Source: Patescibacteria group bacterium (GTDB lineage: Bacteria; Patescibacteriota; Patescibacteriia; Patescibacteriales; UBA12465). From it: DNA of 64,000 nt. The notes beneath the pieces are model-generated. The model was not told where the DNA came from. It made no database searches and saw only the letters and a list, made by a program, of their open reading frames with translations. Both the position numbers and the translations under genes were made by a program. Shown here in pieces: positions 1 through 64,000 of the stretch. Where the stretch lies: NCBI GenBank assembly GCA_041651355.1, contig JBAZJK010000001.1, positions 421,883-485,882 on the forward strand. Direction: 5' to 3'. Within the stretch, counting starts at the first letter, position 1. The number at the start of each line of letters is the position of its first letter.

Positions 1-1299
1 TCCGCTTAGGACGGTTAAAGAAGCGCCGCCTTCGCGCGAGGCCGCGACTGTTTCTTGGACATGAGCTGATTTCGGACTAGTGAATTTCTTGGTAAATTCC
101 GGAATCAAGGCGGCGCCCAAAGTCCCACAGCTAATGATGGCTGAGAGGATAAGCCAGAGGTCGGCTGATTGGGCGCTTAGCTCGGTGCCAGGGCCGATCA
201 ACAGATAACTAGCCAGGAAGGTCACGATAATTGATAGGAAAGACGTTACCCAAACTAATGAAGTCAGGGGCTTTTCAAAATCAGGATTAAATTCCCGCAA
301 ATAAAAGCGGCTAGTTAGTAGATTGTTGAGCCAATAGGCTAGCAGCGAGGTAACGATCATCAGAATCCTCATTACGAATATCCAGACCAGGAGGCTGTTC
401 TGCAAAGCTGTTTGTTCTGTAGCCGAGAAGCCCAAGCTGGGCAAACCAACGGCCAAAACGATAAAGGAAATAAGGGCAACTCCGGTAACACCATAGGTTT
501 CGAAGCCATCAGCTGTCGGTCCAACACTATCACCGGCATTATCGCCAGTACAATCAGCGATTACTCCTGGATTACGAGGATCGTCTTCTTTGATCTTGAA
601 GACGATTTTCATGAGATCGCTACCAATATCGGCAATTTTAGTAAAGATGCCACCAGCTATCCTTAAAGCGCTTGCCCCTAAAGATTCGCCGATAGCGAAA
701 CCTAAAAAACAGGCACCGGCTAAATGTCGAGGGATGAAAAGCAGGATAAAGAGCATCAGGATTAATTCTACGCAGATCAGCATCACCCCGATACTCATAC
801 CGGAACGCAAAGGAATGGACATCACCTGCCGAGGACGGCCACGTAAAGCGATAAAGGCCATCCGACTGTTAGCTAAAGTGTTCATCCTGATACCGAACCA
901 GGCAACCCCATAAGAGCCAGCGATTCCGATAACCACCCAGGAAAGTATCAATATAACATCGATAACGGAACTGCCCTCGAGATAACCGAAATAAAAAGAT
1001 ACGCAAACCGCGATAAAAAGCAATAAAGCTAGGAGAAATTTGCCCTGTTGAATAAGATAGGTCTTACAGGTTTGGAAGATGGTGGCGGAAACTTGGCTCA
1101 TTTTTTCATGCACCGGAGCCGCTTTTACCTTAGAATACTGGAATAAGCTGAATAAAATTCCAGCCAGGCAGATGAGAGAAAGCCAAAGTAGTAAATCATG
1201 TTGCCCCGAACTAAGTTCAGGAATCTTGAGATCAGCTTCGCTAGCCCAAATGAATAAAGGACTAAGAAGCGCCAGGAAGAACAAACAAATCTTTTTCAT
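1..1299 (-). CDS. hppA: Membrane-bound H+/Na+-translocating pyrophosphatase, N-terminal 433 codons (3' end lies beyond window start)
   Basis: Absent from the ORF track because it runs off the edge. My minus-strand translation from ATG at 1299 reads [12 protein letters not shown]...[58 protein letters not shown], the V-PPase signature, with many hydrophobic helices. The + ORFs 412..913 and 1079..1318 are antisense shadows. Confidence 0.85.
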
Positions 1300-1390
1300 G
1301 GTTAAGGGTTTTGGTTAAACATTAGATCCTGATATGGATTGTTTTATGTATTGTTAAAGAAACCTGACTCGTTATGGTTCAGGATTATAA

Positions 1391-1419
1391 ATTTTAAGTA
1401 AAAATAGGTAAATTGTCAA
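1391..1419 (-). promoter_or_regulatory. Sigma70-type promoter upstream of hppA
   Basis: Minus strand reads TTGACA, a 17-nt spacer, then TAAAAT, about 85 nt upstream of the hppA ATG. Confidence 0.45.
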
Positions 1420-1486
1420 ATAGACAAAAAGCTTTCTCTCCAGTCATTTTTTTGCTATGATTTAAGAGTAAAAATAATTATCTTTC

Positions 1487-1517
1487 CGGAATTTAATTTT
1501 TTAAAAAATAAATTCCG
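1487..1517. promoter_or_regulatory. AT-rich palindrome just upstream of ORF 1531
   Basis: CGGAATTTA(A)TTTTTT / AAAAAATAAATTCCG gives 15 paired positions with one bulge. It lies between a weak TTGCTA-N17-TAATTA promoter-like site and the ATG at 1531. Confidence 0.35.
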
Positions 1518-1530
1518 AATTTTAAAATCT

Positions 1531-1839
1531 ATGATGCAAGATAGCGCTTACAAAGCGAATCTGGATCGCTTCCTGGACCAGCTTATCAATGAAAAAGGCC
1601 TAAGCGATAAGGACCCGGAAGTGGCCAAACAAATCAAGGATGATCTCTGGGATTTATTAGACCGAAAATTAGACGCTGTAATCTTGACTAACTTGCCTGA
1701 AGACAAGCTATCCGATTTTGAAGCTTTAATCGATGCTGGCGACCCGGAAGCGGTCAGGAGCTTTATCAGCCAAAATGTACCCGATCTTGATGAAGTAATC
1801 GCCCGCGGATTAATGGAATTCCGCCAAGCCTACGCTTAA
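1531..1839 (+). CDS. Hypothetical acidic helical protein (102 aa)
   Basis: Clean ORF with ATG start that heads a + strand gene run. No motif recognised. Confidence 0.6.
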   Translation: MMQDSAYKANLDRFLDQLINEKGLSDKDPEVAKQIKDDLWDLLDRKLDAVILTNLPEDKLSDFEALIDAGDPEAVRSFISQNVPDLDEVIARGLMEFRQAYA

Positions 1840-1849
1840 TCTCATCAAT

Positions 1850-2044
1850 ATGCCAAAAATCGCTACTAAAAAAACCGAGACGAAACAAGCGGTCTCGGCT
1901 AGCCAAAAGATAGATAAAATCTATCAGGATTTCCTTTTGAAGGTGGCTAAAATCGAAAAAGAAAGAGATTTGAAAATAAGCAAAATAATTAAAAAGGCCG
2001 AGACGGAAAAGATCAAAAAGATCTCGGCTTCTTTTAAAAGATAG
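1850..2044 (+). CDS. Hypothetical small lysine-rich protein (64 aa)
   Basis: ORF packed tightly between 1531..1839 and the 2065 giant gene. Sequence is K/E-rich and helical. Confidence 0.45.
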   Translation: MPKIATKKTETKQAVSASQKIDKIYQDFLLKVAKIEKERDLKISKIIKKAETEKIKKISASFKR

Positions 2045-2064
2045 GAGGACTAATATCAATAAAT

Positions 2065-5000
2065 ATGGACAAAGATAAACAAATGCCTGAGGACTTAAAT
2101 TTAAAGAAAATAGAAAATGAAGAAGGAGCCTCAGAACTTCATATTTACGACCCGGAAGCGCAACCGCAGGAAAAAATTGACGCCGTTGACCAAACATCCC
2201 TAGCCGAAGCGCCCATCCCTGAAGACCTCAAAGACAACCCGGAAATAATCAAGGCTGACAAGGAGGCCGAGGAAAAACTGGCTCAACTTAAAGAAGAAAC
2301 TAGAGCAAAATTAACCAAATTGATTGCGATTGTCGGCGTAGACAGCAAAGCCAGGGATACCGCTATGGACAGAAGCAGCTACGAGATGACTGAAGAAGCC
2401 AGAAAACTGAAATGGGTCAGCGGTTTTTTCAAAAAACTATGGAAACACGGCTTGGCTCGCGACGCCTATCATTTCGACAAGCAGCGCCTGGCTCATAAAA
2501 AGATAATGGAGGAAAATAATATCTTCGCTAATGAAACCGAGGATGATGGCCGGGAAATAAGCCAGGAGATAAAAGCTCAGAAACACCAGGAATTCGCCCG
2601 GGCGACCACGGAAAGATTTTTATCCGAAAATAACGACTTGGTTGAAGAGGCGATCGGAGAAAGGAAGGTGGAAGCTAATAATTTAGACATAAAGGACGAG
2701 ATTAAAAATCTGATCGTTGACTTCGCCAGGGGCGGGATTGACGAAGCCGCTTTTTTGGAAGAGAAAAATCGCATCATCAGCCAAGTGAGAAATACTAATG
2801 AAGCAATCTTGGGTAAGCTACAGGTAGATAATATCTTAGAGGTGGCTAAAGAAGTCAAAGATCTAGCCGAGCACCAAGCTGGTCTGGAAGGAATAGAGTT
2901 CGATATCAATCTGACTTTAGGTAAAGCTGAGGGCGGAATTAAAAAGCAAGGTAATTACAGTAAATTAGAAAGCATTGTTAAAAAGATTAGTAGCCATCCT
3001 TTAGGGGCCGCTGTCTTGAACGAAACCAGCATCGCCGCTTCCGTCATCGCCGCGTCAGCCCTGGCTATCAATACAGGCAGCAAAATGGCCGCCTCCTGGG
3101 GAGGGCGCTTGCTCACCTTCGGCTTAGGAATCGGCATAGCCAGTGGCTTCGCCTATAAGAAAGAAGCCATGCGCACCGAGCATGACCGGGAAAGCCACGA
3201 AAGGGAGCTGGCCAGCAAGGGCGGGCAATTGAAAGACCTAATGGAAGCCGCGCCGGAAGCACCGACCAAGCCAGAGAGCTTCTCTAGCGAAGCGGAGCTT
3301 AAAGAATTCAAGGCAAAGGAAAAGGCCTATAAAAAGGACAAAAGGCGCTGGGAAAGGGATTACGGCCGGCGCCTAGAATTAGAAAAAGCCCGCTATGAAA
3401 GCGTGAAGGCAGAAGATTTGATAAAAAAACTCCAAGCTAACTATAATGACAACGGACAGCTCAAAGACTTGGATCGCTCCGGTTTCGAACAAGCCCTAGG
3501 CGGTCTTAGCGACGCGATCGCCCGTAATAACCTAGCTAATGAAAGAAGAATAGATCTCATTAGCTATTCAGCCATCTCCCAAGTAGAAAGTGAAAGAACT
3601 GAACTTTTGAAAACTATCAGTCGCCTCAAGGTTGACTTGAAAAGATTCCTGGAAACTAAAGAGGGCGAGAATCTGGAGCCGGATGATACCGAGGAAATCG
3701 CCGACCTTAGATTTGAGATCAGCCAATTAGAAAAGACTTTGGAAACAACCCGCGACCAAGAGGTTTTTCGTAATCTAGAAGAACAGATACAACAGAAGAA
3801 ACTCGAGTTAGAGAGGCTGATCGCTATCAACAGGGCTAACACCAAGCTGCCACAAGCTACTGAACTAAAAGACCTGATAGACCTCGGGGCATCTGCTCAA
3901 GCTCAGGAACTGCAGAAGGATATCACTGAAAAAGATAAGTTATTCAGGAAGATAAAAAGCGCTCGGGCTTGGAAAGCGGCTAAATGGACGGCGATTATCG
4001 GCACGACTCTCGGCCTAGCCGCCCAAGAAATCGGGGCCGCTTTAAGTGACAAGATGCAGGGAATTTTCGAACACATAAAAGCCCCGGGTATTAATAACCA
4101 ATTCACCGCCTTAGAAGCCCTAAGACGTTTTATGGAGGGCAACTTCGAGGCCGCCAACCTTCCGATGCATGAAGTCCCTCTAGGGCATAATATATTACAA
4201 CTGCCTGAAGGGGTTGATTTAGCCCCGGGAAAAAACGGTCTCTTTGATTTAATCAGCCATGGCCAGAAAATAGCTGAGGGTTTAAGCCTGGAAAGCGACG
4301 GCACTCTGACCGACAGTGCCAAATCGATATTAGAACAAGCCGGAATCGCCACCAATGAAACAGCGGAAAATATTATCAGGGAAGGAACCACCACGGCTGA
4401 TGCTCATGGCCTTTTGGATAATTTCCAAAAGAATGGCGCCAATGTGGAAGGAATAAAACGCCTGCTATGGTTTGATAATAACACTCCCGCCCCTAAATTC
4501 GACTTCAATGAACTGAAAGAATTTCTCCATTTAAATGGCAATGGCGATTACGCCTTTGATATTAAGAGTATGGCTCCAGAAGGGTCTTTCCATGGAGCGG
4601 ATGCCGCCAATGCTCAGGCCTTAATGGCAGAAGGCAAGATGAATATCCTACTTTCTTTGAGCCGAGAAACGCAAAATGAAATAATCAAGATCCCGGTAGG
4701 GCCGGACGGCCTAGCAATTATTGACAAGGGAAGCGAAATCGGACAGAAACTTTTTGCTATCGTCAACGGCGAGCCAACTTCGCTAGCCAAATATGCCGAA
4801 GTCGCCTATGAAGCCGGCGTTAGTCCGGATGGCAAATCCTTACAGAAAATCTTGGCCACGGTAGTGGGTCAAGGCGTGGAAGGCGGAGAGATAAAGACCG
4901 AAGTAGTCGATACGATATATAAGACCAGCTTGAATGGTTCTAACACCTGGGCCATGTCTTATTTCATCCCAGTCAACATCAGAAGACCTTTAGAAAAACT

Positions 5001-5898
5001 GCGCAATCTCTTTACTAAAAAGAATAAAGAAGAACAGCCTAATCGAAACGAATTGGGTCCAGAACCGGAAATACAAAGAGAAAATATCGACGGACTCGAC
5101 CAGGAAATCCCGGTTGCGGCCACCTTAAGCCCGGAACAAGAGGAAGAAAGACTGCAGCAACTAGAAAGGACTTTGGAAACCACTAGGGATCCAAAGGTAT
5201 TCAGGAGCATTGAAGACCAGATAATCGCCGGCAGAGCGGCTCAGAAAGCAGAGAAGGCTGAATCCTTAGAACCATCCACTCCGGAAAAAAGGGAAAATGC
5301 CAACGATAATAAAGACAAGATTAAACAAATCCAAGAAGATTACCAAAAATACTATAACGAATTAAAAGAAAGGGAAGAGGAAATAAAACGAGTCATTTGG
5401 GATAAAGAAAAAGTTGCCAGCTTCGAAAAAGCTAAAGCCCACATCGAGGGTAAAATGAAAGAACTTTTAGCTAGGGAGGCCAATATCATAGATGCCGAAC
5501 AACTTAAAAACCTAAACGACGAAGAAGCTAAATGGCAGCAAGAACTAGAACAGGAAAGCGAACTAGCTGTTCGTAGCGGTCTGGATAAAGGAGAAAAATT
5601 CCAGAGAAATAGGGATAAGATACTAAAAAAAATAGACGATCTAAAAATCCAACAAGACCCAATAAAAAGCCGCATGATTGACAGGACAGAAAGCGAAGAT
5701 AGCTTCTTTGAGACCCTGGATTTAATGGGACCAATACAGAATGGTTCAAACACCAATTATGATACAAATTATTTCCGCAACTTGCTTAACAATCCCGACA
5801 CTATAAATTTGAACCAGATTCCTAATAAATATAACCTTCCTAATAAATTTAAAAAATTAAGGATGAAGAAGGGGCCAAGCTGGAAAATATTATCATAA
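2065..5898 (+). CDS. Giant membrane-anchored coiled-coil protein (1277 aa), function unknown
   Basis: Uninterrupted 3.8-kb ORF. Hydrophobic segments are HPLGAAVLNETSIAASVIAASALAI...LLTFGLGIGIASGFAY and AAKWTAIIGTTLGLAAQEIGAAL. It has long E/K-rich heptad-like stretches and an internal repeated motif. Confidence 0.8.
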   Translation: MDKDKQMPEDLNLKKIENEEGASELHIYDPEAQPQEKIDAVDQTSLAEAPIPEDLKDNPEIIKADKEAEEKLAQLKEETRAKLTKLIAIVGVDSKARDTAMDRSSYEMTEEARKLKWVSGFFKKLWKHGLARDAYHFDKQRLAHKKIMEENNIFANETEDDGREISQEIKAQKHQEFARATTERFLSENNDLVEEAIGERKVEANNLDIKDEIKNLIVDFARGGIDEAAFLEEKNRIISQVRNTNEAILGKLQVDNILEVAKEVKDLAEHQAGLEGIEFDINLTLGKAEGGIKKQGNYSKLESIVKKISSHPLGAAVLNETSIAASVIAASALAINTGSKMAASWGGRLLTFGLGIGIASGFAYKKEAMRTEHDRESHERELASKGGQLKDLMEAAPEAPTKPESFSSEAELKEFKAKEKAYKKDKRRWERDYGRRLELEKARYESVKAEDLIKKLQANYNDNGQLKDLDRSGFEQALGGLSDAIARNNLANERRIDLISYSAISQVESERTELLKTISRLKVDLKRFLETKEGENLEPDDTEEIADLRFEISQLEKTLETTRDQEVFRNLEEQIQQKKLELERLIAINRANTKLPQATELKDLIDLGASAQAQELQKDITEKDKLFRKIKSARAWKAAKWTAIIGTTLGLAAQEIGAALSDKMQGIFEHIKAPGINNQFTALEALRRFMEGNFEAANLPMHEVPLGHNILQLPEGVDLAPGKNGLFDLISHGQKIAEGLSLESDGTLTDSAKSILEQAGIATNETAENIIREGTTTADAHGLLDNFQKNGANVEGIKRLLWFDNNTPAPKFDFNELKEFLHLNGNGDYAFDIKSMAPEGSFHGADAANAQALMAEGKMNILLSLSRETQNEIIKIPVGPDGLAIIDKGSEIGQKLFAIVNGEPTSLAKYAEVAYEAGVSPDGKSLQKILATVVGQGVEGGEIKTEVVDTIYKTSLNGSNTWAMSYFIPVNIRRPLEKLRNLFTKKNKEEQPNRNELGPEPEIQRENIDGLDQEIPVAATLSPEQEEERLQQLERTLETTRDPKVFRSIEDQIIAGRAAQKAEKAESLEPSTPEKRENANDNKDKIKQIQEDYQKYYNELKEREEEIKRVIWDKEKVASFEKAKAHIEGKMKELLAREANIIDAEQLKNLNDEEAKWQQELEQESELAVRSGLDKGEKFQRNRDKILKKIDDLKIQQDPIKSRMIDRTESEDSFFETLDLMGPIQNGSNTNYDTNYFRNLLNNPDTINLNQIPNKYNLPNKFKKLRMKKGPSWKILS
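3727..3789 (+). repeat. Internal repeat copy 1 in the giant protein (LEKTLETTRDQEVFRNLEEQI)
   Basis: About 63 nt that is similar at both nucleotide and protein level to 5161..5223. Confidence 0.7.
5161..5223 (+). repeat. Internal repeat copy 2 in the giant protein (LERTLETTRDPKVFRSIEDQI)
   Basis: 15 of 21 residues are identical to copy 1. Confidence 0.7.
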
Positions 5899-5917
5899 AA
5901 TAGCGACTCAGACTGAT

Positions 5918-5947
5918 AAAAAAGAGCCTAAAATAAGGCTCTTTTTT
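5918..5947 (+). terminator. Rho-independent terminator after the giant gene
   Basis: AGAGCCT-aaaata-AGGCTCT stem-loop flanked by an A-run and a T6 tract. Confidence 0.65.
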
Positions 5948-5950
5948 ATA

Positions 5951-5977
5951 TTGACAAAAACTATGAAATGTTATAAA
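5951..5977 (+). promoter_or_regulatory. Sigma70-type promoter for ORF 6037
   Basis: TTGACA at 5951, then TGTTATAAA (extended -10) with a 15-nt spacer. Shares TTTTTTATATTGACAAA with the 22009 promoter. Confidence 0.5.
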
Positions 5978-6036
5978 TTATAAAGCTAAACTTAGTTCAT
6001 TCAAAATAAACCCATAAAAAACCAAAATCTGTAAAC

Positions 6037-7128
6037 ATGAAAAAACACCTGATTTTCCTACTGCTTATCCTGGCTGGTAACAGCTACGGACAGAAAATGA
6101 GCGTCCATTGGTACCTACCGACCCTCGACGCTATCCAGGCGATGAATATCGCCAAATATGACCTCATAGTCCTCGACTATGAAAATAAGTTCAACAACAG
6201 CGAGAGCATTGACCTGATTATTGAAAGAAACTCGAATGCCAAAATCCTCTATTACTGGAACTATGTCGAATGGTTCCGTCCGATGTTTCCCGATAAGCCC
6301 TGGTCGATTAAGATGCTAGCCGAACTGGAAAAACGCCCCGGATACTGGCTGAAGCAAACTGATAAAAAACCATTGGTCTTTTGGTCGGGCATGGAAATGA
6401 TGAATATCACGGATTACTGCCCAAAAATCAAGGGTGAAAATTACCGGGAATTTATCACTAAACATTTGCTAAAAGATATTATATCGGATCCGCGCTGCCA
6501 AGGGATTTTCTTGGACAATATCTGGGCCACTCTGGATTGGCTGGGCAAATACGGGAAAAACGAGAGCATTGATGCTAATGGGGATGGAAAAATGGATAGC
6601 CCGGCTGAACTTAACGCTTCCTATCTAAGGGAAGCCAGGCAGTTCATCGCGGAAATCCGTAAAGCCAAGGGTAAAAATTTCATTATCATTACCAATCCCA
6701 TCAACGCCACCCTGCTGGACTTAGTGGATGGCAAAAATATGGAAAATTTCCCTGACTTATACTTAGGTAGCACTAAAAACGGCGGCTGGGATATCAATAT
6801 GACCTATGCCGATAACGGCAAGCGCTACAACATCTTCAACGCCCGGGCTGATAACCTATTCTTCACCATTTGCAGCGCCATGCTGCTTGATGACGTATAC
6901 GTCTCCTTCCAACAGAATACTTTTTGGAAGGATGAGTACCAACTTAATCTCGGGAAGGCCCTGGGCAAGAAAGAATCGGAAGCAGGTAGCCAGACCATCC
7001 AGAAAAGAGAGTATGAAAATGGCACCGTTATCGTCAACGCTACCCTGGGTAAAGCCAAGATAAAATACCGTAACGGTACTGTTAGAAGCTCTTTCCAATT
7101 AGAGACTGACTCTGCGTCTATCAAGTAA
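6037..7128 (+). CDS. Secreted protein, putative glycoside-hydrolase-like TIM-barrel; paralog of the N-terminal domain of 26400..28358
   Basis: Signal peptide MKKHLIFLLLILAGNSYGQ. Alignable to 26400..28358 (W..L......A.AK.D..VLD..., FW.G....N..., G.F.DN.W). The hydrolase assignment is only my recollection of GHL15/GH114-like families. Confidence 0.6.
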   Translation: MKKHLIFLLLILAGNSYGQKMSVHWYLPTLDAIQAMNIAKYDLIVLDYENKFNNSESIDLIIERNSNAKILYYWNYVEWFRPMFPDKPWSIKMLAELEKRPGYWLKQTDKKPLVFWSGMEMMNITDYCPKIKGENYREFITKHLLKDIISDPRCQGIFLDNIWATLDWLGKYGKNESIDANGDGKMDSPAELNASYLREARQFIAEIRKAKGKNFIIITNPINATLLDLVDGKNMENFPDLYLGSTKNGGWDINMTYADNGKRYNIFNARADNLFFTICSAMLLDDVYVSFQQNTFWKDEYQLNLGKALGKKESEAGSQTIQKREYENGTVIVNATLGKAKIKYRNGTVRSSFQLETDSASIK

Positions 7129-7150
7129 GGTTCTAATTCTTTCACAAAAC

Positions 7151-7180
7151 AAAAAGCCGTCCCAATGAGGATGGCTTTTT
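7151..7180. terminator. Bidirectional terminator between convergent genes
   Basis: GCCGTCC-caatga-GGATGGC stem (one G-U pair) flanked by an A-run and a T-run. Confidence 0.55.
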
Positions 7181-7195
7181 CTGTATCAAAATATG

Positions 7196-8548
7196 TTATG
7201 CTGCTTGATCCGCCTTTTTGGCCTGAACCGCGATTAATCCCCCTAAAAGGGCCCACCAACTCCACTGCAAGGCAGAATCATTCAAGATGTTGTCCCCAAA
7301 GCTTAAAGCATATAAGGCCAAACCGAGGGCGAGGACGAAAAGATTGATCATTTTGAGCCTCGGAGCTGAGGTTCTAAAGTAATTATCTTTCAGTTGCCAC
7401 AGCAAGCTAATGATTAACAAAAGATAGAGGGATAGGCCGATTAAACCGCTATCGATGGCTACGCGCAAAAAATCATTATGCGGTTCATTAGACCCTAAGC
7501 GCCAATCACGGTTTTGGGCGATAACCGTCGAAGCCAAACCGCTGCCATAGCCCAGTAAGGGCTCACGTTTTATATAAGAAAGTTCATCGCGCCACAAGCT
7601 TATCCGCCAAGAGATCGAACCATAGGGATCAGATTGAAAGATGCTATTAAAACGACCGGAGATGGTATTAGAGGAAAGATATAACAAAAAGATAAAGGCT
7701 AAAGCAACAAATAAAAATTTGCGGAACTTCAAGGCACCGACAATAAAAACGATTGCCAGGAGAACTAAATAGGCTCCCCGGGTATAGGTGAAAAATAAGG
7801 TAATAGTAAAAATTAAGGCTAACAGCCAATACCAATACATCTCCACCCGATCTTTCTTCAAATTCAAACCGATAAACACCGCTAAAGTAATAATAAGAGT
7901 CAGAAAGAAGGCCAACATATTAGGATGGGCGAAGGTACCAAAGAGCCGATTCTGATTGCCTTCGATCAAACCGCTATAGCTAGCTAGTTGCCATAGAGCC
8001 ACCGCCACCGGAATAAAAGCCGAAAAGATAATTACTTTTATCAAATCAGTCAGGTCTTGATTATTCCTGATCAAGCCTAGGCCGAGTATAAAAGCGGCCA
8101 GGAAGCTAGCTAAGCGAGCTAGTTCAACCAGACTGGAACTAGGCGCGAATGACCACAACAGGGAAGCTAAAGACCAAAATATAAAAGCTGACCAAAAAAA
8201 CAAAACTTTCTTACCCCCTAATTTAGAGAAAGAAAAATGACCACCGAGGTAAAGATAAAGGGCAAAAATAATAAAAATCAAGCTATAAAGAGAAGCTAGA
8301 TTCAGACTCCAAGAAGAAAAATTGATTAGCTTATAAGAAGTGGAAAAATCTAAGATGGGACGCAAAAATATAAAAAGGAAAAAACCGGCACGCGGCGCAA
8401 AAAAGCTAAGCGCCAAAATATACAAAGCTAAAGAAAAAAGTAGTTTAAGCAAGACTGGCCAAGCTGCAAACAGCCATAATAAGGCTAAAAATATAGTAAT
8501 TATTGAGAGACTGAGCAGGGCAGGAGCAGTCTTTAGTTTGTCGAGCAT
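7196..8548 (-). CDS. O-antigen ligase/polymerase-like (Wzy_C family) polytopic membrane protein
   Basis: About 10-12 hydrophobic helices. Motifs TYTRGAYL and EPHNDFLRVAIDSGLIGL are typical of the O-antigen ligase family. Confidence 0.75.
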   Translation of the reverse strand: MLDKLKTAPALLSLSIITIFLALLWLFAAWPVLLKLLFSLALYILALSFFAPRAGFFLFIFLRPILDFSTSYKLINFSSWSLNLASLYSLIFIIFALYLYLGGHFSFSKLGGKKVLFFWSAFIFWSLASLLWSFAPSSSLVELARLASFLAAFILGLGLIRNNQDLTDLIKVIIFSAFIPVAVALWQLASYSGLIEGNQNRLFGTFAHPNMLAFFLTLIITLAVFIGLNLKKDRVEMYWYWLLALIFTITLFFTYTRGAYLVLLAIVFIVGALKFRKFLFVALAFIFLLYLSSNTISGRFNSIFQSDPYGSISWRISLWRDELSYIKREPLLGYGSGLASTVIAQNRDWRLGSNEPHNDFLRVAIDSGLIGLSLYLLLIISLLWQLKDNYFRTSAPRLKMINLFVLALGLALYALSFGDNILNDSALQWSWWALLGGLIAVQAKKADQAA

Positions 8549-8608
8549 ATTATGCTATAATTAATTTACCTTAATTTTACCCTAATTTTTTGCCAAAAGT
8601 CAAAATTT

Positions 8609-9826
8609 ATGAGGATTATCCAGGTTAATAAATTCTACTATCTCCGCGGCGGGGCTGAAAAATACCTGCTCCAAGCGGAGAAAGAACTAAAAAGCCAAGG
8701 GCACGAAGTGGCAGTATTTGCCATGAAACACCCCAAAAATATAAGCAGTCCATACGAAAAATACTTTGTTTCACGAGTTTCTTTTTCCGAAGGCGGATTC
8801 ATTAACAAAGTCAAAGCGGCCAGAAGGCTGTTTTGGAGCCGGGAAGCAAAAAAAAAATTTACCCATTTAGTTAAAGATTTTAAACCGGATATTATCCATC
8901 TGCATAATATCTACCACCATCTTTCCCCCTCAATCCTTAAAGCCAGCCAAAAATATAATATACCGGTAGTCATGCATCTCCATGACTATAAGCTGATTTG
9001 TCCTAATTACCAGCTGTTCACGCAAAATAAGTATTGTGAGCGTTGCCGGGGCGGACATTATTATAATTGCTACCGTTACCGTTGCCTCAAAAATTCTGCC
9101 TTAAAAAGCGCCCTGGCCAGCCTAGCCATGTTCTATCATCATTCTTATCTTAAAATATACGAAAAGAATGTTAATCTCCTCATTGCCCCTAGTCGCTTCA
9201 TTAAAGAAACTTTTACCAGATTCTCTTGGCCCGAAGATAAGATAGAGCTTCTATATAATTTTAGCGAAGAGAAATATCTGCAAAGCCCCGTTATCCCAGA
9301 GAAGGATTATATATTATACCTAGGCCGGCTCAGCTCGGAAAAGGGAATAGATATCCTCATTAGAGCTCTAAGTAAAACTCAGTTAAAACTAAAGATCGCT
9401 GGCCTGGGACCAGAAGAAGATAACTTGAAAAAATTGAGCCGAGAATTAGGATTAGAGGACAGGATTGAGTTCCTTGGTTTTAAAGATGGAGTAGAAAAAG
9501 ATACTCTTATTGCCGAGGCTAAAGCTATCGTCATTCCTTCGATCTGGCCGGAAAACATGCCTTTCAGCCTCTTGGAAGCGATGGCTAAAGCCAAGGTCGT
9601 CTTAGTTTCTTTAGTCGGAGGATTAGGGGAACTAATAGAGGACGGGATAAACGGCTTCACTTTCGCTCCCGGATCAAGCCAAGCCATTTCAGACTGCCTA
9701 GGCAAACTAGAAACTGCCGATTGCCAAAGCATCGGATTGAAAGCTAGGGATAGGGTTAAAGATTTGGAGGCGCGGGACCATTTCCAATCCTTGGAAAAAA
9801 TATACAGAAGCTTGATAAAGAAATAA
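8609..9826 (+). CDS. Glycosyltransferase family 4
   Basis: N-terminal GGAEKY and C-terminal WPENMPFSLLEAMAKAKVVLVS...GINGF (the GT4 E-x7-E region). Confidence 0.8.
   Translation: MRIIQVNKFYYLRGGAEKYLLQAEKELKSQGHEVAVFAMKHPKNISSPYEKYFVSRVSFSEGGFINKVKAARRLFWSREAKKKFTHLVKDFKPDIIHLHNIYHHLSPSILKASQKYNIPVVMHLHDYKLICPNYQLFTQNKYCERCRGGHYYNCYRYRCLKNSALKSALASLAMFYHHSYLKIYEKNVNLLIAPSRFIKETFTRFSWPEDKIELLYNFSEEKYLQSPVIPEKDYILYLGRLSSEKGIDILIRALSKTQLKLKIAGLGPEEDNLKKLSRELGLEDRIEFLGFKDGVEKDTLIAEAKAIVIPSIWPENMPFSLLEAMAKAKVVLVSLVGGLGELIEDGINGFTFAPGSSQAISDCLGKLETADCQSIGLKARDRVKDLEARDHFQSLEKIYRSLIKK
8848..8857 (+). repeat. A10 homopolymer inside the GT4 coding sequence
   Basis: gcAAAAAAAAAAttt encodes A-K-K-K-F. 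Confidence 0.9.
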
Positions 9827-9827
9827 C

Positions 9828-9856
9828 AAAAAACAGCCCTTTAAGGGCTGTTTTCT
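9828..9856. terminator. Bidirectional terminator
   Basis: ACAGCCCT-tta-AGGGCTGT flanked by an A-run and a T-run, between convergent genes. Confidence 0.65.
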
Positions 9857-9874
9857 TATACTAGAAACTAAATA

Positions 9875-11167
9875 TTAGGGAATGATCTTGAAATTAATGC
9901 TATAGCTTAAACCGGAATTCTGGCCTTCAGCCTTAATATCTACCCAACCGCTCTTATTGCTCGGAACTGTCAGAGTTTGGACGAAACGTCCTTTCCAATC
10001 AGCCTGAGCTAAAGTCTTGGTGCCAGCAAAATCAACCATGACCGGTTCCTGGGGGAAATAACCGCCACCAAACAAGACTACGCTGGAACCGTTAGCGGCG
10101 ATATTACGATCTAAGGTTAAAAATAGATTTTCCTGAGCGCTGCTGGTTTCCTCTTCCTGAGCCGGCGCGAAACCTAATTTTTTAAGATCCTGGTCTAAAA
10201 CTAAGATGCTAGAATTATTGAAGACAACAACACGATCACCCTGGTCAGAATTTAGGACCTTGAGACCCATCGCCCAACCCTCAGGCTTAGCAATCGTAGT
10301 GGTGTAGGCATATTTTGCCAAACCCATATCGTCTTTTTTAAGCTTCACGACTCCGAAACCATTAGAGAAATAGATGAAGTCATTGCCCAGGGTGCTATCA
10401 ACGTCGTAGCCGGTATTATTTAAATGCTTGAACGAAGCTAAGAGGCGACCGTTAAAATCGAATTTCTTCGTGTAGACATCGTCGCTGACAAAAATCTCAT
10501 TGCGGATCAGATCATAATAGACTTTATGGTTAGTATCCAAGTTACTATAATCCAAAGAGAACTCCTTGGTAATATTCCTGGTCCAACGGTCAAAAATCTG
10601 GAGATTGGAACCATCGATACCGAAAATAAACTGTTCGCTACTATTAGAGCGGACACTGTAACGGTTAGAGGGCTTGAAGCTATATGAATCTAAAGTATTC
10701 AAATCCGTATCCCAAATCTTCATACCTTTATTGCCGACGGTCGCGATCCGATTACCGAATTTATCAATTCGATAATACCAATCCCAATAAGTATTCTTAA
10801 CCTTCTTTTCCAGCTTGGCACTAGCTAAATCAGAGATATCGTACTTATAGATCGTGAATTCAGAGATAGCGTAAACATATAGGCGGCCATTTTCCTCGCT
10901 CAGTCTAGCGTCGGAGAAGCTGCCATATTTATTATAAGTCGGATCAAAAGGCTTGAACTTCAAAACCCGGACCAGGTCGCTGCCAGTCAGTTTGAATATT
11001 TCTAAACTGTCAGTATTCGTACTGGAAACGATAATTTGATTGGAATAATTGATGGCATCGCCAGAATGGTAAGACCTGATCTTGCTCTGGCCAGATTTAA
11101 CCAATAAAAGCGAACTTAGGCCGACAAGGGTTAGAATCATCAGGCCAATCACAAAACTTCTTTTCAT
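9875..11167 (-). CDS. Secreted/membrane-anchored hypothetical protein, beta-rich (propeller-like)
   Basis: N-terminal signal/anchor MKRSFVIGLMILTLVGLSSLLLV, followed by repetitive beta-strand-like sequence. Confidence 0.65.
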   Translation of the reverse strand: MKRSFVIGLMILTLVGLSSLLLVKSGQSKIRSYHSGDAINYSNQIIVSSTNTDSLEIFKLTGSDLVRVLKFKPFDPTYNKYGSFSDARLSEENGRLYVYAISEFTIYKYDISDLASAKLEKKVKNTYWDWYYRIDKFGNRIATVGNKGMKIWDTDLNTLDSYSFKPSNRYSVRSNSSEQFIFGIDGSNLQIFDRWTRNITKEFSLDYSNLDTNHKVYYDLIRNEIFVSDDVYTKKFDFNGRLLASFKHLNNTGYDVDSTLGNDFIYFSNGFGVVKLKKDDMGLAKYAYTTTIAKPEGWAMGLKVLNSDQGDRVVVFNNSSILVLDQDLKKLGFAPAQEEETSSAQENLFLTLDRNIAANGSSVVLFGGGYFPQEPVMVDFAGTKTLAQADWKGRFVQTLTVPSNKSGWVDIKAEGQNSGLSYSINFKIIP

Positions 11168-11228
11168 ATTTTTAGCTAATATTAAAATAATTAATAATTA
11201 CTTAGAGATTTTATTAACTTAACTTTAA

Positions 11229-11257
11229 ATAATACATACTTAATCTTTTTATGTCAA
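11229..11257 (-). promoter_or_regulatory. Sigma70-type promoter for 9875..11167
   Basis: Minus strand reads TTGACA-N17-TATTAT. Confidence 0.45.
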
Positions 11258-11267
11258 GCTTTTAGGC

Positions 11268-11296
11268 TTGACAAATTCTTATAGATATACTAATAT
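11268..11296 (+). promoter_or_regulatory. Sigma70-type promoter for 11322..12164
   Basis: TTGACA-N17-TAATAT. Its -35 forms an inverted repeat with the divergent promoter's -35. Confidence 0.5.
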
Positions 11297-11321
11297 ATAA
11301 GGTCAATTAAAAATATACATT

Positions 11322-12164
11322 ATGGAGATTAATACCTTTTTAAAACTATACCAAAAACGCTCGGGAGCAGTTTTAGCTATCATCCTAATCTTTTTAGTGA
11401 TTGGTTCTGCTTTCACTTTCTCCCAGCCTTTGAAATACCGTTCTAAGTCACGCTTGCTTATCGTCCAGAATATTAGCGCTGATCCCTATACCGTATCTAA
11501 ATCTAACCAATATCTGAGCGGTCTATTTTCTGAAATTATCTATTCCGGTTCATTCTTCGACCTAATGACCAGTAACAGCCAATTCAATGTGGACAAGAAT
11601 TATTTCAGCGGCAATTATAAGAAACAAATGGAAACTTGGAAAAAAACGGTTGAGGCCAAAAGCGTTGGCGATTCCGGTATTATGGAAATCAGCGTTTATC
11701 ATAAGGATCCAGCTCAAGCCAAGCAGATTTCTTTAGCGATCAATAACACTTTAATGACTCAAAGCTTCAACTATCAAGGAGAAAGCCAGAGCCAAGCTGA
11801 ATTCAACGTTATTGACCAGCCGATAGTTTCTGATTACCCAGTCAAGCCGAATATAGCTGTTAACTTAATAAGCGCTTTAGTCTTCGGTTTCATTTTCAGC
11901 CTACTCTATATTTACATGTTTCCTAACACTAAAAAAGCTAAGGTTAAGAACTTTCAGACCGGGAATATGATATCTAATTATCAAGCATCAATCAAAATAG
12001 AGGATAAACCGAATACTAATTATGAAAAAGTAACCCTGAAAGAAGAATATTATGCACCCCGACAAACTGACTATAGCCCTAATAATCTTCCCACCGAGGA
12101 AATAGAGGAAGAGGCCGCGAGTGAATTCAGCTTCCAGGGAAACATTGGAAATATTCTGAAATAA
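11322..12164 (+). CDS. Wzz-like polysaccharide chain-length determinant protein
   Basis: N-terminal TM (AVLAIILIFLVIGSAFTF) followed by PLKYRSKSRLLIVQ, plus a second TM near the C-terminus (LISALVFGFIFSLLYIYMF). This is the PCP topology. Confidence 0.6.
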   Translation: MEINTFLKLYQKRSGAVLAIILIFLVIGSAFTFSQPLKYRSKSRLLIVQNISADPYTVSKSNQYLSGLFSEIIYSGSFFDLMTSNSQFNVDKNYFSGNYKKQMETWKKTVEAKSVGDSGIMEISVYHKDPAQAKQISLAINNTLMTQSFNYQGESQSQAEFNVIDQPIVSDYPVKPNIAVNLISALVFGFIFSLLYIYMFPNTKKAKVKNFQTGNMISNYQASIKIEDKPNTNYEKVTLKEEYYAPRQTDYSPNNLPTEEIEEEAASEFSFQGNIGNILK

Positions 12165-12170
12165 TAATAA

Positions 12171-12193
12171 TCTAAAAACATTTGGTTTTTAGA
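12171..12193 (+). terminator. Hairpin after the wzz-like gene
   Basis: TCTAAAAAC-atttg-GTTTTTAGA, a 9-bp stem with a weak T tail. Confidence 0.4.
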
Positions 12194-12270
12194 TTCAGGC
12201 CTTAATCTAATTAAAGCTTGAAGTTAAAGACTAAAACGCACATTAACAAAATCAAAAAATAAATTACGCC

Positions 12271-13107
12271 ATGAAGAAAACCTTGATCCTGTTTTTATTT
12301 TGCCTGGTGGGGACCACTGTCTTCGCCCAAAGGTTCCAAGCCTTAGTCGGTAACGGCTACGGTGAACGCAAAGGCCATGGTGACCTCACCTTTCGCTTCG
12401 GCGAAGGCAGATGGTTACCTTTCATTGAGGAAGGGCGCGAATGCAAATTCGGCTTCTTCTTTAACGCCACTCAAGTCAGCTCCGGTTTTGACGACTACGT
12501 CTACCAAGCTGAAGAACTAACCCCGGGCCTCAGCCTGGAATATTGCCCGACAAGCGCCGCTTATCTCACAGAGATATATAGCTGGTTCAATCTGGGCTAT
12601 AAATTCTCCAGCGACCAAGGCGGCATTAACACCGGCAATGGTGTCTATACCAGTAAGCAAAAGGACGAGATGATCTATTTCTTTTCCGGACTGGTATTCA
12701 CCGATAAGTTAGCGCGACCGTTTTATATAAAAAAATTCACGCTGACTTATCAAAACCCGGTCAAAACCGAAGGTCTGGCCACCTGGAAAGCTAATGAGAT
12801 TACCGGAGGGTTATGGAACAAAGAATATTTTTCCTTAAGTGGAGAAAGTTCAATCTTTTCCATAATCTTAAATCCTTCCGGATCGCTTAAACTGGACCCA
12901 ACCATCTTCTTAAGCTATAGCCATGAAAGCGGCAATAGCAAGGACTATTACAGCTGGGGCGTGAAGGGTATCTTCCGCCGCGATTTCAGCAACCAAGAGT
13001 TGCTGACTTTAAGCGGAGGCTTCCGTACTACCGTGCATTCCATCCCGATGCTTGAATTACAAGCAATACTGAATCTGGCTGAAACCGTCAGATATATTAA
13101 GCATTAA
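12271..13107 (+). CDS. Secreted hypothetical protein (beta-rich), compositionally atypical
   Basis: Signal peptide MKKTLILFLFCLVGTTVFAQ. Alternating aromatic/polar pattern, with more G/C-ending codons than its neighbours. Confidence 0.65.
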   Translation: MKKTLILFLFCLVGTTVFAQRFQALVGNGYGERKGHGDLTFRFGEGRWLPFIEEGRECKFGFFFNATQVSSGFDDYVYQAEELTPGLSLEYCPTSAAYLTEIYSWFNLGYKFSSDQGGINTGNGVYTSKQKDEMIYFFSGLVFTDKLARPFYIKKFTLTYQNPVKTEGLATWKANEITGGLWNKEYFSLSGESSIFSIILNPSGSLKLDPTIFLSYSHESGNSKDYYSWGVKGIFRRDFSNQELLTLSGGFRTTVHSIPMLELQAILNLAETVRYIKH

Positions 13108-13146
13108 AAAAACCGAAACACTGAAACCAATAAAAAAACCAAAAAC

Positions 13147-14202
13147 ATGCAGACAACAAGAAACATTATCCTCGCCCTTGTGGCCATCGGCATCTTCGTG
13201 ATCGCCGCTATCATGTACACCGGTTGCAGTCGGACCGAAAAGTCCAAAACCTCTACCGGCAAAGAATTCACCTCAGTCGCCAGCGCTGAAGCCTATGCCA
13301 TCAGCCTGGAAGACACGCTCACAGCCTGGAAACAAGCCTATAATTACTGTGCTACCGGTGCCGGTTACACTGCCGGCGAACGTAAAATTACCGTGCCGCC
13401 GCCTACCAGAAAGAAGTGTAATTTCTGCCCGAAGGACCAGCCCTTGAGCGTAGAACTTCTGCAACACTATATCTGGGATCTTCAGGATTCCATTGTGGGC
13501 TACAAAGCCGCCTTAAATGATTGCATGAGCGGCAAGAAACACCACCAGCCTGTCATCAGACACCGTACCTACCGTAACAATCCCTGTCCGCCGTGTCCGC
13601 CGGTCTCTTCTGCTAACAACCCTCCTACCACTTATGTACCACCCCAGAATCCTGCTCCCCAAACAGTTGAAGATGATCTGGCCCCGGAAATGAGGGCTTT
13701 GCTCAATCAGGGCTCTAACCCGATCAGTACGCCTGGAGAACCGGTCAATCTGGCTGAGTATGTTGGTTACCGCGAAGGACCATTCTGCGTAACTATCAGC
13801 GCGGACGGCTATCCGCAATTCTGTGTCACCGACCAGATCTTCCGCCTCTCTAACCCGACCATAACTGCTCCACGGCATGCTACCGCCCAGGGTGGAGAAT
13901 ACCATTTGGAATCTGACGGCTACTGGGTTTATACGGACAAGACCAAGGGTTTGGTGACTATGGATAATCTTTTAAACCAGATCCAGATGTGGTCGATGTT
14001 CACCGGCATCAATCCGGAATGGAACTACCCCATGTTCATTCCACACGAACTGGTAAAGAAAGATGGATTGCTCCAATATAAAGAAAAACCCGGTGCTCCA
14101 TCTATCCACCCGAACGGTATCAAATATGGAGACGATCTGACGGCTCCGGACAAGAATCAGGGTTGGCGCTTCCACGCCAAATTCCTGTACCGGAAACGTT
14201 AA
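13147..14202 (+). CDS. Putative lipoprotein, Cys- and Pro-rich, function unknown
   Basis: Signal plus lipobox-like IMYTGC. Contains the NPCPPCPPVSSANNPPTTYVPPQNPAP linker. Confidence 0.65.
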   Translation: MQTTRNIILALVAIGIFVIAAIMYTGCSRTEKSKTSTGKEFTSVASAEAYAISLEDTLTAWKQAYNYCATGAGYTAGERKITVPPPTRKKCNFCPKDQPLSVELLQHYIWDLQDSIVGYKAALNDCMSGKKHHQPVIRHRTYRNNPCPPCPPVSSANNPPTTYVPPQNPAPQTVEDDLAPEMRALLNQGSNPISTPGEPVNLAEYVGYREGPFCVTISADGYPQFCVTDQIFRLSNPTITAPRHATAQGGEYHLESDGYWVYTDKTKGLVTMDNLLNQIQMWSMFTGINPEWNYPMFIPHELVKKDGLLQYKEKPGAPSIHPNGIKYGDDLTAPDKNQGWRFHAKFLYRKR

Positions 14203-14225
14203 ACGTTAACGGTATCGATCCTTAT

Positions 14226-14260
14226 ACAAAAAAGGGGTCTCCTAGAGAGAGCCCTTTTTT
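14226..14260 (+). terminator. Terminator after 13147..14202
   Basis: AAAAAAGGGGTCTC...GAGAGAGCCCTTTTTT hairpin with a T6 tail. Confidence 0.55.
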
Positions 14261-14291
14261 CTTACAGAAATAATTTAACACAACAAAAAGA

Positions 14292-14338
14292 CCCCCTGAC
14301 TTTTTGGAGAATTTAATCTCTGAAAGTCAGGGGGTTTT
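14292..14338. terminator. Strong hairpin terminator, usable by the minus-strand gene 14371..15585
   Basis: CCCCCTGACTTT and AAAGTCAGGGGG form a 12-bp stem, flanked by an A-run and a T-run. Confidence 0.6.
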
Positions 14339-14370
14339 AGTTAGAAAAGAACGACGAGCGGGACGAGTTT

Positions 14371-15585
14371 CTAAGTAGCGCAGTACTTACGGCCATCCAT
14401 GGTTACGAGGTAAATTTTCGGACCAGGATTGTTAAGGGGGAGGGAAATCTGGAAGTATAAGCAATTCAGACTGGCTTGATAGAAACTGGAATTACTCATA
14501 TTTCCATAATTACTCGGGGAATTATAGTTCCCCCCGGCCCGGAAATAGTACATACCACCGGAATTAATAATTTGGTTAATAGAAATCTTGATAAAACCCC
14601 AATCACTCCCAGGAATAAGACTCTGGTGTCTTAAACTCCAATTTCCGGGCAGGGAATCATATCCATAGAATACGAAAGGATTAGCACCCGGGAAGTAGGA
14701 TTGGTTGTTCAAAAAAACTACCAAAGTGTCATCAGTGTTAGCGGTTCCATTCAGTTCAACGGTTAAACGTACGGTCGGTGCTACACCAGTTAAAGAATCT
14801 CCGGTTAAGCCTGGAATATTAACGCCTTGCTGTGAGGTATAAACAACACCGTTATAGCAATAACAATGGAATACACCTCCGGATGGTGGAGTCGGGTGCC
14901 AATAGACGCTCCCAGGATAGTTAGCCCAATTACCAGCCGCATCGCCATAAGACTGAACTTCGAGCCCGTTATATCTGACAACATGCCAAATTTTCCAGGC
15001 CTCACCCGAAATCATCATGGTATCAGTATTAGCTATGGTAACCTGGCTCCAATTACTGTGATCACCGACATGCCAAGCGGGATTGAAGAAAGCCTGACGC
15101 ACGCCGAAGGTGTAGTTGTACGCGCCTACCATAGGGCCACTGGTAACTAAAACTGATTTCAAACAACGAAACTCCATGCCGCTGCTGTTTAAACCAACTA
15201 GGACGGTGTGGGTTAAAATGACAGTGGAACCGCTGCTGGGAACGATGGTAACTGTTAAGGTGTAAGTACCGGCGGCCATATACTTATGGACGACCTGGCT
15301 AATGCCAGTTCCAGTGGTATAGGGGCTATTGTCACCAAAATTCCAGGTAACCGTGAAGTTCACGCCGCTTTGATTCTCTAGATAGAATATTACCGGGACG
15401 GCTATGCCGGTTTCGGTGGTATCAGCTGAAGATTGGGAACTTGATTTTAGGAGGAAACCTCCGTTGTCAGGATTGGGGACATTCGGCTCGGAGAAGTCAT
15501 AATCCTTCATGCAAGCCGGAAGCAACATCACTAAGGCCAGGAATACAAAAATTCTGCCAACCAAAAAATTGATCTGTTTTCTCAT
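14371..15585 (-). CDS. Putative lipoprotein with PKD-like domain
   Basis: Lipobox LLPAC. WNFGDNSPYTTGTG...HKYMAAGTYTLTVTIV matches the PKD signature (WxFGDGS...HxYxxxGxYxVxLxV). Confidence 0.7.
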   Translation of the reverse strand: MRKQINFLVGRIFVFLALVMLLPACMKDYDFSEPNVPNPDNGGFLLKSSSQSSADTTETGIAVPVIFYLENQSGVNFTVTWNFGDNSPYTTGTGISQVVHKYMAAGTYTLTVTIVPSSGSTVILTHTVLVGLNSSGMEFRCLKSVLVTSGPMVGAYNYTFGVRQAFFNPAWHVGDHSNWSQVTIANTDTMMISGEAWKIWHVVRYNGLEVQSYGDAAGNWANYPGSVYWHPTPPSGGVFHCYCYNGVVYTSQQGVNIPGLTGDSLTGVAPTVRLTVELNGTANTDDTLVVFLNNQSYFPGANPFVFYGYDSLPGNWSLRHQSLIPGSDWGFIKISINQIINSGGMYYFRAGGNYNSPSNYGNMSNSSFYQASLNCLYFQISLPLNNPGPKIYLVTMDGRKYCAT

Positions 15586-15674
15586 TGTCTACGTTTTAAG
15601 GGTTTATTTGATACAAAAAATTATTCGGGTATATATGTTGATATGAAATTTTCAAAGAACCAATAATATTTAAA

Positions 15675-16787
15675 TTATTTATTCAATAACTCATGATAAA
15701 TCTTAAGGGTATTCTGACTGATATCATCCCAGCTGTATTCATGCTTGACCCTGTTAAGGGCTTTATTTCCTAATTCCGAAACCAAAGACTCGTCTTTTAA
15801 TAACTGTTCTAATTTAACTCTTAAATCCTGATAATCCTTATCTCTAAAAGTGACGCCAGCTTCGGCCACCGCTTCTTTATTGGCGGTAATATCACTGACT
15901 ATACACGCCAAGCCATAGGACATCGCTTCAAGTAAAGCTAAAGACAAGCCTTCGGATTCAGAGGGCTGGACTAAGAGATAAGCGTTAGAAAACAGCTCGT
16001 TAAGGGTTTTGCCAGATTGGTTGCCGGTAAAGATGATATTTTCATTGCCCTTGGCTAAATCATAAAGTTCCTGAACATAATCATCAGTATAAGAACCGGC
16101 GCCAACGATGACTAGCTTCTTATCGGTTTTTATCTCTTGATAGGCTTTAAGGAGATATTGGACACCTTTATGGCGCACTAAGCGGCCGACCCATAAAATG
16201 TAGGAACCTTTATTCAATCCCCAGCGAGCCGTAATTTCTTCGGCCGCTAACTTATCAGGAATAAAGACTCCATTCGGAATATATATCGGATCGTTATGAT
16301 AAGTAGCCCCGGTATAAGCGGTTAATTCATGGGAAGTAGTAATCACCCTATCAGCATAACGATTACCTAGTCTTTCCCCTAGTTTAAGATACCAGCGAGC
16401 CAAGCGACCCCATTTCTGATGGTGGTAATCCTGGCAATGGAAGGTAAAAACGACCGGAGTCTTAGGTTTAAGGATTTTCAAAAGAGGAATAAGAGAGCCG
16501 GGACCGATAGACTGGACATGAATGATATCAACCCGGTGCCGCAACAGATCCAAACAAGATAAGAAGGTCCGTATAATGGCTTCTAGGTTCTTTAGGGGGA
16601 GGGAAGGAATATTGATTAATTTAACCCGCCCATCTTTTACCAAGTTGGGTTGGTTATAATCCTTCTGGCCATAGACCAAAACTTCGTGTCCGGCCGAAGC
16701 GAGCTTACTCACTAAGCCCTCAACGTGTCTTTCGACCCCGCCAGTCTTAGCTGGCAAGCCTTTTTGTCCGATAAAAGCAATCTTCAT
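15675..16787 (-). CDS. Glycosyltransferase family 4
   Basis: MKIAFIGQKGLPAKTGGVERHVEGL and PSESEGLSLALLEAMSYGLACIVSD. Confidence 0.85.
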   Translation of the reverse strand: MKIAFIGQKGLPAKTGGVERHVEGLVSKLASAGHEVLVYGQKDYNQPNLVKDGRVKLINIPSLPLKNLEAIIRTFLSCLDLLRHRVDIIHVQSIGPGSLIPLLKILKPKTPVVFTFHCQDYHHQKWGRLARWYLKLGERLGNRYADRVITTSHELTAYTGATYHNDPIYIPNGVFIPDKLAAEEITARWGLNKGSYILWVGRLVRHKGVQYLLKAYQEIKTDKKLVIVGAGSYTDDYVQELYDLAKGNENIIFTGNQSGKTLNELFSNAYLLVQPSESEGLSLALLEAMSYGLACIVSDITANKEAVAEAGVTFRDKDYQDLRVKLEQLLKDESLVSELGNKALNRVKHEYSWDDISQNTLKIYHELLNK

Positions 16788-16806
16788 ATATCATTTGTAA
16801 CAATTA

Positions 16807-16835
16807 ATAATACTATAAATAAAATTATTTGTCAA
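16807..16835 (-). promoter_or_regulatory. Sigma70-type promoter for the GT4 gene
   Basis: Minus strand reads TTGACA-N17-TATTAT, 20 nt upstream of the ATG. Confidence 0.5.
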
Positions 16836-16863
16836 TAAACATTACAATAAAAAACAGAGCCTG

Positions 16864-16889
16864 TCAAGCTCTGTTTTTATGCTTATTTT
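16864..16889. terminator. Terminator after corA-like gene
   Basis: ACAGAGC-ctgtcaa-GCTCTGT flanked by an A-run and a T-run. Confidence 0.6.
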
Positions 16890-16899
16890 AAACAAATAA

Positions 16900-17862
16900 C
16901 TATAACCAACGCTTTCTTTTGAACACAAAAAGCATACTTACGCCAATAAGGGCCATTAAACCAATAATTATCCAAAAATCATAATGCCGACTGACTATCG
17001 GCATATACTCGGTCCTCATGCTGAAAATGGCAGCCAATAAGGTTAAAGGGAAGACGATTACGGAAAAAATAGTCAGGGTTTTCATGATGCTAGTCATCTG
17101 GTTATCTAATAATGACTGGTTGGTCATACCTAAAACTTCAATCATTTCTTTCTGGTTATCCAACATCTCCCAGATGCGCTTGGAATGGTCAACTAAGCGA
17201 TCATAGCATTTCTTAAGTTCAGCCCGGGGAACTAAGCTGCTTCTCATCTCAGTCAAACGGCTCAGAATATTCTTATGGTTCTGCATTATCCGCCTGATAT
17301 TGATAACATTCCGACGCAAATCTAGAATTTTCTGAGTGGCCTTCTTGGGTTCATTGGAAAATATTAAATTTTCTAAACGATTAATCGTAATGCTATTCTT
17401 GTCCAATAAGGCGTAACAGTTCTGGATGAGCTTGTCTAATAATTCATATAACAAGATGGCGGAAGACTCGAAATTATATGACAAAAGGGAATCAGGATTC
17501 TTGCGGCAGAGACTGAAAAAATCATCTAGGGAAGGAATGTTGCCGTTATGGATGGTAATCAGATAACCGTGACCGATAAAGAATTCGATTTCAGCAGCAA
17601 CGATCCGGTTGCCGCGAAAAACTGGAAAATGGAGGATCAAAAAAACATAATCATCTTCCTCAAAAATCATCGGCCTTTGGGAAAAAATCGAGGCGATTGA
17701 AGCCCGCAGATGGTTAAGGTTGAAATTATATTGCTTACGTAAGTAGGCGATTTCCTTTTTCCCGGCCTGGGAAATATTCAGCCAGCGTAGACTGCCGGGG
17801 TTTTTAGGATTATCTAAAATGATTTCCTGGATCTTCTCGGAAATCCGACGATAATTATACAT
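16900..17862 (-). CDS. corA: CorA-family divalent cation transporter homolog with non-canonical pore motif (SMR instead of GMN)
   Basis: Two C-terminal TMs. TIFSVIVFPLTLLAAIFSMRTEYMPIV...KRKRWL aligns with the CorA pattern [25 protein letters not shown]...KKKKWL. Confidence 0.75.
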   Translation of the reverse strand: MYNYRRISEKIQEIILDNPKNPGSLRWLNISQAGKKEIAYLRKQYNFNLNHLRASIASIFSQRPMIFEEDDYVFLILHFPVFRGNRIVAAEIEFFIGHGYLITIHNGNIPSLDDFFSLCRKNPDSLLSYNFESSAILLYELLDKLIQNCYALLDKNSITINRLENLIFSNEPKKATQKILDLRRNVINIRRIMQNHKNILSRLTEMRSSLVPRAELKKCYDRLVDHSKRIWEMLDNQKEMIEVLGMTNQSLLDNQMTSIMKTLTIFSVIVFPLTLLAAIFSMRTEYMPIVSRHYDFWIIIGLMALIGVSMLFVFKRKRWL

Positions 17863-17934
17863 AAATGAAATTAAATAAGATGATTTTATTATAACATAAT
17901 TTTATAAAACAAGAAATTGTCAAGCGGCCGGTCA

Positions 17935-17962
17935 TTGCCAAAACAAGCCGATGTTATATAAT
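17935..17962 (+). promoter_or_regulatory. Sigma70-type promoter for the tagA-nudix gene
   Basis: TTGCCA-N16-TATAAT. The -10 lies inside the first tracked codons, which favours the ATG at 17969 (MNILGIEV), possibly leaderless. Confidence 0.4.
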
Positions 17963-19150
17963 AAAAATATGAATATTTTAGGAATCGAGGTCTCAGAGCT
18001 GTCCCAGGAAGAAGTCTGGAAAAAAATCAGAAGCTTCTTAACAGATGGCCGACCGCACTACATCGTCACTCCTAACCCGGAAATAATTCTCGCCTCTCAT
18101 CAAGATGAGGAGTTTTTTTATATCTTAAACCAAGCTGATCTAGCTCCGGCTGACGGCTTCGGTTTAAAACTCGCCGCCCTAACCAGAGGGAAGGCGCTGC
18201 CACGGATCAGCGGATCAGACCTGAGCCCGAAAATACTAGAATTAGCCGCCCAAAAAGAGTTAAGGGTGGCAATCATTAATTTCAAATACGGATTGTCTAA
18301 AAAAGACGACATAGAAACCGCTTTAAAGAAAAAATTCCCTGAGCTGAAGATGATAATTATAGATACTGACAAAAAATCAGAGTTAAGCGCCGAGGAACTA
18401 CACTTGATAAATCAATTTTCTCCCAACATCCTGTTTACTAGCCTGGGTGCCCCCTACCAAGAAAAGATTATCTGGCACAGCCTAGCCCAGATTCCCAGCC
18501 TTAATCTGGCCTTAGGGGTTGGCGGCAGCTTTGATTTCATCACCGGTAAGATAAAGAGAGCGCCTAAGCTAATGAGACGCTTGGGCTTGGAATGGCTATT
18601 TAGACTAATCAAACAACCCTGGCGCGCGCAAAGGATATTTAAGGCAACTTTCATATTTTCCACCAAGGTATTTTTCTGGCGCTTCGTCCACCCTTTTATG
18701 TACCGTCCCAACGTCGCCTGCTGGTTATATCGTGAATGTAGCGGTACTTACGAAGTCCTAATAGTGGAAAGAAGGGAAGAAAAGGGTCACTGGCAGTTAC
18801 CTCAAGGAGGAACCGACGGTCAGAGCCTGCAGAAAGCTGGAGCCAGAGAGCTAGAAGAAGAATTGGACACTAAAAAGCTAATCGTCCGGGCCTGCTATCG
18901 TAATCTCTATAAATACAAAATGCCCAGTTTGATCCAAAAAATATACGGCTACAAAGGCCAAAGCCAGGGCTTATGCCTAGCGGAATTTATCGGTGAAGAC
19001 GATGATATCAAGATAAATTTTTGGGACCACCAGGCCTGGGCTTGGGTCAAGCTTGATGATTTATTAGAACGTCTACACCCAGTACGCCGCGCAGGGGCAA
19101 AAATATTCCTCAGTAAGTTCCAAGAATATCTAAAGCAAAATAATCAATAA
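17951..19150 (+). CDS. Fusion protein: WecB/TagA/CpsF (GT26) glycosyltransferase domain plus C-terminal NUDIX hydrolase domain (likely start 17969)
   Basis: GT26 domain: VTPNPEI...ADGFG...GAPYQEKIIW...GVGGSFDFITGKIKRAPKLMRRLGLEWLFRLIKQPWR. NUDIX box: GHWQLPQGGTDGQSLQKAGARELEEELD. Confidence 0.8.
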   Translation: MLYNKNMNILGIEVSELSQEEVWKKIRSFLTDGRPHYIVTPNPEIILASHQDEEFFYILNQADLAPADGFGLKLAALTRGKALPRISGSDLSPKILELAAQKELRVAIINFKYGLSKKDDIETALKKKFPELKMIIIDTDKKSELSAEELHLINQFSPNILFTSLGAPYQEKIIWHSLAQIPSLNLALGVGGSFDFITGKIKRAPKLMRRLGLEWLFRLIKQPWRAQRIFKATFIFSTKVFFWRFVHPFMYRPNVACWLYRECSGTYEVLIVERREEKGHWQLPQGGTDGQSLQKAGARELEEELDTKKLIVRACYRNLYKYKMPSLIQKIYGYKGQSQGLCLAEFIGEDDDIKINFWDHQAWAWVKLDDLLERLHPVRRAGAKIFLSKFQEYLKQNNQ

Positions 19151-19153
19151 TAT

Positions 19154-20650
19154 ATGGCAAAAAAAATTAGGTTGCGTTTTGCACCTTCGCCAACCGGCTT
19201 CCTTCACATCGGAAACCTACGTTCCGCCCTTTTCGGCTACTTACTCGCCAAGAGCTGGAAGGGAAAATTCATATTACGCATCGAAGATACTGATCAAAAA
19301 AGGGAAGTCGAGGGCGCTATTGGTAAACTCTTGGATATCTTAGCTTGGATAGGCATCAAATTTGACGAAGGTCCAGGCTTGGGCGGCGACTTCGGCCCCT
19401 ATATCCAAACCCAACGCTTAGAAACATACCATGAACTATCCAAAGAGCTTATCGCCAGCGGCCAAGCCTATCGCTGTTTCTGTAGCGAGGAACGCTTAAC
19501 GAAGATGCGAGAGGACCAGCAAGCTAATAAGCAAGCGCCACGATATGACCGCCTGTGCCGCCATCTTAGTGCCGAAGAAATAGATGATAAGCTGAAAAGC
19601 GGATATAAATACGTTATCCGTCAAAAGATGCCTCTGGAGGGCGAAATTAAAGTATACGACGAATTACGTGGAGAAATAACTTTTTCCGCCGCTGATTTAG
19701 ATGACCAGGTCTTGATCAAATCTGACGGCGTCCCGACTTATCAATTTGCCAATATCGTTGACGACCACCTGATGGAAATTTCCCACGTTACTAGAGGGGA
19801 AGAGTGGTTGCCCTCCTTCCCTAAGAATATCTTGCTCTACCAGGCTTTCGGCTGGACGCCGCCAAAATTTATCCATCTTCCCCTCATCCTCAATAAAGGC
19901 GGGGGCAAGTTAAGCAAAAGGCAGGGCGATGTCTTCGTGGAAGATTATAAGAATAAAGGCTATCTACCTGAAGCCATCACCAATTTTTGCGCTTTGCTCG
20001 GATGGCACGCTAAAGATGATCAGGAGTTATACGTCCTGAAAGATCTGGTTAAAAAATTCAGCCTCGAAGGCTTAGGGTCTAGCCCGGCCATCTTTGATTT
20101 AGATAAATTAAATTACTTTAACGCCTACTACTTAAGGAAGAAGAGCCTCAAGGAATTAAGTGAAATCTGCTTGCCCTTCCTTTTGGCGGCCGGGGTGATA
20201 GAAACGGCCGGGCGCAGTTATAAGGTAGTAAGCGATGGGCGCCTAATTACCAGTCCCCAGCTTAAAAAAGTAATTGCCTTAGCCCAAGAAAGATTAGTTT
20301 GCGGCCAAGATATAACCGAGCTCACCCTATTTATTTGGCAAGAGATTTCCTATCCTCCCGATCTTTTACGCTGGAAGAGTTTGGATCTGGCTACCATTAA
20401 AGCTAACCTGGAGGAGTTATACCAGCTTCTATCTGTCATTGAAAAGAAAAACTGGGACAAAGATTATTTAGAAACTCTCATAATTAATTACCTGAAAAGC
20501 CATAATAAGCCGAATGGAGATTATCTATGGCCCCTACGCGTCTCTTTGAGCGGAGCTAAAAACAGTCCCAGCCCATTTGAAATTGCCGGTGCTCTAGGCA
20601 AGGACTTAAGTTTGCAAAGGATAGTGAAGGGGATTAGTTTGATAAAATAG
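19154..20650 (+). CDS. gltX: Glutamyl-tRNA synthetase
   Basis: RFAPSPTGFLHIGNLRSALF (HIGH motif) and KLSKR (KMSKS motif). Confidence 0.92.
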   Translation: MAKKIRLRFAPSPTGFLHIGNLRSALFGYLLAKSWKGKFILRIEDTDQKREVEGAIGKLLDILAWIGIKFDEGPGLGGDFGPYIQTQRLETYHELSKELIASGQAYRCFCSEERLTKMREDQQANKQAPRYDRLCRHLSAEEIDDKLKSGYKYVIRQKMPLEGEIKVYDELRGEITFSAADLDDQVLIKSDGVPTYQFANIVDDHLMEISHVTRGEEWLPSFPKNILLYQAFGWTPPKFIHLPLILNKGGGKLSKRQGDVFVEDYKNKGYLPEAITNFCALLGWHAKDDQELYVLKDLVKKFSLEGLGSSPAIFDLDKLNYFNAYYLRKKSLKELSEICLPFLLAAGVIETAGRSYKVVSDGRLITSPQLKKVIALAQERLVCGQDITELTLFIWQEISYPPDLLRWKSLDLATIKANLEELYQLLSVIEKKNWDKDYLETLIINYLKSHNKPNGDYLWPLRVSLSGAKNSPSPFEIAGALGKDLSLQRIVKGISLIK

Positions 20651-20654
20651 GACT

Positions 20655-20683
20655 GAAAAAACCGCTTTTTTAGCGGTTTTTTA
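20655..20683 (+). terminator. Rho-independent terminator after gltX
   Basis: AAAAAACCGCT-ttttt-AGCGGTTTTTT. Confidence 0.7.
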
Positions 20684-20727
20684 TTTCCCAAAAGCTTTTG
20701 AATATGATATAATAGCGATATAAAACC

Positions 20728-21957
20728 ATGAAAAAGATAGTCAGAGTTTTAATATTACTTCTTCTTATCGGCTCGATACTGCCTAGAGCCGGTTTTGTCT
20801 TAGGGCAGAATGGCGGCGATTTTAATGAAGAAATAGATACCTTAAATCAAAAAATCCAGGCTCAAAAGAAACAGATTGAAACGCTCCAATCTAAACAACG
20901 AGCCTATTCCGCCTTAATCGCTGAAAAACAGAAAGAGAAAAACAGCCTCAATAAGCAGTTATCAATCTTGGAAGATTCCGCCGCTAAATTACAACTGGAT
21001 ATTGACGGCGTTAATCTGGAAATAGATAGAAACAATTTAGAAACTAAGAAAATACAACTTAATATCGAAAATACCGACCGGGCCATCAGTCGAGAAAAAG
21101 AACATATGGCTCGACTGCTCAGGCTGATATACAAGCAAGACCAAGTCTCCACCTTGGAAATTCTTTTGCTTAACGATTCTTTAACTGAATTCCTTAACCA
21201 GATGAAATATCTGGAAAATACCAACGAAGAGATCGCTAATAGCTTAGAAACCTTGCAAGAAAATAAAAATGAATTAGAGATAAACAAGCAAGCCTTGCTT
21301 GATAAGAAAAAGGAGCTGGACAGTTTGCAGGCGGATCTACAAGAAAAAAATGGCCGCTTGGTAGCAGAAAAAGAAGACAAAGAATTTATCTTAGACCAAA
21401 CCAGGTCTTCGGAAAAAGCCTATCAGAATCTCTTAGCCCAAGCGAAAAGGGAACAGGACCAAGCCGCTAGTGAAATTCTCAGCTTAGAAAAGACGGTTAG
21501 GGATAAATTAGCTAAAAGCCAAAAAAATAAATTAGACAATTCTGACTCTAGTATGGCTTGGCCGGTAGCTAAGAGCTACGTCACTGCCACCTTCCATGAT
21601 CCTGATTATCCCTTCCGAAATCTTTTAGGTGAACATTCTGGAGTAGATATCAGAGCGGGCCAGGGCAGTTTGGTTAAAGCGGCCGCTTCAGGCTATGTCG
21701 CCCGAGTCAAATTCAATGGCACGAAGAGCTATGCCTATATCATGATCATCCATAATGATGGCCTATCAACTGTCTACGGCCACGTCTCCGGGGTAAATGT
21801 GGAAGCCGACCAATATGTGGAAAAGGGGCAGATCATAGGCCGTAGCGGTGGTATGCCTGGCTCGATCGGATCCGGCGGCTTCACCAGTGGACCCCATCTC
21901 CATTTTGAAGTCCGTAAAAACGGCTTGCCAGTTGACCCTCTAGAATACTTACCATAA
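20728..21957 (+). CDS. M23-family metallopeptidase with N-terminal coiled coil (EnvC-like)
   Basis: Signal peptide and a long Q/E/K coiled coil. HSGVDI...GPHLHFEVRKNG are the M23 motifs. Confidence 0.85.
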   Translation: MKKIVRVLILLLLIGSILPRAGFVLGQNGGDFNEEIDTLNQKIQAQKKQIETLQSKQRAYSALIAEKQKEKNSLNKQLSILEDSAAKLQLDIDGVNLEIDRNNLETKKIQLNIENTDRAISREKEHMARLLRLIYKQDQVSTLEILLLNDSLTEFLNQMKYLENTNEEIANSLETLQENKNELEINKQALLDKKKELDSLQADLQEKNGRLVAEKEDKEFILDQTRSSEKAYQNLLAQAKREQDQAASEILSLEKTVRDKLAKSQKNKLDNSDSSMAWPVAKSYVTATFHDPDYPFRNLLGEHSGVDIRAGQGSLVKAAASGYVARVKFNGTKSYAYIMIIHNDGLSTVYGHVSGVNVEADQYVEKGQIIGRSGGMPGSIGSGGFTSGPHLHFEVRKNGLPVDPLEYLP

Positions 21958-21975
21958 AAATAGCTAATATCAAAC

Positions 21976-22006
21976 AAAAAACACTATTACTAAATAGTGT
22001 TTTTTA
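21976..22006 (+). terminator. Rho-independent terminator after the M23 gene
   Basis: ACACTATT-acta-AATAGTGT followed by T5. Confidence 0.65.
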
Positions 22007-22008
22007 TA

Positions 22009-22037
22009 TTGACAAATAATATTAAATATGTTATAAT
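22009..22037 (+). promoter_or_regulatory. Consensus sigma70 promoter
   Basis: TTGACA-N17-TATAAT, preceded by TG (extended -10). Confidence 0.6.
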
Positions 22038-22068
22038 TGCACTAGTTAATTTTAAAATATATACAGAA

Positions 22069-22233
22069 ATGGAAGCTTACTTATATGTTAATATTGGCCT
22101 TTTTACTCTGTCTATGATTTGTGGCATCATAGGAATACGTAGACTGAAAAAAACCATAGCCTGGAATAGGCAAAACAAAAAAGAATTCCAGGAAAGAATG
22201 GAAGCAATACAAAAAAAAGCCGCCCTCGAATGA
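22069..22233 (+). CDS. Small membrane protein (54 aa), hypothetical
   Basis: Internal Met of tracked ORF 21997..22233, chosen because the promoter lies at 22009..22037. MEAYLYVNIGLFTLSMICGIIGI is a TM, followed by a basic tail. Confidence 0.4.
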   Translation: MEAYLYVNIGLFTLSMICGIIGIRRLKKTIAWNRQNKKEFQERMEAIQKKAALE

Positions 22234-22249
22234 GAGCGGCCCTTTTTTT
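22211..22249. terminator. Bidirectional terminator between convergent genes
   Basis: A8-GCCGC(cc)TC...GAGCGGC-CC-T7. Confidence 0.5.
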
Positions 22250-22252
22250 ATC

Positions 22253-23197
22253 TTAATCTTTTAGCGGATGAAACTTCTGTTGGATCTTCCTGGCATATAA
22301 ATCAGAAGCGTGTACATATCTGGTCGTAGTATCTAAGGACTCATGGCCCAAAAGAACCTGGATAGCAGCCGGGTTAGCGCCTGATTCGGCCAAATAAGTA
22401 GCGAAGCCATGCCTTAGGGAGTGAGCGGAGGTGGGGACATTAATGCCCAAGAGCTCACGATATTTTTTTATCCTTTCCTGTAAATAATTAGTAGATATTT
22501 TTTTATTCTTTTCCGTATTATTTAAACCGCGATAGGGAATGAAAACGAAAGGGGAATCGGAACTACCTCTCGCCTTATCAATATACTCATTTAAGTGTTT
22601 AAAGGCTCTAGGGGTGAGATAGACAAAGCGTTCTTTCTTGCCTTTGCCCAAGACGAATATCTTACCTTCTTTATCAATCGCGTTCAATTTTAAATTCACC
22701 AACTCAGAAATTCTCAAACCGGTAGAAAACAAGACTTCTAGCATAGCTCGATTACGAGAAGCTACTAGAACGTTTTTTTCAAAACGTGAAGGAAATTCCA
22801 AAAGTTTAACCAACTCATCTAATTCCGCAACCTGCGGTTTTTTCTTAACAGTCTTGATCATTTTTATCACATCCGGGGGCAGGGGAGCTTTATAGTCCAT
22901 TTCAATCAGGTATTTGAAGTAGGTCCTAATAACAGAGAGCATGCGGTTAATAGAGTAGGCATTGAGGCGTTTCTGGCCTAAACGGCTATTAGCGGTCTTG
23001 CGGTCAACCGAAGTGAGTAAGGCTTTATAGTTTAAAATATCCCGTTTACTCAAATTAGAAAATTTAATTTTATTTTCATTTAAAAATTCCGCGAATACTT
23101 CTAAGTCGCGTTCGTAATTATATAAAGTCTCCGGGGAATAGTTGTTGACCTTGAGATTGAGGAGAAAATCATCAAACAAGGGCAGTTGATTGGGCAT
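22253..23197 (-). CDS. xerC: Tyrosine recombinase, XerC/XerD family
   Basis: SAM-like N-terminal domain. Catalytic region GLRISEL...HSLRHGFATYLAESGANPAAIQVLLGHESLDTTTRYVH. Confidence 0.85.
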   Translation of the reverse strand: MPNQLPLFDDFLLNLKVNNYSPETLYNYERDLEVFAEFLNENKIKFSNLSKRDILNYKALLTSVDRKTANSRLGQKRLNAYSINRMLSVIRTYFKYLIEMDYKAPLPPDVIKMIKTVKKKPQVAELDELVKLLEFPSRFEKNVLVASRNRAMLEVLFSTGLRISELVNLKLNAIDKEGKIFVLGKGKKERFVYLTPRAFKHLNEYIDKARGSSDSPFVFIPYRGLNNTEKNKKISTNYLQERIKKYRELLGINVPTSAHSLRHGFATYLAESGANPAAIQVLLGHESLDTTTRYVHASDLYARKIQQKFHPLKD

Positions 23198-23220
23198 ACT
23201 GGCTTTGATTAGGCTTTATC

Positions 23221-23256
23221 TATAACTGAGTATAATATCCCTTACACTCAGTTATA
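23221..23256. repeat. Perfect 11-bp inverted repeat upstream of the recombinase gene
   Basis: TATAACTGAGT-N14-ACTCAGTTATA, 24-59 nt upstream of the xerC-like ATG. Confidence 0.8.
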
Positions 23257-23292
23257 TTCTAGCTAATTCCTAGGATATATGCAATCAGCTAG

Positions 23293-23439
23293 TTAAAGCC
23301 TGGTAATAAGCAATCCCCAGAAATGGACATCCGGATTAAACAAAAGGATGATCTTAATAGCCAGGATAAAAGCTCCGATAACAATCAAACAAAAAACCAA
23401 GATTGCCAGGAAAAATGTAATTTTAAAAAGATTTTCCAT
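23293..23439 (-). CDS. Possible small membrane protein (48 aa)
   Basis: My translation is MENLFKITFFLAILVFCLIVIGAFILAIKIILLFNPDVHFWGLLITRL. It is below the ORF-track cutoff, has one TM, and lies 3 nt after the ftsQ-like stop. Confidence 0.3.
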   Translation of the reverse strand: MENLFKITFFLAILVFCLIVIGAFILAIKIILLFNPDVHFWGLLITRL

Positions 23440-23442
23440 ATA

Positions 23443-24291
23443 TTATTGATAATAGACCTTATCTTGATACCTAAGGTCGATATATTTTAATTTAGCAAAA
23501 GCATCTTTAATCGTCTCCTTTTTAACCACCAAAAGCTTATTAAGCTGGTCCAGAGCCTCTTCCCTGGTGCTGAAGTAGATTTCCGGGCCTTCTAAGCTTA
23601 ATTTCACGGTATTGAGCTCATTATCGATAAAATATTTTTTTACTTTCAAATCCGGATATTTTTCCAGCTCAACCGCGATTTTCAGAATGAAGGGCAGGTA
23701 ACTTTCATTTAAATCGAGGTAATTATCCTTGATCAAGCTATGGCCGGTGCGATTTTCCAGGATAAAATATTGTTGTTTCTTTTCGTCTGACACCGCTTCA
23801 TCCCTAATCAGGCTTCCCTGCTGGTCGGAAAAATAATAGGAATCGCCTTCCTGCCAGATGAAAGCATAGGGGCGCTCACTGAGCCTAATTGATACCCTGC
23901 CCCTTAAGGGCGAATTCTTAATCTCTAAAGAAGCGAAATTAAAAGCTGAATTAATATCTTTTTCTAAACTTTTCTTATCTAAAATAAATAGGTTAGCTTG
24001 GGAAAAAATCAAAAATCTTTTTTTCTCAGTTTGTCGCCAAACTATATCCTCCACGGCTTTAGGATCGACCCTTTGGCCGCCCTCTACCTTCACCGCCCTC
24101 ACCCGGAAAAGAGGAGAAAACCAGATAGCCCAAACGATTAGGATTATAAGCAATAAGGCTAATACTAAGCGCCATTTAAAAGACGATGGCCGGCCCTTCT
24201 TCTTAATACGGAAAAAAGGATTCTTTAAACCCTTGGCTTGATAATCTTTTTTCAGAGCTCGCCCCCTGTATTTAGGTTTTTCTTTTAACAT
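23443..24291 (-). CDS. ftsQ: Cell division protein FtsQ/DivIB-like (POTRA)
   Basis: Basic N-terminus, a single TM, then FRVRAVKVEGGQRVDPKAVEDIV (POTRA-like start). Confidence 0.65.
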   Translation of the reverse strand: MLKEKPKYRGRALKKDYQAKGLKNPFFRIKKKGRPSSFKWRLVLALLLIILIVWAIWFSPLFRVRAVKVEGGQRVDPKAVEDIVWRQTEKKRFLIFSQANLFILDKKSLEKDINSAFNFASLEIKNSPLRGRVSIRLSERPYAFIWQEGDSYYFSDQQGSLIRDEAVSDEKKQQYFILENRTGHSLIKDNYLDLNESYLPFILKIAVELEKYPDLKVKKYFIDNELNTVKLSLEGPEIYFSTREEALDQLNKLLVVKKETIKDAFAKLKYIDLRYQDKVYYQ

Positions 24292-24302
24292 CGGAGTAGA
24301 TA

Positions 24303-25403
24303 TTAAACTATTACACGGCGAATATTGGCTTGCAGCCTGACCAAGACTTCATAAGGAATCGTATCGATCGCCTGGGCGATACTTTCTACGGAGTTGAGAG
24401 CTTGGCACTCATTACTGATAAGCTCAACTTCCTGGCCGACTGCGGCCGGAATATCACCGATGTCCAAAACGGTCAGATTCATGCTTATTCGGCCAGCTAT
24501 CTTAACTTCTCGACCTTGCAACTTGAATCTTATCTGGGAAGGCCCTAAACGCCTATCCAGGCCCTCAAAATAGCCAAAAGGGATAACTGCCGCTCGAGTT
24601 TTCTTTTGGACCACATAATCGGTGCCATAAGAAACAGTTTCTCCCGGCTCTAAATCCTGCAAAGCGACAATCTTTGAATAAACTCTAAGAGCCGGCTTGA
24701 GGCGCTCATCGCCATAACCATAAAAGGAGAGGCCGATCCGGAAAGTATTAGCTAACTTATTCTGGGCTGTAAAAAAGCCCAAAGAATTGCTTAAGTGCAG
24801 ATATCTGGGATTTATCCCCTGCTCTTTCAAATAAGACACCATTGACAAAAATTTATTTTCTTGTTCATCAGTTTTAGGTCCGGACGCGGCTAGGTGAGAG
24901 CAGATTCCAGAAATCTGCAGTCGAGAGAGAGATTCCCGGCCAGCTTCATAGAAACTTTTAATATCCTTAATTCCCTCTCGATTCATACCGGTGTTAAGGA
25001 AAAGATGGATCTTGGCGCCAGGATGATTTTGAGCGAGATATTTGATCGTGTCTAAATTATAAACACAGAACTCCGTCCGATTAAAATTACAATATTTATA
25101 AGTCCCCAGGGGCATTTCGCCCAAAATCAAAACCCGGCCCTTAAAATTACTATAAACTATCTGAGCCTCAGGAAAAGAATCGACAACTACCATCCTAGCC
25201 TGGCTGCGATTAAGTATCTGACAGACTTCTTTCAGACCGTGGCCATAGGCATTAGATTTCAAGACCGGCCAAATCTGAGATTGCGGTTTCAAAGATTGCA
25301 GAAAATCATAATTAAATAGGAGATTACTAGCAACGATCTCAATCCGATTCAAGCTTTCATAGCGCGGTTTTATCAATTGTCTTAAAAGATTAATCATAAT
25401 CAT
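24303..25403 (-). CDS. alr: Alanine racemase
   Basis: VLKSNAYGHG PLP-lysine motif; length and C-terminal beta domain are consistent. Confidence 0.85.
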   Translation of the reverse strand: MIMINLLRQLIKPRYESLNRIEIVASNLLFNYDFLQSLKPQSQIWPVLKSNAYGHGLKEVCQILNRSQARMVVVDSFPEAQIVYSNFKGRVLILGEMPLGTYKYCNFNRTEFCVYNLDTIKYLAQNHPGAKIHLFLNTGMNREGIKDIKSFYEAGRESLSRLQISGICSHLAASGPKTDEQENKFLSMVSYLKEQGINPRYLHLSNSLGFFTAQNKLANTFRIGLSFYGYGDERLKPALRVYSKIVALQDLEPGETVSYGTDYVVQKKTRAAVIPFGYFEGLDRRLGPSQIRFKLQGREVKIAGRISMNLTVLDIGDIPAAVGQEVELISNECQALNSVESIAQAIDTIPYEVLVRLQANIRRVIV

Positions 25404-26395
25404 TACTGAGCAACACGTCCCTGCCCTTGGTTCAAATTATCAAAACGAAGATTGGTGTCTAAATTATTCAGGCGCCCACTAATTTCTGAATTGCTAATTT
25501 TATCGAAAGCGCTATAACGGATACCGGTTAGCAAGTCAAGCACTTTATCCATGTCCTCTTCCCCTGGTACTAATTGGATTTCGAAACCAGCCCGGGCGTT
25601 AGTAGCAGCACTAAAAGCAGGAATCGCCCAAATCATTCGCCTATTAGTTTCATTATACTTCAAGCTACCGGACAAGAGACTTTTCTTGCCCGTAAAATCG
25701 ACCTTGGCCGGCAGTTGTAAACTAAGGACAAAATTCTCTAAATCTAAGCTAAAGTCAGCTAAGCTGAGGTCAACCCAATAATTAGTAGGCAAACCGACCT
25801 GAGGAGGCAAAGGCCCAGCCCCTAGCTGGTCACCTTGAGGACTATGATAGTAAATCTTCGCCTGAACTTTCAAATCGCTCGCTACCTGCAAATCAGGCAA
25901 AACCTGAAAATCACGGAACAACTGGCCCTGTCCTTTATATTCTAAGGCCGCTTGCCAGCCTATCTTGTCTCCAGGAATGAAAGGCCCCCTAGCTTCGATC
26001 GGGATGATTATGCCTTCAGCTGATTGGCCGGCTGGCAAATTATCAAGACTGAAATTAGCTGGAACAAAAGAATATTTATCATTCAGGCTTAGAAATTCCA
26101 GATTGAAAGCCTGCAAATCGCTAGCACCATTCTGGTAATCCAATTTGAGATTTATCTTTTCGCCGGGCCTGATGGTACTGGCTTGTTCGGTGTACAGCCT
26201 TACTGTCATGGGAGCTTTCTGCCACAAATCAGTCCGGGGTACTAGGCTAAAATCAAATACGGGGCGATAGCGCTGCCAGACGACCAAGCAGATCGCCAGG
26301 ATGATGATAATAAGCAAAGCACTAAGGTCTAGCACTAAGTGCCAACGGTTCTTTTGATAGAATCTTTCATGGCGCCTTCTTAAAAAATGTAACAT
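25403..26395 (-). CDS. Membrane-anchored hypothetical protein
   Basis: N-terminal TM (WHLVLDLSALLIIIILAICLVVW), then a beta-rich ectodomain. Start/stop overlap with alr. Confidence 0.6.
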   Translation of the reverse strand: MLHFLRRRHERFYQKNRWHLVLDLSALLIIIILAICLVVWQRYRPVFDFSLVPRTDLWQKAPMTVRLYTEQASTIRPGEKINLKLDYQNGASDLQAFNLEFLSLNDKYSFVPANFSLDNLPAGQSAEGIIIPIEARGPFIPGDKIGWQAALEYKGQGQLFRDFQVLPDLQVASDLKVQAKIYYHSPQGDQLGAGPLPPQVGLPTNYWVDLSLADFSLDLENFVLSLQLPAKVDFTGKKSLLSGSLKYNETNRRMIWAIPAFSAATNARAGFEIQLVPGEEDMDKVLDLLTGIRYSAFDKISNSEISGRLNNLDTNLRFDNLNQGQGRVAQ

Positions 26396-26399
26396 ATGG

Positions 26400-28358
26400 T
26401 TAAAAGTTTTTGATCCCCGCTAAGATTTCCAATCTTCCATCATGGTTAATATCGCTCAGACTCGGCCTAACACCTTTACGGAAATTCTTGTCATAGGCTA
26501 AAAATTGCCCTAAAAGCCGGCCACCTTCGTTAAATATCCTGATTTGCGAATTTCCACCGGCCCGCGGCGCAGTCACCAGTTCCAATCTTCCGTCTTGATT
26601 AATATCGCCCAGAGCAACGTTAATACCACCGGTCCATTTTTTATCATAAGCTAAGATTTCCGACTGAAGATTGCCTTGGAAATCATAAATATAGACCGAC
26701 GGATCGCGTGAGGCGACAGCAATCCTATCTCCAGCTGAAGCCAAACTAAGGTCTCCTTTGGCTTTAATCGCGAACAAACCCAGCAGTTTCCCCTCAAGAT
26801 TAAAAACCCTTAACTGCTGTCCGGCGACAGCCACTATCTTATCCTGATTATAGCTAAAAGCGATAGCTATATTTTTTTTAGTAAAAGGATAGAATTTCTT
26901 AACTAGCTTTCCCTGGCGATAAACTTCGATTGCGCCTTGGCGGCTGATAATATTAACCAAATCGCTCCCTTGATGAAAACTTAGCAAATCCTGATCACCA
27001 GGAAAATTTGGCAGATAAGCAAAGAAACCGTTTTTCACGCTTTGACCGCGATCATTGTAGACGCGGACGAAATTGCCATTATTAAAATTACTGCCCAATA
27101 TCTCCGCTCCGGATTTCAACAGGATAATTCCCTCCCCTGGTTTCAATTTTATCCAGGTAACTTTGGTGCCATCATTAACTTGCGGATCCTGGCTACCTTT
27201 AATCCGTTCTAACTCCTCCTTACCGAATAATAATTTCTGTTCTTGGGCGCTGGAATTAACTAAAGTTAAACCGTTGCTGAAATCACGACGCCAAAATCCA
27301 GGTTGGACTTTGGAGTCAGAACTTAAAAGATTATAAGCCTTAGATCTTGGAACGCCTAAATCAACATCATATTCGTCATACCACCAAGTCTGGCCATGGT
27401 CAGACAAATTCTTATCAGCGCTATAATAAGCATCTCCCAAAAGAGCGTTAGCTAGGCCGAAACGAGCCGAACTATAATTATCAAATCTCTCCACGCTGCG
27501 ATTAATGATGTTTATCTGGGGGCGGCGGCTGACTTGTTCGTTCAACTTCAGATAATTGCTGAAAGAAGCCGACCATTCACCATTATGTTCCCAGGCCGGC
27601 GGAAAATTTTCCAGCATCAAGCCGTTTAGATTGGGGGTATAAGGCAAATAGGCCTGACCGTTACCAGCAATAACAAACTCATCGCCTAACAATTCCCGGC
27701 TGTTAACTAACATCTTCTTGACTCCTTCGGACCAGGCGCGGTTAATTTCGGCACAGCTTAGAGCGGTCCGGTTATTATTCAAATCTAATGATCCAGACTT
27801 CAGCCAACAGATATCGCCCCACAGATTGTCATAGAAAACTCCGTCCCAGAGGCCGCTGCTTTTTATCTCCCGAGCCACGAATTGAGGGAGATAGTCATTA
27901 AAACGTTGTCCCAAATCAGACAAGCCGGCGCCATCGCTTAGGTTAAGCATGGCGGTCCCGGGCCAAAAAGAAACCTTCTGACCATTTAAATCCTTGAGCC
28001 ACCAAGCGGGGTAGATATTAGATAATAGTTTCTGGCGTAAGGAATTGCTGGGCAAATAAGCAGCATCGGACATGATTTCTTGAGAACTGATATAAGCGAG
28101 GAGAACGATATCGGGATTCAAACTTCGGATCTTTTCTAGTTGGGCGCGGCTAGTCACCTGGGTTTCCATATCCAAAACCAAAACATCCCACTTGGCTAGG
28201 GCCTGGGCCTTCTCATCATCTAGCTGCCAATGCAAAAAATAATTAGCTAGACGAGGGAAAGAATTTAAGTCTGGATTGGAGGCCTGGGTTGATTTAAAGG
28301 GCCAGAAAATCAAACCTCCAAGCAAAATGATTGAAAGATGGAGAAAGAAACGCTTCAT
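26400..28358 (-). CDS. Secreted protein: GH-like TIM-barrel domain plus C-terminal FG-GAP/VCBS-type repeats
   Basis: Signal peptide. N-terminal domain is paralogous to 6037..7128. C-terminal repeats are GDINQDGRLELVTAPRAGG and SDINHDGRLEILAG. Confidence 0.7.
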   Translation of the reverse strand: MKRFFLHLSIILLGGLIFWPFKSTQASNPDLNSFPRLANYFLHWQLDDEKAQALAKWDVLVLDMETQVTSRAQLEKIRSLNPDIVLLAYISSQEIMSDAAYLPSNSLRQKLLSNIYPAWWLKDLNGQKVSFWPGTAMLNLSDGAGLSDLGQRFNDYLPQFVAREIKSSGLWDGVFYDNLWGDICWLKSGSLDLNNNRTALSCAEINRAWSEGVKKMLVNSRELLGDEFVIAGNGQAYLPYTPNLNGLMLENFPPAWEHNGEWSASFSNYLKLNEQVSRRPQINIINRSVERFDNYSSARFGLANALLGDAYYSADKNLSDHGQTWWYDEYDVDLGVPRSKAYNLLSSDSKVQPGFWRRDFSNGLTLVNSSAQEQKLLFGKEELERIKGSQDPQVNDGTKVTWIKLKPGEGIILLKSGAEILGSNFNNGNFVRVYNDRGQSVKNGFFAYLPNFPGDQDLLSFHQGSDLVNIISRQGAIEVYRQGKLVKKFYPFTKKNIAIAFSYNQDKIVAVAGQQLRVFNLEGKLLGLFAIKAKGDLSLASAGDRIAVASRDPSVYIYDFQGNLQSEILAYDKKWTGGINVALGDINQDGRLELVTAPRAGGNSQIRIFNEGGRLLGQFLAYDKNFRKGVRPSLSDINHDGRLEILAGIKNF

Positions 28359-29614
28359 GACTGCTCAGCTTTAATTATCTCTAAATTAGAAGGCAAGAAT
28401 GGCCGTAAAGCGGGCGGAATAATCACGGAGCCATCGGCTTGTTGGCACTGTTCTAAGATAGCCGGAATCAAGCGGCTGGTAGCCAAACCAGAAGCATTCA
28501 AGGTGTGGACGAAGTTGGTTTTTTCGGCCTGCTTGTCTTTAAAGCGGATGCTACCACGACGCGCCTGATAATCTAAGGCGTTCGAGACACTGCTTACCTC
28601 CTTATAAATATTCATGCTGGGAATCCAAACCTCTAAGTCGTAAGTCTTGGCCATAGCGGCGCTGCAATCGCCGGCAGCTAGTTTTGATACCTGGTAATGT
28701 AATCCAAGGCCTTCGACTAATTTCTTGGCGTTAGCCAGAAGCTCATCAAATAAATTCCAAGAATCTTCCGGCCGGCAAAAAGCGAACATTTCCACCTTAT
28801 TGAACTGATGCCCGCGAATCATCCCCCGCTCTTCTTGTCGGTAGCTGCCGGCTTCACGCCGGAAGCAGGGCGAATAAGCGTAATATTTCAAAGGTAATAA
28901 ATCACCGGGCAAAATCTCTTCGCGATGATAATTGCCCAACATCATCTCAGAGGTGGCATTTAGACAGAGAGCGTCTTGCGTCCAGAATAAATCATCACGG
29001 AATTTAGGTAGATGGCCAGAAGTATAGGCAGATTTTTCTGTTAAGAGGAAAGGCGGGAGTAAAAACTCATAACCGTTCTTCTGATGGAAATCGATGAAAT
29101 ATGATAGAAGCGCCCACTCTAAAAGAGCGCCGACACCCTTATAGCACCAGAAACCCGAACCGGACATCTTCGCGGCTCTTTCATAATCGATCAGGCCGAG
29201 ACTGGTAGCTAGGGCGACGTGGTCTTTAGGTGTAAAAGAAAATTCCGGCTTACTACCATAAGTATAGATAACCTCATTATTTTCCTTGCCTCCGGCTGGC
29301 ACGTCGCTAGCTGGCAAGTTAGGCAACTCGGCTAACTTCTCCTGGAGCTCGCCTTCAGCTTTAGATAGGGATGCTTCCAACTTAGCTATGGATTCGCCGA
29401 TTTTCTTCATCTGCTTAATGACGTCCGGGCTAGGCTTAGTCTTAGAATGAGCATTCCTTTCCGATTTTAAAGCCTCGACCTTCTGGATGATTTCCCGACG
29501 GTGGTCATCTAGTTCGAGCAGTTTCTCTAAATTAAATTCTTTGGTAGATAAGCGCTTGGCTAAAGCCTCCTTAACAGCTAAGGTATTCTCACGGATATAT
29601 TTTAAATCCAACAT
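28355..29614 (-). CDS. serS: Seryl-tRNA synthetase
   Basis: MLDLKYIREN start, coiled-coil arm, and class II motifs (FRREAGS, GSGLATSR-like). Confidence 0.92.
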   Translation of the reverse strand: MLDLKYIRENTLAVKEALAKRLSTKEFNLEKLLELDDHRREIIQKVEALKSERNAHSKTKPSPDVIKQMKKIGESIAKLEASLSKAEGELQEKLAELPNLPASDVPAGGKENNEVIYTYGSKPEFSFTPKDHVALATSLGLIDYERAAKMSGSGFWCYKGVGALLEWALLSYFIDFHQKNGYEFLLPPFLLTEKSAYTSGHLPKFRDDLFWTQDALCLNATSEMMLGNYHREEILPGDLLPLKYYAYSPCFRREAGSYRQEERGMIRGHQFNKVEMFAFCRPEDSWNLFDELLANAKKLVEGLGLHYQVSKLAAGDCSAAMAKTYDLEVWIPSMNIYKEVSSVSNALDYQARRGSIRFKDKQAEKTNFVHTLNASGLATSRLIPAILEQCQQADGSVIIPPALRPFLPSNLEIIKAEQS

Positions 29615-29626
29615 ATTTTTATTAAG

Positions 29627-31240
29627 TTAATTAACCACTTCACCACCGAAAGCTTGCAAGAGCTTGCCAAGCATATCCGGCCTTTCTTTATCTTTATCTT
29701 TGTTTTCAGGCTCGACTTCGCTGCTGGCTGGGGCTAGAGGCGCCGGGCTGAGATCGAGGTTCTCATCAACCTTAGCTTCTATCTCCAAGAGCGAACCAAA
29801 AGTTTCTTGCAAAGCCTTGGCTATGATCTCTTTGATCTGGGGGTCGCTGATACGGTCCTTATGGAATTTATATTTGAAGACCAAACTTAAACGGCTATCC
29901 TTAATCTCCAACGCTTGGCAATTCTGCAAGATGAAAGACAGGGAGTGATTATATTTTTTTATATTGATTAAGAGCTCGGGCCATTTGTCTTTAAGTGCCG
30001 ACTGATCCAGGTTTAAGACCGGCCCGGAATTAGAATTTATTCCCCCCAACGGGGAGACTGAAGGCCCCGGCTTAGGAGAGGAGGGACTAACAGTCTGGCG
30101 ACTAATATTTGCGGTTCCACTCTTAAGAGTTGCTACCGTTTGATCGCTGAGACCATGACAAATCTTAATGACGGCAATCTCTAAAGGCAGCTGGGCAATA
30201 AAGATATTAGCCGAAGCGGCGTTGACGTTTAAAAACTCCTGAATCATAAAAACCCACTGCTTCAGATCGAGCGTTTCGCTTAAATGGGCGACTTTCAACT
30301 CTAAGGCTTCACCGAAGTCTAAACCTAAACCGGAAGCTAAAGAAGGATTAAGCTGGTTAAAGATTATCTTCCTTAATACATTAATCACTTCCCCGACAAA
30401 ATTCTTGATATTCAAGCCGCTGTCGACTAATTGGTTAAGGAGCCTGATAGCTCGAGCCGCATCCTTCTGGCTGAGGCAGTCAAGGAATTCAACTATCTCC
30501 TGACTGTTATAATTAGGCAAGATCAACTCAGCCTGGGCTGAGCTTATCTTCTTATCCCCCAAAGCCATCACCTGACCCAATAAGCTCTCAGCATCTCGCA
30601 TGTAGCCGTTGGCTTGCCGGGCGATCGCGTCTAAGATGTCAGGCGCAATTTCTATCTTTTCTTGGCTAGCGATAAAATTTAACTTCTTGGCGACTTCACT
30701 TATGCTTATCCTTTTAAAATCAAAACGCTCGCAGCGGGAGATTATGGTCGCTGGCACCTTATGAATTTCAGTCGTGCAGAGGATAAAAACAACTTTCTGC
30801 GGCGGCTCTTCGATGATCTTGAGCAAAGCATTAAAAGCTGACAAGGATAGCATGTGGACTTCATCGATGATGAATACTTTATATTTAGTCTGGGGGGCTA
30901 TCCGAGCCGAGGCAATTATATTTTCCCGAACATTATCAACCCCGGTGTTAGAAGCGGCATCGATTTCAATAATATCTAAATTACTACCTTTAGTAATACT
31001 TAAACAGCTAGCGCACTGATTACAAGGCTCATATTCCTTATCTTTACGGCTTTCGCAATTCAAAGATTTGGCCAGGATTCTAGCCAAAGTAGTCTTTCCT
31101 ACTGCCCTGGGTCCGCAGAATAAATAGGCGTTAGCCAAGCGCTGGCTTTGAATCTCATTCTGAAGGGTAATTTTTATGTGATTTTGCCCTAATACTTCAG
31201 CAAAACTCTGGGGACGGTAATCCCGATAGAGGGTCGACAT
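29627..31240 (-). CDS. dnaX: DNA polymerase III subunit gamma/tau
   Basis: YRPQSFAEVLGQ...LFCGPRAVGKTTLARILAK...CNQCASC...IIDEVHMLS. Confidence 0.92.
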   Translation of the reverse strand: MSTLYRDYRPQSFAEVLGQNHIKITLQNEIQSQRLANAYLFCGPRAVGKTTLARILAKSLNCESRKDKEYEPCNQCASCLSITKGSNLDIIEIDAASNTGVDNVRENIIASARIAPQTKYKVFIIDEVHMLSLSAFNALLKIIEEPPQKVVFILCTTEIHKVPATIISRCERFDFKRISISEVAKKLNFIASQEKIEIAPDILDAIARQANGYMRDAESLLGQVMALGDKKISSAQAELILPNYNSQEIVEFLDCLSQKDAARAIRLLNQLVDSGLNIKNFVGEVINVLRKIIFNQLNPSLASGLGLDFGEALELKVAHLSETLDLKQWVFMIQEFLNVNAASANIFIAQLPLEIAVIKICHGLSDQTVATLKSGTANISRQTVSPSSPKPGPSVSPLGGINSNSGPVLNLDQSALKDKWPELLINIKKYNHSLSFILQNCQALEIKDSRLSLVFKYKFHKDRISDPQIKEIIAKALQETFGSLLEIEAKVDENLDLSPAPLAPASSEVEPENKDKDKERPDMLGKLLQAFGGEVVN

Positions 31241-31306
31241 AAGAGGCTATTTTATTTAATAAATTCTTTATTATTATATACTTTTTATTATCCCTTTGCC
31301 AGTCCC

Positions 31307-31335
31307 TTGACAAATAAATAGTTATATGTTATAAT
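31307..31335 (+). promoter_or_regulatory. Consensus sigma70 promoter
   Basis: TTGACA-N17-TATAAT with TG at the extended -10 position. Confidence 0.6.
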
Positions 31336-31382
31336 ATAGGCATAGTAAATAGTGCATTTAAAAACAACCAAAAACTATAGCC

Positions 31383-31571
31383 ATGAAGAAAATTGCTTTC
31401 CTGTTGATTATTGCCCTGGCCGCCGCCACCATCCTGCCCTCCTGCTCAACTACTACCCGCGGTTTCGATTATGCGGGACTCCAGAAAAAACAAAAAAAGG
31501 CCAAAGGCCGCACCTGTAAGTACATGAAGCATCACAACCAGGACAGGTTGACAATGAAAGGGGTATTCTAA
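31383..31571 (+). CDS. Small basic lipoprotein (62 aa), hypothetical
   Basis: MKKIAFLLIIALAAATILPSC lipobox. Has its own promoter and terminator, and G/C-ending codons unlike its neighbours. Confidence 0.6.
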   Translation: MKKIAFLLIIALAAATILPSCSTTTRGFDYAGLQKKQKKAKGRTCKYMKHHNQDRLTMKGVF

Positions 31572-31597
31572 ACTACTCCAAACGAAAAAAAAGAAAA

Positions 31598-31628
31598 GAA
31601 GCTTCCCTCGCGAAGCTTCTCTTTTTTT
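31598..31628. terminator. Bidirectional terminator
   Basis: GAAGCTTC-cctcgc-GAAGCTTC flanked by an A-run and T7. Confidence 0.65.
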
Positions 31629-31643
31629 ATTTAAATAATCTTT

Positions 31644-34124
31644 CTATACTCTAGTACGGCGCATTATCTCGGCTTCGACTATCCGACGGTCTTGTCCGTA
31701 TTTGAGTCGACTCAAGGCTTTGATCTTATCAGACAAGCCATCGCGTTTAGTTCCTAACAAAGGCCAGATAGTTTTCAGGGAAAACGGCCGAAGTGCCGAG
31801 TTGTCAACTAATAATTTAATATAAGCTGTGCCTTTATCAACATTAATGAGATCGAACTCGTTAAAGACGGGTGAGAATTCCTTGACGATGAATTCAGCAT
31901 CCTCGACGCCGATCTTAAAAGCGATCATCGTGCCGACGTTGCCGAAAACAGCATCTTTAATCTCGGTGTTATTATTCTTGCTCAGCTGTCCGATATACTG
32001 ATGGGCCATAATCAGATTCAGAGCGTATTTTCTAGCTTCAGATAAGATCTGACAGATAGAATTAGTAGTGAAATTTTGGAACTCATCGATATAGAGATAA
32101 AAATCCTTTCTGGCTTCCTTGGATAAGTCAGTACGGGAAAGAGCGGCCATCAGTATCTTGCCAACGATGATCATGCCCAAAAGATAGGCATTCATCTCGC
32201 CGACCACGCCTTTAGGTAAATTGACCAAAAGGATCTTCTGCTTATCCATTAAATCCCGGACATTAAAAGAGCTCTTCTGCTGGCCGATAATCGGACGCAT
32301 CATGTCATTAGAGATGAAGCTCGTCAGTTTAGAGGTAATATAGGGAACGATATTAGCTAAAGCCGCTTCCCCGCCCGCCTTCTCTGCCTCCTTACGCCAA
32401 AAATCTACGACCGTTACATCTTTGCATTTACTTAATTTCATCTTACGAAAATTCTCATCCGCCAAAACTTTAGGCACCTCCATCAAAGTCGAACCGCTTT
32501 CCGGATCAGACATGATCAACAATAAGGCGTTACGCATATACTGTTCGAACATCGGACCGCCCGTGCTTTTCAGGTCGTATAATTTATCAAAAATACCGAT
32601 CAGCTCATTAATGACAAAAGTCTTCTGTTCTGGATATTTGGGGTCAAATTCTAGCAGATTAAGAGCCAGGGGCCTCTCGGTGTCTCCGGGTGAAAAGATA
32701 ATCACGTCTTCCGCTCTTTCAATCGGCATCCGATCTAAGATATCGCTAATTAAATCACCGTTAGGATCCATGACGCAAACGCCTTCACCATTTTCAATAT
32801 CCTGAATCGCCATATTACACAACAAGACAGACTTACCGACACCAGACTTACCGATAATATAAGTATGCCGCCGACGGTCTTCTCTCTTGATACGAACTTC
32901 TTTTTTCTCACCTCGGAAGACATTCTCGCCGAGAGTGATTCCTTCTTGAGGCAAGTCGGTCGGAGCGGGAGCATTCTTGGCAGTCAGCCAGACGATATTC
33001 GGTGTTTCCGTATTCTTAAGCGGAAAATGAAAAATACTGGTCAGCTCTTCGGTATTTAAAATAAAGCTGAAATTTTCATTGAAACGGCGATAGATGAAAT
33101 CGTTAATCGTAGAGGCCGGGTGTGATTTATAGAAACGGGAAAAATTATTGCCGTAACTGTAATTATTAAATTCACTGAAGACGCTAGCCAGGTTATCCAG
33201 ATAGAAATTTGCCTGTTCCTTTGTCTTAGCCGAACTAACTACCCTGATATTAACATCCAGGCCGGCTTTCTGATTCTTGCTTTCGATATTCTTTAGCATC
33301 TCTTCCTCTTCAGCTGTTAGGCGTTTATAATTGGGAGAATTCTGATCGTCGTGCTTCGGTTTAGACGTCTTATAGAAGAATTCCGCGATCAGGCCATACC
33401 ATTTTAGCGATCGCAAACCTTCCCGAACCGAGCCTTTGCGATGTATCCGGGACGATAGGCGTTTAACCTGATAATGCCAAGAACCCTTAGCGCTACGGAC
33501 CGTATACTGGATAGCCAAGCTCTCATCACGGTCTAGCTTGGACATGATGTTGATCAAGGAATTTAAAGGATCGACTTCCATCTTCTGGAAAGTCTTGATC
33601 GGCAGCATGAACGGATCCTTGGTTTTAAGATAACCAGCCGCGACCTTAGACAAGGGGCTAAAGGCATTATAATCATCTACCTCTTCAACCACAGCTTCTG
33701 GATAATGGGCGTTTATCTGTTTTTCTATGTAGACCGCTTGATTCGCGGGAGTAACGATATAGAAATAAATCTTGCCTCTTTCGGCTACGATTTCAAAACT
33801 AAAATGATCACTTCTGCCTAGCAACCAGGAAAAAAAGCCTCGTTCCGCCCGCAAGCCGCCGATACTAGCGAAGATGGTCTCGCCCTTAGCTATTTCTTCT
33901 TTCAGCTGTTGGACGGAGAAATCTTTACCATCATCTTTCGGTTTTTCTTTAGGCAGCCTGATCATTAAGGCCTTATGGGCAAAATGGCGACGACCTAAAC
34001 CGAAAAACCTGATAAAAAAACGGGCTAAGAATAACAATAAACCCGCCGCGATGAAAGCAGAGACTATAATCAGGACTAAATCCGGATTAGAGTTCAAATT
34101 ATCCGGAATTGTTTGAGGATCCAT
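31644..34124 (-). CDS. Membrane-anchored P-loop NTPase, type IV secretion coupling protein-like (VirD4/TraG/TraD, FtsK-HerA superfamily)
   Basis: N-terminal TM. Walker A is YIIGKSGVGKS; then VMDPNGD; Walker B-like is FYLYIDEFQNF. Confidence 0.7.
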   Translation of the reverse strand: MDPQTIPDNLNSNPDLVLIIVSAFIAAGLLLFLARFFIRFFGLGRRHFAHKALMIRLPKEKPKDDGKDFSVQQLKEEIAKGETIFASIGGLRAERGFFSWLLGRSDHFSFEIVAERGKIYFYIVTPANQAVYIEKQINAHYPEAVVEEVDDYNAFSPLSKVAAGYLKTKDPFMLPIKTFQKMEVDPLNSLINIMSKLDRDESLAIQYTVRSAKGSWHYQVKRLSSRIHRKGSVREGLRSLKWYGLIAEFFYKTSKPKHDDQNSPNYKRLTAEEEEMLKNIESKNQKAGLDVNIRVVSSAKTKEQANFYLDNLASVFSEFNNYSYGNNFSRFYKSHPASTINDFIYRRFNENFSFILNTEELTSIFHFPLKNTETPNIVWLTAKNAPAPTDLPQEGITLGENVFRGEKKEVRIKREDRRRHTYIIGKSGVGKSVLLCNMAIQDIENGEGVCVMDPNGDLISDILDRMPIERAEDVIIFSPGDTERPLALNLLEFDPKYPEQKTFVINELIGIFDKLYDLKSTGGPMFEQYMRNALLLIMSDPESGSTLMEVPKVLADENFRKMKLSKCKDVTVVDFWRKEAEKAGGEAALANIVPYITSKLTSFISNDMMRPIIGQQKSSFNVRDLMDKQKILLVNLPKGVVGEMNAYLLGMIIVGKILMAALSRTDLSKEARKDFYLYIDEFQNFTTNSICQILSEARKYALNLIMAHQYIGQLSKNNNTEIKDAVFGNVGTMIAFKIGVEDAEFIVKEFSPVFNEFDLINVDKGTAYIKLLVDNSALRPFSLKTIWPLLGTKRDGLSDKIKALSRLKYGQDRRIVEAEIMRRTRV

Positions 34125-34135
34125 GGTAAATAAGC

Positions 34136-34606
34136 TTATTTTTTTATTCTCATGATGCGATCAGCCTTAATCTTGGCTTCTTGCTCTAAAAAATAACGGT
34201 TAACCCCGGGCAAAGTCGACAACCAGCGCCTAATCAGACTAACTATCTGCTTGATCTTAAACTTAGCGCTATCCAGTAATTTATTTATTTTCGCAACAGT
34301 TTCTTCGCCCTTAACCTTAAAGCGCTGCTGCTCCTGGGGCGGCAGAGCAATAAATATGTCCTCGAGGCCATCAGCCAGGATCCGATCGATTTCCATAGCT
34401 CGCTGTTGGCTTAAGGACTGGACATTAGTCTGGGCAACGATGTTCCGGGCAGGATTGGCGCTCCGAGTGGATTGAACCTCTTTGTCTGGCCTTTCAACCT
34501 TAGGTGATACTTGTTCATTTATCTTTTCTGGATTAGCCAACTTTTCCGGGCTTGAGCCGGAATTGGGCAGGACGCTCTCGACTTTCAACTTGAGATTTTC
34601 CGGCAT
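34136..34606 (-). CDS. Hypothetical protein (156 aa)
   Basis: Tracked as 34136..34648. I trimmed it to the internal MPENLKLK start because the upstream 42 nt overlap the ferredoxin gene's 3' end. Confidence 0.55.
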   Translation of the reverse strand: MPENLKLKVESVLPNSGSSPEKLANPEKINEQVSPKVERPDKEVQSTRSANPARNIVAQTNVQSLSQQRAMEIDRILADGLEDIFIALPPQEQQRFKVKGEETVAKINKLLDSAKFKIKQIVSLIRRWLSTLPGVNRYFLEQEAKIKADRIMRIKK

Positions 34607-34617
34607 AATAAAAAATT

Positions 34618-34791
34618 TTAATCTACCGAGATAGCTTCGACCGGGCAATTAAGGGCCGCCTGCTTAGCGCATTCGACGTTTTCCTGAGCAAAGGCTTCTG
34701 ATTTGCCGGCATCATTCATACGAAAGACATCCGGACAAGTATTGGCGCATAAACCGCAGCCGATACAAAGTTCTTGGTTAACTTTTATCAT
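34618..34791 (-). CDS. Small single-cluster ferredoxin (57 aa)
   Basis: Below the ORF-track cutoff. My translation is MIKVNQELCIGCGLCANTCPDVFRMNDAGKSEAFAQENVECAKQAALNCPVEAISVD, with the CxxCxxCxxxCP ... C ... CP pattern. Confidence 0.8.
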   Translation of the reverse strand: MIKVNQELCIGCGLCANTCPDVFRMNDAGKSEAFAQENVECAKQAALNCPVEAISVD

Positions 34792-34808
34792 AATTTTATA
34801 TTTATAAA

Positions 34809-36074
34809 TTAATAATCTCTTAATTTTTCTAAACCTTTTAATTTCCTGATTTTTTCCAAAGCCTTGGACTCGATCTGCCTTATACGCTCTCTAGTGACTT
34901 CGAACTCTTGTCCGACTTCTTCTAAGGTGTGGGCGACGCCATCAATAAGGCCGAAGCGCATTTCCAAGATCTTTTGCTCACGGGGCGATAAATTGGCCAC
35001 CATCTCCTTGACATAATCCTTAAGGAGCTGGAGGGCGGCGGCACGATCCGGGGTAACATTCTTGATATCCTCGATAAAATCCTCCAGGGTAGAATCTTCC
35101 TCGTCATCACCGATGCTGGTCTCCAAAGAGATCGTATCCTGAGAAATTTTAATAATATATCGAACTTTATCAATCTCTTCTCCCATCTCGGAAGCGATTT
35201 CTTCCGCCAAGGGCTCGCGACCTAATTCTTGAATCAAGGTCCTTTGAACCTGTTGGAATTTATTAATCGTTTCCACCATATGAACCGGGATACGGATGGT
35301 GCGCGATTGGTCGGCTAAAGCGCGGGTAATCGCCTGCCTAATCCACCAAGTGGCATAGGTAGAAAACTTATAACCTTTACGATATTCGAATTTCTCAACC
35401 GCTCTGAACAAACCGATATTTCCTTCCTGGATTAAATCTAAGAGCCCCAAACCTTTGGCGCCGGCAAATTTTTTCGCGATGGAAACGACCAACCTGAGAT
35501 TAGCCTCGATAATTTTCTTTTCTGCCTCCTTATCCCCTTTTTCCTTCCTTTTAGCAAGCTCGACTTCTTCTTCGCCGGAGAGTAGCGGCACCTTGCCGAT
35601 TTCTTTAAGGTACATCTGAATAGAATCGGCATTAAGCTTCGACAAATCAATATTGATCGGGCTCGGCATCTTGCCGCCCGCCTCTTTCTGGCTTTCATTA
35701 ACATCCAGGACCCGACCAGAATCTTCGATTATCCTGATTCCATTCTTCTGCAAATCGCCCAAAAAGATATCATAATCGTTTAAATATTCTTCGACTTCAG
35801 GAAAAAGATATAAGAGTTCGGTTTCCGTCACAAAACCGCGCATCCGGCCCTTGGCAATCAGCTTGTTCAATTTTTCCGGATCCGGCAAGACTATCGGCCT
35901 CGGAGTTGACTCCTTCTTAAAAGGAATCAGTTTTGGCTTCTTCTTAGCTAAGATGGCTTTTTTCTTTATTACTTTCTTTTTGCTAGCGACTTTAAGCGGA
36001 GCTTTTTTCTTGACAGAAACAGCCTTGGCGGGCAACTTCTTTTTAGTTTTAGCTTTAACGATTTTCTTCTTCAT
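34809..36074 (-). CDS. rpoD: RNA polymerase sigma factor RpoD (sigma70) with polybasic N-terminal tail
   Basis: Region 2-4 motifs [43 protein letters not shown] and [20 protein letters not shown]. Confidence 0.93.
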
Positions 36075-37899
36075 AATTAGAATTTTGAATTTGCCGCAGC
36101 TTATCGGTCAAATTTTTTAAATCAGACATCAAGGCGTCGACCCGAGCCTTATCAGCTTGTTTCTCAGCCTGGGACAGATCTTTCTCAATCTGCCTAATCT
36201 CCGTCTGCCAAGCTGATTTCTTCAGATCAAGGATGATCTTAATGATTTCATTCTTGACCGCTGCTGGACTGAAACTATAAAAATCCTTTTCTCCTAAAAG
36301 GCTGATCTTGTCGAGCATCGGACCCAATCTTTCGTCTTGATTAAGCAGATAATCCCGAAGCTGAGCATAGTCTAAAACATTAACTTTATTATAATAAATT
36401 ATCAAGTTCCTGTAAAACAAACGGTTGATCTCGCCCACCAGATAATCGGGATCCAGATTATTCAGGCTATACTCCAAAAAATCAGTAAACTTAACTAAGA
36501 GAGCTAAGAGTAGTTCCGACAGCCTGGCCTCGCGGCTCAGGGCCTTATCAGCAGCTACTTCGTCTGCCTTATTAGTCTTTTCTCTCTCTTTAGGCGTACT
36601 AGATGAGGCAAGTTCTGTCTTAGCTACTTCTTCCCGAAGTAGGGGCTCAGGTATGTCTGCCGCCTGGCTGATCCTTTTTAACCAGAAATCAGCTTCGATC
36701 TTATTATTCAGCTGAGAAACCATCTTAAGCAGCTTAGCTACGCCTGTTTTCCGGCTGCTAATTTGGGAAAAATCGAATTCTTCCTCTACTTTCTGAAAAT
36801 AGTATTCCATCATGCTGGGCGCTTGTGATAAAGCACCCTGGAAATCCTTAGGGTTATTACGCAAGCACTCATCCGGATCTTTGCCTTGCGGCAAGACGAT
36901 CACCTTAATATTGAATTCCTGGGCCATTGCCTCTTTCAGGCCGCGATCGGCCGCCATCTGCCCAGCCGCATCCATATCAAAAGCCAGGGCGATATTAGAA
37001 CTGAAACGCTTGATTAAGCGCAGCTGATCAGCGCTTAGGGCTGTACCGGAACTAGCCACCACATTGGTAAAACCATGTTGATGGGCGCTGATGGCGTCCA
37101 TCTGCCCTTCAACGACGACCGCTAGATCTTCTTTCTTGATGCTCTTCTTGGCCCGGTTCAGAGCAAAGACGATTCGACTTTTGTCATACAGTTCAGTCTG
37201 GGGACTATTGATATACTTTCCCATCTTTTCGGTCGCTTCCTTATCAGGGTTAACCCGGGCGGTGAAAGCCACGACATTATTATTCACATCCCAAATAGGA
37301 AACATAATGCGATCACGGAACCTTTCATAGTATCTACCATTCTCAGTCTTAAGAGATAGGCCGGCTAAAAAAATTTCTTCATCGCTATACTTCTGCCCGC
37401 GGGCTGGGCGGGTCTTGAGAAAATTAATCAAGGCGCCCGCTTCTGGGCTATAGCCGATATTCCAAGATTTGATCGTCTCTTCACTCAGGCCGCGACCCAA
37501 GAGATACTGACGACAAGCTTGGCCGCGCCCATCCTTTTCAAGTTGATGAGAGAAATATTTAGCCGCCAAGTCCAAGATATCTAACAGGCGATTGCGGCGC
37601 GAATAGGCAGCCGCATTCTCATGGCGCCAAACGATCCCGGCTTTAGGAGCTAAGAGTCTGAGCGTTTCCATAAAGCCCAATGATTCCATCTCCATGACGA
37701 AAGCCAAGACATCACCACCACGTCCGCAGCCAAAACAATGCCAGATCTGCTTATCCGGGGATATGACAAAAGACGGGGTCTTTTCATGATGGAAAGGACA
37801 TAGGGCTTGAAAATTAGCGCCGACCGCTTTGACCGGCACGTATTCCCTGATCACCTCGACGATGTCGAGGCGAGCTTTAATATCTTCGACTTGGCTCAT
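36055..37899 (-). CDS. dnaG: DNA primase
   Basis: Zinc finger [30 protein letters not shown] and a Toprim region (VVVEGQMD). Confidence 0.93.
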
Positions 37900-37920
37900 A
37901 ATATTTTAGCCCTCCTTGTC

Positions 37921-38235
37921 TTAGGCGAATAAATCTCCGCCCAAATTTTGTTTTAAACGATTTATCTCTTCAGCTACCAGCTCGCCGTCATATTCGCCGC
38001 TATGGCGGGTTATGCCTTCGTAGCTAGCCTTCTTCTGATCGAGGTGTAAATTAAAACTGAACTTATCACCGCTAGGCTCCACATATAGATGAAAACGGGG
38101 GTAAAAACCCCCAGACAAACGGCGCACGAAACTGACACCGCCCTCGCGGCTTTCGATCAAAGCATAGCCAAGCCGCCGCAACCATTGTTCCGGCGAAAAA
38201 CCTGATAATTGTGCGGGGCTGACTAGTAACTTCAT
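37921..38235 (-). CDS. Hypothetical protein (104 aa)
   Basis: Clean ORF that overlaps the GtrA-like gene stop by 4 nt. No motif recognised. Confidence 0.55.
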   Translation of the reverse strand: MKLLVSPAQLSGFSPEQWLRRLGYALIESREGGVSFVRRLSGGFYPRFHLYVEPSGDKFSFNLHLDQKKASYEGITRHSGEYDGELVAEEINRLKQNLGGDLFA

Positions 38236-38696
38236 TTGTGTTTGCGGAAAATTATGAATTTATAGACGATGAAATTTACAAAGCCCAAGAAGATATTAAC
38301 GATAACCTGGGCCAAAAGATACCAGACGGACAAGGTATTTACTAAAAAATGCATGGCGGCACCATTCAAGTTCAAACCGATTAGAGCGGTCAAAATATAA
38401 AGGAATATCTGACGGGCTAAGCGGGCGGAATTATAATTACGGAAAGTCCAAAATTTCTGCAGGGTAAAACTAACGACGAAAGACAAAATGAAGGCGGCGC
38501 TCGTAGAGAAAACTATCTCTAATTTAAATATCCCATGAAACAGAAACAGGGCCACTAAATCCGTCCCGCCGGCAAAACTGCCAGCGATGATAAACTTAAA
38601 AATCGATTTACGCGAATCCAAATACAGGAATGTCTTCGGCCAACGACGAGAAAAAAGACCGCGGAAAGATTCGTAAAGTTTATTGATTATCGCCAT
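38232..38696 (-). CDS. GtrA-family membrane protein
   Basis: Four TMs. FKFIIAGSFAGGTDLVALFLF and the C-terminal YKFIIFR are typical of GtrA-like proteins. Confidence 0.7.
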   Translation of the reverse strand: MAIINKLYESFRGLFSRRWPKTFLYLDSRKSIFKFIIAGSFAGGTDLVALFLFHGIFKLEIVFSTSAAFILSFVVSFTLQKFWTFRNYNSARLARQIFLYILTALIGLNLNGAAMHFLVNTLSVWYLLAQVIVNIFLGFVNFIVYKFIIFRKHK

Positions 38697-38709
38697 AAAT
38701 AATGAAAAA

Positions 38710-39633
38710 TTAATTCTGCCACTTATAGCCCTGGAAAGTCCAAGCTACTAAGGCCTTAGTTTGCTTGAAACGGTCGTTCTTACTAACGCCGTTTAAGACC
38801 ACCGAAACGATTTCCCGGCCCTCTTTATTCTTGAACTGGCCGACGAAACAGTAGCCGGCTTTCTCAGTATAACCAGTCTTACCACCTTCCAAAAAAATTG
38901 AATCACTCAAGTCGCTGCCCAAAAGATAGTCGGTTGACTCTACTCTCTTATTCTTCCCGTCCAAGGTCTTGAATTCATAATTTTCCGTCAAGGTTGCCCG
39001 CTTGATGTCCTCATTCTTCAAGGCGACCCTAGCTAGGCGGGCAATATCTTTAGCGGTAGATAAATTATTGTCGCTTAAGCCGGTCGGATCGACAAAACTA
39101 GAATCGAACAAGCCCAGCTGCTTAGCTTTCAGGTTCATTTTCTTAATGAATTCTTCCTCACTCAAGCCGGTGGCATGCACTAGGGCTAAAGTAGATCCGT
39201 TGTCAGAAGCGACCAGGCTGGAATAAAAAAGATCTTTTATCCTGACTTCTTCTCCTAAGAACAGAGAAATCTTGCCACCCTCAACCTTATCTTCCGGCTT
39301 GATCTTATAGACTTCTTCCCAGCCGGGATTATGGTCAAGAAAGACCAAGGCGGTTAGCAGCTTAGTGATGCTAGCTAAAGGCTGCTTGATATCGGCATTC
39401 TTTTCCCAGAGGAAACTATTGGTCGAGACATCGAAGATGACCGCCCGATTAGCCGGGATAACCGGATCTTGCCAGCCGGAAATCCGTTCCGCCCTAGGGA
39501 TATCTTGACTGAGAGGCAAACGGTTCTGGTGCAAGGCTTGGCAATCAGCCGACAAGGGCACCGGACTCGGAGATATATTTAATTGTATAAACAATAGGTA
39601 AAGTAAAAGATTGATGAAGGTAGAAAAACACAT
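38710..39633 (-). CDS. Serine-type D-Ala-D-Ala carboxypeptidase (S11, PBP5-like)
   Basis: Motifs SITK (SxxK), SDN (SxN) and KTG. Confidence 0.85.
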   Translation of the reverse strand: MCFSTFINLLLYLLFIQLNISPSPVPLSADCQALHQNRLPLSQDIPRAERISGWQDPVIPANRAVIFDVSTNSFLWEKNADIKQPLASITKLLTALVFLDHNPGWEEVYKIKPEDKVEGGKISLFLGEEVRIKDLFYSSLVASDNGSTLALVHATGLSEEEFIKKMNLKAKQLGLFDSSFVDPTGLSDNNLSTAKDIARLARVALKNEDIKRATLTENYEFKTLDGKNKRVESTDYLLGSDLSDSIFLEGGKTGYTEKAGYCFVGQFKNKEGREIVSVVLNGVSKNDRFKQTKALVAWTFQGYKWQN

Positions 39634-39643
39634 AAGCGGAAAA

Positions 39644-40183
39644 TTAAGCGGTCGCGGCTAAAGCCTGCTCCAAGCTAGGATTCTGATGCAAACGTTCATA
39701 ATCAGGCAGGTCGCTGACCTGTCTCAAGCCTAGGAACTTAATAAAATCTAAACTGACATTGTAGTAATTCTCATTCTTCTGCTTATCGAATTTCTCTTCA
39801 ATCAAGCCCCGCAAGAGGAGATTCCTGATAATCAAGCTGCAATTAACCCCTCTGACTCTCTCAAGTTCCAGCTTGCTCACCGGCCCGCGATAGGCGATTA
39901 CCGTTAAGGCTTCCAAGCTAGGCTGGGTCAGCTCGCCATCCGTTTCATCCTTGAGAAACTCTTTAACCAGAGCAGAATTGGCGGCCGCCGTCGTCAGTTG
40001 ATAGCTATCGCCTTGCTTAATCAGCTGAAAACCTCGATCTGATTCGCTATATGATTGGCTCAACTCTTCCAAGCTAGCGCTGATTAAACTGGTTTTTTCT
40101 TTAGTTAAAACCCCTAGCTCTTTCAAAGATAAAGGCTTAGGAGAAATGAACAGCAAAGATTCTAATTGGGACGCTAAAGACAT
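39644..40183 (-). CDS. scpB: Segregation and condensation protein B
   Basis: LESLLFISPKPLSLKEL...LTQPSLEALTVIAYRGPVSKLELERVRGV, located adjacent to scpA. Confidence 0.88.
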   Translation of the reverse strand: MSLASQLESLLFISPKPLSLKELGVLTKEKTSLISASLEELSQSYSESDRGFQLIKQGDSYQLTTAAANSALVKEFLKDETDGELTQPSLEALTVIAYRGPVSKLELERVRGVNCSLIIRNLLLRGLIEEKFDKQKNENYYNVSLDFIKFLGLRQVSDLPDYERLHQNPSLEQALAATA

Positions 40184-40184
40184 A

Positions 40185-40898
40185 TTAATTATTCTTAATT
40201 AAATGAATCTCGCTAAATAGCTCGACCTGCTCGAAGAGAAGCTCTCTCTGTTTGGCTAATTCCAGAACTGCTAAGAAACTGACGATCACTTCGGTCTTAT
40301 TCCGAGCGCGGGAGATCAGGCTGTTGAAGCTAAACTTGATTTCTTTACTCAAAGCTAAGCGAACCGCACCGATAATATCTTCGATACTGACTTTGCTTTC
40401 CAAACTGGCCTCCGGCAATTTCGTCTCAGTCAGCTCTAAGCGCTTAATAATTTTCAAGATTTCAATTCGTAAATCTTCCGCCTGCAAATTCCTGGGCGGC
40501 AAGAAATCTGGTAAGCTCAAGCGCTTCTTATTTTTCGACCAATCAGGCGTATAAAGGAAATTGTTCTGGGCGATAATATTGGCGATCTTCTCGCTCGCCT
40601 TGATAAATTCCTGATACATCCGCAACTGATCCTTAAGGTCATTAATTTCAGCCTCATCCTCCTGGCTAGCTAGATAGGGCAAAAGAGCGCGCGATTTGAT
40701 AAACATCAGCTTAGCCGCTAAGACTAAAAAATCAGCCATTTCTTCAGGATCGATATCGCTTGCCTTCTGCAGATGCTCGACATACTGGTCCGCGATCTTG
40801 GCTAGATTTATTTCCGTGATATCCAATTCTTCCTTCTCGATTAACTGCAAGAGTAAGCCGAGCGGTCCCTGGAATTTTTCAGTAGAAAAATCGATCAT
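40185..40898 (-). CDS. scpA: Segregation and condensation protein A
   Basis: FQGPLGLLLQLIEKEELDITEINLAKIADQY. Confidence 0.88.
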   Translation of the reverse strand: MIDFSTEKFQGPLGLLLQLIEKEELDITEINLAKIADQYVEHLQKASDIDPEEMADFLVLAAKLMFIKSRALLPYLASQEDEAEINDLKDQLRMYQEFIKASEKIANIIAQNNFLYTPDWSKNKKRLSLPDFLPPRNLQAEDLRIEILKIIKRLELTETKLPEASLESKVSIEDIIGAVRLALSKEIKFSFNSLISRARNKTEVIVSFLAVLELAKQRELLFEQVELFSEIHLIKNN

Positions 40899-40900
40899 AC

Positions 40901-41797
40901 TTATTTGATAAATCCGGCCGCCGTCAAATTACGAATGCCACACCAATAACCAGCTCGATGGTTATCAAAGCTAGTCATAGGCGCATAGAGAAAAGTTGAT
41001 TGGTTATCTACACGGCTATCGGTTCGAAAATTAGCACATAATTCAAAACTGTCTTCGCTTAGCTTATTATAGCTTATCTTCTCGGCGCTAGGATTTAAAG
41101 GAGAAAAACGGGCCTCCTTCTCTAACTCGGCTAAATCAGCAGGCAGTTTCTTATAGCGGCTGAAATAATCATTAACCGCGCTCTCGATGTTATACATGTT
41201 GCTAGTAATCGCTCGATCGAACAGCTTATCACGCGCTACTTTTGGTGATTCCACGTAAAACCAGGCGGCTATAAAAACAGCTGTGACTATCACGAGAGAA
41301 AGGTAGAAATATATTTGGAAAAAAATACTGGGACGATTGAACTCTTGACGCCTGAGGTCGAGAAAATAAAAAGAAAAGATGATAGAAGCTAGAACAAAGA
41401 TGCTAAGCGCTTTAAAGACAAAACGCCAAGTCAGTTCTCCGGACAAGAAATTGTTGATTACACCGATCATCACTCCCAGGATTATGATGGAAGAAACTAG
41501 CAGGATAAAATAAGTCAGCCAGCGGCGCAAGGGGGCATCTGGAGCTAGCTCCCCCTTTTTCAAGCCTTGATAGATAAAACGAGAAATAATATAGAAAACC
41601 GGGGTAGCAATAATCAGTGAGGAAATCGCGAATTTTAAAGCCGAGTTAGAAGCACCGGCGTAACTACTAAGAATATCCGGCACGTTCTTGTCAATGATCT
41701 GGAAAAGGATCATGCCGACAGAAATACTCATAAACACTAAAGCCGCAAAAGATAAAAGGTAATAAAAGGCATATTTAGCGTTGTGTCTTGAACTCAT
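40901..41797 (-). CDS. Polytopic membrane protein (DUF5671-like N-terminus) with pilin-like C-terminal domain
   Basis: KYAFYYLLSFAALVF plus 5-6 TMs. The C-terminus VNDYFSRYKKLPADLAELE...FELCANF resembles pseudopilin globular domains (from recollection). Confidence 0.6.
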   Translation of the reverse strand: MSSRHNAKYAFYYLLSFAALVFMSISVGMILFQIIDKNVPDILSSYAGASNSALKFAISSLIIATPVFYIISRFIYQGLKKGELAPDAPLRRWLTYFILLVSSIIILGVMIGVINNFLSGELTWRFVFKALSIFVLASIIFSFYFLDLRRQEFNRPSIFFQIYFYLSLVIVTAVFIAAWFYVESPKVARDKLFDRAITSNMYNIESAVNDYFSRYKKLPADLAELEKEARFSPLNPSAEKISYNKLSEDSFELCANFRTDSRVDNQSTFLYAPMTSFDNHRAGYWCGIRNLTAAGFIK

Positions 41798-41892
41798 AAA
41801 ATTTGAGTTTATTTTTATTTAATAACAAAAAAATGACAAATTGGTGATTTGAAGAATTATTTGTCTAATCTTAGCTATTTAATTACTAATAT

Positions 41893-41921
41893 ATTTTAGC
41901 TTATTTTCTAAATTTTAGCAA
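41893..41921 (-). promoter_or_regulatory. Sigma70-type promoter for 40901..41797
   Basis: Minus strand reads TTGCTA-N17-TAAAAT. Confidence 0.4.
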
Positions 41922-41964
41922 GAAAAAAACTGTCGAAAACTAAGCTTATCCGCTTCTCAATGTC

Positions 41965-41988
41965 GCTTATTTTTATTTGAAAATAAGC
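41965..41988 (-). terminator. AT-rich hairpin directly after the recO stop
   Basis: GCTTATTTT-N6-AAAATAAGC, a 9-bp stem with no clear U tract. Confidence 0.35.
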
Positions 41989-42735
41989 CTAAAAATCGGA
42001 ATAATGATATTCTAAGAACAATTTTAGCAAACGATTTAATTCTTTTAAATCATGGCTACTGAGAACTATTTTCCTTAAATTAGCAAATTCGAAATCAACG
42101 GCCAGACGTAATAGACGAATGACATTATCTCCTATCTTATAGACTGTTTCCGGAGGCGAAGCCATGCTTTGAAAACAACGCGAACAGAGCAAACCACCGC
42201 GCTCAATATCAAGGTAATTATGGCCGGGCGTAATCAGTTCCCCGGATTGGATGCAAACTGCCAACTCCGGGCTGGTCCCCAAAATGGCCAGCAACTTAGC
42301 TAGGAAAAAATTATAATAAAGGAGACCCAAGCTTTGGCTCAAACCATCGTCTTCACCGGATAAGGATTCTAAGTAACTTTCCAACAAGATGAACAAGGAT
42401 GGATCGGCCTGGCTTGATCTTACCAAGCGATCGAAGAGCTTAAGAGCTTGACCGGCAAAATAAACCTTATTTAAATCAGACTTTAGATCATAGAAAGAGT
42501 TGAGGCTCCAGGCGCTAGCTATATAATCATGGTGACGGCCCCGCAATATCAGTAATTCGCATAAATTAAAAGGTTCGAGATGACCCGCTAATTTCGAGCC
42601 TGAGCGCCTCAAGCCGCGCGCCACCAAATCCAGCTTACCAAAACTCCAGGTAAAGACCCGGAGTTGCATATCGGCTTCATGCTTCGGCTGACGGCTTAAA
42701 ACTATGGCTTTGGTAAGTTTTGAATCTTCTTCCAT
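41989..42735 (-). CDS. recO: DNA repair protein RecO
   Basis: OB-fold N-terminus (AIVLSRQPKHEADMQLRVFT), CxxC...CSRC zinc motif, and typical length. Confidence 0.8.
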   Translation of the reverse strand: MEEDSKLTKAIVLSRQPKHEADMQLRVFTWSFGKLDLVARGLRRSGSKLAGHLEPFNLCELLILRGRHHDYIASAWSLNSFYDLKSDLNKVYFAGQALKLFDRLVRSSQADPSLFILLESYLESLSGEDDGLSQSLGLLYYNFFLAKLLAILGTSPELAVCIQSGELITPGHNYLDIERGGLLCSRCFQSMASPPETVYKIGDNVIRLLRLAVDFEFANLRKIVLSSHDLKELNRLLKLFLEYHYSDF

Positions 42736-42747
42736 AAAACTGGCTAA

Positions 42748-43122
42748 TCAATCATTTTTATCTAAGAAATCCTGCAAAATAACGGCGGCGGCGATCTCAT
42801 CCCTTCCGGCTTTGACCTTATCAGAGCCGAATAGAGCATCAGCTCCTTTACTGCTTAACCTTTCATCTACTAGGGCTAAGGGCAAATTGCTTTGCTTTTC
42901 TAAATTATCCTTGAACGCCTGCCAGAATTGGTTAAGCTTGCCTTGGCCACTCAGTTTCAAAGGGACGCCTAGGACTATCACCCCAACCTCTTCTTCGCTG
43001 ATTACTTTCTGGACCGCCCATAGGCTATCAACAGTCTTAAAGGGTAAGGCCAAGCGGGTTTCTTCATCAGCTAAGGCCAGACCTATCCTTTTTTCCCCCC
43101 AATCGATCCCTAAATATTTCAT
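42748..43122 (-). CDS. ruvX: Holliday junction resolvase-like nuclease RuvX/YqgF
   Basis: YLGIDWGEKRIGLALAD...DERLSS. Confidence 0.88.
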   Translation of the reverse strand: MKYLGIDWGEKRIGLALADEETRLALPFKTVDSLWAVQKVISEEEVGVIVLGVPLKLSGQGKLNQFWQAFKDNLEKQSNLPLALVDERLSSKGADALFGSDKVKAGRDEIAAAVILQDFLDKND

Positions 43123-43126
43123 ATGA

Positions 43127-43960
43127 TTATAAAGCAGTTATAATTTCAGGCCCGGCGTCGGTAATAGCGACGGTATGCTCAAAATGAGCGCTCAAACTCT
43201 TGTCGGCACTGATAATGGTGAAGCGGTTCGGAGCGATCTTAATCCGACTGCTTCCCAGGTTGATCATCGGTTCGATCGCTAAAACCATGCCGGGTTGCAG
43301 AACTAGATTGTCTCGAGAATTATTAGGTATAACATAATTGCAAACGTTCGGCTCTTCATGGGCATAATGGCCGACACCGTGCCCCACTAAATCACGCACT
43401 ACGCCATAGCCGTGGCTTTCAGCTAAAGTCTGAACTGCCCGGCCGATGTCGTTGAGAGTATTGCCCGCTTTAGCCTGCTCTATCCCCAGCCATAAGCAAT
43501 CATGGGTTACCTTGATCAACTTCTTAGCTTCACGGCTAATCTTGCCGACGGCCACGGTCGCGCACATATCGGTAAAATAACCGCCCAGAGGAGAATGGGG
43601 ATTGCGCGGCGCTCCCAATTTCAAACGCAGCTTATCATCAGCCGGCCATTCCATCCCTAAATCAATATCGACAATATCGCCGCTATTTAAAATCCGACTA
43701 GGCAAGGCGGCGCCATGGACGACTTCATCATTGATCGAAATGCACAGGATGGAAGGAAAAAATATCCCTCCGCCCATGTCATAATCCTTAAAAGCGGGTC
43801 GGCCGCCAGCTTCGGCCATAAGCCGAGCGGCTTTAGCTTCCAGTTCAGCCGTACCTAAACCGGGCTTTACCTCTTCGATCAAGCTCTTTAATATGCCAGC
43901 CAAGATTTTACCCCCAGCCCGCATCACCCTTATCTCTTCCTTGCTTTTGAAATAAATCAT
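43127..43960 (-). CDS. map: Methionine aminopeptidase type I
   Basis: VVHG...GDIVDIDLG...VGHGVGH...EPM metal-ligand pattern. Confidence 0.92.
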   Translation of the reverse strand: MIYFKSKEEIRVMRAGGKILAGILKSLIEEVKPGLGTAELEAKAARLMAEAGGRPAFKDYDMGGGIFFPSILCISINDEVVHGAALPSRILNSGDIVDIDLGMEWPADDKLRLKLGAPRNPHSPLGGYFTDMCATVAVGKISREAKKLIKVTHDCLWLGIEQAKAGNTLNDIGRAVQTLAESHGYGVVRDLVGHGVGHYAHEEPNVCNYVIPNNSRDNLVLQPGMVLAIEPMINLGSSRIKIAPNRFTIISADKSLSAHFEHTVAITDAGPEIITAL

Positions 43961-43963
43961 AGA

Positions 43964-44890
43964 TTAATTAGCGCTCTTCAGTTCCCTATTAGCTCTAATG
44001 GACAGGAATAAGAAAATACCTAATAGCACGACAGTGTTAAGCGGGGCCACCCAGAAAGGATATTCTTTACCGAAACTCTCTAGGATCATTAAGATGCCCA
44101 ACATGCCGATGGAATACATAGCGCCATTTTTCAGATAAGAGAACTTAGCAATCAGATTCAAGCCGCGGATAGTGAATTCTCGGACGACGAAAGCCCCTAA
44201 GCCGTTGCCGATAATGATTAAGGGTACGCTCATGGTGAAGGCGAAGGCACCGATGACGCCATCGATAGAAAAGGAGGCATCCAGGACTTCTAGATACAAG
44301 ATCTTACTCCAAGCGCTGATATGCGGGCTGAGCAGCTGCTTTTCTTTCTCTTCGGCGTTGCGCTTAAAGCCATCAGTAATGAAAAAGGTAGAAATGCCGA
44401 TGGTCGAAGCTAAGGCTAACATCGGATTTACTTGTAAAGATAAATAGATGATAAAGGTGGAAAAAATGGAAGAGAAAGCATAGAACCAGACCCCCTGACG
44501 GTGGATAAAACCTTCGACGAAAAAAGCATATTTCTTCTCTTCCAAGAATAACCAGGCTAAAAAAACGAAAAAAAGATAAACTCCGCCCCCTAAAAGCAAT
44601 AGAGGCTTGGAGGCGGCGAGCGACTTCTCCACTGCTTCCCCGCCGGCAAAAGCGACTCGGAAAATATCCCCTGGGCTTAGGGCTGGATTAGCGATCCAAA
44701 CGATTAAAAACGGCAAGACGCCACGGACAATGAAGACGGCGAACAGAAGGCCCCAAATTAAAAACCAACGCCGGAATTTCGGCGGCATCGTCTTGAGGAT
44801 GTGAGCATTAACAATAGCATTATCAATACTACTGATAACCTCAAAGACCATTAAACCTAGGATGATGACGAAAATTTCCATATTAATCAC
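43964..44890 (-). CDS. DUF475/TerC-like integral membrane protein
   Basis: SSIDNAIVNA and LEVLDASFSIDGVIGAFA motifs, with about 8 TMs. Confidence 0.6.
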   Translation of the reverse strand: MINMEIFVIILGLMVFEVISSIDNAIVNAHILKTMPPKFRRWFLIWGLLFAVFIVRGVLPFLIVWIANPALSPGDIFRVAFAGGEAVEKSLAASKPLLLLGGGVYLFFVFLAWLFLEEKKYAFFVEGFIHRQGVWFYAFSSIFSTFIIYLSLQVNPMLALASTIGISTFFITDGFKRNAEEKEKQLLSPHISAWSKILYLEVLDASFSIDGVIGAFAFTMSVPLIIIGNGLGAFVVREFTIRGLNLIAKFSYLKNGAMYSIGMLGILMILESFGKEYPFWVAPLNTVVLLGIFLFLSIRANRELKSAN

Positions 44891-45362
44891 GTGAAAAATG
44901 CTTTAATATCTTTTTAAAATCGCTTTTATCATTTCTGGTCAGGGGGACGGAGCTGCTATTTCTAAGTTGTTGGATAAGCTTTAAGCGGTCTAAGCGATTA
45001 AACCCGCCTAAATGGTTAACTTTTAACATATTATCTTTCCGAGACAGGACTTTTTCAACGTCCGGCAAATTATCGGCGAAATTTTCAAATTCTGGATTAT
45101 GGTAAACTAAATGATGTAAACTTTTGTGCAAAGAATTAGGACCGCTAACTCGTAAATGACCTACCTCTGGCAAGCTGTCTAAACGGCTTGATTTAGCTGA
45201 TAAGCGCTTATTAGGATTCAAACCGACGCCTCCGTCGACTCCCTGCCCATGGCTTATAGGGGGACTCTGTGGCCGATAATTATTATTATTTAAAGGCAAG
45301 GGGTTAATCGGATTAATCATAATAAAAAATATTAACGACTTTGCACCTATGGCCTCAGCCAT
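44883..45362 (-). CDS. Hypothetical protein; C-terminus paralogous to 45368..45667 (alternative start 45320, MINPINPL)
   Basis: Its C-terminus RLKL...LTRNDKSDFKKILKHFSRD parallels NRLKLNLTHQDLETIKDILESFKTD. Confidence 0.5.
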   Translation of the reverse strand: MAEAIGAKSLIFFIMINPINPLPLNNNNYRPQSPPISHGQGVDGGVGLNPNKRLSAKSSRLDSLPEVGHLRVSGPNSLHKSLHHLVYHNPEFENFADNLPDVEKVLSRKDNMLKVNHLGGFNRLDRLKLIQQLRNSSSVPLTRNDKSDFKKILKHFSRD

Positions 45363-45367
45363 AAAAC

Positions 45368-45667
45368 TTAGTCTGTCTTAAAGCTCTCCAAGATATCCTT
45401 GATAGTCTCAAGATCCTGATGAGTCAGATTAAGTTTCAAGCGGTTCTGATACAGGTGGTAGGAATCCTCCCTAATGGTATAGCCGGAGACCCCAATCCCC
45501 TTCCTAATCTTATCCTTATACTTATGCACCAGGTCCAAAATCAAAGATTGGTTAGCCTCATTTAAATGCCGGAAACTCGGTTGCTTGCGCAAGAGCTCGT
45601 CAAAATGCTGTTCAATCTGGTAATCTGTCAGATTCTTAGCATTCTGGAATACGCTTTTTATATCCAT
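45368..45667 (-). CDS. Hypothetical protein (99 aa)
   Basis: Clean ORF; tandem paralog of the downstream gene's C-terminal region. Confidence 0.55.
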   Translation of the reverse strand: MDIKSVFQNAKNLTDYQIEQHFDELLRKQPSFRHLNEANQSLILDLVHKYKDKIRKGIGVSGYTIREDSYHLYQNRLKLNLTHQDLETIKDILESFKTD

Positions 45668-45743
45668 ATTTGTAGCTTTATACTTAAATTATAGCAGAAA
45701 TATTGAATAAAAAAAGAGCTGGTTTTAAGCCAGCTCGAATCGA

Positions 45744-45965
45744 TTAATCACTGTGGACCCAAATAGCTCCGAGTGAATCCCGCCTTACCCTAATCACTGG
45801 ATGGTGCAGGCTAAGCCTTACCAGGATATCATTAACGATTTGCGATTTAGGGGCTATTCCTTTGTTTTTAAGAATCTCCAATAAAGTCAGAGATAAGGGC
45901 TTGGGCATAGAGACGATGTCGTTTATGACCAATTGTTTCAGGTGTTCTTCCCTGTCTATAAACAT
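45744..45965 (-). CDS. Hypothetical small protein (73 aa)
   Basis: ORF immediately downstream of secY. No motif recognised. Confidence 0.45.
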   Translation of the reverse strand: MFIDREEHLKQLVINDIVSMPKPLSLTLLEILKNKGIAPKSQIVNDILVRLSLHHPVIRVRRDSLGAIWVHSD

Positions 45966-46021
45966 GATTTAGGTTTTTTTGTTATAGATTACTTGATTAA
46001 TTGAATATTTATTATTTTAAA

Positions 46022-47293
46022 TTATAAGCCGTCATACTCGCGCATCGTTAGTTGCGACTCTATCTGCTTGACTGTCTCGATTACCACTGAAACGACGATC
46101 AAAAGACTCGTACCGCCGACCGCCAAAGACTGCATGCCGGTGAAATAACGCATGATCAGAGGCAAGATGGCGATGATGCCTAAGAATAAAGCACCGACCA
46201 GGATTATCTTGTGAGTAGTGTTAGCTAGGTAATCACTCGTGTGCTTTCCTGGCCTGATGCCCGGAATAAACCCGCCCTGCTTCTGTAAATTTTCCGCTAT
46301 CTGAGTCGGATGAAAAACGACTTCGGTGTAGAAATAGGTAAAGATAAAAACTAATAAGAAATAAGCGATGCCGTAAAAAAGCTGGTTATTGAACAAGGTG
46401 ATCACCCATTGAGAAAAATTAGCAATCCAGGCGGTACGGGCATGCAAGAAAAATTGAGCCATCATCGGCGGCAATAAGACGACGGAAACCGCAAAGATAA
46501 TCGGGATTACGCCCGCCATATTAACCCGTAAAGGCAGATGGGTGCTAGTGCCGCCAAAAGCGCGGTTACCCCTAATTTGCCTAGCGTATTGGACCGGAAT
46601 ATTTCTCTGAGCTTCATTGATCATGACTACGCCCACGATTGTTATCAAACCGATAACGATAAAACCGAGCAGAAGGAAAAGCTGAGTCTGGTCAAAGGTC
46701 AGAGCTAATTGTTTGAGAGTTTGAGGAATCGCGGCGACGATACCAGCAAAGATAAGGATGGAAATACCATTACCGATCTTCTTCTCGGAAATAAGTTCTC
46801 CAAACCACATTAGCAACATAGTGCCGGTCGTAATTGTCAGTAGCATCAAACCGAAATCAAAGGGGCTGATGCTGCCCAAAATACCAGAAGAAGAACGGCG
46901 TAAAAGGGTAATCATGCCATAAGCTTGGACTAAAGCTAAAGGAACGGTGGCATAGCGCGTCCACATATTTATTTTCTGGCGGCCAGCCTCCTCTTTCTGC
47001 ATCTCTTCAATCTTCGGAACGATCATACCTAAAAGCTGGAAAATGATCGAAGCGGTGATATAAGGGGCGACGCCCATCATGACAATAGAAAAATTATCCA
47101 TGCCGCCGCCGGAAAAAAGATTTAATAAGCCTAAAAATTGGTTAGAAGCGAACAAGTTCTTTAAAGCCACCGCGTTGACACCAGGAATCGGGATGTGGGC
47201 CGCCAGACGGAAAACCAAGAGTATCCCCAAGATAAACAAGATGCTGCGCCGTAAATCCTTGGCCTTCCAAATTTGTTCGATTTTAGCAAACAT
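46022..47293 (-). CDS. secY: Preprotein translocase subunit SecY
   Basis: 10-TM protein with LLNLFSGG, GISILIFAGI and the position after rplO. Confidence 0.95.
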   Translation of the reverse strand: MFAKIEQIWKAKDLRRSILFILGILLVFRLAAHIPIPGVNAVALKNLFASNQFLGLLNLFSGGGMDNFSIVMMGVAPYITASIIFQLLGMIVPKIEEMQKEEAGRQKINMWTRYATVPLALVQAYGMITLLRRSSSGILGSISPFDFGLMLLTITTGTMLLMWFGELISEKKIGNGISILIFAGIVAAIPQTLKQLALTFDQTQLFLLLGFIVIGLITIVGVVMINEAQRNIPVQYARQIRGNRAFGGTSTHLPLRVNMAGVIPIIFAVSVVLLPPMMAQFFLHARTAWIANFSQWVITLFNNQLFYGIAYFLLVFIFTYFYTEVVFHPTQIAENLQKQGGFIPGIRPGKHTSDYLANTTHKIILVGALFLGIIAILPLIMRYFTGMQSLAVGGTSLLIVVSVVIETVKQIESQLTMREYDGL

Positions 47294-47328
47294 ATATTTA
47301 AACGAAAATTATTCGCTGATTTATAAAA

Positions 47329-47745
47329 TTACTGAGCGAGTTGGCCTTTAACCGCCTGGGACATCTTGACGCCAGCAAATTTTACTTTGACAAGTAATTT
47401 TTCCTTACCAAGAATCTTGACCGGCAAAGCCTTATCTAAGATTATATTCTTAGCTAATAAAGTTTCCGGGCTAACCAATTCTTGATCCTTGAAATTAGCA
47501 TTGATTGACTTGACGCTAACAATCTGATTTTTGGGATAAACTGATTTAAAACCACGCAACTTAGGAATTTTCAAAAGCTGTTTCTTCATGCCTAATTTCT
47601 TCAAGCCGCTGACGCCCGAACGTGATTTTTGGCCTTTAAGTCCTCGGGTGCTATAGGTCCCATGCCCAGAGGCGTTACCACGGCCGACCCGTTTCCGTTT
47701 CTGGTTGGCACCTTGAGATTTTTTAATAGAGTTAAGTGATAGCAT
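47329..47745 (-). CDS. rplO: 50S ribosomal protein L15
   Basis: KRKRVGRGNASGHGTYSTRGLKGQKSRSG. Confidence 0.93.
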   Translation of the reverse strand: MLSLNSIKKSQGANQKRKRVGRGNASGHGTYSTRGLKGQKSRSGVSGLKKLGMKKQLLKIPKLRGFKSVYPKNQIVSVKSINANFKDQELVSPETLLAKNIILDKALPVKILGKEKLLVKVKFAGVKMSQAVKGQLAQ

Positions 47746-47758
47746 ATTGGCTAAATTA

Positions 47759-48379
47759 TTATTTGCTTGCTTCGGCCTCCGCTTTACCCTTATCGGCTTT
47801 GGCTTCTACTTTTTTCAATTTCCTTAAAGCTTCGATCGTACAGCGGGCGTTATTAATCTTATTATTAGTACCTAAGACTTTACTGGTAGCATTCTTGACT
47901 CCAGCTAACTCTAAAAGGACGCGGGTAACCCCACCGGCGATGACTCCCTTACCCTTCCTAGCCGGTTTGAATAGAATTCTAGCAGCCCCCTGGACTTCGA
48001 AGATGGAATGAGGAATGGTGTCCTTTACCATCGGCACGGTAATCATGTCTTTCTTGGCCCGATTAACAGCTTTGTTGACCGCCATAGTGACATCAGCGCC
48101 CTTGCCGACGCCGACAGCCACCTTGCCTTTCTTATCACCGATAGCTACACAAGCTCGGAAATTCATTCTTTTGCCTCCAGCCATAACTCTAGTCACGCGA
48201 GCAATATCTAAAATCCTCTGTTCGAATTCATCACGGTTAGCTTCACGACCACGGTCGCCGCGCTTAAAAGGACGGGCGGGACCTTTCTTTTTCTGTCCAT
48301 CGCCATAAATATCCTTAGCCACGGTGCTGGCGGCCTGGGCATTAGTATCAACTGCTAAATTTTTTTTATCGTCTGCCAT
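47759..48379 (-). CDS. rpsE: 30S ribosomal protein S5 (N-terminal extension)
   Basis: RVTRVMAGGKRMNFRACVAIGDKKGKVAVGVGKG...GVIAGG. Confidence 0.93.
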   Translation of the reverse strand: MADDKKNLAVDTNAQAASTVAKDIYGDGQKKKGPARPFKRGDRGREANRDEFEQRILDIARVTRVMAGGKRMNFRACVAIGDKKGKVAVGVGKGADVTMAVNKAVNRAKKDMITVPMVKDTIPHSIFEVQGAARILFKPARKGKGVIAGGVTRVLLELAGVKNATSKVLGTNNKINNARCTIEALRKLKKVEAKADKGKAEAEASK

Positions 48380-48398
48380 ATGATATAAATTATACTAA

Positions 48399-48755
48399 TT
48401 AAAATTCCAAACCGCCTTCTCTGGCGCCTTCAGCCGCCGCCTTGACTCGGCCATGGTATTTATAAGAACCGCGATCGAAAACGACTGCCTTGATTTTCTT
48501 ATCCGCCGCCTTTTGGGCTAGCAGCTTACCTAAAGCCGAAGCGAGCTCGATCTTGCCGGCAGTCTTGGCCTTAATCTCGCGACTGTGGGCGCTAACGAGG
48601 GTGATAGCTTTCAAATCATCAATCAGCTGCAGGTACATTCCCGCATTAGAACGAAAGACACAGAGACGAGGCTTCTGGTCCGTACCCTTTATTTTAGACC
48701 TAGTCCTAGCTTGGCGTCGAGCGGTCTTCTTATTTTTTAGAATACTCTTGTTCAT
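48399..48755 (-). CDS. rplR: 50S ribosomal protein L18
   Basis: RLCVFRSNAGMYLQLIDD...FDRGSYKYHGRVKAAAEGAREGGLEF. Confidence 0.93.
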   Translation of the reverse strand: MNKSILKNKKTARRQARTRSKIKGTDQKPRLCVFRSNAGMYLQLIDDLKAITLVSAHSREIKAKTAGKIELASALGKLLAQKAADKKIKAVVFDRGSYKYHGRVKAAAEGAREGGLEF

Positions 48756-48774
48756 ATGAAAATTTTATTTGATA

Positions 48775-49317
48775 TTATTTGCCTTTAGCGGCAGCCTTAC
48801 CAGCTTTGCGGCGGATGACTTCATCGCTGTATTTGACACCTTTACCCTTATAAGGCTCCGGCTTTCTGATCTTACGGATACGAGCGGCGGTCTCACCGAC
48901 TAATTTCTTATCGATTCCGCTCAAAGTAATGGTATTAGCTTCCACGACGGCACTGATGCCAGCTGGCAACATGAATTCCACCGGATGGGAAAAGCCCAAA
49001 TTCAAGGTTAATTTCTGGCCGCTGACGCTAGCCCGATAACCGACACCGTTGATTTCTAATTTTTTGGAAAAACCCTGGCTTAAGCCTAAGACCATATTAT
49101 TGATCAAGCTCCTGTATAAACCCCATAACGCTCCGGAATTCTTATAGGCAGGGTTATTAACGACAGAGATTTCGCTCTCGGAGATATTAATACTAACAGC
49201 CGGATGCAGAGCTTGCTTCAATTCGCCCTTAGCGCCTTTGACCACGATAAAACCGTCGGCTATTTTAGCCTGGATACCGGCGGGCAAAGTAATGGGTAAT
49301 TTTCCTAAACGTGACAT
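48775..49317 (-). CDS. rplF: 50S ribosomal protein L6
   Basis: MSRLGKLPITLPAG...KPEPYKGKGVKY. Confidence 0.93.
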   Translation of the reverse strand: MSRLGKLPITLPAGIQAKIADGFIVVKGAKGELKQALHPAVSINISESEISVVNNPAYKNSGALWGLYRSLINNMVLGLSQGFSKKLEINGVGYRASVSGQKLTLNLGFSHPVEFMLPAGISAVVEANTITLSGIDKKLVGETAARIRKIRKPEPYKGKGVKYSDEVIRRKAGKAAAKGK

Positions 49318-49340
49318 ATCTTTATTGCTTTAGTTATTTA

Positions 49341-49751
49341 TTAATAAATCTCGCCAATCACTTCACCACCTACTTTAGCGCGTCTGGCTTCAAAATTAGT
49401 CATCAAGCCGGATGAGGTGGAAATAATTGCCATGCCTAGATTATTTAAAACGCTAGGGATATTATCCTTATCAACATAGATACGCAGGCCGGGTTTGCTG
49501 ATGCGCTTGATCGAGGTGATATGGGGACGTCCGTTCTTGTGATATTTCAAGACTAAGCGGAGCTCGTCAAAATTATTACTCGCGCCATTCAAGCCGCCAG
49601 GAACAACGTTCGCTTCTTTAATCCAGCCTTCGCGGGCTAAAATTTTGGCTACTTCCAATTTCACCTTGCTCAACGGCAAAACCACCTCCGCCTTTTTGAC
49701 TGCGGCAGCATTCCGGATGCGCGTAAACATGTCTGCGATTGGATCTGTCAT
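49341..49751 (-). CDS. rpsH: 30S ribosomal protein S8
   Basis: MTDPIADMFTRIRNA...GGEVIGEIY. Confidence 0.93.
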   Translation of the reverse strand: MTDPIADMFTRIRNAAAVKKAEVVLPLSKVKLEVAKILAREGWIKEANVVPGGLNGASNNFDELRLVLKYHKNGRPHITSIKRISKPGLRIYVDKDNIPSVLNNLGMAIISTSSGLMTNFEARRAKVGGEVIGEIY

Positions 49752-49786
49752 AATATTGATTAATTAAAAATTTACATTATTTTAGA

Positions 49787-49972
49787 TTACCAGCTAGCCT
49801 TCTTGATTCCTGGTAAATCTCCATTATCGGCTAATTCCCGAAAACAAATACGACATAAATCAAAGGCGCGCATATAGCCGTGGTTACGGCCGCAACGCCA
49901 GCACCGATTAATCTTACGGGTGGAAAATTTCGGTTTTCTTTTTGCTTTAACGATTAAGGCTGTTCTTGCCAT
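49787..49972 (-). CDS. rpsN: 30S ribosomal protein S14 type Z (zinc-binding)
   Basis: 61 aa with CWRCGR...CRICFR and a GIKKASW end. Confidence 0.9.
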
Positions 49973-49989
49973 ACAAATATGAAAATTAA

Positions 49990-50535
49990 TTACTTATTAT
50001 CCTTTTTAAAAGGTATGCCTAAAAGACGGAAGAATTCCAATCCGGAATTTCTGTCTTGGGCACTAGTCGCCAAGCAGACTTCCAAACCGAAAAGGTTATC
50101 AGCGTCTTCCACTTTTATTTCTAAGAAGGAAGAGCTTTCCTTAACCCCGATCGTCAAGTTGCCATTTCTATCAACTGATTTTTCGCTGATACCGCGGAAA
50201 TCGCGGACGCGAGGAAAAGTGATATTGATCAATTTTTCTACAAAATCATACATCCTCTGGCCGCGCAGGGTCACCATAGCACCAATGACCATGCCCTCTC
50301 TGATCTTGAAAGCGGAAATCGATTTCTTGGCTTTAGTCAAAACCGGCCTCTGGCCGCTAATCTTGATAAGCCCCTGTTCTACGGCTGCTACTAGCTCCTT
50401 CTCTTTCGCTTGGCGACCGAAACCGACGTTAATCACTACTTTCTGTAAACGCGGTACTAAGAAACTATTATTTACGCCCAAAGTCTTTTTCAGCTCTGGT
50501 AATATTTGTTTTTGATATTTTTCTTTTAATCTCAT
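49990..50535 (-). CDS. rplE: 50S ribosomal protein L5
   Basis: [16 protein letters not shown]...[11 protein letters not shown]...FPRVRDFRG. Confidence 0.93.
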
Positions 50536-50557
50536 ATATAGAAAGATTAGACTTGGC

Positions 50558-50884
50558 TTAATCGATTACCTCTTGGCACTTTTTGCAAGCCCGGTATTTT
50601 TTAGGCTTCTTGCCTTCGGCTTGATTGATGAATTTATGGGCGACTCTGGTAGCCTTGCCGCATTTCGGACAAATCAAGGCGACATTGGAAACATCGATAA
50701 AAGAAGGAAATTCTATCCGTTGACCCTTCTCACCTTGGCGACGCGGACGTAAGTGCTTAATTAACAGGTTCAAGCCTTCAACGCTCAGTTTGCCTTCACT
50801 GGGGATGGTTTGCAAAACTTTGCCCGTCTTGCCCCGGTCTTTGCCAGATAATATTTTTACTTTGTCGTTTTTTTTGATATTCAT
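50558..50884 (-). CDS. rplX: 50S ribosomal protein L24 (with CxxC...CxxC C-terminal region)
   Basis: IKKNDKVKILSGKDRGKTGKV (KOW); CPKCGK...CKKC. Confidence 0.9.
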   Translation of the reverse strand: MNIKKNDKVKILSGKDRGKTGKVLQTIPSEGKLSVEGLNLLIKHLRPRRQGEKGQRIEFPSFIDVSNVALICPKCGKATRVAHKFINQAEGKKPKKYRACKKCQEVID

Positions 50885-50906
50885 ATATTTGCCAATGCTT
50901 TTAAGC

Positions 50907-51281
50907 TTAAAGGACCTCTGGGGCTAAAGAAGCAATCTTCACAAAACCGGCTTTTCTGATTTCTCTAGCGACCGGACCAAAGATACGGGTACCTTTCGGG
51001 TCTTTCTTCTCCTTATCAGTGATAATCACACAGGCGTTATCATCGAAACGGACGTAGGAGCCATCAACCCGGCGAATCTCTTTCTTGGTGCGCACGATCA
51101 CGGCCTTAACCACGTCGCTTTTCTTGATAGGAGCATGGGGAGTCGCTTCTTTAACTGCACCGACGATAATATCGCCCACGCCAGCGTAACGGCGCTTATA
51201 ACCTCCCAAAACCTTGATGCACTGGATCAATTTAGCTCCGGAATTATCGGCTACTTTTAAATATGTTTGGACTTGAATCAT
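50907..51281 (-). CDS. rplN: 50S ribosomal protein L14
   Basis: [17 protein letters not shown]...[10 protein letters not shown]. Confidence 0.95.
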
Positions 51282-51287
51282 ATGTTT

Positions 51288-51554
51288 TTATTTAATAACC
51301 CGCCAGCGCTTATCTTTGCTCAAAGGGCGGCATTCCACAAAAGTTACCTTATCACCGGTCTTGAATTCATTTTTCGGATCATGAACTTTATAGCGAGAGC
51401 TGACGGTGTAGCGCTTCTTATACTTCGGATTGATCTTGACGCGCTCGACTTTGACTACGATGGTCTTATCGCTCTTGTCACTAACAACCACGCCGCTGAA
51501 TTTTTTGCGGATAACGATTGGCGCTTCAATTTTGGCTTCACTTTTAACTGGCAT
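51288..51554 (-). CDS. rpsQ: 30S ribosomal protein S17
   Basis: GVVVSDKSDKTIVVKVER...HDPKNEFKTGDKV...PLSKDKRW. Confidence 0.92.
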   Translation of the reverse strand: MPVKSEAKIEAPIVIRKKFSGVVVSDKSDKTIVVKVERVKINPKYKKRYTVSSRYKVHDPKNEFKTGDKVTFVECRPLSKDKRWRVIK

Positions 51555-51566
51555 AATTTTAAAAAC

Positions 51567-51761
51567 TTATTTTTTAAGAGAGGAAACCTTTAGCTGCGTA
51601 AAAACCCGGGCGATCAATTTCTTGACATTCCTGATCTCTCTGACATTTTTTAATTGCTTATTAGAATCTTTAAAACGCAAGTCGCGCAGCTTCTCCTGCT
51701 CCAGGCTTAGTAAGGCCTGAAGTTCGGCGGAGCTTTTACTTTTTAATTCTTGGCTATCCAT
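51567..51761 (-). CDS. rpmC: 50S ribosomal protein L29
   Basis: 64 aa; ELKSKSSAELQALL...LRFK...IRNVKKLIARV. Confidence 0.88.
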   Translation of the reverse strand: MDSQELKSKSSAELQALLSLEQEKLRDLRFKDSNKQLKNVREIRNVKKLIARVFTQLKVSSLKK

Positions 51762-51768
51762 ATATTTA

Positions 51769-52179
51769 TTAGCTTACTTTGCTTACGAATTTACATTTTA
51801 CCGGCAATTTATAGGCGGCGAGCTCTAAAGCTTCTTTAGCGGTCTTAGCGTCTACTCCTTCCAGTTCAAACATGACCATGCCAGGCTTCACGACGACTAC
51901 ATAATGATCAACCGCGCCTTTACCTTTACCCATCGGCAATTCTCCGCCATGGGCGGTTACCGGCTTATCAGGAAAGATTCTGATCCACATCTTACCACCC
52001 TTCTTGATATATTTCGTGATCACGCGCCGAGCGGCTTCAATCTGTCGGGAAGTCACCCAACAAGCGCTAGTGCTTTTTAAGCCATAACTGCCAAAACTAA
52101 TATTAAGCATCCGGCTGGCTTTCCCGCCCTGGCGACGCTTATGATCCTTGCGGTGTTTTGTTTTCTTTGGCATTAACAT
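51769..52179 (-). CDS. rplP: 50S ribosomal protein L16
   Basis: MLMPKKTKHRKDHKRR...IEAARRVITKYIKKGGKMWIRIFPDKPVT. Confidence 0.95.
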   Translation of the reverse strand: MLMPKKTKHRKDHKRRQGGKASRMLNISFGSYGLKSTSACWVTSRQIEAARRVITKYIKKGGKMWIRIFPDKPVTAHGGELPMGKGKGAVDHYVVVVKPGMVMFELEGVDAKTAKEALELAAYKLPVKCKFVSKVS

Positions 52180-52204
52180 ATTTTGGTAATCTTAATTTTC
52201 TTAA

Positions 52205-52864
52205 TTAGCTCTCCTTCTCTTGGTTAAAGATTTCTCCGCGATAAACCCATACCTTGATACCGATGGCGCCATAACTAGTATGGGCCGCTCCGCGAGCATA
52301 ATCGATATCAGCTCGCAAGGTGTGAAGCGGTACTTTTCCTGAAACTAATTTCTCGGTCCGAGCGATTTCCGCACCATTCAAACGGCCGCCAATTACCACC
52401 TTCACTCCCTGGGCTCCGGCTCTTTCCGCCTTGCCGATAGTCTGCTTCATCACTTTCCTAAAAGGCATTCTCTTTTCAATATCTAAAATCATCGATTGAA
52501 CTAATATCTGAGCACTCAAATTCGGACGACTAACTTCTTTGATATTCAAATTTATTTCTGACAAACGGAAATTCTTTAAAAATTTATCATGAATCTTCTT
52601 TTTCAGTTCTTCGGCGCCATTGCCGCCACGGCCGATGAGCACGCCTGGCTTAGCGGTAAATAAGCTGACTTCAATCTTATTCAAACCGCGGGCAATCTCC
52701 ACTTTGTCGATCCCAGCTTCTTTGAACTCTTTGATCAAATATTTTCTCACCAAAACATCCTGCTTAACATTCTTGATATAAGCGGTTCCCGATTCGAACC
52801 AGGTAGACGCCCAGCTCTTAGTGATCCCCATGCGGAATATTTTTGGATTTACTTTTTTTCCCAT
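52205..52864 (-). CDS. rpsC: 30S ribosomal protein S3
   Basis: MGKKVNPKIFRMGITKSW...GRLNGAEIARTE. Confidence 0.95.
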   Translation of the reverse strand: MGKKVNPKIFRMGITKSWASTWFESGTAYIKNVKQDVLVRKYLIKEFKEAGIDKVEIARGLNKIEVSLFTAKPGVLIGRGGNGAEELKKKIHDKFLKNFRLSEINLNIKEVSRPNLSAQILVQSMILDIEKRMPFRKVMKQTIGKAERAGAQGVKVVIGGRLNGAEIARTEKLVSGKVPLHTLRADIDYARGAAHTSYGAIGIKVWVYRGEIFNQEKES

Positions 52865-52885
52865 AGTATTAAAAATTTAAATCAA

Positions 52886-53407
52886 TTAACCGCTCTTGCG
52901 ATGAAAAACCTTGGTAGCAAAGCCCTTACCTCCTTTAGCTTCACCTTCTTCAACGGCTTTAGCTTTATTGGCAGGACTTTTCTTGCTAATCTTGCTTTCA
53001 GCCTCTTTAGCGATTTTCTCAAGCTTAACCGGTTTTTCTAATTTAGTTTCTTTCTTAGCACTCTTGCCGCTAGGATTAATCTCATCTAAGACAACATGGA
53101 TATGGCAGGCCCGCTTTCGGATAGAAGTAGCTCGGCCGTGAGCCCTGGGAAACCAGCGCTTTAAAGTAACGCCTTCATCAACTGTCAAAGACTTGATATA
53201 TAGGTTATTTTTATCCAAATCATAAGTATTCACCGCGTTAGCAGCTGCTGATTTTAGAACCTTAGCTAAGGGTTCGGCCGCTTTCTTATTTATGAATTTC
53301 AATTGGTCTAAAGCTGTGCTCAAAGGAGCTTTGCGCACCAAATCAGCCACCAGGCGTACCTTCTGGGGTGACATTCGCAAATGATTCAAATTAGCTTTTA
53401 TTTCCAT
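52886..53407 (-). CDS. rplV: 50S ribosomal protein L22 (lysine-rich C-terminal extension)
   Basis: LRMSPQKVRLVADLVR...PRAHGRATSIRKRACHIHVVL. Confidence 0.92.
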   Translation of the reverse strand: MEIKANLNHLRMSPQKVRLVADLVRKAPLSTALDQLKFINKKAAEPLAKVLKSAAANAVNTYDLDKNNLYIKSLTVDEGVTLKRWFPRAHGRATSIRKRACHIHVVLDEINPSGKSAKKETKLEKPVKLEKIAKEAESKISKKSPANKAKAVEEGEAKGGKGFATKVFHRKSG

Positions 53408-53418
53408 AGAATTATTGA

Positions 53419-53706
53419 TTACTTAGCACCTTTAGCTTGGGCCTTAGCCATCTTACCGCCATGGGTTACAAATTTCTTGGTGGCCGCAAATTCTCCTAAG
53501 CGATGGCCGACCATGTTTTCCACTACGTAAACCGGGACATGGGTCTTGCCGTTATGGACGCCGATGGTAAAACCAACCATTTCCGGGGTAATAGTACAAG
53601 CCCGATCCCAAACCTTGACTACCGACTTATCGCCAGCCTTTAGGTTTTGAATCTTTTTTATAATCCTGGGATTAACGTATGGTCCCTTTTTTAGACTTCT
53701 GGACAT
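53419..53706 (-). CDS. rpsS: 30S ribosomal protein S19
   Basis: [11 protein letters not shown]...[13 protein letters not shown]...[10 protein letters not shown]. Confidence 0.95.
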
Positions 53707-53729
53707 ATTTATAAAATAAATTTAATTGC

Positions 53730-54569
53730 TTATTTACGCTTACGGCCACGGCGCTTGATAATCAAGCGGTCAGAAGAGTGCTTGCGTCTGGTCTTAACGC
53801 CTAAAGCGAGCTTGCCCCATTTGGTCTTCGGAGCTTTCAAGCCGATCGGCTGGTTGCCTTCACCGCCGCCATGAGGATGATCAACCGGATTCATGGCTGT
53901 ACCGCGGACAGTCGGCCTGATGCCTAAACGACGGCTACGGCCGGCCTTACCTAAACTGATATGGCGACGATCCGGGTTGCTAACCTGGCCGACAGTGCAC
54001 AAACAATCTTTTTTAATTAACCTGATTTCTCCTGAAGGCATCTTAACCTGGGCATATTTCCCTTCGACGCCCATGACGCTGACAATATTGCCAGCTCCGC
54101 GAGCAATCTTGGCTCCTCGACCCGGTTCTAATTCCAAACAATTGATAGCGACGCCAGCGGGAATAAATTTAACCGGCAAAGCGTTACCTGTCTTGATTTC
54201 GATCAAGTCCTGGGAACTCATCAATTTATCTCCCAGAGCTAAGCCGACTGGAGCGATGATATATCTCTTTTCGCCGTCAGCATAAGCAAGCAGGGCTAAA
54301 CGAGCGCCACGATTAGGATCATACTCAATAGTTTTAACAACGGCTGGTATATTAAATTTATCGCGCTTGAAATCAACGATCCGGATAAAGCGCTTTGCGC
54401 CTCCGCCACGATGTCTAACAGTTATCTTGCCTTGGGCATTACGGCCGCCCTGTCTTTTCTTGATGAGCAATAAGCTCTTCAAAGGCTGGGTGCTGGTAAT
54501 ATCCTTAAAATCGTCAAAAGTGGCTTCACGTCGACCCGGAGTATTAGCTTTTACTTTTTTAATTCCCAT
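53730..54569 (-). CDS. rplB: 50S ribosomal protein L2
   Basis: [19 protein letters not shown]...[18 protein letters not shown]. Confidence 0.96.
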
Positions 54570-54595
54570 ATAATTTAATGATTGAAACTATAATA

Positions 54596-55027
54596 TTAGA
54601 CGCCTTCGTACATCTTAATCGTCTGTCCGGCGGCTAAAGTGACAATGGCTTTTTTCCAATCCTTACGATTACCGCGCACTCGGCCACGAGTCACCTGTTT
54701 GCCTTTGACATTAACCAGATTAACGCCGAGGGGTTTAACGTGATAAACCGAAGCGACCGCTTTGGCAACTTCAATCTTATTAGCTCTTGGAGCCACCATA
54801 AAGACATACTGGTTCTGGGCGCTCAAATTGGTTGCCTTCTCCGTGACCAAGGGCTTGATTAATATCTCGTGAGCCCTTGAGTATTTAACGCTAGCGCTTG
54901 ATTTCTTGGCGGAGCCAGACTTCTTGCTTGGAGTCTCTCCGGTATACAGATCTTTCATGCTAGCCGGAGCCACGGGTTTGGCTGCCTGGTCATCATTCTT
55001 AGTTTTCTTATTGCTAAATAAAGCCAT
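54596..55027 (-). CDS. rplW: 50S ribosomal protein L23 (N-terminal extension)
   Basis: ILIKPLVTEKAT...YVFMVAPRANKIEVAKAV, with the position between rplD and rplB. Confidence 0.9.
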   Translation of the reverse strand: MALFSNKKTKNDDQAAKPVAPASMKDLYTGETPSKKSGSAKKSSASVKYSRAHEILIKPLVTEKATNLSAQNQYVFMVAPRANKIEVAKAVASVYHVKPLGVNLVNVKGKQVTRGRVRGNRKDWKKAIVTLAAGQTIKMYEGV

Positions 55028-55050
55028 ATGATTAGGTAATTTAGTAAAAG

Positions 55051-55701
55051 CTATTTCTTTGGCTGTTCGTTGAGAACTTTGACAGCCTCAAGGCCGATTA
55101 ATAGATTCTTATACTGCAAAACGTCTAAGATATTTAAATTCTCGGGATTGATTATCTTCACATCAGCCAGGTTGCGGCCGGAAAATTTAACTTTTTCATC
55201 CTTACTGCCGTTGATTAATAGGACACTGCGGCGATCTGATTTAAGGACCTGGCTCTCGATGGCTTTCAAGAATTGATTAAAGGTCTTAGTCTTGAATTCT
55301 GGCATTTCCAACTTATCAACGATCACCAAACTCTGGTTAGCTAGCTTATCAGATAGAGCCATATAAAGAGCTTTCTGGCGCATCTTCTTGTTAATCTTTT
55401 TAGAAAAATTGCGATCTTTAGTCGGACCGAAGGTAACGCCGCCGCCAATCCAAATCGGAGAACGGCTAGAACCAACGCGCGCTCGGCCGGTTCCTTTCTG
55501 TTTCCAAGGCTTCTTGCCGCCGCCCCGGACTTCGCTGCGATCTTTGGTGTGAGCTAAAACCTGGCGCTCATTAGACATCTGGGCGACAATCGCCTGATGC
55601 AAAAGATCGGCCTGGGCCTTAAGGCCAAAAACCTTGTCTGTTAAATCGATCTGGCCGACTACCTCGGCTTTTTGATTATAGATATTAGCGCTTAGCGACA
55701 T
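55051..55701 (-). CDS. rplD: 50S ribosomal protein L4
   Basis: HTKDRSEVRGGGKKPWKQKGTGRARVGSSRSPIWIGGG. Confidence 0.95.
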   Translation of the reverse strand: MSLSANIYNQKAEVVGQIDLTDKVFGLKAQADLLHQAIVAQMSNERQVLAHTKDRSEVRGGGKKPWKQKGTGRARVGSSRSPIWIGGGVTFGPTKDRNFSKKINKKMRQKALYMALSDKLANQSLVIVDKLEMPEFKTKTFNQFLKAIESQVLKSDRRSVLLINGSKDEKVKFSGRNLADVKIINPENLNILDVLQYKNLLIGLEAVKVLNEQPKK

Positions 55702-55712
55702 AAAATTAATTT

Positions 55713-56471
55713 TTATTCTTTATTATCCTCAAGAGGCGCCTCCTCAACCTTAACCTCTTCGACTGGCGCTGCTTCTTCAGCTTTGTTTTCTTCAACGGTT
55801 TCAACTACAGGGTTTTCAACGGCCACCTCTTCCGCCTTCGCTTTAACAAAGTTTAATTCGCCCGGAGCCTTGATCATAAGGAAACCATTAACTGCTCCCG
55901 GAACCGCTCCCTGGATATAAATTATGTTATTCTCCTCGTCAATCTTAACGACCGTTAAATTCTTCACTGTCACTCTGACATTCCCCATATGACCAGCCAT
56001 CCTAGTACCTTTAAAGACATGGGCCGGACCTTTCGGACCGATGGAGCCAGGCATGCGCAGCTGGTCTTTATTACCGTGAGTCTTGCGACCACCATGGAAA
56101 CCATGACGTTTGACTACGCCCTGGAAACCTTTACCTTTTGAAGTACCGATAACATCGACTATTTCGCCGTTAGCAAAGCTACTAACTTTAACAAGATCAC
56201 CTAAATCACAAGCCGGGATAGTTTCTACCCTGAATTCCCTTAAGAAACGAGCCTGAGAATTTATTTTTTTCAAATGACCAGCCTGAGGTTTCTTGATATT
56301 CTTAGCCTTCTTTGCGCCCCAAGCTAACTGCAAAGCTTCATAGCCATCCTTATCTTTCGTTTTGATCTGGCTAACTGCACAAGGACCAGCTAAAATCGGG
56401 GTCACGGCGATTACTCGGTCGTTCTCCCAAAGCTGAGTCATATTTAATTTTTTACCTAAAATGAATTTCAT
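55713..56471 (-). CDS. rplC: 50S ribosomal protein L3 (acidic C-terminal tail)
   Basis: GTSKGKGFQGVVKRHGFHGG...GNVRVTVKNL, with the tail EEVAVENPVVETVEENKAEEAAPVEEVKVEE. Confidence 0.95.
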   Translation of the reverse strand: MKFILGKKLNMTQLWENDRVIAVTPILAGPCAVSQIKTKDKDGYEALQLAWGAKKAKNIKKPQAGHLKKINSQARFLREFRVETIPACDLGDLVKVSSFANGEIVDVIGTSKGKGFQGVVKRHGFHGGRKTHGNKDQLRMPGSIGPKGPAHVFKGTRMAGHMGNVRVTVKNLTVVKIDEENNIIYIQGAVPGAVNGFLMIKAPGELNFVKAKAEEVAVENPVVETVEENKAEEAAPVEEVKVEEAPLEDNKE

Positions 56472-56477
56472 AGAAAT

Positions 56478-56564
56478 AATAAAAAACTGGTCCGCGTGAC
56501 CAGCCTTAAAAATTCCAAAAAATTAAAGAAATTTAACTTTGTTGTGAATTTATGTTTGGCTGGT
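56478..56564 (-). promoter_or_regulatory. Candidate transcription attenuator (terminator plus alternative antiterminator pairing) between rpsJ and rplC
   Basis: Minus strand has CTGGTC-acgcg-GACCAG followed by TTTTTTATT, ending about 7 nt before the rplC ATG. An upstream ACCAGCC (56564..56558) can pair with GGCTGGT (56505..56499), which overlaps the 5' terminator arm. Confidence 0.45.
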
Positions 56565-56689
56565 AACCTCCGCTGTGACGCCGCTTCTGCCTTAAACACT
56601 TTCCAAATTTATAGAGTTATTTAAGATGTAACGGCTGTTTTTTGGTAAAATTTATTTTAAATTAGCAAAATACTTGCTTTCCTTATATA

Positions 56690-57028
56690 TTACTGCATTT
56701 TTATCTCTAAGTCAACACCGGCTGGCAAGTTCAGATTTGTCAAATCTTCGATCGTCTTAGCTGAAGGATCGATAATATCGACCAAACGCTTATGAATGCG
56801 CATCTCGTACTGATCACGAGCATCCTTATGAACGAAGGTTGAACGGTTGACCGTGTATTTCTTCTTCTCGGTTGGCAAAGGAATCGGTCCAAAAATAACC
56901 GCATCGCTCCTTTGGGCAGTTTCAATAATGGTCTTGGTAGACTGATCAATGATCTTATGATCAAAAGCTTTGATCTTGATCCTGATTTTCTGTTTAAAAT
57001 CTTTGTCTTCTTTCTTGTTTTCCGACAT
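56690..57028 (-). CDS. rpsJ: 30S ribosomal protein S10
   Basis: [16 protein letters not shown]...[36 protein letters not shown]. Confidence 0.95.
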
Positions 57029-57044
57029 AGTTAATTTTCTTTAA

Positions 57045-57080
57045 ATAAACACTACAAACCCGCCCATAGGCATGAGCGGG
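57045..57080 (-). terminator. Hairpin after tuf
   Basis: Minus strand has ACCCGC-N11-GCGGGT followed by the T-rich TTGTAGTGTTTATTT. Confidence 0.4.
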
Positions 57081-57089
57081 TCAAAGTGA

Positions 57090-58277
57090 TTATTTGATAA
57101 TCTTGGTCACCACGCCGGCGCCGACAGTGCGGCCGCCTTCGCGGATAGCGAATCTCATCTTATCTTCCAAAGCGATCGGAGCGATCAGCTTGATAGTTAA
57201 GTTGACGGTATCGCCAGGCATAACCATTTCTGTACCAGCTGGTAATTCAATCTCACCAGTAACATCGGTGGTACGGATATAGAATTGTGGTTTATAGCCT
57301 TTGAAGAATGGTTTATGACGGCCACCTTCGTCTTTACCTAAGACATAGACCTCGGCTTCGAATTCGGTATGCGGAGTGATTGAACCCGGTTTGCATAAAA
57401 CCTGGCCGCGTTCGACTTCGTTCTTCTTGGTACCACGAAGTAATAAACCGGCGTTGTCACCAGCGCGACCTTCGTCTAACTGCTTGTTAAACATTTCCAC
57501 TCCAGTAACGGTGGTCTTTTTGGTATCCATTAAGCCAACGATTTCAACTTCGTCACCAACTTTGATGATACCTCTGTCGATACGGCCAGTGACAACGGTG
57601 CCACGACCTTCGATAGAAAAGATATCTTCTACCGGCATTAAGAAAGGTTTATCAACGTCTCTCTTAGGTTCCGGGATGTAGGTATCTAAAGCTTCCATTA
57701 ATTTTAAGATCGGTTCATTATCCGGACCAGTCGGATTTTCCAAAGCTTTTAAAGCACTGCCACGGATAATCGGAGTGGTGTCACCCGGGAATTCATATTT
57801 CTTCAATAAGTCGCGGATTTCCTCTTCGACCAAGTCGATGAGTTCTTTATCCTCGACCATATCACACTTGTTCAAGAAAACGATGATGTAAGGGACACCG
57901 ACCTGACGAGCAAGCACAATGTGTTCGCGAGTCTGAGGCATAGGGCCGTCAGTAGCCGATACGACTAAAACTGCGCCATCCATCTGAGCGGCGCCGGTAA
58001 TCATGTTCTTAACATAATCGGCGTGGCCCGGACAGTCGACGTGAGCATAATGACGAGCATCAGATTCGTATTCGACGTGGGCGGTAGCAATGGTAATGCC
58101 GCGCTCTCTTTCTTCAGGAGCGGCATCAATTTCATTAACGCCTTTCTTAGAGGCTTTCATGCCTTTGGCGTTAAACACCGCCAACATCGCGGCGGTTAAG
58201 GTAGTTTTCCCATGGTCGACGTGACCGATAGTGCCAACGTTGACATGGGGCTTAGTGCGTTCAAATTTTTCTGCCAT
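57090..58277 (-). CDS. tuf: Elongation factor Tu
   Basis: [26 protein letters not shown]...DCPGH...NKCD. The tracked start at 58298 is a TTG that adds 7 non-conserved residues, so I use the ATG at 58277. Confidence 0.97.
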
Positions 58278-58366
58278 GTTATTGCTTACGGCCCCCAAAT
58301 CGGGGTTTTCTCCTCTAGGGAAACCAGCCGTTTTAAATTAAAATTTTATTTTATATTAAATAAAAA

Positions 58367-58690
58367 TTACTCTATTTTCTTAGCTCCGCTCTTAATATCC
58401 GGCGGAATCTTCCAACTTGGCCGCGGACGGCTTTCTTCTTCTAAAAACTCGCTATTTTCCTGGTTTTTCCACATCAGAATCTCGCGATTTATTTTATCAG
58501 TTAAATCTTCATCTGTCAAATTTTTAGATTTTGGCTGATTATCGCTGATTTTATCCCCAGAAATTAGCTTTTCATAAGCTTCGAAATCAACGAGCACGAC
58601 GGTATCATCCGGAGACTGGCTATCAAAGAAAACGATTTTATCACCAGTTTTTTTTACTAACCTTATAGCTTTTTTTAACTGGTCTAACAT
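58367..58690 (-). CDS. Hypothetical acidic protein (107 aa) inserted between fusA and tuf
   Basis: Clean ORF. The N-terminus KTGDKIVFFDSQSPDDTVVLVDFEAYEKL resembles the Phd/YefM antitoxin fold pattern (weak, from recollection). Confidence 0.55.
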   Translation of the reverse strand: MLDQLKKAIRLVKKTGDKIVFFDSQSPDDTVVLVDFEAYEKLISGDKISDNQPKSKNLTDEDLTDKINREILMWKNQENSEFLEEESRPRPSWKIPPDIKSGAKKIE

Positions 58691-58756
58691 ATGTTTATAT
58701 TTTAGCCCTCCTTGATGTTACTACATTTTAGCAGGCCGGAGAACTTAGTTCAAGGC

Positions 58757-60835
58757 TTAGCGACCGCTCTTCTCCTTAATGCTCTCTAAGATATTCCTTG
58801 GCACTTCAGCATAGTGGGAGAATTCCATAGAATAATTAGCTCGGCCTTGGCTCATCGATCTTAAAGAGGTGGAATAGCCGAACATTTCTGCCAAAGGAAC
58901 TTTAGCTTTAATAACTTTGGTTTTGGAACGATCAGTCATCTCATCAATCTGGCCGCGCTTAGCGTTTAAGTCACCGATGATATTACCCATGTATTCCTCT
59001 GGGGTGGTTACCTCGACTTTCATCACCGGCTCTAACAAATAAGCGCCCGCTTTCTGACAAGCATCCTTGAAGGCAAAGATAGCGGCCATCTTGAAAGCGA
59101 TTTCCGAAGAGTCGACCTCATGATAACTACCGTCGAAGACGGCCACCTTGATATCAACCATTGGATAACCAGCCAACACGCCACCCTGGATCGCTTCCTT
59201 AACGCCTTTTTCAATCGCCGGGATAAATTCACGTGGAATGACGCCACCTTTAACTTCATCGACAAACTCATAACCCTTGCCCTGCTCTTGCGGTTCAACT
59301 CGCAAATAACAATGCCCGTATTGGCCGCGACCGCCAGATTGCTTAGCATATTTATGCTCGGCTTGAGCCGTGGTCTTAATAGTTTCACGATATGATACTT
59401 GAGGCTTGCCGACATTAGCTTCGACGCCGAATTCCCTCTTCATGCGGTCGACGATAATTTCTAAGTGTAATTCACCCATACCAGAAATCAAAACTTGGTT
59501 AGTTTCTTCATCGGTTTCAACCCTAAAAGTTGGGTCTTCTTCGGCTAAACGTGATAGGGCTACGCCCATCTTTTCTTGGTCAGCCTTAGTCTTCGGTTCA
59601 ACCGCGATCTTGATAACCGGTTCCGGGAAAGTAATAGATTCAAGTAACAAAGGATTACTCTCATCGCATAAAGTGTTGCCGGTAGTAGTATTTTTCAAAC
59701 CGATAATAGCGGCGATATCGCCCGCATAAATCTCTTTAATTTCTTCCCGATGATTGGCATGCATACGGACCAAACGACCGATACGCTCTTTATTGCCGGT
59801 AGATGAATTAATGATATAGGAGCCAGCTCTTAAAACGCCCTGGTAAACACGAACAAAACATAGTTTGCCGACAAAAGGATCAGTCGCGATCTTGAAAGCT
59901 AAACCAGCAAAAGAAGCGTTATCATCTGATTTGATCGGATATTTCTTTTCCGGGTCGCGTACGTCAGTCGCTTCAATTTCCGGAATGTCTAAAGGTGAAG
60001 GCAAAAACTCGCAAACTGCATCCAAAACCAATTGGACGCCGATATTCTGCAGAGCGGTCCCACATAAAACTGGATAAATCTGGTTGGCGATGACGCCTTT
60101 TCTGATAGCGGCGCGATATTCCTCTTCAGAAATAGCTTCGCCGTTTAAATACTTCTCAGTCAAAACTTCGTCGCATTCAGCTACTTTTTCCACCATGATA
60201 TTGTGGTATTCATTAACTTTAGCGACCATATCTTCTGGAATAGCGATTTCTTCAATCTTCTCACCGAAATTACCCGAGAATTTATAGGCTTTTTTGGTTA
60301 ATAAATCGATTACGCCGCTTAATTCAGATTCAGCCCCGATCGGTAATTGGATAGCAACGGCATTATTATTTAAACGATTCTTGATAGAATCAAGACTCAT
60401 ATAGAAATCAGCCCCCATCTTATCCATCTTATTCACGAAACAGAGGCGAGGCACCTGATATTTATCAGCCTGGCGCCAAACGGTTTCAGACTGCGGCTCT
60501 ACCCCGGCCTGGCCGTCGAAAACCGCTACCGCACCGTCTAAGACGCGCAAAGAGCGTTCTACTTCAACCGTAAAATCAACGTGTCCGGGGGTGTCGATAA
60601 TATTAATCTTGTTGTCGCGCCAAAAACAAGTAGTGGCGGCGGAGGTAATCGTGATTCCCCGTTCTTTTTCCTGTTCCATCCAATCCATTTCCGCTGCGCC
60701 CTCGTGGACTTCGCCAATCTTATGCTTTTTACCGGTGTAGAATAAGACGCGCTCGGTAAAGGTAGTTTTGCCGGCATCGATGTGAGCCATGATACCGATA
60801 TTTCTAATTTTATCTAAGGAATAATCTCGGGGCAT
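58757..60835 (-). CDS. fusA: Elongation factor G
   Basis: [16 protein letters not shown]...DTPGHVDF...NKMD, 692 aa. Confidence 0.97.
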
Positions 60836-60863
60836 ATTTTATAAAAAATTAAGCTTAAATTAA

Positions 60864-61331
60864 TTAACGAGAAAAATGGGCGAAAGCCTTGTTGGCTTCG
60901 GCCATGCGATGGACGGCTTCGCGCTTCTTAACCGCTGCCCCTTCGCCATTAGAGGCGTCTAAGATCTCAGTCGCTAACTTTTCCGCCATAGAGTGCCCTT
61001 TGCGTTCTAAAGCGGCCTTGATCATCCAATTACAGCCCAAGAAATAGCGTCTTTCACCTCTAACCTGGAAAGGTACCTGGTAGTTGGCCCCGCCGACGCG
61101 CTTGCCGCGTACTTCCACTAAAGGAGAAACTTTCTTCACGGCTTTATTGAAAATATGGCGCGGATCTTGCTTGGTCTTGTCTTTGATAATATTAAAAGCA
61201 CCATAGACGATCATTTCGGCTCTAGTTTTCTTGCCTCTTTCCATCACATAATTGATGAATTTAGCAATGTTCTTGTCGTTGTATTTTAGGTCGCCCTCGA
61301 TTTTTCTCTTAGGCGCTGGTTTTCCTCTCAT
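60864..61331 (-). CDS. rpsG: 30S ribosomal protein S7
   Basis: VEVRGKRVGGANYQVP...AFAHFSR-type C-terminus, with the str operon position. Confidence 0.95.
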   Translation of the reverse strand: MRGKPAPKRKIEGDLKYNDKNIAKFINYVMERGKKTRAEMIVYGAFNIIKDKTKQDPRHIFNKAVKKVSPLVEVRGKRVGGANYQVPFQVRGERRYFLGCNWMIKAALERKGHSMAEKLATEILDASNGEGAAVKKREAVHRMAEANKAFAHFSR

Positions 61332-61392
61332 ATTTTAGGCACCCTTGATTTATAGCTATCTAAACCAGGGTCTTATTTATGGTTAATTATTA

Positions 61393-61815
61393 TTAAGCTT
61401 TTTTAGGTTTCTTGGCCCCATAGCAGCTGCGGCCCTGGCGTCTAGCATCTACACCCTGAGCGTCATATACCCCGCGGACAACTTTGTAGCGGACACCTGG
61501 CAGATCCTTGGTTTTACCGCCTTTGATCAAGACGATCGAGTGCTCCTGTAAATTATGGCCCATACCAGGGATATAAGCGGTTACTTCCATGCCGTTAGAC
61601 AGGCGAACGCGAGCGATCTTGCGTAAAGCGGAGTTCGGCTTCTTCGGAGTGGTGGTAGTAACTTTAAGACATACGCCCTGCTTAAAAGGAGCGCCTTTGG
61701 CCGTTACTTTTTTCTTGCGGTGCAAAGAATCAAAACTAGTATGCAAAACCAGGCTTTTCTTAGCCTTTTTAGCGTTTTTGCGACCATGTTTAATCAGCTG
61801 ATTAATGGTTGGCAT
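61393..61815 (-). CDS. rpsL: 30S ribosomal protein S12
   Basis: [12 protein letters not shown]...[11 protein letters not shown]...[27 protein letters not shown]. Confidence 0.97.
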
Positions 61816-61914
61816 AAAAATTTAAAATAAAAATTGCGAATTATAGTTAAATTCGTTTTGGTTTAAATATTAAAACAATCCTGAGCTATCAGGATGTATT
61901 TTTATTACTTAATA

Positions 61915-61943
61915 AATTTAACAAAATTAAAATGATAAGTCAA
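61915..61943 (-). promoter_or_regulatory. Candidate str-operon promoter
   Basis: Minus strand reads TTGACT-N17-TAAATT, about 100 nt upstream of rpsL. Confidence 0.35.
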
Positions 61944-62044
61944 GACAATCAAGGATAAATGATTTTAAAAACAAGTTTTACTCAATTAGCCGAACCGATG
62001 GCCTTAAAAGATCGGATTAAACCGATTATTACCAATAAATTATA

Positions 62045-62073
62045 TTGACTAATATGTCAATATATATTATAAT
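62045..62073 (+). promoter_or_regulatory. Near-consensus sigma70 promoter on the + strand, firing antisense into the RT gene toward avd
   Basis: TTGACT-N17-TATAAT. The -35 is part of the palindrome ATTGAC-taatat-GTCAAT (62043..62060). It lies 3 nt outside the RT stop codon. Confidence 0.45.
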
Positions 62074-62075
62074 GT

Positions 62076-63062
62076 TTAGTCAAGCAAATTCAAACTCTGT
62101 CTCAACTTATAAGAATCGCCATGCTTCAGCATTCCTTTATAAGAAGCTAGGGTGACCGGATGGGGACTAGCCGATATTTTCTTAATCATCCTCTTTTTTG
62201 TGACTGTCCTGATGACCCGATGGTCGCCAAACTCGACCCAACCCAAGAAATCGGAACCGCTGGTCAAAGTTTTTAGGGAAACTTTCTTGGGATGCAGGGA
62301 TAATTTTAATTCACTCTCTAAAAAACGAACAAGCTTCGACAATAGCCCGACTAGGTCTTCCCGATCCGAACTTAAAATCAAAAAATCATCGGCATAGCGG
62401 ATATAATATTTAATCCTCAAAGTCCTTTTCACGAATTGATCGAACTCGTTCAGATAAACATTGACCAGGAGCTGCGAAGTTAGATTCCCCAGAGGCAGGC
62501 CGACGCCCGGCCGGCCTGAGGTAGCAAAACTATCTATTACCCGGCCGAAAAGCCAAAGCAGGTCCTGATCCTCAATATATTTTGCCAGCAGACCCTTCAA
62601 CACTTCATGATCGATACTGGCAAAAAATTTCCGGATATCACCTTTCAGGATCCAGGCCGTGTGCCGGCCATTACGGGAAGCCCGGTGGGCATCCGCTCGG
62701 AATCTATAGATAGCGCGATGAGTCCCTTTTTCCAAACGACAAGAAAAAGAGTCGGCAATGAAACGACGATCAAAATAGGTATAAGTTTCCCGGTAAAGCA
62801 GATGGTGCAAAAGCCGATCGCGGACGGTCGCCTTATGAATATTTCGCGGCTTAGGATCAGAAATATTGAAAGCTTGATAGGGGTCATGGTAATAGGTCTT
62901 GATCGCCAGCTCTTCTCTCAACTTCTGGATATTATCCATCAAGCGACCCTGGAATAAGGCAACATCCCGGCGCCGAGATTTGCCGGCTAAAAATTCTTTC
63001 CAGGCTAGCAGCAGGTTTTCTAGGCTGATTATTTCTTGATAGCTTTTACTAAATTTTTTCAT
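62076..63062 (-). CDS. DGR-type reverse transcriptase
   Basis: 328 aa. LLAWKEFLAGKSRRRDV; DPKPRNIHKATVRDRLLHH; SFSCRLEKGTHRA; LPLGNLTSQLLVNVYL (the [I/L]GxxxSQ DGR hallmark); YIRYADDFLILS (YxDD). No maturase or endonuclease extension. Confidence 0.9.
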   Translation of the reverse strand: MKKFSKSYQEIISLENLLLAWKEFLAGKSRRRDVALFQGRLMDNIQKLREELAIKTYYHDPYQAFNISDPKPRNIHKATVRDRLLHHLLYRETYTYFDRRFIADSFSCRLEKGTHRAIYRFRADAHRASRNGRHTAWILKGDIRKFFASIDHEVLKGLLAKYIEDQDLLWLFGRVIDSFATSGRPGVGLPLGNLTSQLLVNVYLNEFDQFVKRTLRIKYYIRYADDFLILSSDREDLVGLLSKLVRFLESELKLSLHPKKVSLKTLTSGSDFLGWVEFGDHRVIRTVTKKRMIKKISASPHPVTLASYKGMLKHGDSYKLRQSLNLLD

Positions 63063-63078
63063 TTAAACTTATAAAACT

Positions 63079-63447
63079 ATGGCCGTAGCTCTGTTTTCGC
63101 CTCTGGTCCTAGTCCGAAGTAAAGAGGCTTATGCCTTATGGTTTAAGGCCTTGGCTGATTTTCCCAAGGTGTATCGTTATAATCTGGGCGGAAAGATTGA
63201 AGGGTGTTTTTTAGAACTTTTGGAAAAGATTTTCACCACTACCTATTTGGCCCGTGATAGGAAAAGCGACCAACTCTCGCTGGCTATCGTTAAGCTCGAC
63301 CATTTAAAGTTCTTCCTGCAACTAGCCTGGGAAAGCAAATGCCTATCAAATAAAAGCTATGCTGATCTATCGACCCGACTGGACGAAATCGGGCGCATGC
63401 TCGGCGGCTGGAAAAAGGGCTTAGAAATGAAAACTCCCCCAAGATAG
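63079..63447 (+). CDS. avd: Avd-like accessory protein (four-helix bundle, 23S rRNA IVS protein family), opposite strand to RT
   Basis: 122 aa. FPKVYRYNLGGKIEGCFLELLEKI...LKFFLQLAWESKCLSNKSYADLSTRLDEIGRMLGGWKKG matches the Avd/S23-IVS helix pattern and the C-terminal GGW motif. Confidence 0.8.
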   Translation: MAVALFSPLVLVRSKEAYALWFKALADFPKVYRYNLGGKIEGCFLELLEKIFTTTYLARDRKSDQLSLAIVKLDHLKFFLQLAWESKCLSNKSYADLSTRLDEIGRMLGGWKKGLEMKTPPR

Positions 63448-63461
63448 TTGGAGGAGAAAGT

Positions 63462-63590
63462 CATGAGTTGCGGAACGACCACGCGATGACGATAGTCGGC
63501 ATTCCAGACGTTGTCATTCTCAAGCCGGTTGACGTTGACGTTAAGACCATCAGGGTTCACGTTCACGTTGGCCACAAAATAATGTATAGC
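63462..63590 (-). repeat. DGR template repeat (TR); sense strand is minus; 5' (high-coordinate) boundary not determinable because the VR runs off the window
   Basis: 63462..63541 aligns with 63921..64000 (80 nt, 11 mismatches). 9 mismatches are at + strand T, which is TR adenine on the minus strand. The minus frame is rich in AAC/AAT codons (ANVNVNPDGLNVNVNRLENDNVWNADYRH). Confidence 0.85.
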
Positions 63591-63680
63591 GCGCCTTCCC
63601 CGACACCACCGCCCTGACAAAATAAAGAAACGGTTGAATATTACTTGGGACTTAGAAGTCCGCCAGCGCTCCATACCAAC

Positions 63681-63800
63681 TTATGATTTTTGATCCAAAA
63701 TATCCTTCCTCTCCGGCCCGCATTGACCGGCCGAACTCTCAAAAATATTCTGGAACAGCCTCGGCCCATCAGCCTTGACCAATGAGCGATCCGAAACCAT
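63681..63800 (-). CDS. Possible 39-aa ORF at the 5' end of the predicted TR transcript (may be non-coding leader)
   Basis: My translation is MVSDRSLVKADGPRLFQNIFESSAGQCGPERKDILDQKS. The ATG lies 7 nt after the -10 hexamer, so it would be leaderless. No further support. Confidence 0.2.
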   Translation of the reverse strand: MVSDRSLVKADGPRLFQNIFESSAGQCGPERKDILDQKS

Positions 63801-63806
63801 CATTTT

Positions 63807-63835
63807 ATTATATATAAAAATCCCCCGGATGCCAA
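63807..63835 (-). promoter_or_regulatory. Sigma70-type promoter between VR and TR, oriented toward TR and RT
   Basis: Minus strand reads TTGGCA-N17-TATAAT (verified base by base). Confidence 0.5.
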
Positions 63836-63883
63836 GCATTTGGTTTTACTCCAAAGTGCTAAGAATCCGAGGGACAAAGGGTC

Positions 63884-63898
63884 AGCCGCCAAGCGGCT
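63884..63898 (-). promoter_or_regulatory. GC-rich hairpin just downstream of the target gene stop/VR (candidate DGR target-recognition hairpin or terminator)
   Basis: AGCCGC-caa-GCGGCT lies 8 nt from the stop codon and 22 nt from the end of VR homology. No equivalent is present after TR. Confidence 0.5.
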
Positions 63899-63905
63899 CA
63901 AGGTT

Positions 63906-64000
63906 TTAAGAAACTGAGGGCATAAGTTGCGGAACGACCACGCGACGACGACCGTCGGCATCCCAGACGTTGTCATCCTCAAGCCGGCGGACGACGACGC
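63906..64000 (-). CDS. DGR target protein, C-terminal 31 codons only (gene continues beyond window end)
   Basis: The frame is open to the window edge and ends at TAA (63908..63906). It reads ...VVVRRLEDDNVWDADGRRRVVVPQLMPSVS. It is not in the ORF track because it is an edge ORF. Confidence 0.75.
   Translation of the reverse strand, partial: VVVRRLEDDNVWDADGRRRVVVPQLMPSVS
63921..64000 (-). repeat. DGR variable repeat (VR), partial
   Basis: Counterpart of TR 63462..63541. Codon changes are AAC to GTC and CGC, AAT to GAT (twice), CAT to CGT, and TAT to GGT. Confidence 0.85.

Follow-up and report, generated by a model that had tools for sequence, protein, structure and literature searches.

The DNA analyzed here, a 64,000-nt stretch of contig JBAZJK010000001.1 that is referred to as the window, carries a chromosomal DGR of Patescibacteria (CPR) in the B3 layout typical of its class. 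The element is an ordinary member of an already known DGR class, and its layout is normal for CPR. Comparison with related loci suggests that the B3 class probably uses a rearranged DGR RNA, in which protein-binding elements lie 5′ of the template repeat (TR). Read along the minus strand, the locus runs from the target gene with its variable repeat (VR) through a probable terminator, a promoter, a 217-nt structured RNA, the TR, a hairpin with a U-run, and an inverted avd gene to the reverse transcriptase (RT) gene. This order and these strands had been described in the original prediction, and all the features it listed were found where it had placed them. The following features were delineated.

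61878..61895, no strand assigned: palindromic hairpin with T-runs on both strands, terminator-like in either direction
62045..62073, plus strand: P_as, predicted promoter just past the RT stop codon, reading antisense through RT toward avd (TTGACT-17-TATAAT, 11/12)
62076..63062, minus strand: DGR reverse transcriptase, 328 aa (RVT_1, 6.9e-19)
63079..63447, plus strand, opposite to TR and RT: avd (accessory variability determinant), 122 aa (PF22296 bAvd, 4.5e-16)
63424..63456, minus strand: 9-bp hairpin CUCCUCCAA-CUAUC-UUGGGGGAG, then UUUUCAUUUC, terminator-like
63462..63580, minus strand: TR, with a firm 3′ end and a 5′ boundary (~63580) taken from relatives because the window end cuts the VR
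63584..63800, minus strand: structured 5′ domain of the template RNA (RNAalifold, 52 loci; the single-sequence fold agrees)
63807..63835, minus strand: P_TR, predicted promoter of the template RNA (TTGGCA-17-TATAAT, 11/12)
63814..63873, minus strand: long hairpin CCCUCGGAU...AUCCGGGGG with a U-run, its inner part scored terminator-like
63825..63851, plus strand: hairpin with a T-run, terminator-like, the sole such plus-strand site from 62073 to the window end
63884..63898, minus strand: short GC-rich hairpin AGCCGC-TTG-GCGGCT, ~20 nt downstream of the VR, read from the sequence
63921..64000, minus strand: 3′ part of the VR of the target gene, a direct repeat of the TR; the gene continues past the window end

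The locus combines an RT of the DGR clade, a TR/VR pair differing mainly at TR adenines, and Avd, which together identify it as a DGR. In a PDB search, the closest solved structure to the RT is Bordetella phage bRT (8ub7_A, 4.5e-35), while group II and retron-type RTs score ~1e-17. The RT translation displays YADD and LTSQ motifs. Avd passes the cut-off of PF22296 (59.7 bits against 40) but stays below that of NF033474 DivGenRetAVD (2.8e-19, 69 bits; model cut-off 80), and it has no PDB sequence match at E 0.01. The avd and RT start codons are divergent with 16 nt between them (63063..63078), confirming the spacing originally reported.

The TR (63462-63540) and the VR (63921-63999) are 87% identical across 79 nt, which is all of the VR (its 3′ part) that the window contains. 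Eight of the ten mismatches fall at minus-sense TR adenines. Of the remaining two, 63494 is a T in the TR and 63465 belongs to the IMH-like end. Among relatives, the VR ends 2-63 nt ahead of the stop codon in ORFs of 214-646 aa, and the target proteins of seven relatives contain no Pfam domain. For the target gene of the window, look-ups by exact protein yielded nothing but a 1977-nt Logan contig, which stops short of the VR, and an exact 62-nt scan of metagenome contigs gave no match. The long hairpin at 63814..63873 is the probable terminator of this gene. Its 3′ arm contains the -35 box of the TR promoter, and the hairpin and T-run are also present in the subclade alignment. The short hairpin at 63884..63898 is an insertion relative to aligned relatives and is thus specific to the window.

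Whether the layout had already been catalogued was left unanswered by the original prediction. It corresponds to Architecture B3, TR-(avd)-RT, which makes up 90% of the CPR DGR set according to the accessible part of Wu et al. (2018; NAR 46:11; PMC5758913). The window DGR shows the TR-(avd)-RT order, a reverse-strand avd, no other accessory gene, and a CPR host. The proposed comparison with related genomes shows avd inverted and immediately adjacent to RT in every genome relative that has upstream sequence (76/76), and also in a viral relative, L083. In ~62 loci, TR and RT point the same way, with 0-30 nt between the TR end and the avd stop codon. The related loci all come from CPR-type MAGs (80/80), and the identical RT protein, P0001, is named by NCBI as that of a Patescibacteria group bacterium MAG. 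L083 is the only viral relative found in IMG/VR, indicating a mostly cellular clade.

These comparisons also bear on a trivial explanation of the layout, namely that homologues carry a co-oriented avd and that misassembly inverted the gene in the contig, the breakpoints being 63063-63078 and 63448-63461. The inverted avd appears in 76 independent genome assemblies out of 76 and in the viral contig, and the gene order is identical in Logan, where this sequence was assembled independently. No support for an inversion was found, and the explanation can practically be dismissed.

The -10 box of P_TR lies ~217 nt from the TR, and the intervening region folds into a conserved domain with five helices, all on the minus strand.

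H1: 63786-63778 paired with 63773-63765
H2: 63744-63741 and 63735-63726, paired with 63721-63712 and 63707-63704
H3: 63676-63665 paired with 63595-63584, 12 bp
H4: 63661-63658 paired with 63651-63648
H5: 63634-63630 paired with 63612-63608

RNAalifold finds 42 pairs across 52 loci, 37 of them having compensatory changes. Of the 5′ domain cells, 95.6% are paired, compared with 67.1% in shuffled controls and 41-49% with slid partners, and the covariation score of 0.862 (against 0.283) was reached by 0 of 500 shuffles; the 52 leaders are related cassettes, so the shuffle control inflates significance, but the slid-partner control is free of this problem and agrees. In 48 relatives, a median of 2 nt separates the end of the H3 3′ arm from the start of TR-VR homology, and the partner strand of this TR-edge arm is located ~80 nt upstream. 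An Rfam search of 61300-64000 at E <= 1 gave no match, placing the leader outside the curated families, RT-associated motifs included. The 210-nt leader of the original prediction corresponds to this region of conserved covarying structure.

A leader of this kind might be regulatory, acting as a riboswitch, an attenuator, or the 3′ UTR of the target gene outside the reverse-transcription RNP. Its position between promoter and template, where regulation is common, and the lack of an Rfam match are compatible with such a role. However, the domain accompanies the TR even in loci where the VR and target sit elsewhere (L029, L033, and L035), and H3 ends ~2 nt from the TR-VR boundary, the expected site of the cDNA stop. 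An attenuator would moreover have nothing downstream to control except the template itself. A regulatory leader is accordingly considered quite improbable.

On the other side of the TR, the hairpin at 63424..63456 is a candidate intrinsic terminator, a candidate Avd-binding stem-loop, or both. Its nine pairs, five of them GC, are followed by UUUUCAUUUC and fit the form of a predicted intrinsic terminator. The avd stop codon lies within the hairpin loop. A hairpin with a U-run follows the TR in 61 of 66 relatives, compared with 24% of random windows, suggesting that most TR transcripts may stop ahead of avd. The stems covary among relatives. A further constraint on the U-run comes from the Avd C-terminal tail, whose Lys/Glu codons coincide with it.

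Alternatively, the hairpin could serve purely as an Avd-binding stem-loop, as in Bordetella phage, with transcription passing in full into RT. Handa et al. (bioRxiv 10.1101/2023.10.23.563531) located Avd-binding stem-loops, typically of 9 bp, just 3′ of the TR in 207 of 278 Avd-containing DGRs. The window stem likewise has 9 bp, and no promoter belonging to RT itself was found. Yet the U-run is as conserved as the stem, a GC-rich stem with a U-run being what defines an intrinsic terminator, and binding and terminating are not mutually exclusive. Binding as the only function is possible but doubtful, and we prefer a hairpin at which most template transcripts would end.

The hairpin and U-run could bind Avd without terminating. 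Efficient termination would demand an RT promoter; none was found, and no RT-sense sigma-70-like promoter is conserved among relatives in the TR-to-RT interval. The TATAAG and TATAAA hexamers in the AT-rich 16-nt gap were discarded as promoter candidates, being too near the start codons and, by eye, unconserved.

The 399 nt from the end of the TR to the start of RT are almost entirely antisense to avd. The original prediction saw this interval as a functional spacer RNA dual-coded with Avd and proposed a search for covariation within it. When the TR 3′ end and 150 nt of antisense avd were compared across 47 loci, the post-TR hairpin was the sole consensus structure. No covarying pairs were detected in the 150 nt of antisense avd past the hairpin in these loci, and conservation there is codon-like and codon-periodic. 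The dual-coded spacer thus finds no support in conserved structure beyond the hairpin.

In its complete form, that proposal involves an obligatory minus-strand transcript running through TR, antisense avd, and RT. The TR, the 399 nt, and RT do share one strand. Some read-through would be needed in any case, as no promoter was found between TR and RT, and the antisense-avd RNA of the window folds slightly better than its shuffles (z = -2.1). Against these points stand the restriction of consensus structure to the hairpin, the codon-periodic remainder devoid of covarying pairs, the U-run in 61/66 loci, and the position of the strong covariation upstream of the TR. An obligatory transcript with a functional spacer therefore appears unlikely. 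The more general expectation of a different RNA architecture stands in part: conserved structure unlike that of Bordetella phage is present 5′ of the TR, but the spacer has no conserved structure in the 150 nt compared past the hairpin.

A candidate 4-bp primer pairing of the TR 3′ motif, G[C/A]AA, with the U-run fits most clades but fails in the subclade of the window. The motif varies together with the base interrupting the U-run, a correlation that may reflect only shared ancestry.

The two facing promoters of the original prediction both score 11/12, and judged by score and conservation, both look real rather than due to chance. The whole window contains 11 sites of at least 11/12, compared with an expected 1.07 +/- 0.89, a 10-fold enrichment. 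For P_TR, a TAnnnT box, often TGnTAtAaT, aligns ~225 nt upstream of the TR in 56 of 66 relatives. The -10 box is kept also in L029, L033, and L035, where the VR sits elsewhere. P_as is conserved on a narrower scale. A TTGnnn-N17-(TG)nTATAAT element occurs no more than ~35 nt from the RT stop codon in all ten loci of the subclade (10/10), whose flanks are otherwise unalignable, and is absent from the same position in other clades (~57 other relatives). No other plus-strand site near P_as exceeds 9/12, in agreement with its description as the only strong plus-strand promoter nearby.

From P_as to avd, no conserved avd promoter, plus-strand terminator, or conserved antisense ORF was found. A hidden antisense gene within RT was also rejected; the antisense frames are unconserved and are missing in L007, L008, and L011. 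A transcript from P_as would meet its first predicted stop at the hairpin 63825..63851, past the antisense TR and the antisense leader. In the opposite direction, the RT-sense unit probably ends at the palindromic hairpin 61878..61895, which lies upstream of an rpsL promoter-like site (61867..61840). The transcription units would be convergent and overlapping, as originally proposed, in the subclade of the window; P_as is confined to this one subclade and is not a feature of the class. In other clades, a poly-G or (GA)n tract is present at the avd/RT junction. The ten subclade loci have neither this repeat tract nor the RT-internal -10-like box found in other clades.

P_as could instead be incidental, having arisen by chance in AT-rich DNA or belonging to the control region of the neighboring rpsL operon, with avd transcribed from an unrecognized promoter nearby. 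The surrounding region is 22% GC, a -10 box on the minus strand (ATTATAAT) overlaps that of P_as, and ~57 other relatives have no such site. However, 260 nt of the same composition as 61816-62075 would contain a site of at least 11/12 with a probability of only 0.03. In addition, the 10/10 subclade loci keep TTG-N17-(TG)nTATAAT although the DNA beyond is unrelated, and these same loci lack the junction tract and the RT-internal box. An incidental P_as is thus rather improbable, and a role in avd expression within the subclade is preferred.

Taken as a whole, a model combining a discrete P_TR template RNA, a permuted RNA architecture, read-through expression of RT, and P_as-driven avd seems to us somewhat better than an even bet. 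P_TR would generate a discrete template RNA of ~375 nt, ending mostly at the post-TR hairpin and U-run. The conserved 5′ domain would replace the role of the 3′ spacer (Sp) of Bordetella phage. Within it, H3 at the TR 5′ edge would be equivalent to the phage "cPRT Stop" duplex. A stem-loop and an A-rich single strand come next, and RT would be held by the second stem beyond them. The post-TR hairpin would be the counterpart of the Avd-binding stem-loop. The DGR RNA would in effect be circularly permuted, leaving the TR-RT interval free of an RNA role so that an inverted avd can occupy it. RT would probably be translated from transcripts that read through the hairpin, and would then be scarce relative to the template. 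In the subclade of the window, avd would be transcribed from P_as beyond the RT stop codon, giving an avd mRNA with a ~1-kb 5′ leader antisense to RT and an excludon-like coupling of the two genes.

A more detailed version for the B3 class is put forward tentatively. The circularly permuted RNA might contain a ~215-nt 5′ domain that stops cDNA synthesis and holds RT, a terminator after the Avd hairpin, and a 3′ end near the priming site, possibly self-priming. Such an RNA would permit the inverted avd, whose expression might be set by devices that differ among lineages (P_as, or a poly-G/(GA)n slippage switch).

The B3 layout itself, catalogued in 2018, will not surprise DGR specialists. In the very large CPR branch of DGRs, an inverted protein gene stands where Bordetella has an essential spacer RNA, and the question at stake is what primes reverse transcription there and what sets its limits. 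The comparative data make this question testable by defining a predicted ~375-nt RNA with five covarying helices upstream of the TR, a boundary helix, and a terminator-like 3′ end. A permuted RNA, if true, would represent a second topology for the mechanism derived from the phage, and would set the minimal RNA for reconstituting CPR DGRs. Predicted cases in which two subunits of a single enzyme complex are coupled through antisense transcription are rare, and the conserved antisense promoter would be one of them. A literature search, in which Handa et al. was covered as a preprint, returned no account of a structured 5′ leader, a post-TR terminator, or an antisense promoter; with coverage so limited, the absence of an earlier description is unproven.

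The CPR B3 cassettes of Wu et al. (2018; PMC5758913), as given in the accessible part of that paper, have the same components and order as the window DGR, a reverse-strand avd abutting RT, and Patescibacteria hosts. Their target proteins likewise have no recognizable domain, and no difference in layout is seen. That part of the paper catalogues gene order and does not mention promoters, a post-TR hairpin and U-run, or a structured RNA 5′ of the TR.

The order of RNA elements in the phage system was described by Handa et al. (bioRxiv 10.1101/2023.10.23.563531). The Bordetella phage BPP-1 DGR is of Architecture B1, with the order mtd/VR, avd, TR, Sp, brt. The window DGR resembles it in A-specific TR-to-VR transfer, in the Avd partner, in an RT closest to bRT, and in a stem-loop immediately 3′ of the TR. 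In both, a duplex at the TR 5′ edge is succeeded on the same strand by a stem-loop, then an A-rich single strand, then another stem; the match between the helices of the leader and the Sp elements of the phage is one of order and position only. In contrast to BPP-1, the window has its avd between TR and RT, in inverted orientation. BPP-1 has a ~140-nt structured spacer with primer and RT-binding elements 3′ of the TR, whereas the window structure is 5′ of it. The partner strand of H3 is upstream of the TR, while that of the phage cPRT Stop is downstream. The 3′ stem-loop of the window, unlike that of BPP-1, is followed by a U-run.

In a retron, msr-msd lies upstream of RT, and priming occurs from a branching G next to the a1/a2 end-pairing. 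Like a retron ncRNA, the predicted template RNA would be a discrete non-coding transcript, driven by a promoter of its own and located upstream of RT, with the structure to be recognized by RT at its 5′ side and the template at its 3′ side. No a1/a2-type end-pairing was found in the window RNA, however, and its product is presumed to be a mutagenized cDNA that replaces the VR rather than msDNA. The RT is also nearer to bRT than to retron-type RTs.

An excludon, as known from Listeria, is a long antisense RNA that doubles as the mRNA of a divergent neighbor. The subclade loci share this arrangement as far as their sequence tells, having a promoter past the 3′ end of RT and a predicted antisense RNA that continues as avd mRNA. 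The genes coupled in this way differ from those of an excludon in that RT and Avd work in one complex and do not have opposed functions.

A complete diversity-generating retroelement (DGR) core lies within the final 2 kb of the window. It comprises genes for a reverse transcriptase (RT) and the accessory variability determinant (avd), together with a template repeat (TR) plus a variable repeat (VR) that is cut off by the window end.

Features of the DGR and its surroundings
62045..62073, plus strand: predicted antisense promoter, TTGACT-17-TATAAT, 11/12
62076..63062, minus strand: RT gene, 328 aa, RVT_1 match at 6.9e-19
63079..63447, plus strand: avd ORF, 122 aa, PF22296 at 59.7 bits, exceeding the cut-off of 40
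63456..63434, minus strand: post-TR hairpin, 9 pairs, tail UUUUCAUUUC
63462-63540, minus sense: TR, 87% identity to the VR at 63921-63999
63835..63807, minus strand: predicted TR promoter, TTGGCA-17-TATAAT, 11/12
63825..63843, plus strand: first terminator-like site after the antisense promoter, past the antisense TR and antisense leader

Among solved structures, the RT is closest to Bordetella phage bRT (8ub7_A, 4.5e-35); group II intron and retron-type RTs match at ~1e-17. An identical RT protein is on record from a Patescibacteria MAG. The Avd protein scores 69 bits with NF033474, under the model cut-off of 80. Eight of the ten TR/VR mismatches fall at adenines of the minus-sense TR. Non-adenine differences occur at 63494 (minus-sense TR T, VR G) and at 63465 (TR C, VR T), 4 nt before the repeat 3′ end; the latter is consistent with an IMH*/IMH difference. 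The minus-strand genes downstream of the DGR are, from ORF translations, rpsL, rpsG, fusA, tuf, rpsJ, and rplC, and the DGR is directly upstream of a str/S10-type ribosomal protein cluster (55713-61815, minus strand). Several DGRs of the Candidate Phyla Radiation (CPR) have ribosomal protein genes inside or beside the cassette (Wu et al., PMC5758913).

The original prediction described avd as inverted between TR and RT, with divergent avd and RT start codons 16 nt apart, and considered this layout non-canonical. The description is accurate, and the layout was already catalogued as Architecture B3, TR-(avd)-RT, where parentheses denote the reverse strand (Wu et al. 2018, PMC5758913). Cassettes whose components are split between strands require two or more transcription units (Wu et al. 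2018, PMC5758913). For comparison, 80 loci with RT relatives (54-68% identity) were collected from GTDB species genomes, all of them CPR-type MAGs. Each of the 76 loci having sequence upstream of RT contains an avd homologue that is opposite in strand to RT and abuts its start; the other four start within 217 nt of RT. In about 62 loci, a TR was located in RT sense with its 3′ end ~0-30 nt from the avd stop codon, and TR-VR mismatches are nearly all at adenines. Among 2.9 million IMG/VR viral contigs, a single relative of the RT clade was found (L083, IMGVR_UViG_3300042876_001093). It shares the avd inversion, the hairpin with its U-run, and the leader motifs, and has a (CT)n tract at the junction. 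A second, independent assembly of this sequence displays the identical order. An assembly inversion of avd is ruled out, since the 76 relatives, the viral relative, and the independent assembly share the layout. The window DGR is an ordinary, further example of a catalogued class.

The target proteins of seven relatives (L002, L005, L007, L011, L012, L020, and L049) are 214-249 aa long in most cases, and a single one reaches 646 aa. The VR ends 2-63 nt ahead of the stop codon in these ORFs, and none of the seven proteins has a Pfam match (E 0.01).

In nearly all loci, UUUCUCC...stem-loop...GGAG begins ~10 nt after TR and leads into UUUU(C/G)UUUU; the avd stop codon is typically within or beside the hairpin loop. 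A simple finder located a hairpin plus T-run after TR in 61/66 loci; among random 90-nt windows drawn from these loci, 24% gave such a hit. An alignment of 47 loci spanned the 3′ end of TR and 150 nt of antisense avd. The consensus contains only the post-TR hairpin, with 7 pairs that each show some compensatory change, and no structure beyond it. The remaining antisense avd displays codon-periodic conservation, for example CCA-NCC-NCC-NAG-CAT, the complement of M-L-G-G-W. Thus, over the span aligned, the covariation sought between TR and RT (63462..63062, minus strand) is confined to the hairpin. The antisense-avd RNA of the window is mildly more stable than its shuffles (z = -2.1).

The codons for the last eight Avd residues (LEMKTPPR; 63424-63447), residues that lie beyond the Pfam domain match, are complementary to the U-run and the 3′ arm of the hairpin. 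In most relatives the avd stop codon lies in the hairpin loop, so the RNA element and the Avd tail are each constrained by the other. Among 47 relatives, the base that interrupts the post-hairpin U-run is correlated with the TR 3′ motif, G[C/A]AA (63424-63433 and 63470-63480 in the window, minus strand). GCAA occurs with G at this base in 12 loci, with A in 6, and with C in a single locus; GAAA occurs with C in 21 loci, with G in 4, and with A in 3. The correlation could reflect a 4-bp template:primer duplex or mere clade ancestry, and the pairing fails in the window's subclade.

No conserved RT-sense promoter is present between TR and RT in any group of loci, so RT would most likely be expressed by read-through of the post-TR hairpin. 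For possible avd expression, the loci show two lineage-specific arrangements. Both promoters named in the original prediction are present, at 63835..63807 and 62045..62073. The window contains 11 sites of at least 11/12, against 1.07 ± 0.89 expected under a first-order Markov model; near-consensus promoter sites exceed the background for this genome. For 260 nt with the composition of 61816-62075 (22% GC), the probability of one such site is 0.03.

In all ten loci of the window's subclade (the window locus, L002-L009, and L011), TTGnnn-N17-(TG)nTATAAT lies antisense to RT, no more than ~35 nt from the RT stop codon and in some loci overlapping it. The DNA past this promoter is unalignable among the ten, and no conserved antisense ORF exists within RT in the subclade. 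As the promoter is conserved and the window has no plus-strand terminator-like site between it and avd, the proposed convergent, overlapping transcription units are plausible in this subclade. The distal promoter is absent from the ~57 other loci, which have a TGaTATCAT box on the avd-sense strand, among the first 50 nt of the RT gene. Whether it acts as a promoter is uncertain, since it derives from conserved D-D-I-I codons plus the palindrome GATATC. In the window, the plus-strand -10 hexamer (62068-62073) also overlaps that of a minus-strand TTGAAT-16-TATAAT (62093..62066), within ATTATAAT. This pair (62066-62093), absent from relatives, forms a symmetric and possibly bidirectional promoter that faces the rpsL operon.

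Outside the subclade (L010, L012-L081), 63/66 relatives carry a simple-repeat tract placed exactly where avd and RT diverge, between their starts or overlapping them (e.g., L049:5963-5971 and L020:5961-5992); the subclade, window included, has none (0/10). It consists of 7-13 nt of poly-G or 10-32 nt of (GA)n/(CT)n. In 62/63 loci the tract leaves the avd frame open, with an in-frame ATG upstream in only ~22. It could function as a phase-variation switch that works by slippage.

The VR-TR interval is conserved in length (median 337 nt); within it, the target gene is followed by a hairpin with a T-run. A -10 box lies ~225 nt upstream of TR (TAnnnT in 56/66 loci, often TGnTAtAaT) and is followed by ~215 nt of strongly conserved sequence. 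This block belongs to the TR unit rather than the target gene, because it is kept in three loci (L029, L033, and L035) where VR is downstream of RT on the other strand. RNAalifold of 52 loci gave 42 pairs in five helices (H1-H5), with compensatory double changes in 37 pairs. Of the alignment cells, 95.6% are paired, versus 67.1% with shuffled partners and 41-49% when partners are slid 1-3 columns. Covariation scores 0.862, versus 0.283 shuffled and at most 0.22 slid, and 0/500 shuffles reach 0.862. The helices are also recovered by a single-sequence fold of the window leader. H3 is a 12-bp long-range helix whose 3′ arm ends a median of 2 nt ahead of the TR-VR homology; inside it lie the short stem-loop H4, the conserved A-rich single strand CAAAUAAnAUACAG, and a further stem, H5. 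The H1 and H2 loops (63778-63765 and 63726-63712, minus strand) contain a similar conserved motif, GGUYAMGGCUU (GGUCAAGGCU and GGUCAAUGCG in the window), which suggests two copies of one putative protein-binding site. No Rfam family matches the leader at E ≤ 1, and a search of the DGR literature found no description of this structured 5′ RNA.

The layout is thus known, and the idea of antisense transcription gains comparative support in one subclade. The proposal of a different RNA architecture gains support from the covarying domain 5′ of TR, not from the antisense-avd spacer between TR and RT where it had been placed. Experimental follow-up is merited for the conserved 5′ domain, the terminator-like element after TR, and the antisense promoter.

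In the Bordetella phage RNA, a short avd segment is followed by TR and an Avd-binding stem-loop, after which the primer, A56 of the spacer RNA (Sp), pairs with the TR 3′ end (Handa et al., bioRxiv 10.1101/2023.10.23.563531). The next Sp strand forms the "cPRT Stop" duplex with the avd segment, at the 5′ edge of TR, and is followed by a small stem-loop, adenosines, the single-stranded "Thumb Ring", and a long bRT-binding stem (bioRxiv 10.1101/2023.10.23.563531). That study surveyed no more than 40 nt on the upstream side of TR and 100 nt on the downstream side (bioRxiv 10.1101/2023.10.23.563531). The CPR RNA has the order H3 5′ strand, H4, A-rich single strand, H5, H3 3′ strand, TR, hairpin, and U-run. 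The phage order, if cut between primer and Stop strand and closed up at its opposite end, would give this arrangement, a correspondence that we infer from order and position only.
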